Sequence record: SRR31156797_9135
Direction: 5' to 3' (one strand)
Length of the DNA stretch: 37,829 nt
The notes beneath the pieces were generated by a model. It saw only the letters and a list, made by a program, of their open reading frames with translations. It was not told the origin of the DNA and did no database searches. Positions 1-37,829 of this stretch are shown one piece after another (positions within the stretch are counted from its first letter, which is position 1; every line of letters starts with the position of its first letter). A program made the position numbers and the translations under genes.

Positions 1-618
1 AGAAAAATCAAAAATATGGGCACAGTAAATGTAAATGCTTTGGAAGACTATACGCAGATAAATGAAAGGTATACTGAGCATAAAGTACAGTATGATGACC
101 TTATTAAAGCTGAATCTGATTTAATTACTGTTATTGAGGACTTAAACGAGCATATGCTAAGCGTTTTCAGCTCAGAATTCGATAAATTAAATGAATACTT
201 TAAAGAAGCATTCTCTGCATTATTCGGCGGTGGTGAGGCAAAACTAATAATTCATGACGAAGAGAATGTTTTGGAAAGCGGAATAGATATTATTGCACAG
301 CCTCCTGGCAAGAAGCTGCAGCATCTGTCATTACTATCAGGCGGAGAAAAGGCTTTGACTGCCATAGCACTTCTGTTTGCTATGCTTAGACATAGACCAA
401 GTCCATTCTGCCTGCTTGACGAGATTGAAGCGGCTCTGGACGAAGCAAATCTAAATCATTTTGCACGATATGTAAAAGATTATTCCAAGGATACACAATT
501 CGTAATAGTTACCCATCGCAGAGGCACAATGGAAGCCTGTGACCGACTATACGGAGTGACTATGGAAGAAAAGGGTGTCAGCAAAATGATTTCTGTACAG
601 ATATCTGATTACGAATAA
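1..618 (+). CDS. smc: Chromosome segregation protein SMC, C-terminal part (5' truncated by window)
   Basis: Frame open from base 1; ABC signature LSGGEK, Walker B/D-loop LLDEIEAALD, H-loop VTHR; directly upstream of ftsY as usual in Firmicutes. Confidence 0.97.
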   Translation, partial: RKIKNMGTVNVNALEDYTQINERYTEHKVQYDDLIKAESDLITVIEDLNEHMLSVFSSEFDKLNEYFKEAFSALFGGGEAKLIIHDEENVLESGIDIIAQPPGKKLQHLSLLSGGEKALTAIALLFAMLRHRPSPFCLLDEIEAALDEANLNHFARYVKDYSKDTQFVIVTHRRGTMEACDRLYGVTMEEKGVSKMISVQISDYE

Positions 619-644
619 ATTTAACCCAGCAGAAAGGGAAAACA

Positions 645-1544
645 ATGGGTATATTTAATAAATTCAATGAGCGGTTAAAAAAAACATCCAGCGCAATATC
701 TGAGAGACTAAACGAAGTAATCAGCTTCTACACCGACATAGATGATGATCTCTATGAAGATTTGCAGGATGTACTGATATCATCTGATATGGGTATTGAT
801 ACCAGCGAGGCAGTTATCAGCTCATTAAAGGAAAAAGTAAAATCTCAAAAACTAGGTAATCTTGATAAAATAAAAGACCTGCTCAGACAGGAGATTGCAG
901 ACATTATGAATAATGAAGGCATGGAAATAAATTCTCCTATGGTTATTCTAATGGTCGGTGTAAACGGCACTGGTAAAACTACAAGTGCAGGTAAATTAGC
1001 ATCGAAATACAAAGCTATGGGTAATTCTGTAGCCTTGTGTGCAGCAGATACCTTCCGTGCAGCAGCTGTTGAGCAGTTAACTACCTGGAGCGAACGAGCT
1101 GATGTGCCTATCACAAAAGCACAGACTGGTGCAGACCCAGCTTCAGTAGTATATGATGCCATTTCTAGTGCAAAAGCAAAAAGCATTGATATATTAATCT
1201 GCGACACAGCAGGAAGACTCCACAACAAAAAAAATCTGATGAATGAACTAAATAAAATAAGCAGAACAATCGACAATGAGTATCCAGAGGCAAAAAGAGA
1301 AACACTATTAGTTGTAGATGCTACTACCGGGCAGAATGCCATAAGTCAGGCAAAACTTTTTTCCCAAGTATGCAGCGTTTCTGGTATAATATTAACAAAA
1401 CTGGACGGAACAGCCAGAGGAGGCGTAGCGGCAGCAGTAAAAAATGTTACCAATCTGCCTGTATACTATATAGGTGTCGGTGAAGGAATCGAAGATTTAG
1501 AGGAATTCTCAGCTATTGATTATGCTAATGCAATTATTAGCTAA
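645..1544 (+). CDS. ftsY: Signal recognition particle receptor FtsY (NG domain)
   Basis: GVNGTGKTT, DTFRAAA, DTAGR, TKLDGTARGG and GVGE motifs. Confidence 0.97.
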   Translation: MGIFNKFNERLKKTSSAISERLNEVISFYTDIDDDLYEDLQDVLISSDMGIDTSEAVISSLKEKVKSQKLGNLDKIKDLLRQEIADIMNNEGMEINSPMVILMVGVNGTGKTTSAGKLASKYKAMGNSVALCAADTFRAAAVEQLTTWSERADVPITKAQTGADPASVVYDAISSAKAKSIDILICDTAGRLHNKKNLMNELNKISRTIDNEYPEAKRETLLVVDATTGQNAISQAKLFSQVCSVSGIILTKLDGTARGGVAAAVKNVTNLPVYYIGVGEGIEDLEEFSAIDYANAIIS

Positions 1545-1562
1545 GAATATCTGTATTAATAT

Positions 1563-1615
1563 ATTCGTCAAATTATAAAGGTTAGTTGTTAAATAATTTT
1601 AACTGTTTGACGAAT
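1563..1615. promoter_or_regulatory. 10-bp inverted repeat ATTCGTCAAA...TTTGACGAAT; each arm contains TGACGAA (Spo0A-box-like TGNCGAA)
   Basis: Arms at 1563-1572 and 1606-1615 in the ftsY-lon intergenic region. Confidence 0.4.
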
Positions 1616-1683
1616 TCATGATTCATTACCAAATTACAAATAGGTGAACATGAGAAGATACTACTCCAGAAGAAAGGATAGAA

Positions 1684-3993
1684 ATGAGTACACAAACATT
1701 ACCAGCAATAGCTCTAAGGGGATTAGTGGTATTCCCGCATATGACTGTTAATTTTGATATAGGAAGAGAAAAATCACTAAAAGCACTTAAGCAAGCACAA
1801 TCTGACAAATCAGATATTATACTGGTATCTCAAAAAGATATGACTATACCAAACCCTGACGCAGAGGATTTGCTTACAATAGGCACTTTGTGCAGAATTA
1901 AGCAGCACGCAAAAATCAACGATAAAGTAAACAGAGTGATGGTTGAAGGTATACGACGTGTAAAAATAACAGATTATATTGAAACCAATCCTATGCTTGT
2001 TGTGGAATATATGGCATTGAAAAACAAAGCAAAAGCCAATTCACCAAAAATCGTTGCTCTGATGAGAACTGCAAAAGATGAATTTGACAGTGTTGCAAAA
2101 ACATCAAAGAAGTTCCCTGCTGATATAAATATCAAGGTTCAGCATGAGCAGGATCCAGATAAATTAAATGATATCTTATCAGCTCATGGATTATTCAGCA
2201 CAGAGGATAAACATACATCAATGGAGATAATCGATATTGCAAAGAGGCTGGAAACCATTGCGGAGCTGCTTAACAAAGAGATTGAAATACTAAAAATAGA
2301 AGCACAAGTCAACAATAGGGTCAGAAAGCAGCTGGACAAAATGCAGCGTGACCATTATCTCCATGAGCAGATAAAGGCAATTAAAGCCGAGTTAGGCGAA
2401 ACAGATGCTGAGAAAATTCCTGAACAAAAAAAAATGGCTGAAAACCTTCCCATTGAGGATAGTTACAAGCAAAAAATACTAAAAGAAATCGACAGGCTGT
2501 CTACTCTTCCAAGTATGACTCCAGAATCCGGAGTACTTAGAACGTGGTTAGGCTGGATATTTGATATGCCGTGGCATGAAATGAGCGAAGACTCTATAGA
2601 GCTAGACAAGTCTCAAAAAGTACTGGACGAAGATCATTATGGATTAGAGAAGGTAAAAGAACGTATCATAGAATACCTTGCAGTTCGTGTCCTTACAAAC
2701 AGCATGAAAGGACCGATTCTGTGCTTTGTAGGACCTCCGGGAGTAGGTAAAACGTCTATTGCTAAATCAATAGCAAGAGCAACCAACAGGAAGTTTATCC
2801 GTATGTCATTAGGCGGCGTACGTGATGAAGCTGAAATTCGTGGGCACAGACGTACATATATTGGTGCTATGCCGGGGCGTATAATATCTAACTTAAAGCA
2901 GGCAGGCACAAAGAATCCAGTATTCCTACTGGATGAAATTGAAAAAATGAGTTCTGATTTCAGAGGTGATCCTGCATCTGCTATGCTTGAGGTATTAGAC
3001 AGCGAACAGAACTCTACATTTACAGATCATTATCTGGAAATCCCTTTTGATTTATCTAAGATAATGTTCCTTGCAACTGCAAACTCAATAGATACTATCC
3101 CTCCTGCCCTCTTTGACAGAATGGAGATAATCCATATTTCAGGCTATACTGACGAAGAGAAGCTGAACATTGCAACGAAATATCTGCTGCCAAAACAGCT
3201 GAAAAATCATGGTATTGAGGAAAGTGCAGTTACTGTAAAGGATGATGTAATCCTTGAGATAATCTCAAGCTATACAAAAGAAGCTGGTGTTCGTGAGCTG
3301 GAGAGACAGTTTGCCAGCGTAGCTAGAAAATCAGCAAAAATCTTGGTAGAAAGCAAGAAAAAAAACATAAGTGTTACTTCTGATAATTTAGAGGATTTCC
3401 TAGGCATTCAGAAATATCTGCAGAATGATGCAAACAAAACTAATCAGATAGGTGTTGCTACAGGTCTGGCATGGACGTCCGTAGGCGGTGTGACTCTTAA
3501 TATTGAGGTCAACATTATGCCGGGAACAGGCAAGCTGCATTTAACAGGTCAGCTTGGTGACGTTATGAAAGAATCAGCATCTGCAGGATTAAGCTATATC
3601 AGAGCCAATTCCAGCAAATTAGGTATAGCAGATAATGATAAATTCTACGAAAACAAGGATATCCATATACACATTCCTGCTGGTGCTACTCCAAAAGACG
3701 GTCCGTCCGCAGGTATCACAATGGCTACCAGCATGCTGAGCGCACTAACTAATACACCTGTAGAAGCTGACTTAGCCATGACAGGCGAGATTACATTGAG
3801 GGGTAATGTACTGCCAATCGGAGGACTAAAGGAAAAATCGCTGGCTGCATACAGAGCAGGGATTACAAAGATACTGGTTCCTGCCGACAACAAAAAGGAT
3901 ATCGCAGAAATACCTGACAAAGTAAAAAATACGCTGGAAATTGTAGCTGTTAAATCAATAGATGAAGTACTGCAGCACGCATTGGTTAAATAA
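1684..3993 (+). CDS. lon: ATP-dependent protease Lon (LonA)
   Basis: Lon N-domain; Walker A GPPGVGKT; RTYIGAMPG; catalytic Ser in KDGPSAG and Lys in GGLKEK. Confidence 0.98.
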   Translation: MSTQTLPAIALRGLVVFPHMTVNFDIGREKSLKALKQAQSDKSDIILVSQKDMTIPNPDAEDLLTIGTLCRIKQHAKINDKVNRVMVEGIRRVKITDYIETNPMLVVEYMALKNKAKANSPKIVALMRTAKDEFDSVAKTSKKFPADINIKVQHEQDPDKLNDILSAHGLFSTEDKHTSMEIIDIAKRLETIAELLNKEIEILKIEAQVNNRVRKQLDKMQRDHYLHEQIKAIKAELGETDAEKIPEQKKMAENLPIEDSYKQKILKEIDRLSTLPSMTPESGVLRTWLGWIFDMPWHEMSEDSIELDKSQKVLDEDHYGLEKVKERIIEYLAVRVLTNSMKGPILCFVGPPGVGKTSIAKSIARATNRKFIRMSLGGVRDEAEIRGHRRTYIGAMPGRIISNLKQAGTKNPVFLLDEIEKMSSDFRGDPASAMLEVLDSEQNSTFTDHYLEIPFDLSKIMFLATANSIDTIPPALFDRMEIIHISGYTDEEKLNIATKYLLPKQLKNHGIEESAVTVKDDVILEIISSYTKEAGVRELERQFASVARKSAKILVESKKKNISVTSDNLEDFLGIQKYLQNDANKTNQIGVATGLAWTSVGGVTLNIEVNIMPGTGKLHLTGQLGDVMKESASAGLSYIRANSSKLGIADNDKFYENKDIHIHIPAGATPKDGPSAGITMATSMLSALTNTPVEADLAMTGEITLRGNVLPIGGLKEKSLAAYRAGITKILVPADNKKDIAEIPDKVKNTLEIVAVKSIDEVLQHALVK

Positions 3994-3995
3994 AT

Positions 3996-4604
3996 ATGAA
4001 GATACAAAAAGCTGAATTTATTAAATCTATAGCTGATTACAATAATCCAAAGCTTATACCAAAGCCTCAGATTGCTCTGGTAGGGCGTTCAAATGTAGGT
4101 AAATCTACTCTGATAAATACCCTATGCAATCGTCGTGGATTAGCAAAGGTCAGCTCAAGCCCAGGAAAAACAAGGCTGGTAAATGTATTTAATATAAATG
4201 ATGATTTCTATTTGATAGATTTACCTGGCTATGGATTTGCCAAAGTATCTGAAGCAGAAAAAGCTAAGTGGAGCAGAATGATGGAGGATTACTTCTCCAT
4301 GTCCAAGGATTTAGTGCATATATTCCTATTAATGGACATTCGCCGTGAACCGAGTCAGGACGATTTGCAGATGTCTATGTGGATACAGCATTCCGGAATA
4401 AACTGCACAATAATTGCTACAAAGGCAGATAAAATAAAAAAATCCCAGCGAAAGCTGGTTGCAAGTAAACTTTCCGATAAACTTGCAATGACCTTTGCTA
4501 CTCCAACTATTATTTTCTCAAGTCTGGACAAATTAGGTGTAATGGAAACCAGGCAGAGAATTGATGACATACTAAAGGGAAGTGCCGCATATTACGAGGA
4601 GTAA
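3996..4604 (+). CDS. engB: Ribosome biogenesis GTPase EngB/YihA/YsxC
   Basis: GRSNVGKS, PGKT, DLPGYG, TKAD; follows lon. Confidence 0.96.
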   Translation: MKIQKAEFIKSIADYNNPKLIPKPQIALVGRSNVGKSTLINTLCNRRGLAKVSSSPGKTRLVNVFNINDDFYLIDLPGYGFAKVSEAEKAKWSRMMEDYFSMSKDLVHIFLLMDIRREPSQDDLQMSMWIQHSGINCTIIATKADKIKKSQRKLVASKLSDKLAMTFATPTIIFSSLDKLGVMETRQRIDDILKGSAAYYEE

Positions 4605-4622
4605 ATTCATATAATCATAATG

Positions 4623-4650
4623 CCCTAAGCTATTGCTTAGGGTTATTTTT
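4623..4650 (+). terminator. Probable intrinsic terminator after lon-engB
   Basis: CCCTAAGC-TATT-GCTTAGGG stem followed by TTATTTTT. Confidence 0.7.
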
Positions 4651-4661
4651 ATGAGGTAAAT

Positions 4662-5765
4662 ATGAAAAAAAAGTGGATAGAAATTGTACTCACAGTACTA
4701 TGTATATGCATCATTGTTGTTAGTGTTTATTTGAGTCCAGATAAAATTAGAGCTAAATCTTATGCTGAAATTATACAGAACGAACCTCCGATTTTTTCTG
4801 GGGTTATTAACATTTGGCAAATATCTACTTGGCGTGTAGCACAAAGCTCCAAGACACTTTGTTTATTGGATGCTGCAAAAGAATTTGAGAAAAAGCACAA
4901 CTTTGTATTTATAGAAGTACAAAACATCAGTATTGATGATTATCAGAAGGCAATTTCAGAGGGCAGATACCCTGATGTACTATCTTTTCCTGCCGAAATG
5001 GAAGTAGAACTGACAAAATGTACCCAAATTAACGACAACCAAAGTCTCTTGCCTATCTTAAAGCAGACATACTATACCTCAGGCATGAAGGTAGTACCTT
5101 GGCTATATACATCAAGTGTATTAATTGCAAATTCCAAACAAATAGGAGCAAAATCTTTGGATGCATCTATGTATCAAAATAGTCAGCAGACAGCACAGAT
5201 AATAAATGAACTAGCTAATGTCGAAGCAAATACCATTGGCTCAATATATGCCCTTATCCCCCTTGCTGTTAGTGACACTGCTATTAATACTACTCCAAAA
5301 GAGATTTCCCCTTACAATGCTTGGAATAGCTTTGTAAGCAAAGAAACCTCAGTTATATATGGCAGCATATGGCAAAACTATTCTATGAACAGACTAATAG
5401 ACAGAGATAAAGGGTTTGACTGTACATATATTATTCCATCAGATGATATGCCCCAATTCCTCTGGACGCAAAATCTTTGCATTTTCTCAGCGGATTATGA
5501 TAAAAACATAATGATAAATAAATACATCGACTTAGTTTTAAGTGAAAAATACCAGATTAAATTCGCTGACAAAACTGCCAGCTTTCCAGCTACAAACATT
5601 GAATTGGATTACGGAGGCATCAGAAGCGATATCTTATCAGCTAAATACAATTACTCAATTGCTATTGTACCAGGTATTGGAATATTCAATGAAGATATTA
5701 TATCAGCTCTTAAAGATGAATCTGGTGCAAAGGATTTACTACGTCAAAAAGTTATTATCCAATAA
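4662..5765 (+). CDS. Membrane-anchored extracellular solute-binding-protein-like protein
   Basis: Basic N-terminus plus hydrophobic anchor; 'INIW...AKEFEKKH.FVFIEVQ...PDVLS' resembles ABC SBP family 1 N-terminus. Confidence 0.55.
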   Translation: MKKKWIEIVLTVLCICIIVVSVYLSPDKIRAKSYAEIIQNEPPIFSGVINIWQISTWRVAQSSKTLCLLDAAKEFEKKHNFVFIEVQNISIDDYQKAISEGRYPDVLSFPAEMEVELTKCTQINDNQSLLPILKQTYYTSGMKVVPWLYTSSVLIANSKQIGAKSLDASMYQNSQQTAQIINELANVEANTIGSIYALIPLAVSDTAINTTPKEISPYNAWNSFVSKETSVIYGSIWQNYSMNRLIDRDKGFDCTYIIPSDDMPQFLWTQNLCIFSADYDKNIMINKYIDLVLSEKYQIKFADKTASFPATNIELDYGGIRSDILSAKYNYSIAIVPGIGIFNEDIISALKDESGAKDLLRQKVIIQ

Positions 5766-5774
5766 AAACTATTA

Positions 5775-5839
5775 GCAACATATTGTTGCCATAAAAAATC
5801 TATATATTTATTGATTTGAATATTTGCATAGTATACAAT
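5775..5839 (+). promoter_or_regulatory. Palindrome GCAACA-TAT-TGTTGC and sigma70 promoter of the XRE gene
   Basis: Palindrome 5775-5789; TTGATT (5811-5816), 17 bp, TACAAT (5834-5839). Confidence 0.5.
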
Positions 5840-5855
5840 ATCCAAGAGGTAAAAA

Positions 5856-6473
5856 ATGATTGGTGATAATATAAAAAAATACAGAGAGAAAATTGACATG
5901 ACTCAGTCAGATTTAGCAGAATCTTTATTTGTTACTCGTCAAGCTATATCAAATTGGGAAAGAGGCAAAACTGAGCCTGATTTAGATACTATACAGAAAA
6001 TTGCAGATATTCTAGGTGTAAGTAAAATGTCACTTATTAGCTACAATGACGATTATGATGTAGACAAAATGTCGCTTAGAATACTACGTTCTGTCAATAT
6101 CCTTCTTATAGCTTCACATATATTTTTAAGTGTAAAAAAAGGTATAAGTTTTATGCCTCTTCTGATTGCTCCTGCAACAATATTTCTAATTGTAATGATT
6201 ATGAGTATAGTTTTTATTAACAGTTTCAAAACTGGTGACTTTTCCATAATTGCAGGATTTGACCCAAGAAAGGATACTGTAAGTAAAACACGTAAGCAAC
6301 TCTATTACATTTTGCTGCTTAGTCTGATTCTATCCATAGCTTCAAGTATATTTTATTACTGTGTTTATGCAACAAGTCCTGATAAAATAATACTGAGTAC
6401 GATGATTATTCTATTTAGTTTTATTATTGGACTATTCATCGTTGTTTTTACTGTAAGTAAAAAAGTAAAATGA
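5856..6473 (+). CDS. XRE-family HTH regulator with C-terminal multi-TM domain
   Basis: 'MTQSDLAESLFVTRQAISNWERGKTEPD' HTH_3 motif followed by about four hydrophobic segments. Confidence 0.85.
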   Translation: MIGDNIKKYREKIDMTQSDLAESLFVTRQAISNWERGKTEPDLDTIQKIADILGVSKMSLISYNDDYDVDKMSLRILRSVNILLIASHIFLSVKKGISFMPLLIAPATIFLIVMIMSIVFINSFKTGDFSIIAGFDPRKDTVSKTRKQLYYILLLSLILSIASSIFYYCVYATSPDKIILSTMIILFSFIIGLFIVVFTVSKKVK

Positions 6474-6491
6474 GTTCAAATTAAATAAATG

Positions 6492-6519
6492 AAAAGCACC
6501 CTGCAATACAAGGTGCTCT
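6492..6519. terminator. Possible bidirectional terminator between convergent genes
   Basis: AGCACC...GGTGCT stem preceded by an A run (U tract on the minus strand). Confidence 0.45.
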
Positions 6520-6529
6520 ATAAGTTACT

Positions 6530-7375
6530 TTATTCGAAAACTTCCTCTAAGTCTTCCAGCTCCTCACTAAATTCGTCCATAGTATCTTCAAATTCATCCA
6601 TATAATACTCAAACTCCTCGTAATCATAGTATCTGTAACCATCATGGAACGCCCATCTATGGAAGAATATCCATCCGCCGAATTTGTCGGTAAATTCATC
6701 TATATCCTCTGAAAATTCTTCTGAATCAAAGTTTTCAGCGAACTCTTTGGCTGTAACCACACTGCCGATAATCGTAAAACCTAAGGAAACCAGTAAAACC
6801 ACTACCAGGAGAATCCATATTACTGGACTGATTTTAATACCCTTATACTCTTTCTTAATATATCTGTCTGGATCAGATGTCAGTCCATTCAGCATAGTCT
6901 TGTACCAACGCATAACATAAGGTATCAGTTTAATGATTCCAAGTACTATCAGTATCATAACCGATACTGCAAATACAGCACCTGCAATGACAACCATTAA
7001 TAGTGACTGACTGCTAAATACTGTACTCAATGCAATTGTAGCATATATAGTTGATACAGCCCCTAATACTAAGCCAATCAGAACACTAACAAGCCAAATA
7101 CAGCCTATACTTAGTGCAATAATACCTATAACATATGCAGCTGTGTTCACTCCATCATTTGCAGTACTCTGACTGTTAAACTGCATGTTTCTCTTTAGGT
7201 TTAATGCTATTTGCTTCGGATCTCCCAAAGCTTCGCATATCTCCTCTTCCGTACGCCCTTGTGCCAATCCGTCAATAAAATGCTTCTCATAATCAAGCAT
7301 TATTTCCCTCTTATCATTTTGAGTCATTCCCATTAGTGAATCCTTTAGGATTCTCAAAAATTCGCTTTTTTTCAT
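6530..7375 (-). CDS. DUF1700/HAAS-domain membrane protein
   Basis: 'MKKSEFL..L...L.....DY.KHF.DG...G.TEEEI...LGDP..IA' N-terminus, TM helices, downstream of a PadR gene. Confidence 0.8.
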   Translation of the reverse strand: MKKSEFLRILKDSLMGMTQNDKREIMLDYEKHFIDGLAQGRTEEEICEALGDPKQIALNLKRNMQFNSQSTANDGVNTAAYVIGIIALSIGCIWLVSVLIGLVLGAVSTIYATIALSTVFSSQSLLMVVIAGAVFAVSVMILIVLGIIKLIPYVMRWYKTMLNGLTSDPDRYIKKEYKGIKISPVIWILLVVVLLVSLGFTIIGSVVTAKEFAENFDSEEFSEDIDEFTDKFGGWIFFHRWAFHDGYRYYDYEEFEYYMDEFEDTMDEFSEELEDLEEVFE

Positions 7376-7438
7376 TTTTATTACCTTCCTTAATGAAATT
7401 AAATCTTACCTTTTTAATCAAACAACCGTAACTCACCA

Positions 7439-7753
7439 TCAACCAATACTATCAAGTAATTGGCTTACACCCTTGTTAAATTCTTTCCACTCTGTCATTA
7501 GTTCTACCTGCGCTTTGCTTCCAACATCTGTTATCCTGTAGTACTTTCTAGGCGGACCTTCGGTTGACTCCTTTAAATACGTTTCAAAATAGCCTTCCTT
7601 GTTCAGCCTGCGAAGCAGTGGATAAATGGTTCCTTCAGATACGGATATGGTCTCTGACAATCTGTTAAATAACTCGTAGCCATACATATCCTTAGCTTTA
7701 AGAAGTGATAGCACACATAGCTCCAATATTCCCTTTTTGAATTGAATATTCAT
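7439..7753 (-). CDS. PadR-family transcriptional regulator
   Basis: [39 protein letters not shown]. Confidence 0.95.
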
Positions 7754-7776
7754 TGCTGTCCCTCACTTTCAAGTGC

Positions 7777-7805
7777 ATTATAACACACGCTACTGTAGAT
7801 TGCAA
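7777..7805 (-). promoter_or_regulatory. sigma70 promoter of the padR-DUF1700 operon
   Basis: Minus strand TTGCAA, 17 bp, TATAAT with extended TG. Confidence 0.7.
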
Positions 7806-7999
7806 GGTAGTAATTATAATTTGTTATTATTTTTTATAAGATATTGATTATAATGTGGATTCGATGGTGCTGCAAGGTTTTAGGGAATTTACAGAAATAT
7901 TTATAGCATACTAGGTTTCTAGAAGATGATATGGGTATTATTTGTTGAAGTTGAAGCTACCAGATTTATAATTGATAATAATACTACACTACAAGTAAA

Positions 8000-8021
8000 G
8001 CCTGCTTCATTTGAAGCAGGC
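8000..8021. terminator. Hairpin downstream of the NERD gene, probable terminator
   Basis: GCCTGCTTCA-TT-TGAAGCAGGC perfect inverted repeat. Confidence 0.6.
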
Positions 8022-8042
8022 CTAGTAATCAATTTTTATAAA

Positions 8043-9077
8043 TTAGTACTTATTAATTATAGAAACTATGTCCTCACCATATTTATTTACCTTGACTTCA
8101 CCGAACCCGTAAACATGATGTAATTGTTCTATAGTCCTTGGCATCTTTGATATCAAATCTTTCATTTGATTATCATTATAAATACAATAGGCTTTGATAT
8201 TCTCTTCTCGGCTCTTTATTAATCTATAGTACTTTAGCTCCTTATAAATACTTTTTTCTTCGACATTATCTCTAGGAGTGCTATTTATGAATATACCCCC
8301 CTTTTTTTTCAGATAATTTGTATTGTTTGTAATGAAATATTCTTTATATTTTTCTGTATAATCTTTTCTTTTTTCTTTGTGGTGGTTTAAATAAAATTGA
8401 GCCCATTCAAATGTTTCTTTTTTAGTAAAGGGTAAATCTTTCGAATCATTATATTTGCTTTTAATATGCTTAATAAGTTGGTCAGCACGGATAACCTGAT
8501 TTTTTATATCTTTCTTTGCATATTTTGCATTTAAAACAGTCTTGGAATTTGCTAAAACTACAATAGTTTTGTTTCCATCTTCAAAATATTTATTTATAAA
8601 ATGCTTCGCTATAATATTTTTGTCACCAATTCTTATTCTCTTTATTAAATCTAAATGGCGTTGGTTTTGTGTAATTGGAGAATAAATCCCCTCTTTTTTT
8701 ACTCTACCATTGTATCTCATGGTCCTTATAAAATCACCATTATTTCTTATTTCAATATTTCCGTATAGATTTTTGCATTCTATTATAAAACATATCTTTT
8801 TTGTAAACACCATATAATCTATCTGTGCATTTTGCTCATCATCGCTAAGATATATATCATGCAATATATACATCGGCATATAGCTATTTTGTAATTCAAA
8901 TGCAATTGTCTTTTCCCCAATTATTCCATACTCAAGTTTCCTAATATCATGTCTGATTTTTTTCTTTCCTTCAGTATTTAATAATGGTTCTAACTCTATA
9001 AGTTTTTCTAACAATTTCTCTGAATCACTGCTCTTCCTCAAGAATATTGGTTCGTTCCATTCATCAATTAATCCCAT
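8043..9077 (-). CDS. NERD (PD-(D/E)xK-like nuclease-related) domain protein with C-terminal HRDC domain
   Basis: G.IGE, QIDY, IIECKN, SPITQN.RH (NERD); 'LKYYRL..SREENIKAYCIYND.....L....P.T..QL..V.GFG..KV.KYGEDI' (HRDC). Confidence 0.88.
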   Translation of the reverse strand: MGLIDEWNEPIFLRKSSDSEKLLEKLIELEPLLNTEGKKKIRHDIRKLEYGIIGEKTIAFELQNSYMPMYILHDIYLSDDEQNAQIDYMVFTKKICFIIECKNLYGNIEIRNNGDFIRTMRYNGRVKKEGIYSPITQNQRHLDLIKRIRIGDKNIIAKHFINKYFEDGNKTIVVLANSKTVLNAKYAKKDIKNQVIRADQLIKHIKSKYNDSKDLPFTKKETFEWAQFYLNHHKEKRKDYTEKYKEYFITNNTNYLKKKGGIFINSTPRDNVEEKSIYKELKYYRLIKSREENIKAYCIYNDNQMKDLISKMPRTIEQLHHVYGFGEVKVNKYGEDIVSIINKY

Positions 9078-9112
9078 GTTATACTACCTCTATAATACAA
9101 ATTCACCATTAT

Positions 9113-9140
9113 ATTATACCATAATATACCATAGTTTCAA
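9113..9140 (-). promoter_or_regulatory. sigma70 promoter of the NERD gene, just after the pyrH stop
   Basis: Minus strand TTGAAA, 16 bp, TATAAT with extended TG. Confidence 0.6.
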
Positions 9141-9143
9141 GTT

Positions 9144-9866
9144 CTAGTAGTACTCCACATCACAGCTATTACTAATTACTGTACCTTTGCCCTTTCCTTT
9201 TAGAGCATTTAGAATACAGCCATCATCCCTCAATGCTACCATTACGCAGTCAATATCGTTTTCCATGCACATTATAGAAGCAGTGGTATCAAAAGCTTTT
9301 AAGTTATTATCCACAATATGCTCATAACTAACGCATTTAAATGCTTTGGCATCTGGATTTTCCCTAGGATCGCTGTCATATACAGCATCGATATTTTTTG
9401 CCTGAACAAAGCAGTCAGCCCCTATTTCACACGCACGCAATGCTGCAGCAGTATCGGTTGTAAAGAACGGATTACCTGTACCACATGCGAATATCACAAC
9501 TACTCCCTCTAACAGCAGTTCATTAGCACGTCTTGATGTATAGTAGTCAGCAAATTTATTAACCTGTACAGCTGAAAGAACCTCAGCTTTCGTACCCTGA
9601 CGAATAATATAATCCTTCATTGCCAGTGAATTAATCAGCGTTGCAGCCATTCCCATATTATCGGCAATTGCTCTGTCCATTTTCTTGTCCATTGCACCTC
9701 GCCAGATATTACCTGCACCTATTACTACACCAACTTCAATACCAGACTTTGCAACAGTTGCTATCTGATTGGCAACCTTTTCAAACAACTCAGGATTCAG
9801 TCCAAATCCTTCATCACCAGATAAAGCTTGCCCGCTAAGCTTTAGAACTATTCTTTTGTACTCCAT
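9144..9866 (-). CDS. pyrH: Uridylate kinase (likely start MEYKRIVLK, not the ORF-track start at 9962)
   Basis: KLSGQAL, GNIWRG, GTGNPFFTTDTAAALRA, VYDSDP; follows rpsB-tsf. Confidence 0.93.
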   Translation of the reverse strand: MEYKRIVLKLSGQALSGDEGFGLNPELFEKVANQIATVAKSGIEVGVVIGAGNIWRGAMDKKMDRAIADNMGMAATLINSLAMKDYIIRQGTKAEVLSAVQVNKFADYYTSRRANELLLEGVVVIFACGTGNPFFTTDTAAALRACEIGADCFVQAKNIDAVYDSDPRENPDAKAFKCVSYEHIVDNNLKAFDTTASIMCMENDIDCVMVALRDDGCILNALKGKGKGTVISNSCDVEYY

Positions 9867-10002
9867 TTCATACATGCCTTTCTTCACAATATTGTACAGC
9901 TTTCTACAAAACATTACTACTATAAGCAGAATTCTTTTAGAATAACTACTTGAATTATTCATATAGCAAACAGGGTTTTTATTGTATAAGCTAATAATCT
10001 AC

Positions 10003-10033
10003 AAAAAAAAGAGACTAATAACTAGCCTCTTTT
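10003..10033 (-). terminator. Intrinsic terminator after tsf
   Basis: Minus strand AAAAGAGGCTAG-TTA-TTAGTCTCTTTTTTTT. Confidence 0.8.
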
Positions 10034-10043
10034 ATATATTAAT

Positions 10044-10967
10044 TTATTTCATCTGGCTCATAACTTCTTCAGCAAAGTTTTCTTCACGTTTTTGAAGCCC
10101 TTCACCCATTTCAAAGCGAGTATATTCAGCAATGCTTACTTCAGCACCAATATTTTTTGCATACTGAGCAATGTACTTAGATACTGTTAAATCATTATCT
10201 TTAACAAAAATCTGCTCTTGCAGACAAATTGTTTTGTAGTGCTTATTGATTCTGCCATTTACGATATTGTTAGCAATCTTTTCTGGCTTGCCTTCATTAA
10301 TTGCTTGGTTAAATAGGATTTCTTTTTCCTTCTCTAACTCTTCTGAAGGAACTTCTTCCTTAGTGTTGTACTTAGGATTAGCAGCAGCAATGTGCATACA
10401 TATATCCTTAGCAAAAGCATTGAATCCAGCGTCAGATGTATCTGCACTATCAATGTTTAGCAAAACACCAATTTTGCCGCCCATATGAATATAAGTACCT
10501 ACATAACCAGCTGAATTTTCATATCTTACGAAACGTCTAACGCTGATTTTCTCACCAATTTTTGCCACCTTTTCAGTTACAGCTTCTTCAACTGTCTTTG
10601 TATTATCACTAACTAATTTCTGTGAAAGCAGTTCATCAACATCTGCTGGGTTTTGAGCGACAATATGCTCTGCGATTGATTTCACAAATGCAACAAACTC
10701 ATCAGTCTTTCCAACAAAGTCTGTTTCACAGTTAACTTCAACTAGCGCACCAGCTTTGCCATCTTCTGAAACAAATGAACCAACAACTCCTTCAGCAGCA
10801 ATTCTGCCTGCTTTTTTTGCAGCAGCAGCCAGTCCTTTTTCACGCAGGAACTCAACAGCTTTTTCTACGTCACCATCAGTCTCTACCATGGCTTTTTTGC
10901 AGTCCATCATACCGGCACCAGTTTGTGCTCTTAGGTTCATAACATCTTTTGCAGTAAAATTTGCCAT
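10044..10967 (-). CDS. tsf: Elongation factor Ts
   Basis: LR..TGAGMMDCKKA, EVNCETDFV, MHIAA. Confidence 0.98.
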   Translation of the reverse strand: MANFTAKDVMNLRAQTGAGMMDCKKAMVETDGDVEKAVEFLREKGLAAAAKKAGRIAAEGVVGSFVSEDGKAGALVEVNCETDFVGKTDEFVAFVKSIAEHIVAQNPADVDELLSQKLVSDNTKTVEEAVTEKVAKIGEKISVRRFVRYENSAGYVGTYIHMGGKIGVLLNIDSADTSDAGFNAFAKDICMHIAAANPKYNTKEEVPSEELEKEKEILFNQAINEGKPEKIANNIVNGRINKHYKTICLQEQIFVKDNDLTVSKYIAQYAKNIGAEVSIAEYTRFEMGEGLQKREENFAEEVMSQMK

Positions 10968-10993
10968 ATTTATCTCCTTATAAACTTAATACT

Positions 10994-11809
10994 TTACTCT
11001 TCTGCAGCAGCTTCCAGAGCTTCATCAACGCTCTCTACTGCCTCTTCTGCTGGAGCCTCTGCTTTAGCTTCACTACCCTTTTCATCTATTGGTTTTGCTT
11101 CCTCTACAGGAGCTTCCTCCAGCTGTTCGCCTTGTTTACCCTCAATTACTGCATTTGCCATAGCTGATGCAATCAGCTTAACAGCACGTATAGCATCGTC
11201 ATTACCTGGAATAACGTAATCAACTTCATCAGGGTCACAGTTAGTATCTACAATAGCTACTACTGGTATACCCAGCTTCTTTGCTTCCGCAATTGCCAAA
11301 TGCTCTTTCTTAGGATCAACGATAAATAGTGCATCAGGCATCTTAGGCATATTCTTTATCCCGCCTAAGTTCTTCTCAAGCTTTTCTCTTTCGCCCATTA
11401 GCTTGATAATTTCTTTTTTAGGTCTCAATTTAAATTCTTCAGTATTTTCAATATTGTCCAGATACTTAAGTCTATCAATACGCTTTTTGATTGTTTTGAA
11501 ATTTGTAAGCAGTCCGCCTAGCCAACGGTTTGAAATGTAGTACATTCCGCAGCGTTTTGCTTCGGTTTCTATAGCTTCCTGTGCCTGCTTCTTTGTACCA
11601 ACGAATAGAACGATACCGTTATTCTCAGATACTTCTTTGATGTAATTGTAAGCGATATCTGCCAGCTTAACTGTCTTTTGTAGGTCTAAAATGTAAATGC
11701 TGTTTCTCTCTGTGAAGATATAAGGCTTCATTTTAGGATTCCAGCGTCTTGTTTGGTGTCCGAAATGCACACCTGCTTCTAGCAATTGTTTCATTGAAAT
11801 TGCTGCCAT
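10994..11809 (-). CDS. rpsB: 30S ribosomal protein S2 (likely start MAAISMK)
   Basis: [42 protein letters not shown] before 11809. Confidence 0.98.
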
Positions 11810-11821
11810 AAAAATATTTCC

Positions 11822-11906
11822 TCCGAATTTTGTTTTTGCCTCCCTTGACTGCATCTAATCTAACCTATAAAAAGGCAACAAAACTAGACCAACATCAAGG
11901 TGTGTT
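11822..11906 (-). promoter_or_regulatory. rpsB (S2) 5' leader, likely autogenous control element
   Basis: Minus strand begins ACACAC; CCUUGA...UCAAGG outer stem with inner UCUAGU/AUUAGA pairing, between promoter and RBS. Confidence 0.6.
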
Positions 11907-11917
11907 ATGCTTTGAGG

Positions 11918-11946
11918 ATTATAACATAGTTTTATGCCTTAATCAA
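11918..11946 (-). promoter_or_regulatory. sigma70 promoter of rpsB-tsf
   Basis: Minus strand TTGATT, 17 bp, TATAAT with extended TG. Confidence 0.8.
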
Positions 11947-12119
11947 GGGCTTTTTAGCGTATCATTACCTTTTTATTGCTGCTAAATAAGTAATACATAA
12001 TCAGTGTTCTATAACTTGAAAACAAACACCTAATTATAACATCTTTACATTAATTTTTGATTACTACAGCATTATGTAATTATAAAACCTGTTCTTATTA
12101 TCTATCAACAATATAGTTA

Positions 12120-12148
12120 TGGAAAGGAATGATATTTAATGTTATAAT
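12120..12148 (+). promoter_or_regulatory. sigma70 promoter 6 nt before the DUF5685 ATG (leaderless candidate)
   Basis: TGGAAA, 17 bp, TATAAT (12143-12148) with extended TG. Confidence 0.6.
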
Positions 12149-12154
12149 GCATAC

Positions 12155-13015
12155 ATGTTTGGATACTTGAGACCTGAAGTCAACGAATTAAAAGTGCGTC
12201 AGCACACAAAATATAAAGCAATGTACTGCGGTCTATGCAAATCTATAGGCAAACACGCATCAAATACCACTAGGCTGACATTGCAATATGATATGGCATC
12301 TTTTGCATATATACTATCGGATATAATTGGTATGAAATCAGAAATCAAGTATGGAAGGTGTGTATTGCATCCTATAAAGCCTCGTCCAATGGTAATGGAT
12401 AATAAAGCACTTGAATATGCTGCAAATGTCAGCAGCCTTCTGGCACATAATAAACTAGATGATATGTGGCTGGATGAAAAAAAAATATATGCACCATTAG
12501 CAAAATTTATGATAAAATCAGGGTACAGGAAGTCCCTAAGTAATTCCGCTTACCTAAGCGATACTATTAATAAGCAGCTAAAACTGCTGCATGAATATGA
12601 GAATTCTGATGATATAAGCATGGATTACCCTGCCCTTACATCTGGTACAATCATGGAAGCAATTGCAAACAATGCACCTATTGAAGATAAAGTTACAAAA
12701 AGACTTCTGTCTGACATGATGAAAAACCTCGGTATGTGGTTATATTTAGCAGATGCTGTGGATGATTTGGAGTCGGATATCAAAAAGAAGAATTATAATC
12801 CTTTTATCAGAAATGGATGTATTGATAAAACAAAAGTAGATGCTGCTAAGGACATAATGATATTTATGCTTGCACAAGCTGCAAAGGCTAGAGATTTGAT
12901 GGAATTGAACGATAACGGAGAGTTTTTGGACAATATATTGTATATATCACTACCAAATACAACAAATAAGTTGTTTAACAAATATAATAAATTTATATCA
13001 GAAGCAAAGGAATAA
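12155..13015 (+). CDS. DUF5685-family protein
   Basis: MFGY.RP...ELK, YCGLC, RLTL.YD, RC.LHP, K..D...DE, DA.DDLE.D.KK.NYNP. Confidence 0.8.
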   Translation: MFGYLRPEVNELKVRQHTKYKAMYCGLCKSIGKHASNTTRLTLQYDMASFAYILSDIIGMKSEIKYGRCVLHPIKPRPMVMDNKALEYAANVSSLLAHNKLDDMWLDEKKIYAPLAKFMIKSGYRKSLSNSAYLSDTINKQLKLLHEYENSDDISMDYPALTSGTIMEAIANNAPIEDKVTKRLLSDMMKNLGMWLYLADAVDDLESDIKKKNYNPFIRNGCIDKTKVDAAKDIMIFMLAQAAKARDLMELNDNGEFLDNILYISLPNTTNKLFNKYNKFISEAKE

Positions 13016-13024
13016 AAGCAAGAA

Positions 13025-13639
13025 ATGAATCCATATAAAGTTTTAGGAGTAGATGAGAACGCTACACAGACAGAGATAAAAACCGCATACAGAAATTTAG
13101 TAAAAAAATATCATCCTGATAGATATATTGACAATCCTTTGTCAGATTTGGCACAGGAAAAAATGCGTGAAATAAACCAGGCTTATGACATGCTGGAAGG
13201 CAAATCTGCATCTTCTAGCAGTAATACATATTCTAATTCAAGTAATAGCGGAAGCTATTCATCAAGCAGCTCAAACGATACAATAACCTTTATGCATATT
13301 CGCCAACTGATTAATTCAAGGAGGATTGACGAAGCTTTCGCAGCTTTGCAAAAAATCAAAAATCATAATGCTGAGTGGAATTACTTAATGGCTACATGCT
13401 ATTCATGGAAAGGAATGTACCAGCAGGCAAGTCATTACTTTAATGTTGCTTGTCAGATGGATCCTTCTAATCTTGAGTATGCCAGAAGTGCCAACAATAT
13501 GCATAACACAAACAGACAATATACACGCCAGTCACAGTCTATGGGAGGCGGTGCATCTGCATGTGACATCTGTTCATGCCTACTTTGCTCAGACTGCTGC
13601 TGCGAATGCATGGGCGGAGACCTTATAGGCTGCTGCTAA
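13025..13639 (+). CDS. J-domain protein with TPR-like segment and Cys-rich C-terminus
   Basis: PYKVLGV...[12 protein letters not shown] (HPD intact); Ser-rich linker; AEWNYL...A...[31 protein letters not shown]. Confidence 0.9.
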
Positions 13640-14155
13640 ATGAAAACCAGCAAATTAACAGTACTTTCAATATTTACTGCTATACAGATAATTTTATTAA
13701 TTATATGTATGGCAATACCTACTATAAAGCTGACTTTGTTATGTGTAATTTCAGCTATAAATGGGTTATTGTACAGATCAGGCAGCAGAATATCGCACAT
13801 TCTTATTTCATATACAGCAGTATGTATCCTTGGATATATATTTATGCTAAATCCTACTGTATACATATCCTATGTATTTTTCTTTGGTTTGTATGGAATT
13901 ATACATCACCTGTTTAGGTTCAAATCTATTATATTTAAACAGATAATTCGCTGGACATTCTTTTCCGCAGCAATTTCTGCTATATATCAGATATTAACAC
14001 GTGTAATGGGAGTGACTTTTCAATTACCTATGTCTATATATATTTATGTTGCCATATTGATTGCAGGGTTTGTTATTTATCAGTATGCATATGAAATTCT
14101 AATCAGCTTAGTGCTTAGTCATCCTTATCTTAGGAAGTTGTTTTTCTCAAATTAA
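13640..14155 (+). CDS. Hypothetical multi-pass membrane protein
   Basis: About five to six hydrophobic segments; ATG directly after the previous stop. Confidence 0.7.
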   Translation: MKTSKLTVLSIFTAIQIILLIICMAIPTIKLTLLCVISAINGLLYRSGSRISHILISYTAVCILGYIFMLNPTVYISYVFFFGLYGIIHHLFRFKSIIFKQIIRWTFFSAAISAIYQILTRVMGVTFQLPMSIYIYVAILIAGFVIYQYAYEILISLVLSHPYLRKLFFSN

Positions 14156-14302
14156 TTACCTGACTTTCACAGAAAAACCATCTTTAATATCATTATTTAC
14201 TATTTGTTAATGACAATTTTACCTTTTCATGTTATGTTATACTAGTTTGTACAGTAAAAATTATCGGGAAATACCGGTTTTCACATACGAAAGGAAATAA
14301 TA

Positions 14303-16135
14303 ATGATAAAACGCAAGGATATCCGTGATATCGCAATAATCGCTCACGTTGACCATGGTAAAACCACCTTGGTTGATACTATGTTCAAGCAAAGCGGAAT
14401 GTTTAGAGATAATCAAGAGACAACAGAGCGTGCTATGGATTCAAATGACTTAGAAAGAGAGCGTGGAATAACAATACTTTCTAAGAACACATCCGTTATG
14501 TATAACGACATTCGTATAAATATAGTAGACACGCCGGGACACGCAGATTTCGGTGGTGAAGTAGAACGCATATTGAGTATGGTATCTGGTGCAATTGTTT
14601 TGGTTGACGCAGCTGAGGGACCAATGCCTCAGACCCGATTCGTATTAAACAAAGCTATGGCTCTGTCACTTCCGCTGATAATTGTAGTAAATAAAGCAGA
14701 CAAACCTGATGCAGACTGCCCAAAAGCAGTAGATGATACTTTAATGCTTCTAATGGAATTAGGTGCAGATGATGAGCAATTAGATTCACCTGTGATCTAT
14801 GCAAGCGGAAGAGACGGGATTTCTGGATTGACTCCTGACAATATGACTGAAACTCTGGAACCACTACTGGAAGCTATTGTAGAGCACATACCATGTCCTG
14901 TCGGCTATCTGGATGCTCCATTTAGAATGCAGGTTTCTACCATTGACCATTCAAATTATGTTGGTCGTATTGCAGTAGGCAGAATTGAAAGAGGCAGCAT
15001 AAAAATTGGAGACAGCGTAGACGTTGCACACATTGATCATGGTAAAGTTTCTAAACAAAGTACTAAAGTAACCAGTATTATGATGTTTGAGGGATTAACA
15101 AGAATACCAGTGGAATCTGCACAGATGGGTGACATTGTTGCAATCAGTGGAATTGATGGCATTGCAATCGGCGATACCATATGTAATCCAAGCGGATTAG
15201 AGCCACTCCCTGTTATAAAAGTATCTGAACCTACAGTATCTATGACTTTCTCCGTAAACAACGGTCCATTCGCAGGCAAAGAGGGAGACAAGGTTACATC
15301 TCGTCAGATTGGTGCCCGTCTGGAAAAAGAATCAAAAATCGATGTAGCTCTTCGTGTTGAAACTACTGATTCAGCGGACAGCTTCCGTGTCTGCGGAAGA
15401 GGTGAACTGCACCTGTCAATCCTAGTTGAAACTATGCGCCGTGAAGGCTACGAGTTTATGGTATCAAAGCCTGACATCATTCTTCGCATAGATGATGAAG
15501 GCAAAAAGGAGCCAATTGAATTGCTTGTAATTGATTCTCCTGAAGAATATTCAGGTGCTATAATGAACAATCTGAATATACGTAAAGCTCAAATGAAGGA
15601 TATGCAGGTAAAGGATGCTCGTGTTCGTCTGGAATTTATGATAGCTTCCCGTGCACTGTTTGGTTTCCGTGATGAACTGCTGACAGACACAAAAGGAGAA
15701 GCAATAATGAGCTCTGTATTTGATCATTATGGCCCTTGGATGGGCGATATTGCAAGAACCAGACCAGGAGTAATCGTTGCGACAGAACAAGGTCCTGCAA
15801 CTGCATACTCACTAAATACAGCTCAAAAAAGAGGACAGCTATTTATTGGTCCTGGTGAAAAAGTCTATGAAGGTATGATAATCGGTCTTTGCGGTAAGCC
15901 GGAGGATGTAGATGTGAATGTATGCAAAGGCAAAAAGCTTACAAATACACGTGCTTCAGGTAAAGATGATAGTATAATCTTAGCTAATCCTCGTTCAATG
16001 TCACTGGAGGAAAAACTATTATTTATCGAGGACGATGAACTCTTGGAGATTACGCCCCACTCACTGCGTTTGCGAAAGAGAATACTAAAAAAAGAGCTTC
16101 GACTAAAAGCAGTCTCAAGAGCAAAAAAAAATTAA
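14303..16135 (+). CDS. typA: Translational GTPase TypA/BipA
   Basis: [48 protein letters not shown]. Confidence 0.98.
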
Positions 16136-16142
16136 AGTAATT

Positions 16143-16170
16143 AAGAGATGTTAAATTAGCATCTCTTTTT
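16143..16170 (+). terminator. Intrinsic terminator after typA
   Basis: AAGAGATG...CATCTCTT followed by a T tract. Confidence 0.85.
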
Positions 16171-16172
16171 CT

Positions 16173-16201
16173 TTGACAATATACATGATTTTCACTATTA
16201 T
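16173..16201 (+). promoter_or_regulatory. sigma70 promoter upstream of the tandem element and dgkA
   Basis: TTGACA (16173-16178), 17 bp, TATTAT (16196-16201). Confidence 0.8.
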
Positions 16202-16216
16202 TAAATTATATTTATT

Positions 16217-16326
16217 AAGGAGCTTTTATACAATAAAGCGAAGCCCCTGCTAAAAAACGAACTACATAACGATGTTGTGGCTAGTTACTGGTTTGTATGA
16301 AATCTAGTGACTGGGCATACATTAAC
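16217..16326 (+). ncRNA. Putative structured non-coding element, copy 1 (family not recognised)
   Basis: AAGGAGCTTTTAT...AAAGCGAAGCCCC...GAACTA...long hairpin...CATACATTAAC; repeated 153 bp downstream. Confidence 0.5.
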
Positions 16327-16369
16327 AGTTTTGTGTATCACAATTATTTTCTTGCTATGTATATTGTAC

Positions 16370-16481
16370 AAGGAGCTTTTATAAAATAAAAGCGAAGCCC
16401 CAGCTGGAAAATGAACTAAACAGCGACGGTATGGTTAATAACTAATTTATTTTATATTCGAGTGATTAGACATACATTAAC
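16370..16481 (+). ncRNA. Putative structured non-coding element, copy 2
   Basis: Diverged copy of 16217-16326 with base-pair-preserving substitutions. Confidence 0.5.
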
Positions 16482-16534
16482 GATTATGTGAAAAAGTTTA
16501 TTTCTAAATAGGCACAACTAACAAGGATACAATT

Positions 16535-16885
16535 ATGAAACTTTCATCATTTAAACATGCTTTTAAAGGCATTTTATCAGCCCTTAAAACGGAAACTAAT
16601 TTTGTTGTAATGTTTATGGCATTCATTCTAGTTCTAATATTTAATATCGTATTAATGGTTACGCCAATTCACTGGATTGCAACTCTCATATGCTGCGGCA
16701 TGTGTTTAGGTTGTGAATTGATTAATTCTTCAATTGAAAAATGTGTGGATATGATAACCAAAGAAATCAAAAAAGAAGCAAAACTAGCAAAGGATTTTGC
16801 TGCTGGAGCTTCACTTTTATGTTCAATTGTTTCTGCTGTTATCGGGGCTATTATTTATCTGCCGTATATTTTTAAACTTTTCTAA
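16535..16885 (+). CDS. dgkA: Diacylglycerol/undecaprenol kinase family (DgkA-like)
   Basis: SFKHAFKGI...E.NF, ELINSSIE..VD, AKLAKD.AAGA; three TM segments. Confidence 0.88.
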   Translation: MKLSSFKHAFKGILSALKTETNFVVMFMAFILVLIFNIVLMVTPIHWIATLICCGMCLGCELINSSIEKCVDMITKEIKKEAKLAKDFAAGASLLCSIVSAVIGAIIYLPYIFKLF

Positions 16886-16904
16886 TAGTGATAGTATTGA
16901 TTAT

Positions 16905-16936
16905 AAAAAAAATGGACAGCCCTTTACGGCCATCCA
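16905..16936 (-). terminator. Intrinsic terminator after the pilin gene
   Basis: Minus strand TGGATGGCC-GTAAAG-GGCTGTCCA followed by a T run. Confidence 0.8.
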
Positions 16937-16997
16937 CACTAGTTAAATCAATTCCTATATATTTCTAAGTTAGTAGTCTTAAATCAGATACTGATTA

Positions 16998-17402
16998 TTA
17001 ATCATCTTCTTCTGCATCTTCTGCTGCTGATGTATTAACCATTAATTCTACTTTTGCATCTCCTTCAGCTGATAGTGTAGTAATGTAAGTTAAAGCATCT
17101 GTGTAGTCAGCATCAGCAATTGAAATTTGGTTATCACAAATCCCATTGAAGTATACAGCAAAATTTTCTGATACTCCATCAGGTGATAACATAGCTTTTG
17201 TTACTTGGTTGTCCTCGTTCTCTGGCATTGCATTGTGAGCGTTTACACATTGAGCAATAATTTTTGCATTTGCAATATCAGCGTTTACTCTAGCTTTCTC
17301 TTGGATGTTGTTGTAAGATGGAACAGCTATAGCAGCTAAAATAGCAATAATAGCAATAACCACGATTAGTTCGATTAGTGTGAAACCTTTTGAATTTGTC
17401 AT
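16998..17402 (-). CDS. Type IV pilin (prepilin with class III signal)
   Basis: [29 protein letters not shown]-1, F+1, E+5. Confidence 0.92.
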
Positions 17403-17475
17403 TTGTCAATCCTCCATTAATAATTTTATATTTTTTATTTATATTTACATTAATAAATAATGCTTAATATACATA

Positions 17476-18681
17476 TTACATTATGTCGCCCATGCTAAAC
17501 ATTGGTACAAGTATTGCCATTACTACAAACATTACTATTCCGCCCAGAACCACTATTATTGCCGGTTCCATCATTCCCATAAGTCTAGTAATAGCAGCGT
17601 CCGATTCCTCTTCGTAATATTCAGATACTTTTGTTAGTAATTCGTCCAAGGTTCCTGATTCCTCTCCGACTTTAATCATCTGTGAAACCATTATCGGAAA
17701 AAGTTTCGAATCTTCTATTGAGTCTGATAACGGTACTCCCTGCTTAATCTTTGATGTAGCTGACGATAGCTGATCTTCGCAATATTTATTACTCATTGAC
17801 CGTGATGTTATATCCAGTGAGTCAGTCAAGGATACACCAGCTGAGAATAGTGTAGATAATGTCCTTGTAAATTTAGCAGCCAATATCTTTGAATACAGCT
17901 TCCCAACCATCGGTATGTTCAACTTAAATCTATCAGTTTGCAGTCTGCCGTTCTCGCTTCTAACATAAAAACGAATCAATATTCCCGCTACAGCAAAGAT
18001 GGCTAAAAGCAATCCAGTGTTTGTCTGTACGAAATCACTTACCGATATAAGTGCCTTGGTTACTGCTGGCAAATCCTCTCCATAGCTTGTAAACATATTT
18101 TCAAATGTCGGAACAACATTACTCAGTAGATACCATACTACAACAACACAAACAATCATAATACAAATCGGATATATCATTGCATTTCTAACCTTAGTCT
18201 TTTGCGTGTTGTCCTTCTTGAACATAAGACCCATACGAGCAAAAGATGTATCCAAGGTACCAGATGCTTCACCAGCCTGAATCATTGATATGAATATCCC
18301 CGGAAATCTATCCTCATGTTGCTTGAAAGCATCTGACATAGATGAACCAGACTGAATCTTGCTGTTAACATCTACTAAAACTTTCTGCAGCTGCTTGTTA
18401 TCGGACTGTTCACACATCATTCCCAATCCCTTGGTCATGGGAACCCCTGAGCGAAGTATAGCACCAAACTGTTCACAGAATATATATAATACCTTAGCAC
18501 TAAACTTCTTGAAGATTACTATTTCTTTATTAACAATTGACTCGTACTGCTGCTTTATCTCCAGTGGATAAAACTGCTTCTGACGAATCATCTCTCTAAC
18601 ATCTTCAATACTAGAAGCTTCGTATACACCTTCAATTATCTGTCCTTGGTTATTTGAAGCTTTATATTTAAACTTTTCCAC
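17476..18681 (-). CDS. pilC: Type IV pilus inner-membrane platform protein PilC / T2SS F family
   Basis: GTG start with AGGAG RBS; two GspF repeats (AGEASGTL, VGEESGTL), AMIYP, MEPAII. Confidence 0.92.
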   Translation of the reverse strand: MEKFKYKASNNQGQIIEGVYEASSIEDVREMIRQKQFYPLEIKQQYESIVNKEIVIFKKFSAKVLYIFCEQFGAILRSGVPMTKGLGMMCEQSDNKQLQKVLVDVNSKIQSGSSMSDAFKQHEDRFPGIFISMIQAGEASGTLDTSFARMGLMFKKDNTQKTKVRNAMIYPICIMIVCVVVVWYLLSNVVPTFENMFTSYGEDLPAVTKALISVSDFVQTNTGLLLAIFAVAGILIRFYVRSENGRLQTDRFKLNIPMVGKLYSKILAAKFTRTLSTLFSAGVSLTDSLDITSRSMSNKYCEDQLSSATSKIKQGVPLSDSIEDSKLFPIMVSQMIKVGEESGTLDELLTKVSEYYEEESDAAITRLMGMMEPAIIVVLGGIVMFVVMAILVPMFSMGDIM

Positions 18682-18833
18682 TATCTATCTCCTGTTCGCA
18701 GATTAGATACTTATTCCCCATTTATCCACTTCATTGAACACATAACTACTATAATCCAAATTATAGGATATGAAACAAGTTTTTTAAATCTATTTTGTTG
18801 TCAGCAAAATTGTGTTTTCTTAACAATATGCAT

Positions 18834-18861
18834 ATTATACCACATTTCTTCACTGTAACAA
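18834..18861 (-). promoter_or_regulatory. sigma70 promoter of pilC-pilin
   Basis: Minus strand TTGTTA, 16 bp, TATAAT with extended TG. Confidence 0.6.
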
Positions 18862-19058
18862 TATAAGATTATATAATAACCATAAAAGATGGAATATCAA
18901 TCCAATGACTCAGATGGCATTAATATATTATACAGTATGCAATTTTACCATATATTATTAAGTGTAAATATAATTTCACTTCTTTTATTAACTTTAACAT
19001 TCTTCTTTCATTCTCATAAACTTTCCCAAAAGACAAATATTAAAAATAACTACTTTAT

Positions 19059-19796
19059 TTATTTCATTGACTCGCTGACCTCTTCAATTACGCAGTGAGG
19101 AGTTATCATTCCTAAAACATTTTCGTTCAATTTACCACTTTTCGTGACAAATATAACCCCTAATCTTTTCGTGACATTTTTTACATTCTGTGAAAACATA
19201 AATATTATATCATCAAGATTTGTGTATTTATTTATGAATTCGAACCTTTCGTCAATGTGATTTTCAATATAAATACTATCACCTAAATCCATCATAGTAA
19301 AATCACTGTCAATTATTGTAGTTTTATTCTTCCTTAAGTATGTGAAGATACAATCACCGCTGAATACACCCACTACTATAGAATTATCAATAATGGGTAT
19401 ATATGAAATATCTTTATCATGCATCTTCTTAATACAATCAATTACCTTATCATCCAAACGTGCAAAAACTAAATTTTTTGCGCTGATGCATACATCCATT
19501 GCTTTAGGAGGATTTTTTATTCTATTAACTATATAACTATATCTTTCTACAACTTCTTTATGAGGCTCCGCAATCGGGTTATACCTACTGGTAGAGTCAT
19601 GAACTATAGTATTACGCAGATTAGCAAAAAGCCTAAGTTCGTCATAAAAATTACTAACTGTTTGATTTTTCTTTTTTAATATACTAAGCATCTGTACATG
19701 GGATTTATAATCATGTATATTTAATACCGTTTCCATATGTTCTGTCAACTCGTTATATATATTAATAAAGCTATTGCTCAAAGTAGTATCGTTCAT
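19059..19796 (-). CDS. CBS-pair protein with N-terminal HEPN-like domain
   Basis: LRNTIVH (R61-x4-H66) in a helical N-domain; CBS motifs 'MHDKDISYIPIID...VVGVFS' and 'LGVIFVT...VLGMIT'. Confidence 0.75.
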   Translation of the reverse strand: MNDTTLSNSFINIYNELTEHMETVLNIHDYKSHVQMLSILKKKNQTVSNFYDELRLFANLRNTIVHDSTSRYNPIAEPHKEVVERYSYIVNRIKNPPKAMDVCISAKNLVFARLDDKVIDCIKKMHDKDISYIPIIDNSIVVGVFSGDCIFTYLRKNKTTIIDSDFTMMDLGDSIYIENHIDERFEFINKYTNLDDIIFMFSQNVKNVTKRLGVIFVTKSGKLNENVLGMITPHCVIEEVSESMK

Positions 19797-19990
19797 TAAA
19801 TTTCCTTAAATTAGTTATCATACACTATTATAGTACAAATTCTGGTAAAATGAAAACACTTTGTAAGAAAAATTTAAAAAAAAATAAATTTAATAATATA
19901 TTAGATACTGATAAATACTCTACTAAAACAGTTGTAGTTTATTAATAAATTGTGATATAATCAATAATTAAAACGAAAAGCAAAGAGTAT

Positions 19991-22375
19991 ATGAAATTTA
20001 CTAAAAGAAATGACACAATAGCAAATGATAAAATAGTCACTATGCTTTGCAGTGAGCTTAATATCTGCAGACTGACTTCTTCAATATTAGTTAACAGAGG
20101 ATATAATTCTCTAGATTCTGCAAAGAAATATCTAGGCTTGTCAGGCAGGGATTTCAGTAATCCATTTGATATCAGCAATATGCATGATGCTGTAGACAGG
20201 ATAAATGAGGCAATAGCAAATAAAGAGAATATAGTAATATATTCAGATTATGACACAGATGGTGTTTGTGCATGTAGTCTGCTGCTTAATGGCTTTGAAA
20301 TATCTGGATACAAAAATGTCTCATATTATACGCCAGAGAGAGAGGGCGAAGGATATGGACTAAATGCTGAGGCTGTTGGTAAATTGTCAAGAGAAAAATG
20401 CAGACTACTGATAACTGTTGACTGTGGAATATCCAATGTTGAGGAAATCAAGCTGGCAAAATTCCTAGGTATAGATGTAATCGTTACAGATCATCATAGC
20501 TGTCCCCCTACACTGCCAGAGTGCATAATAGTCAATCCAAAGCTATCAGGTGCAAAAGGGCAGGAATATCTCTGCGGTGCATCTGTCGCCATGAAATTAT
20601 CTCAGGCTGTATTCGGAGGCAACAGTGAAAACCGTGAGATGGAATTAGCAGCAATAGCAACTATTTCTGATATGGTACCCTTAGTTGGTGAAAACCGACA
20701 TATCGTTAATCTTGGTCTGGAGATACTAAATAACAGACCCAGTACAGCAATAGGCGAGTTAATCAAAATGGCTGTAGGAGACAAAGACATATCATCTGAA
20801 GATATTGGATACAAAATCGGACCGATAATTAATGCTGCAGGAAGAATAGCAACTGCGCATATCTGCATTGATTTATTTACTGGAAGAGCCGAAAGTATTA
20901 AAGAAAGTGTTGCTAAGCTGATTGATTACAACAATGAGAGAAAAGATATACAAAACGAAGTTTATAATCAGGCAAAGGAAAAAGTTCTTGATTTAGACCT
21001 TATAAACAATAATGGTATCATTCTCTACGATGAAAACTGGACTCTCGGAGTTGTGGGTATAGTAGCATCTAGACTGATGAATGATTATGGCAGGCCTATT
21101 GTAATGCTAACTAAATCCAATGAGCATATAAAGGGGTCTATCAGAAGCGTCGACGGGATAAATATATTTGATGTACTGTGTAATATAAGCGAACTATTTG
21201 AAAGCTTCGGCGGTCATTCCAAGGCAGCAGGAATCACATTAAAAAATGATGATGTTCAAGGGTTTGCGGGTAGATTCAACAGAGAGCTGGATGACTTTGA
21301 CAAGGCACTATTCGATAAGACTGTGTATTACGATATTGTATGTGAGCCAAAGGATATAAATTTAGATACAGTAAATGAAATTCGAATGATGGAACCCTTC
21401 GGGCAAGATAATCCCAGCGTTAGCCTTCTGGTTGAGGGAGCAAAAGCAATTGATTATACCGTAATGGGTAAGGAAAAAAATCATTACAGGGCTACTTTTG
21501 CAAAGGGTGCAGGCGGAGTAAAGGGAGTGGGGTTCTTTTCTTCTCTTGCCGATGGTGCAGCATCAGGGAATATGCTGTGTGATGTAGTACTATCACCTAG
21601 TATCAATAGTTTCAATGGACATACCAGCGTTCAGGGAATGATAAATTCAGTAAAATCCTATTATGAAAGTGAAGCAGATTATCTGGAATTTATTGACTGT
21701 ATAGCTCCAAAATTTATTGAGTCAAATATCGGAAACCAGAATTCACTCACAGATGATAAATATCTTGAAATAGAGACTACCAGCATAGATGAATTAAGAG
21801 AAATACTTCAGTCAACATCCTATCAAAATCTTGTTATTGCAGATAATATTAACATAGCAAGAGAACTGTATGCACAATTATCAAAAGAAGTTATGAACAA
21901 AACGCATATCTCAGTAGAAGATATTGATGTGCAGATAAATGGCGCAAATACTATACTTCTGGCACCTGATTACAGTCAACTGAAATCAAAGATTTATAAG
22001 AGAGTATATTACATAAACGTTAATGAAAATGTGAATATTATTAAAAAATTGTCACAATCATTGCATGATAATATACAAGTGGTTATAATGGGAGACATAA
22101 AACCTGCAGATACGAGGATAATTACCATTGAGAGGCTGAGGGAATTATACACTACAATAAAAGGACTCGGTGGCAATCTGACAGGAATCAACTATCTATT
22201 GGAAATGGGATATAAGCAAAAGATAGCAAAGTATGAGATGCTGATAGCCCATGAAGTATTCATTGAGTCAGGATTATTAATATTTGATAAAATCAAAAGT
22301 GAATATATTGTAAAGTCAAAGGCGGCTGTAGATGTGAAAGAAACTTTGGCGTTTAAAAAATTCATTATCGAGTGA
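19991..22375 (+). CDS. recJ: ssDNA-specific exonuclease RecJ
   Basis: DYDTDG, TVDCG, TDHH, SDMVPL, INAAGR, FGGH. Confidence 0.96.
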   Translation: MKFTKRNDTIANDKIVTMLCSELNICRLTSSILVNRGYNSLDSAKKYLGLSGRDFSNPFDISNMHDAVDRINEAIANKENIVIYSDYDTDGVCACSLLLNGFEISGYKNVSYYTPEREGEGYGLNAEAVGKLSREKCRLLITVDCGISNVEEIKLAKFLGIDVIVTDHHSCPPTLPECIIVNPKLSGAKGQEYLCGASVAMKLSQAVFGGNSENREMELAAIATISDMVPLVGENRHIVNLGLEILNNRPSTAIGELIKMAVGDKDISSEDIGYKIGPIINAAGRIATAHICIDLFTGRAESIKESVAKLIDYNNERKDIQNEVYNQAKEKVLDLDLINNNGIILYDENWTLGVVGIVASRLMNDYGRPIVMLTKSNEHIKGSIRSVDGINIFDVLCNISELFESFGGHSKAAGITLKNDDVQGFAGRFNRELDDFDKALFDKTVYYDIVCEPKDINLDTVNEIRMMEPFGQDNPSVSLLVEGAKAIDYTVMGKEKNHYRATFAKGAGGVKGVGFFSSLADGAASGNMLCDVVLSPSINSFNGHTSVQGMINSVKSYYESEADYLEFIDCIAPKFIESNIGNQNSLTDDKYLEIETTSIDELREILQSTSYQNLVIADNINIARELYAQLSKEVMNKTHISVEDIDVQINGANTILLAPDYSQLKSKIYKRVYYINVNENVNIIKKLSQSLHDNIQVVIMGDIKPADTRIITIERLRELYTTIKGLGGNLTGINYLLEMGYKQKIAKYEMLIAHEVFIESGLLIFDKIKSEYIVKSKAAVDVKETLAFKKFIIE

Positions 22376-22407
22376 GGTTTTGAGCTATTTTAGGGATATT
22401 AAAAAGC

Positions 22408-24567
22408 ATGAGCGAGTATAAAGATAAAAAAGAAGGCAAAATAAATTATGTGAAAAAAGCGCATGATTTTGCCAAAAAAGCACACGATGGGCAGGTGCGT
22501 GATTCTGGCGAGCCATATTTTATTCACCCTGAGGCTGTTGCTGGGATTTTGAAAGAACTAAATCTGGATGACGAAACGATTGCTGCCGGATACCTTCATG
22601 ATGTTGTGGAAGATTGCGATTATACATACGAAGATATTGAGAGAGAGTTTAACGAAAAGATTGCCAATCTGGTAAAGGGAGTAACAAAGCTTGATAAAAT
22701 GAATTTTGCCAGCCGTGAGGAAGCTCAAGCAGAAAACACCCGTAATATGATGATGGCTATGGCTGATGACATTGGCGTTATTCTCATTAAATTAGCTGAC
22801 AGACTTCATAATATGCGAACACTGCAGTTTGTTAGCGATGAACGCAAGAAAGCAATTGCAAAAGAGACTCTGGATATCTATGCTCCTCTTGCACACAGGC
22901 TGGGTATTGGTAAGGTGAAATGGGAGCTGGAGGATTTGTCATTCAGCCACCTTGAGAAGGAAATGTACACCACTTTAGCAAAAAAAGTAAAAATGCGTCG
23001 TAAGGTACGTGAAGAAATCGTAAACAGCAAAATTGAGCAGATTGAAGCTGAGCTTAAAAAGCACAATATTTCTGCTGTCATTGAAGGGCGACCAAAACAT
23101 TTTTATAGCATTTACAAGAAGATGCAGTCACAGGGCAAACCATTTGAAGAGATATATGACCTGACAGCTATCAGGATTATTGTTGATTCTACGAGAGACT
23201 GTTATGGTGCTTTAGGTGCTGTTCATGAAATCTGGACTCCGATTCCCGGCAGGTTCAAAGACTATATTGCTATGCCAAAGTCAAACGGTTACCGCTCAAT
23301 TCATACTACACTAATGGGTGCTCATGGTGCGGCATTTGAGATACAAATTCGTACAGAAGATATGCATAAAACAGCTGAATATGGTATCGCTGCTCACTGG
23401 ATGTATAAGGAGAAAAAAGGCGGCGAGAAAAACAGAGTTGATAAGGAATTAGCGACATTCAGGCAGCAGATACTAGAACTAAAAGACAGCTCAGCTAATG
23501 CAATGGAGTTTTTGACTACGTTAAAGGTAGACTTAGTTCAGGAAACAGTATATGTATTTACTCCAAAAGGAGATGTACACGATTTGCCTGTAGGCTCTAC
23601 GCCTATTGACTTTGCTTATAGAATACACTCCGCAATAGGCAATACATGTACAGGTGCAAAAATAAATGGAAAAATGGTCACATTAGACACCAAGCTTCAA
23701 ACTGGTGATATTGTAGAGATTATTACATCAAAGAATTCCCACGGACCATCCAGAGATTGGCTTAGTATCGTAAAGACATCACAAGCAAGGTCAAAAATAC
23801 GCACATTCTTTAGAAAACAGGGTAAGGAAGACAATACCTTCAAAGGCAAGTCAATGCTTGATGAAATGATGCGCAAAGGTACTGTCTCAAAGAATAAACT
23901 GATGAAGAATGAAATCATCGAAAATGTTTGTCATAAGCTTGCATTTCTTCACTTTGAGGATGTATTAGCTGCCATTGGATATGGTGAATTAACTACAAAT
24001 CAGGTATATTTGAAACTGCTGGAAGAATACAACAATAAAAATATCAAAGAAGAGGAAACCAAAGAGGATGAAGAAATTGAGATTACTCAGAGAGAACTAA
24101 AGCCGAAGAACAGCAAGGCTTCCGGCGGAGTAATCGTAAACGGTGAACGAAATATGCTGGTTAAGTTTGCTGGCTGCTGCAATCCTGTCCCATTTGATCC
24201 TATAGTAGGCTTTATAACAAGAGGCAGAGGAGTATCAATTCACAGACAGGACTGCTACAACGTTACTTCTGGCGGACATGATGCATCCAGATACATAGAA
24301 GCTGAATGGGAACACGAGGTGGAGACGAAATTCGTATCGTCACTCCATGTAAGTATGCATGATACATCAGGTTTGTTGGTGAGAGTATCCCACTTGATGC
24401 AGAGCCTGAATGTTTCTTTAATTAAGATGAACGCTGAAAAAACAGTACAGAATGTTGCAGTTTTTGACTTAACTGTGGAGCTTAGCAATGCTGAACAATT
24501 GGTTACACTGATTCATCAACTAAAAAAAATGCCTGAGTGCATACAGGTATACAGAAAGAACGGATAA
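22408..24567 (+). CDS. relA: Bifunctional (p)ppGpp synthetase/hydrolase Rel (long RSH)
   Basis: HD domain LHDVVED, KLADRLHNMRTL, YRSIHT, EIQIRT; TGS, Cys-rich and ACT domains. Confidence 0.97.
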   Translation: MSEYKDKKEGKINYVKKAHDFAKKAHDGQVRDSGEPYFIHPEAVAGILKELNLDDETIAAGYLHDVVEDCDYTYEDIEREFNEKIANLVKGVTKLDKMNFASREEAQAENTRNMMMAMADDIGVILIKLADRLHNMRTLQFVSDERKKAIAKETLDIYAPLAHRLGIGKVKWELEDLSFSHLEKEMYTTLAKKVKMRRKVREEIVNSKIEQIEAELKKHNISAVIEGRPKHFYSIYKKMQSQGKPFEEIYDLTAIRIIVDSTRDCYGALGAVHEIWTPIPGRFKDYIAMPKSNGYRSIHTTLMGAHGAAFEIQIRTEDMHKTAEYGIAAHWMYKEKKGGEKNRVDKELATFRQQILELKDSSANAMEFLTTLKVDLVQETVYVFTPKGDVHDLPVGSTPIDFAYRIHSAIGNTCTGAKINGKMVTLDTKLQTGDIVEIITSKNSHGPSRDWLSIVKTSQARSKIRTFFRKQGKEDNTFKGKSMLDEMMRKGTVSKNKLMKNEIIENVCHKLAFLHFEDVLAAIGYGELTTNQVYLKLLEEYNNKNIKEEETKEDEEIEITQRELKPKNSKASGGVIVNGERNMLVKFAGCCNPVPFDPIVGFITRGRGVSIHRQDCYNVTSGGHDASRYIEAEWEHEVETKFVSSLHVSMHDTSGLLVRVSHLMQSLNVSLIKMNAEKTVQNVAVFDLTVELSNAEQLVTLIHQLKKMPECIQVYRKNG

Positions 24568-25017
24568 ATGAGAGTAGTTATTCAGAGAGTAAAAAAGGCA
24601 AGTGTTAAGGTTGCTGGTGAATATATTTCGAAAATTGACAATGGACTTCTTATGCTATTAGGAGTGGAAAAAGGTGATACACAGCCTGATTTGGATTATA
24701 TTATAAAAAAGACAGCTGGTCTTAGGATATTTGAAGATAACAATGATAAGATGAATTTATCTATAAAAGATATAGGTGGATCAATCATTGTTGTGTCACA
24801 GTTTACATTAATGGGAGATGTAAGGAAGGGGAACCGACCTAGCTTCTCAAACGCAATGGAGCCTGCAACTGCTAACGAAATGTATAAGGAAGCTGTAGAA
24901 GCGTTTAAAGCACATGGTATTAAAACTTTAACAGGTGAGTTCGGTGCAGATATGGATGTAGAGCTTGTTAATAGCGGACCAGTTACTATACTGCTTGATT
25001 CTAAAAGGAAATTCTGA
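24568..25017 (+). CDS. dtd: D-aminoacyl-tRNA deacylase
   Basis: MRVVIQRV, SQFTL, GNRPSF, N.GPVT. Confidence 0.97.
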   Translation: MRVVIQRVKKASVKVAGEYISKIDNGLLMLLGVEKGDTQPDLDYIIKKTAGLRIFEDNNDKMNLSIKDIGGSIIVVSQFTLMGDVRKGNRPSFSNAMEPATANEMYKEAVEAFKAHGIKTLTGEFGADMDVELVNSGPVTILLDSKRKF

Positions 25018-26492
25018 TGATACTGTTTTCCACAAATACCCCCAAGATTTCAAATGATTTGTGCGATGTAATAAGACTCTTTTATGGCACACGTGAAATA
25101 ACTCTTTTTAAGGATTTACATAGTGATAATAGATCTGATAAAATTGTAATCCATCATATCCATGCTGTAGAAAATGATACTTTTGTGGAGAATTACATTA
25201 TTGCTTCTGACAGTGATAATATAACATTTCATTATAAATACGATTTTAATCCCACTACAGATGAAATAATAATAAAACGTATGAAGAAGAGAGCCTGCAA
25301 GCTGGGGCTCTACTTTATGCTAAAGGAATATACAGGCATGCAATTGCCTTGGGGTTCTTTAACTGGTATTCGTCCAACATCACTATACAGACAGTTGGAT
25401 AGATTTGAGAATAATTCCGCTAGAGAGCAATTTATAAATGTCCTGGACGTATCAAATTCGAAACTACAATTAGTCGAAGATATAATAGAGAATCAAAAAG
25501 ACATTTATGTTAAGGGGGATGATACGGCAATTGATGTCTACATTGGTGTACCATTTTGTCCGTCCAGATGCCTCTACTGTTCTTTCATTTCTCACGATTT
25601 GTCTAGAGCAGAGGCTCCCCTTAACGAATACACAAATTGCGTACTAAAGGAAATCCAGCTGCTAAAGCATATTGTAAATGCAAATAGTAAAACCATCAGA
25701 AGCATATATTTTGGCGGTGGTACACCTACTACCCTAAGCAATGAGCAATTAGAGAAAATGCTTACTGCACTCAATAACATTGCACCAAAAGATATTGAGA
25801 TAACTGTAGAAGCTGGCAGAGTAGATACTATTAATGATGATTTGCTGAAAATGCTGAGAAACAATGGCGTAAATCGCATTAGTATCAATCCACAGACATT
25901 TAATGATAAAACTCTTAAAATCGTAAACAGGCGGCATACTGCACAAGATGCACTTTATTGGCTGGATAGAGTAAGTACCTATGGCTTTAATACTATTAAT
26001 ATGGACTTGATTATGGGACTGCCATCCGAAACAATAGATGATATGAAGAATACTTTATCAATTGCAAAAAATTTACCAATACAAAATCTTACTGTGCATA
26101 CTCTTGCACTTAAGCGAGCCAGCAGCATTAAGATGAATAATCTGAAGCTATCATATGCTAGTGAAAGTGAAGCGGCACAGATAATAGATATTGCAAGAAA
26201 TACAGCACATCAAATAGGCATGAAACCCTATTACCTATACAGGCAAAAATATATGTCAGGCAATTTGGAGAACGTAGGATATGCATTAGAGGGTCATCAA
26301 TGCATATACAATATTGACATAATGGAGGAAACTCATAATCTGTTTGCTATTGGAGCAGGAGCAATATCAAAGAGATTTTTCTACGAAAAGAACCTGCACA
26401 CAAGGTACTCCAATCCAAAGTCCATAGAGCACTATATAAAGAATATTGATAAAATTATTGTAGAAAAGAGAGAGTATTATAAAGGTGTATAG
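25017..26492 (+). CDS. hemZ: HemZ-type radical SAM protein (coproporphyrinogen III oxidase-like)
   Basis: PWGSLTGIRPT, PFCPSRCLYC (CxxxCxxC), GGGTPT, PYYLYRQK. Confidence 0.9.
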   Translation: MILFSTNTPKISNDLCDVIRLFYGTREITLFKDLHSDNRSDKIVIHHIHAVENDTFVENYIIASDSDNITFHYKYDFNPTTDEIIIKRMKKRACKLGLYFMLKEYTGMQLPWGSLTGIRPTSLYRQLDRFENNSAREQFINVLDVSNSKLQLVEDIIENQKDIYVKGDDTAIDVYIGVPFCPSRCLYCSFISHDLSRAEAPLNEYTNCVLKEIQLLKHIVNANSKTIRSIYFGGGTPTTLSNEQLEKMLTALNNIAPKDIEITVEAGRVDTINDDLLKMLRNNGVNRISINPQTFNDKTLKIVNRRHTAQDALYWLDRVSTYGFNTINMDLIMGLPSETIDDMKNTLSIAKNLPIQNLTVHTLALKRASSIKMNNLKLSYASESEAAQIIDIARNTAHQIGMKPYYLYRQKYMSGNLENVGYALEGHQCIYNIDIMEETHNLFAIGAGAISKRFFYEKNLHTRYSNPKSIEHYIKNIDKIIVEKREYYKGV

Positions 26493-26500
26493 GCTGTAAA

Positions 26501-27385
26501 CTATACAGCTCTTCCGTCAAAATTCACATTCCCTATTGCTATTTCGACTTCATCAAACCCAGCTTCATCTAAGAAGTATCCATTTATTACATTGATTAAA
26601 TCAACAGAGCATTTCACAGACTTATCTACTAAGTCCGTCAGTGAATAATTAACCATTCGTGTATTATTCCAAGGCGAACGCCAGCTTCTGTGTGATAGGT
26701 TCATTGGATCATTTCCGCTTACAAATTTAGGCGGTGTCAGAACATTTGATAAATCATTTTTTATTAGGAATGACGCCACAGCATTTTTGCTATCGCTTGA
26801 TAATTTACTGGTAAAGAACATAGCATCATCAAATGCATGCTCAATAGAAATAGGACGGATAGATCTTTTATTCAATGTTTTATTTATTGCAATCGAGAGC
26901 ATTTTTGATACTTTGGAAAGAAAAGACTTGCTATTATTTTGAAATACTAAACTTTGCTTTGGGTAGCCTGCCAGATTTATTTTCTTGTAATAATAAGTAT
27001 CTATCATCTGATCAAACTTTTCAACATCATCAGAATCTGCTCCGCCTTCTGGCTTTTCTGCACTATAATACGAAAAAGGTCGGATTGTTTTATTAGAACA
27101 ATAATTTGTGATAAATCCAAGATAATACATCATCAGGTCTACTTCCTTGGCTGCGGCAGATAACAGATATATAAGAAATCTATTATGATGATGGTACATA
27201 CATATGTCAATATATTTCAGCAGAGAATTCTTTTTGTATGGGCTATGAATATTATAGTACTTAAAAAATTCCAAACCAACACTTCCCAGTAAAAACTCAT
27301 TATACTGATTTTGCAGATATCTTGGTTTTCCTAGTTCGTTGAAGCATAGCTCAGCTATTTGATTGTGTGTATATATTCCTGGCAT
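26501..27385 (-). CDS. Zinc-dependent phospholipase C-like protein, degenerate active site
   Basis: MPGIYTH N-terminus, 'FLLGS.G..FF.YY' and 'YYLGFIT.Y' match the family pattern, but several metal ligands are substituted. Confidence 0.6.
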   Translation of the reverse strand: MPGIYTHNQIAELCFNELGKPRYLQNQYNEFLLGSVGLEFFKYYNIHSPYKKNSLLKYIDICMYHHHNRFLIYLLSAAAKEVDLMMYYLGFITNYCSNKTIRPFSYYSAEKPEGGADSDDVEKFDQMIDTYYYKKINLAGYPKQSLVFQNNSKSFLSKVSKMLSIAINKTLNKRSIRPISIEHAFDDAMFFTSKLSSDSKNAVASFLIKNDLSNVLTPPKFVSGNDPMNLSHRSWRSPWNNTRMVNYSLTDLVDKSVKCSVDLINVINGYFLDEAGFDEVEIAIGNVNFDGRAV

Positions 27386-27528
27386 ATAATTCCCTTCTAA
27401 AGAATCTTACTCTATGATATCAAATTACTATGAATTTAACAAGCAGAACAGATATGAAGCATATATATTTGTATAAAGCTCTGTTATTAGTATTGATAAC
27501 AATTTACATAGATATTTCACAAAAATAC

Positions 27529-27556
27529 TTGACATGACCACAACAAGTGCTATAAT
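27529..27556 (+). promoter_or_regulatory. Consensus sigma70 promoter upstream of the SGNH gene
   Basis: TTGACA, 16 bp, TATAAT with extended TG. Confidence 0.8.
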
Positions 27557-27714
27557 AAACATACTACATAGTTTTTATTACTAGATAACAGCAACATGAT
27601 ATTACAATATGCGACATTGTGCAATAAATACCTGAATATTAATGACGTTTGTGTAGTATGCTATATGTAAAAATAAATTATATTGATGGAATAACATCGC
27701 CAAAAGGAGAACCA

Positions 27715-28425
27715 ATGGATACAGTTAAAAAAAGTAAAGTTTTGATCTGCGGCGACTCAATAACAAAGGGTGTAACCTTTGATGAAAAGAAAAAAAGATA
27801 TATAAATCTGGAAAATGCATTTATTAAGACTGTTGCGAATAAGATAAATATACAGATCAATAACCTTTCTAAATTCGGAAATACTGTTGGAAGAGCTCTA
27901 AAAGGTTTCAAAAAAGCAGCAGAGAGCGACGAGTATGAATATATCGTAATTGAGCTAGGCGGAAACGATTGCGACTTTAATTGGAAAGAAGTTGCTAATA
28001 ATCCTAATGGAACACATAATCCAAATACAGACTATGAAGAATATCAACAGATACTCAGACAAATGATAGAGATTTCAAGACAAACAGGAGCAAAACCCAT
28101 TTTGGCAACACTTCCTCCCATTGATGCTCATAGGTATTTTGATTGGATTTCATCGTATTCTGACGATGCGAAAGGTAACATCTTGACTTTTCTAGGAGAT
28201 GTTAATAGAATATACTGGTGGCAGGAAAGATACAATGCGGCACTTCTACAGGTAGCAAAGGATACTAATACACCTGTAATTGATGTTCGCTCGGCAATGC
28301 TTTCAACGGACGACTACAGGAAGTATTATTGCGTCGATGGCATTCATCCCAACAGGGAGGGACATGAGATACTTTCAAATGCGATTTTAACAAACAGCAA
28401 TATTATAAATATGAGGTGGCAATAA
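27715..28425 (+). CDS. SGNH/GDSL hydrolase (likely start MDTVKK)
   Basis: GDSIT, LGGND, DGIHP blocks; AAAGGAG RBS before 27715. Confidence 0.9.
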   Translation: MDTVKKSKVLICGDSITKGVTFDEKKKRYINLENAFIKTVANKINIQINNLSKFGNTVGRALKGFKKAAESDEYEYIVIELGGNDCDFNWKEVANNPNGTHNPNTDYEEYQQILRQMIEISRQTGAKPILATLPPIDAHRYFDWISSYSDDAKGNILTFLGDVNRIYWWQERYNAALLQVAKDTNTPVIDVRSAMLSTDDYRKYYCVDGIHPNREGHEILSNAILTNSNIINMRWQ

Positions 28426-28526
28426 TTATGAGAATTTTAAGGTTGTTGAAGATTGGAATATTGGGAATTGTTAAAGGAATGAGAAATCAATTTCTTATTA
28501 AACTGGAATCATAAAATATATGTTTA

Positions 28527-29192
28527 TTAATTAGAAATCCTGTCCACAAACAAATCAAGATAGGGAGCAGTAAATGTCATCTGCTCTTTTTTTGTTGGGT
28601 GAATTAATGTAATTGACTTTGAGTACAGAGAAATCCATTTGCCTGGTTTGGCATTCCTATTATACTTATTATCATTGACTAATGGATGATTAATACTAGC
28701 AAACTGTACTCGTATCTGATGAGAACGTCCAGTTAATAAATCTACCTCGCATAATGATTTCTTATCCTTTGTTTCTAGTAACTGATACTCTAGTATTGCA
28801 AACTTCGCACCATTTGTTCCCTGAGGTACAGATTTCACAATATTTGTCCTAAAATCTTTCCGCAGATAGTGCTCCAGTCTTCCTCCTTTTGGACGACCTT
28901 CACATACCAAATGGTAAATCTTTTTGAATGTACCATTCTTGATTTGCTCAGTAAGGCGAGCTGCAGCCTTGGATGTTCGTGCGAAAACCATTACGCCAGA
29001 AACAGGTCTATCCAGCCTGTGAACAAGCCCGAGATAGACATTACCTGGTTTATTATATTTTTCTTTAATATAACTTTTCAAAATTGTCAGCATATCAATA
29101 TCACCGCTGATATCGCTTTGAGATGGAATACCTGCTGGCTTCACTACAACCAGCAGGTGATTATCTTCATATAAAACATTAATATTATCCAT
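28527..29192 (-). CDS. RluA-family pseudouridine synthase (likely start MDNINV)
   Basis: VLYED, KPAG, HRLDRPVSG, TGRSHQIR. Confidence 0.93.
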   Translation of the reverse strand: MDNINVLYEDNHLLVVVKPAGIPSQSDISGDIDMLTILKSYIKEKYNKPGNVYLGLVHRLDRPVSGVMVFARTSKAAARLTEQIKNGTFKKIYHLVCEGRPKGGRLEHYLRKDFRTNIVKSVPQGTNGAKFAILEYQLLETKDKKSLCEVDLLTGRSHQIRVQFASINHPLVNDNKYNRNAKPGKWISLYSKSITLIHPTKKEQMTFTAPYLDLFVDRISN

Positions 29193-30045
29193 GCCATCTA
29201 CCAGATGCACCGCATGGCAATACCAGATTATTTGATGTAATTTCTATACCGATAGAATCTGATTCTACATTTCCTCCGTACAATGCACCTACTGTAATCT
29301 GCAGAATGTTGGTCAATACCTGAGGCTGTAATCCAGTGGTGTAGGAATTGATTAAGAAAAACAACGGATTATCAGTAAGCAATTGTGTACATAGTGATAC
29401 CAGCTCAAAGAGCATATCCTCGATCTTCCACGCCTCACCAGTAGGACCTCTGCCGTAGCTTGGAGGATCCATTATAATTGCATCGTATTTATTTTCTCTG
29501 CGGATTTCACGCTGTACGAACTTCATGCAGTCATCTACTATAAAGCGCACATCAGCATCCTCTAAGCCTGAAAGGCGAGCATTATCCTTTGCCCATTCCA
29601 CCATGCCTTTTGATGCATCTACATGTACTACGCTTGCTCCTGCATCTAGGCATGCTAGAGTAGCCCCACCTGTATATGCAAATAGATTAAGGACTTTGAT
29701 ATCTTTTTTACCATTTATTAAGCCTTTCATCCAGTCCCAGTTGACAGCCTGTTCAGGGAAAAGCCCTGTGTGCTTAAAGCCCATAGTACCGATTTTGTAT
29801 GTTAAGTTGCCTCGCTTAATAAGCCAAGTATCAGGCAGTTCACGATTATAATCCCACTGACCACCGCCTTTATTTGAGCGACGATATACGGCATCAATTT
29901 TTGCCCATGCTTCACTTGTCTTTGAATATGGCCATATGGCCTGAGGATCAGGGCGAAGCAAGTATTTATCGCCCCAACGTTCTAATTTCTTTCCTTGTCC
30001 TGCGTCGATTAACTCAAAATCGATCCAGTTCTTTGCTATCCACAT
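29185..30045 (-). CDS. Class I SAM-dependent methyltransferase (RlmI/RlmK-like)
   Basis: HTGLFPEQ, VLNLFAYTGG, IIMDPPSYG. Confidence 0.9.
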   Translation of the reverse strand: MWIAKNWIDFELIDAGQGKKLERWGDKYLLRPDPQAIWPYSKTSEAWAKIDAVYRRSNKGGGQWDYNRELPDTWLIKRGNLTYKIGTMGFKHTGLFPEQAVNWDWMKGLINGKKDIKVLNLFAYTGGATLACLDAGASVVHVDASKGMVEWAKDNARLSGLEDADVRFIVDDCMKFVQREIRRENKYDAIIMDPPSYGRGPTGEAWKIEDMLFELVSLCTQLLTDNPLFFLINSYTTGLQPQVLTNILQITVGALYGGNVESDSIGIEITSNNLVLPCGASGRWHG

Positions 30046-30074
30046 ATATGTTTATATTCTTTCCTTGTATTATA

Positions 30075-31724
30075 TTATTTACTAATTACTTCTAGAAGTC
30101 GTACAGATTCTTGATTATCCATTTCTGCACCTCTCTCCAAGTATTCTATCGCTTTATCAAGGTTCTTTTCCACTCCATCACCATAGTAATACATTTCGCC
30201 AGCGTAGTAAAGAGCATATGCGTTGTCTTGTTCAGCAGCTTTCTCGTATAATTCGAGTGCTTTTTCATAGTTTTGCTCTATACCATAACCATTATAGTAC
30301 AGATATCCTAGCGCACATTGTGCCCAATGCACATTCTGTTCAGAAGCCAATGTATACCAAGTGGCAGCCTCTGTATAATTTTGTTCTACACCTAAACCAT
30401 CACGATATAAATCACCTAATCCGCACTGAGCAAATCCATTGTTCTGTTCTGCTGATTTTAGATACCAATTCAAAGCTTCTCCATAATTTTGTTCTACACC
30501 TTGTCCATATCTATATAAGTCAGCTAAACCACACTGTGCCCACTCCAAACCATGTTCTGCTGCTAATTTATACCATTTATACGCTTCCTCATAGTCCTGC
30601 TCTACACCCTGACCATAACGATATAAATCACCTAGTGCACAGTGAGCATATGGATTATGCTGCTCTTCTGACTTAAAATACCAATCTAGAGCTTTGCTGT
30701 AATCCTGCTCTACACCCTGGCCATAACGATATAAATCACCCAAAGCACATTGTGCCCATGCTTCGTCCTGCTCTGCTGCCAAAGTGTACCATTCAATAGC
30801 ATCGCTATAGCTCTGTTCCAAGCCATAACCATAGCGGTACATATCACCAATAGCAGCCTGTGCCTGTGGATTATCAGGTATTTCCTTTAATAATGTATAA
30901 GCTCTTAGATATTCAGTTTCATCCATTAGTGCTGTTGCTTCAGCTACTATTTCTTTCTCTTCAGATTCAGATAACACTGTAGTTTCAAAGGTAGCTTCTA
31001 TTTCAGTTGTAGGTGAAGGTGTAATCTCTACAGTTTCAACTGGTGTGGATGAAGCTGATGTTTCTTCTGGAGGTGCAGTCAGTTCAATTGATACACCATC
31101 TGTCTTATTAGTAAAAGGTGTACCAAATATATATGTGTAGAGACTCAGAAGTACTGTGAAAATCGATATTATAGCAAAAATAATAAGAGTGGATTTTTTG
31201 CTAACTTTCTTTGGCTTTGTTTCTAAACCGCCATATATTTCTTCCATTATTACTTCATTTATTTTGCTTCTTGTGTAAAACTTTACGGCATGAAAATCCT
31301 TTAACCTTTCGATGTCTTTCGGTAATTGAACTCCTTTAATTTCAACATCTTCTTCACACAGTATTACAATATTTTTATACAATTTAAGAGCTAAACGAAC
31401 TTCTTGTCTTATCCAGTCATTTTCATACTCTATGCATTTATCTAGAGCTCCTTTTGACAGAATGAAAACAAAATCCTTGCATGCTGCCATATTTAATCCT
31501 ATTTGCTTAGCAAATTTACCAGTATGCATAGTTTCATCTGCCATGAAAACAGAATAACCTTTTTTTGTGAGCAAATCATATGCCAATTTTGCATGCATTT
31601 TGCCACCGTCTGTTCTGTAAGAGATAAAGATATCACATTCTTCTTTCCACCTTCTTAACAATCCAATAATCAATCCAATAATAAAAGTACAAGTTGCGGT
31701 AATTAGTAACATAATTAGTTTCAT
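30075..31724 (-). CDS. Membrane protein: TM - TIR (SARM1-like) - TM - S/T/P/E linker - 7 Sel1 repeats
   Basis: DIFISYR, GYSVF, GKF, FVFILSKGALDKC, DWIRQEV, KNIV, LPKDI; TM about aa 3-23 and 180-201; Sel1 repeats aa 285-536. Confidence 0.9.
   Translation of the reverse strand: MKLIMLLITATCTFIIGLIIGLLRRWKEECDIFISYRTDGGKMHAKLAYDLLTKKGYSVFMADETMHTGKFAKQIGLNMAACKDFVFILSKGALDKCIEYENDWIRQEVRLALKLYKNIVILCEEDVEIKGVQLPKDIERLKDFHAVKFYTRSKINEVIMEEIYGGLETKPKKVSKKSTLIIFAIISIFTVLLSLYTYIFGTPFTNKTDGVSIELTAPPEETSASSTPVETVEITPSPTTEIEATFETTVLSESEEKEIVAEATALMDETEYLRAYTLLKEIPDNPQAQAAIGDMYRYGYGLEQSYSDAIEWYTLAAEQDEAWAQCALGDLYRYGQGVEQDYSKALDWYFKSEEQHNPYAHCALGDLYRYGQGVEQDYEEAYKWYKLAAEHGLEWAQCGLADLYRYGQGVEQNYGEALNWYLKSAEQNNGFAQCGLGDLYRDGLGVEQNYTEAATWYTLASEQNVHWAQCALGYLYYNGYGIEQNYEKALELYEKAAEQDNAYALYYAGEMYYYGDGVEKNLDKAIEYLERGAEMDNQESVRLLEVISK
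30117..30872 (-). repeat. Seven 108-bp (36-aa) Sel1-like repeats
   Basis: AQCALGDLYRYGQGVEQ.Y..A..WY..A.EQ consensus. Confidence 0.93.
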
Positions 31725-31778
31725 TATTCTATCCCCTTAATATGTTTAGCTTAGCACCCTGTACCTATGAAAGTATTC

Positions 31779-34700
31779 CTATACCTTTTTTATTGTCATA
31801 TTAACAGTAGTGCCATTGATGTTCCATTCCTTGCTATAACCTTCAATTGCACCTTTTAATATACTGTCACACAGTGTTTCGCTAGCTATAATATCATGGT
31901 TATTGTCAAAGATTTCCTCTGCACCAATGTATGATAGCATGATATGATCCGTAATGTCAAATTCTGCATCTTTTCGCATTGTTTGGATTTTCGATACAAG
32001 TTCACGTACGAAACCTTCTTCGATTAGTTCAGGTGTCAGGTTAGTATCAAGTACTACGGTAACATCTCTTTCAGATTGGCTTACGAAGCCTTCCTTTTGA
32101 GTTGTTTCAATTAGTACATCATCCTTAGCCAGTTCGATTTCTTGACCGTCTACTGTGATTTTACCCAATTCTCCTGCATTTACCTTTGCTACAAATTCGC
32201 TTCCGTCAACCTCCAGCAGTGCCTGTTTGATTTTTGGAAGAATTCTGCCGTACTTTGGCCCTAATGTTCTCATCTGAGGTTTGATGATGTAGTCAACAAA
32301 GCTGGCAGCATCATCAGTCATCACAACATCTTTAACGTTTAATTCGTCTAATACCAGTTCTTTATACTCATGAGATAATTCTAAGCCCTGTACATACAGC
32401 CTTGGTGTTGGCTGGCGATTCTTTACATTTGCTACATTACGGCACGCACGACCTAATGTTACCGCTGTTAGCACGCTAGCCATATTATCCTCTAAATCAG
32501 TATCTACCCTTGTATCATCAGCTACTGGATAATCAGACATATGAACAGATATAGGAGCATTTTCATTTACCTTTGCAACTAAGTTCTGATATATGCTCTC
32601 AGCCATAAACGGTATAAATGGTGCTGACAGCTTTGCCATCTCTACCAGACATGTATACAAAGTCATATACGCATTTATCTTGTCCTGAGTCATATCCTTT
32701 CCCCAGTATCTTTCACGACCACGGCGGACATACCAGTTGGACAATTCATCTACAAAGTCAGTCATTGCTCTGGCTGATTCAGTTATTTTGTACTGTTCCA
32801 TATTAGTATCAACAGTTTTTACTAAAGTATTTAATCGTGACAGTGCCCATTTGTCCATTACTGACAGCTTATCATAATCCAAAGTATATTTCGTAGGATC
32901 AAAATCATCAATATTAGCATACAGTACATAAAATGCATAGGTGTTCCATAATGTACCCATGAATTTACGCTGACCCTCTCCTACTGCTTCGCCGGAGAAT
33001 CTAGTTGGAAGCCATGGTGAAGAGCTGACATAGAAGTACCATCTGACAGCATCAGAGCCATTAACATTTAGTACATCCCAAGGGTTAACAACATTGCCTA
33101 TGTGCTTACTCATCTTTTTGCCGTCCATATCGCAGACATGACCAAGAACCAAGCAGTTCTTAAATGGTGCAACGTCAAAGAGCAAAGTAGATATTGCAAG
33201 CAATGTGTAGAACCATCCACGAGTCTGGTCAACAGCTTCAGAGATAAAGTTTGCTGGGAAGTTCTCCTCGAATTTATCCTTGTTCTCAAAGGGGTAGTGC
33301 CACTGTGCAAATGGCATTGAGCCACTGTCGTACCAGCAGTCGATAACTGCTGTTTCACGAGTCATTTTACCGGAACACTTTGGACAGTTTAGCTTAACTT
33401 CATCAATGAAAGGCTTATGCAATTCTATATCAGGGTTCACATTGTCACCCATTTTTATTAATTCTTCACGAGAACCTATTACATGAATCTCACCGCAGTC
33501 ATCACATATCCAGACAGGTAGTGGTGTGCCCCAATATCTCTCACGGGATACACCCCAGTCGATGATATTTTCCAGCCAGTTACCCATTCTGCCTTCACCG
33601 ATAGTTTCAGGTATCCAGTTAACGGAGCGGTTATTTTCAATGAGTTTATCCTTTACAGCTGTTGTCTTGATAAACCATGAGTGACGTGGATAGTACAAAA
33701 GCGGAGTATCACATCTCCAGCAGAATGGATAACTGTGTTCGTAGTTATCTGCTCTGTGAAGCTGTCCACGCTTTTCCAATTCAATTAGAATTGGTTTATC
33801 AGCATCCTTAACAAATGTATTTGGCCAGGGCGTAGTTTCTATAAATTCACCCTGCTCATTTACTATCTGGTTGAAGCTTAGCTGCTCTCTTTGCAGTATG
33901 CGAGCGTCATCGTCACCAAATGGAGCAATGTGAACAATACCTGTACCATCTGTCAATGTAACATAGTAGTCGCACACAACTCTTGGAGTTTGATTATCCG
34001 GTGTTGCATGAGCATTTGGGAACAGCACTTCGTACTCTGTTCCTTCTAATTCTTTACCTGTGAATTTCTCTATAGTTTCATATTCTTCGCCGATTATATC
34101 TTCTAGCAATGCAGTTGCCATGATATAAGTATTACCGTCTTCAGCTTTTACTTTTGAGTATTCACTGTCCGGGTTAACACAAAGTGCTTGGTTAGATGGC
34201 AGTGTCCATGGAGTAGTCGTCCATGCGATAATATATGCATCTTCATCTTTTACCTTGAAGCGAACCATAGCTGATTTTTCCTTGACATCCTCGTAGCCTT
34301 GTGCTACTTCGTGGGATGAAAGAGCAGTACCGCAGCGAGGACAGTAAGGAACAACTTTGAATCCTTTATACAACAGACCTTTGTCAGCAATAGTCTTTAG
34401 TGACCACCAGACACTCTCGATGTAATTATCTTCATAGGTAACATATGGGTTCTCCATATCTGCCCAGAATGCAACTCGGTCAGACATTTCCTCCCATTCG
34501 CCTTTATATTTCCAAACGCTTTCTTTACATTTAGCGATAAATGGCTCAACGCCGTATTTCTCGATTTGTGGTTTACCGTTTAAGCCTAATAATTTTTCCA
34601 CTTCTAATTCAACCGGCAGACCGTGAGTATCCCAGCCAGCTTTACGCAAGACCTTCCTGCCCTTCATTGTGTAGTAGCGAGGCAATAAGTCCTTGAATGC

Positions 34701-34889
34701 ACGAGTTTCTACGTGACCAATATGAGGCTTACCGTTTGCTGTCGGCGGACCGTCATAGAATGAATATACTTTGCAGCCTTCTCTGTTCTCAATTGACTTA
34801 TTGAAGACATCATTTTCCTTCCAGAACTTAAGTATTTCCTTTTCCCTATCTACAAAATTTAGACTGGTACTTACCTTATCATATATCAT
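31779..34889 (-). CDS. ileS: Isoleucine--tRNA ligase (IleRS2 type)
   Basis: DGPPTANGKPHIGH, GWDTHGLPVE, WTTTPWTLP, DQTRGWFY, KMSKH; 1036 aa; upstream T-box with AUC specifier. Confidence 0.97.
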   Translation of the reverse strand: MIYDKVSTSLNFVDREKEILKFWKENDVFNKSIENREGCKVYSFYDGPPTANGKPHIGHVETRAFKDLLPRYYTMKGRKVLRKAGWDTHGLPVELEVEKLLGLNGKPQIEKYGVEPFIAKCKESVWKYKGEWEEMSDRVAFWADMENPYVTYEDNYIESVWWSLKTIADKGLLYKGFKVVPYCPRCGTALSSHEVAQGYEDVKEKSAMVRFKVKDEDAYIIAWTTTPWTLPSNQALCVNPDSEYSKVKAEDGNTYIMATALLEDIIGEEYETIEKFTGKELEGTEYEVLFPNAHATPDNQTPRVVCDYYVTLTDGTGIVHIAPFGDDDARILQREQLSFNQIVNEQGEFIETTPWPNTFVKDADKPILIELEKRGQLHRADNYEHSYPFCWRCDTPLLYYPRHSWFIKTTAVKDKLIENNRSVNWIPETIGEGRMGNWLENIIDWGVSRERYWGTPLPVWICDDCGEIHVIGSREELIKMGDNVNPDIELHKPFIDEVKLNCPKCSGKMTRETAVIDCWYDSGSMPFAQWHYPFENKDKFEENFPANFISEAVDQTRGWFYTLLAISTLLFDVAPFKNCLVLGHVCDMDGKKMSKHIGNVVNPWDVLNVNGSDAVRWYFYVSSSPWLPTRFSGEAVGEGQRKFMGTLWNTYAFYVLYANIDDFDPTKYTLDYDKLSVMDKWALSRLNTLVKTVDTNMEQYKITESARAMTDFVDELSNWYVRRGRERYWGKDMTQDKINAYMTLYTCLVEMAKLSAPFIPFMAESIYQNLVAKVNENAPISVHMSDYPVADDTRVDTDLEDNMASVLTAVTLGRACRNVANVKNRQPTPRLYVQGLELSHEYKELVLDELNVKDVVMTDDAASFVDYIIKPQMRTLGPKYGRILPKIKQALLEVDGSEFVAKVNAGELGKITVDGQEIELAKDDVLIETTQKEGFVSQSERDVTVVLDTNLTPELIEEGFVRELVSKIQTMRKDAEFDITDHIMLSYIGAEEIFDNNHDIIASETLCDSILKGAIEGYSKEWNINGTTVNMTIKKV

Positions 34890-34920
34890 TTTTTTACCAT
34901 TCCTTAATTAATTTTAAACT

Positions 34921-35160
34921 AAAAAACCTCTCTACTATCCACAGGATAATAAAGAGGACTCTATTACTATAACCACCTGCGCTGCCCGAATATCGGATAA
35001 CCCTGCCTTGGTAACGGCGACAAACCCGTCTTCGCTTACTAAATCTCTTGTTAGGCGAAAAAGCTAAAAGGTGATAATTATTAAATCTTGGTACAGACGT
35101 TTCAGCTGATGTCTGCTCTCTTTGACCAATAGAAATCAATAATATTGTCCTTTATCGTTG
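34921..35160 (-). promoter_or_regulatory. T-box leader (Ile, AUC specifier) with terminator; atypical antiterminator
   Basis: Minus strand: AGAGA and GCUGAAA stem I motifs, AUC at 35075-35073, stem II, CCGUUA, GGUGGU, terminator CCUCUUUAUUAUCC/GGAUAGUAGAGAGG plus U6. Confidence 0.85.
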
Positions 35161-35168
35161 CTAGAAAC

Positions 35169-35197
35169 ATTATATACAAATTATCTGCATTTTTCAA
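35169..35197 (-). promoter_or_regulatory. sigma70 promoter of the ileS leader
   Basis: Minus strand TTGAAA, 17 bp, TATAAT. Confidence 0.8.
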
Positions 35198-35399
35198 CTA
35201 AAAAATGTATTTGGTAAGCTATATTACATTACCTTAATATTTTTATCCCTTCTTTCTATACTATTTGATATAAAATAAAATTGTATAGACCCGTATTATA
35301 GCTATTGCTTTTTATATATGCAAACCTATACTAAATTTTCCCTTGCATTTGTTTGCATTCCTCCATCCCAACATTACAAAATAGTAAGCTTATATCCCA

Positions 35400-35428
35400 T
35401 TGACACTATATGTTATTAGTCTTATAAT
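35400..35428 (+). promoter_or_regulatory. Consensus sigma70 promoter of the MFS gene
   Basis: TTGACA, 17 bp, TATAAT. Confidence 0.85.
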
Positions 35429-35466
35429 CATATAGATTTATTAATCAAGGGGTTAGAATAAAAGAT

Positions 35467-36699
35467 ATGAACAAAAATAAACTCTGGAACAAAAACTTCA
35501 CCATTGCAACTATTGGCTCAGCAATATCAATGCTAGGAAATGCTGTTGCAATGTTTTCTATAGGTCTGCTAATATTAGATTATACAGGAAGTGTATTTCT
35601 GTATACTCTAACCATTGCAATGTATACTATCCCAAAGATATTTATGCCCTTTTTGTCTGGTCCTTTTCTAGACAGATTTTCTCGCAGAAAGGTGATATAT
35701 ATGCTGGACTTTTTTTCAGCAGTTATATACACACTTATTACATTAGCACTCATATTTGGTATATTCAATTACCCTATAGTACTTGCTCTTAGTATTATTA
35801 TTGGTTCAGTAGACAGTGTATATTTGATAGCATATGAGAGTTTGTATCCGCTTCTAGTACAGAAGGAACACTACCCAAAGGCTTACTCAATATCCACATT
35901 TCTAATGTCTGCTTCTCAGATAATGATACCTGTTGCTGTATTTGTATATGATAAGGTAGGTATTATACCACTTTTCGCATTCAATGCAGTAACTTTCCTC
36001 ATAGCTGCTATTTGTGAAACATTGATAAAAGTAGAAGAAGACCATATTGATCATTTGTCTGATAAATATAATATGAAGTCATACATGAGCGACTTTGTGG
36101 ATGGTCTAAAATATATTAAAGGGGAAAAAGGACTGCTGGCAATAACGATATTCTTTATGGTAATGTCATTTGCAGGATATATAAGCGGTACGTTGATGAT
36201 GCCATTCTTTAAGTCAAGTACTGACCTAGGTATAATTAAGTATATGTATGTAGGCGGAATGGCAATTGTAGGACGTATGATTGGAAGCGGTATTCAATAT
36301 AGACATAAACTGAAAGCTAACAGGAGATATAGTATAGCTTTTGCCGCATATATAATCGTATGCTTGTTTGAGGGATCATATATGTTTATGAGTGTCGGCA
36401 TTATGATGGCATTTATGTTGATTGTAGGTGTTTTCTCATCATTTTCTCACAACATCAGAATGTCTACTACGCAGCACTATGTTCCAAATGAAATGAGAGC
36501 AAGGTACAATGGTGCATTTCAGACACTATTTACACTAGGTGGTGCTCTAGGCGGACTAATTGGAGGTGCACTTGCAGAAGTGATAGAAATTCCTTATATT
36601 GTAGCAAGTGTATTTGCTCTAACTTTGATTAGTCTGTTTATTATAATAATTCCAAAAAGCAAGGAAATAAAGGAGATTTACAACACAGATTTTGATTAA
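35467..36699 (+). CDS. MFS transporter (probable efflux, DHA3-like)
   Basis: About 12 TM segments, motif A 'GPFLDRFSRRK', 'VPNEMRARYNG'. Confidence 0.88.
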   Translation: MNKNKLWNKNFTIATIGSAISMLGNAVAMFSIGLLILDYTGSVFLYTLTIAMYTIPKIFMPFLSGPFLDRFSRRKVIYMLDFFSAVIYTLITLALIFGIFNYPIVLALSIIIGSVDSVYLIAYESLYPLLVQKEHYPKAYSISTFLMSASQIMIPVAVFVYDKVGIIPLFAFNAVTFLIAAICETLIKVEEDHIDHLSDKYNMKSYMSDFVDGLKYIKGEKGLLAITIFFMVMSFAGYISGTLMMPFFKSSTDLGIIKYMYVGGMAIVGRMIGSGIQYRHKLKANRRYSIAFAAYIIVCLFEGSYMFMSVGIMMAFMLIVGVFSSFSHNIRMSTTQHYVPNEMRARYNGAFQTLFTLGGALGGLIGGALAEVIEIPYIVASVFALTLISLFIIIIPKSKEIKEIYNTDFD

Positions 36700-36779
36700 A
36701 AAAACATGTAATATTTGTGAATGTTAGGTGATGTAATAAATCTAAGTAAAAAGCTATAGAAAAAAGCTATAGAATACAA

Positions 36780-36808
36780 TTGACAATATAGTAAATTTTG
36801 TGTATTAT
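36780..36808 (+). promoter_or_regulatory. sigma70 promoter of the glyQS leader
   Basis: TTGACA, 17 bp, TATTAT with extended TG. Confidence 0.8.
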
Positions 36809-36824
36809 ATTTTCAACAATTTAA

Positions 36825-37020
36825 TAGTGCGTTGACTAGAGAAAATGTCGGCATTAATGGGTTATAGCGAGCTGCGGATGGTGTGAGTGCAGTACTTAGT
36901 TAGGCTGGTTGGGCACTCTATGAGCACATAGGTTTTATTAAGTGGGAGCAATTTGCTTCAAAAAGGGTGGAACCGCGAAAGTCAAGTCTTTCGTCCCTTT
37001 GTAGGGATGCAGGGCTTTTT
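36825..37020 (+). promoter_or_regulatory. T-box riboswitch (Gly, GGC specifier)
   Basis: AGCGA and GGUGUGAG stem I motifs, GGC at 36912-36914, T-box AAGGGTGGAACCGCG at 36963-36977, CGTCCC antiterminator arm, terminator plus T tract. Confidence 0.93.
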
Positions 37021-37094
37021 ATGTTTTATCGATGAATTAGCAATTAGCAAGGAAAGGCACTGTATCTAATCAAACTAGAAAGGTATAGATAATT

Positions 37095-37829
37095 ATGGCA
37101 GTTAAGAGCATGGACAAACTGGTGGCATTGTGCAAAAACAGAGGTTATATTTTTGCAGGCTCAGAGATCTACGGAGGACTGGCAAACACATGGGACTATG
37201 GCCCATTAGGAGTGGAATTCAAAAACAATGTAAAGGCAGCATGGAGGAAGAAATTCGTTCAGGAGTGCCCTTATAACGTTGGTATTGATACAGCAATATT
37301 GATGAATCCCGAAGCATGGGTAGCATCTGGACACCTAGGAAACTTTGGCGATCCATTGATGGATTGTAAGCAGTGCAAATCCCGTCACAGAGCAGATAAT
37401 ATAATAGAGGATTTCTGTAAGGAAAGAGGCGAAGACATAGCTGTTGACGGTATGAGTAACGAGGCTATGGAGGAATTCATTAAAGAAAACAATGTACAGT
37501 GCCCAGAGTGCGGTGCATGTGACTTTACGAGTATTCGTCAGTTTAACCTGATGTTTAAGACATTTCAAGGTGTTACAGAGGACACTGCTAATGAGATTTA
37601 TCTGCGTCCTGAAACAGCACAAGGAATATTCGTTAACTTTAAAAATGTTCAGAGAACATCTCGTAAGAGAGTCCCTTTTGGTATTGCACAAATCGGTAAA
37701 TCATTCCGTAATGAAATAACACCAGGTAATTTTACATTCAGAACTCGTGAATTTGAGCAAATGGAATTAGAATTTTTCTGCAAAGGCGGTACAGACCTAG
37801 AATGGTTTAACTACTGGAAAGAATTCTGT
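37095..37829 (+). CDS. glyQS: Glycine--tRNA ligase, alpha2 type (3' truncated; missing from ORF track)
   Basis: [39 protein letters not shown]...YLRPETAQG...[20 protein letters not shown]; Gly T-box upstream. Confidence 0.97.

Follow-up and report, generated by a model that had tools for sequence, protein, structure and literature searches.

Results

A diverged tandem duplication between typA and dgkA

Between typA and dgkA, the stretch of DNA analysed here (37,829 nt, hereafter the window) carries a sequence of about 110 nt twice in succession. A first-pass annotation took the two copies for a structured RNA with compensatory base changes, acting either as tandem sensing modules upstream of a lipid kinase gene or as a pair of independent sRNAs. 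The locus raises the question of whether the repeat is a regulatory RNA, and of which kind, or the remains of a duplication. The 399-nt spacer between the two genes is laid out as a terminator-like hairpin, a promoter-like site and then the two units, as follows:

14303-16135, + strand: typA (TIGR01394, 864.5 bits), with its stop codon at 16135
16143-16167, + strand: terminator-like hairpin with T run, 11 pairs and a T-rich tail, 8 nt past the typA stop
16173-16201, + strand: promoter-like site of the sigma-70 type, TTGACA-17-TATTAT, 11 of 12 matches
16217-16326, + strand: unit 1 core, within homology at 16207-16335; covariance model score 127.9 bits
16327-16369, + strand: inter-unit spacer; two weak promoter-like sites, 16322-16350 and 16337-16365, match at 9 of 12 positions each
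16370-16481, + strand: unit 2 core, within homology at 16360-16490; covariance model score 142.9 bits
16523-16527, + strand: Shine-Dalgarno (SD) sequence of dgkA, AAGGA, lying one period beyond unit 2's AAGGAG
16535-16885, + strand: dgkA, 116 aa (PF01219, E 9.6e-29, profile positions 1-102 of 102)

The typA terminator and the TTGACA-17-TATTAT promoter that had been placed ahead of unit 1 were both found as sites, and the start of dgkA lies 53 nt after unit 2, in agreement with the earlier estimate of about 50 bp. The predicted transcription start, near 16208, precedes unit 1 by some 9 nt. The product of dgkA is a prokaryotic diacylglycerol/undecaprenol kinase family protein.

MAFFT, a repeat finder and TRF were concordant in recovering two direct tandem copies at the positions first proposed, with a start-to-start spacing of 153-155 nt by MAFFT and the repeat finder; TRF reported 16217-16505 with a period of 154, 1.9 copies, 73% matches and a score of 322. 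The cores are identical in 86 of 112 columns and differ by 24 substitutions (15 transitions, 9 transversions) and 2 indels, and over the whole period 115 of 165 columns are identical. The blocks described earlier as invariant do not differ between the copies. A covariance model of the two cores matched unit 2 and unit 1 alone in the 37.8 kb window, the next match (16.4 bits) being the antisense of unit 2's own hairpin. Since the aligners agree and the model matches just these two copies in the window, we regard the repeat as real and local. As judged from its sequence, the element is an old local tandem duplication with a period of about 154 nt, now some 70-77% identical. A test for a MITE or other dispersed repeat gave the same picture within the 37.8 kb window, with two adjacent copies only and unit ends that are not inverted repeats. 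We also considered whether the repeat extends into the promoter, so as to give three promoter modules, and rejected this, as the similarity of the upstream region and the two spacers was not significant (P=0.43, 0.87 and 0.46).

Several other features of the window were recorded. An inverted repeat (16171-16186 and 16357-16372, 14 of 16 positions complementary) brackets unit 1; by a rough estimate it is at about chance level. Its first arm overlaps the -35 box of the + strand promoter-like site and its second arm a minus-strand promoter-like site (16370-16343, 9 of 12 matches). Downstream, a GC-rich hairpin with an A run on one side (16912-16937), reported as a minus-strand terminator and possibly bidirectional, lies between the convergent dgkA and pilin genes. 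Upstream of typA, at 12155-14155 on the + strand, close-packed genes on one strand encode a DUF5685 protein (286 aa), a J domain-only protein (204 aa), the J domain being the N-terminus of DnaJ, and a 171-aa protein for which no family match was found. On the minus strand (6530-7753 and 8043-9077), a PadR-family regulator adjoins a HAAS-domain protein, and this pair is followed by a protein with NERD and HRDC domains. A second set of DNA repeats, four copies at 108-nt spacing and 60-71% identity (30314-30853), corresponds to Sel1 units within a 549-aa minus-strand protein (30075-31724) that has an N-terminal TIR_2 domain and seven Sel1 repeats and could be a defence or signalling protein.

The duplicated stretch is non-coding and folds better on the + strand

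The first-pass annotation held that the copies share no ORF and that their substitutions show no codon-position bias, and our analysis agrees on both counts. No ORF of at least 8 aa with a start codon at homologous positions was found in the two units, and the substitutions fall 8/6/10 by codon phase. A small ORF in the long hairpin was considered on the strength of a synonymous-looking run in one frame and was rejected, unit 2 having no start codon there; a type I toxin-antitoxin or small-protein locus was likewise rejected, as no small ORF with a start is common to both copies. Nor does the repeat appear to be a decayed copy of the 5' coding end of dgkA: local alignment gave a score of 23 against shuffle means of 22.8 and 23.7, with 223 and 287 of 500 shuffles scoring as high and ranks of 357th and 439th among 1238 window tiles.

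Folding favours the + strand, as had been proposed, and both the promoter-like site and dgkA lie on this strand too. On it, unit 1 folds at -30.0 kcal/mol, against -18.8 for shuffled sequences (sd 3.3; z -3.37), and a single shuffle in 200 was as stable; unit 2 folds at -18.7 kcal/mol (z -1.61), a stability equalled by 13 of 200 shuffles, whereas the minus-strand folds reach z -0.59 and -0.55. In addition, the long stem of unit 1 contains several G-U pairs, each of which would read as an A-C mismatch on the minus strand. Taken as a whole, the 353-nt leader shows no unusual stability (z -1.16). The duplicated stretch is non-coding and foldable on the + strand, and lies in the dgkA leader.

Anatomy of a unit

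Each unit has a 5' domain, a short stem and a long hairpin, the parts of which are:

16217-16248, + strand: unit 1 5' domain, with AAGGAG, a near-palindromic AU-rich hairpin and the C-rich GAAGCCCC
16249-16270, + strand: short stem of unit 1 beneath an A-rich loop of 14 nt; 3 of 4 pairs form, the fourth being a C-A mismatch
16271-16323, + strand: unit 1 long hairpin, 21 pairs, several of them G-U; 3' domain -23.2 kcal/mol
16293-16302, + strand: unit 1 apical loop, 10 bp complementary to 16224-16233, -8.2 kcal/mol
16429-16475, + strand: unit 2 long hairpin, 15 pairs, with a larger loop and weaker; 3' domain -8.0 kcal/mol
16446-16456, + strand: unit 2 apical loop, 11 perfect bp with 16380-16390, -7.1 kcal/mol

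The units open with an SD-like AAGGAG (16217-16222 and 16370-16375) that has no ATG, GTG or TTG within the next 13 nt. The 5' domain has two mutually exclusive pairings. In the first, GCUUUUAU and AUAAAAGC form the AU-rich hairpin, and in the second, AGG.GCUUU pairs with GAAGC.CCU such that the C-rich tract masks AAGGAG. The masked form is the better one in unit 1 (-6.7 kcal/mol) and the hairpin in unit 2 (-6.1 vs -5.4 kcal/mol), and the alternatives lie no further apart than about 1 kcal/mol in unit 2 and 1.4-1.8 kcal/mol in unit 1. Over the folding ensemble, AAGGAG is paired more often than not at both sites, with P(unpaired) of 0.38 and 0.22.

Two of the helices described by the first-pass annotation thus hold in full for unit 2 but in part for unit 1. 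All 8 pairs of the 5' hairpin form in unit 2, but unit 1 lacks one A and forms 7 of them; the short stem is a perfect 4 bp in unit 2, but carries the C-A mismatch in unit 1. The A-rich loop that this stem closes is identical between units at 11 of its 14 positions, and the common 3' block CAUACAUUAAC lies partly within the base of the long hairpin.

The apical loop of each long hairpin is complementary to the 5' segment of its own unit. For unit 1 this pairing gave P=0.019 with the loop shuffled and P=0.045 with the 5' segment shuffled, and for unit 2 P=0.024 and 0.025 against shuffles, values that apply to a complementarity picked post hoc from 19 inverted repeats in AU-rich sequences. Cross-unit combinations of loop and 5' segment reach only -3.4 and -3.6 kcal/mol. 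Divergence between the copies is greatest in the 3' loop, and the fact that complementarity within each unit is kept regardless hints that loop and 5' segment co-evolve, a suggestive pattern in which the pairing register is shifted by three columns between the units.

Compensatory changes and the possibility of a neutral relic

The compensatory changes that first drew attention to the element exist as a pattern, but they do not go beyond chance. In the consensus structure of 25 pairs, 47 of 49 cells are paired; 18 pairs are invariant, 3 carry a one-sided and 2 a two-sided change, and the other 2 deviate solely through an unpaired cell. Column shuffles reached the observed pairing values in 115 of 500 cases. 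We also simulated mutation by taking the structure from one copy and placing the 17 substitutions of the 3' domain, 12 of them transitions, at random. From unit 1 to unit 2, 16 of 21 pairs are kept against a null of 14.7 (sd 1.6; P=0.31), with 2 double changes where 0.85 are expected (P=0.20); from unit 2 to unit 1, 13 of 15 pairs survive (P=0.06), with 1 double change (P=0.56). With only two sequences, the compensatory changes are not beyond chance. Transition-biased divergence turns G-C into A-U and G-U often enough to account for the apparent compensation, and the covariation put forward by the first-pass annotation does not stand as an argument for a structured RNA.

These results fit a repeat that arose by slippage or unequal exchange on a short AAGGA repeat and has been decaying since without function, unit 1 keeping a hairpin that unit 2 loses. 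AAGGA is present at all three period boundaries, and the copies of AAGGAG at the unit boundaries could represent no more than the microhomology that gave rise to the duplication. The weak fold of unit 2, the much lower stability of its 3' domain, the lack of an expression platform (see below) and the identical blocks, which are no longer than chance (longest identical run 14, P=0.23), point the same way. Against a relic, unit 1 is significantly stable relative to its shuffles, and the most diverged 3' loop remains complementary to the 5' segment of its own unit and not across copies. The differences are also borderline clustered: 33 columns, which make up the 5' part of the unit, carry 3 differences, the minimum for any window of that size, where about 10 are expected (P=0.051). 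Gene conversion between the tandem copies could be the source of the identical blocks. In bacteria, moreover, tandem repeats tend toward loss by deletion unless they are retained. On balance, we consider a functionless relic unlikely, though it deserves serious consideration. If the repeat is only a decaying duplication, its lesson is one of caution, namely that two paralogous copies whose substitutions are biased towards transitions yield "compensatory" changes by chance at about the rate observed here.

Known RNA families and relatives

Consistent with the earlier statement that the element matches no familiar riboswitch or ribozyme consensus, a scan of the whole window with Rfam 15 at the gathering score gave 0 matches, and in E-value mode (E up to 10) the best match within 16100-16560 was to an unrelated, unstructured lncRNA model (E 1.3, 18.7 bits; gathering score 50). 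A control for the sensitivity of the E-value scan is its recovery of two T-box leaders in the window, both below the Rfam gathering score of 93 and hence missed by the gathering-score scan. One (36823-37001, + strand, 73.7 bits, E 2.7e-14) lies upstream of a class II aminoacyl-tRNA synthetase gene (37095 onward), and the other (34939-35167, minus strand, 59.3 bits, E 1.4e-10) upstream of a class I synthetase gene (31779-34889, 1036 aa, DUF5915).

A blastn search against plasmids and phages gave no match to the element. We then scanned species-representative genomes (596 Gb, two strands) for the two conserved 5' blocks separated by a gap of 12-24 nt. This pattern occurred at 46 loci in unrelated phyla, none of them with two matches, where about 56 are expected by chance over the 13 gap lengths. 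At these loci blastn of the element matched at most 17-20 nt, around the pattern, and the covariance model gave no more than 20 bits; we take all 46 of 46 to be chance matches. The scanned genomes evidently do not include that of the source organism. For relatives whose TypA is 84% identical, failure to match an exact 19-nt pattern carries little information. Ten TypA proteins, one of them named 'MAG: Eubacteriales bacterium', come closest at 79-84% identity, and the next group reaches at most 71%, which places the window in a sparsely sampled Clostridia lineage. Exact TypA, DgkA (16535-16885) and RecJ (19991-22375) are absent from a collection of 15 billion proteins, and the source organism appears to be unsampled at the species level.

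Discussion

Sensing aptamers, small RNAs and operators

Two ways in which a leader of this kind might be read out were looked for downstream of the promoter-like site. No + strand terminator-like site was found in 16202-16534. Ribosome-binding site (RBS) sequestration by the leader was rejected as well: its pairing with the dgkA initiation region (-9.1 kcal/mol) is no better than with a shuffled initiation region (mean -13.1 kcal/mol, P=0.96), and the dgkA SD is partly open in the ensemble. With neither a terminator nor an RBS helix, the usual riboswitch read-outs and the 3' ends typical of sRNAs are both absent.

This bears directly on the proposal that the units are tandem sensing aptamers, whether a riboswitch or a protein-binding module, in which three-stem folds held by a loop-loop contact control dgkA. 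The anatomy of the units is what makes the idea attractive: three stems accompany the identical unpaired blocks GAAGCCCC and CAUACAUUAAC and the largely conserved A-rich loop, the loop complementarity is unit-specific, the 5' domain has two alternative pairings, and a long leader follows a strong promoter-like site. Tandem riboswitch arrangements are themselves known, being described in passages of PMC6429828. Besides the lack of any read-out, however, no helix encloses the units, covariation is within chance, no Rfam match appears at E up to 10 while the T-boxes of the same window reach E 1e-10 to 1e-14, and the genome pattern scan, with its 46 chance loci, yielded no homologues. No paper linking dgkA to a riboswitch was found by title or abstract opening, RNA-level control of dgkA did not turn up in the literature searched, and dgkA, diacylglycerol and typA are mentioned nowhere in PMC6429828. 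We consider tandem aptamers improbable. A more specific version is a long shot: the units might belong to an undescribed class of regulatory RNA from uncultured Clostridia, compact three-stem modules, locked where the apical loop of the long hairpin touches the 5' loop, which would sense a metabolite or protein of lipid-carrier or membrane-lipid turnover and control the diacylglycerol/undecaprenol kinase in tandem without a classical terminator platform.

The chance that the units are instead two sibling trans-acting sRNAs, each transcribed from its own + strand promoter and having its seed in either the C-rich tract or the A-rich loop, seems to us slim. Tandem sibling sRNAs with C-rich seeds occur in Firmicutes, a single-stranded C-rich tract lies beside the hairpins in each unit, and promoter-like sites precede both units (11 of 12 matches for unit 1, and 9 of 12 for unit 2 at the two sites overlapping the inter-unit spacer). 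Yet neither unit is followed by an intrinsic terminator, the number of promoter-like sites in the region overall equals the shuffle expectation (6 vs a mean of 5.9), and the region upstream of unit 1 is not significantly similar to the spacer (P=0.43). There is also one C-rich tract per unit, and it is able to pair with the unit's own AAGGAG.

Very improbable, finally, is a DNA-level element in which the 8+8 palindrome GCTTTTAT-N3-ATAAAAGC of each unit serves as the operator for a dimeric regulator that acts as a roadblock downstream of the promoter, within a duplicated operator region. In its favour, conservation is highest in this near-perfect palindrome, whose centres lie about 22 and 175 nt past the predicted start, and the 14-of-16 inverted repeat flanks unit 1. 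Against it, the right arm in unit 1 is short of one base with the half-site spacing shifted, conservation runs beyond the palindrome, the G-U pairs and strand-asymmetric folding point to RNA, and no regulator gene adjoins the element.

A proposed cis-acting leader of dgkA

The explanation we tentatively prefer, at somewhat less than an even chance, is that the repeat forms a lineage-specific cis-acting leader of the dgkA mRNA, in which AAGGAG and the hairpins suggest a role as a stabiliser or in ribosome loading over that of a classical riboswitch. Transcription would start from the near-consensus promoter that follows the typA terminator, the site being observed and its activity predicted, and would pass both units into dgkA, as no terminator-like site intervenes between promoter and gene. 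Each unit would offer an AAGGAG without a start codon, which the 5' stem either exposes or pairs with the C-rich GAAGCCCC. It would also offer, according to the computed folds, the small stem with the A-rich loop and the long hairpin, the latter with an apical loop that complements the 5' segment. By analogy with known stabilisers, an SD-like site that binds ribosomes may then act with stable 5'-proximal hairpins to set the half-life of the dgkA mRNA and its loading with ribosomes. Sensing of a ligand or protein is possible in addition, though no expression platform indicates it.

The cis-acting reading is supported by the layout of the locus, from terminator through promoter-like site, units and SD to dgkA with no intervening terminator, by + strand folding, the lack of a shared ORF and an AAGGAG without a start codon, and by the near-equal alternative 5' pairings and unit-specific loop pairing. 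It is weakened by pair retention within the neutral expectation and the borderline clustering of differences (P=0.05), by the unremarkable stability of the leader as a whole (z -1.16) and AAGGAG sites that are mostly paired (0.38 and 0.22), by the alternative origin of AAGGAG as duplication microhomology and the post hoc choice of a loop complementarity whose registers differ, and by the lack of a homologue showing conservation among plasmids, phages and the genomes of the pattern scan. If the units are functional, they would represent an undescribed structured leader controlling a lipid/undecaprenol kinase in a poorly sampled Clostridia lineage.

Comparison with known systems

Within the same window, the T-box leaders of this organism resemble the dgkA element in being long, structured and placed upstream of single genes. 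They differ in being recognised by Rfam, where the best the dgkA element attains is E 1.3, and in preceding aminoacyl-tRNA synthetase genes. Tandem riboswitch aptamers likewise place two similar structured modules in series in one leader, but the dgkA element has no Rfam riboswitch match and no expression platform. Like the sibling sRNAs of Firmicutes, the units are tandem copies, about 110-150 nt in length, that include a single-stranded tract rich in C; unlike those sRNAs, they have no terminators, one C-rich tract each and a weak promoter for unit 2, and that sRNA class is represented in Rfam whereas the dgkA units have no match there.

The 5' stabiliser elements of Gram-positive bacteria comprise SD-like 'STAB-SD' sequences and 5'-proximal stem-loops. 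Both dgkA units contain an SD-complementary 5' UTR sequence with no following start codon, as a STAB-SD does. SD-like stabilisers exist as a class (Agaisse and Lereclus 1996, as listed among the references of PMC7509114), and RNase J1 is blocked by ribosomes that initiate at a strong SD, according to the abstract of PMC5737220. The likeness to the dgkA element lies in a start-codon-less AAGGAG near the predicted 5' end that is followed by a stem-loop, with no terminator before the gene. The dgkA module departs from the Gram-positive stabilisers in being duplicated and about 110 nt long, in adding two further stems and in having an AAGGAG that can be masked by a C-rich tract.
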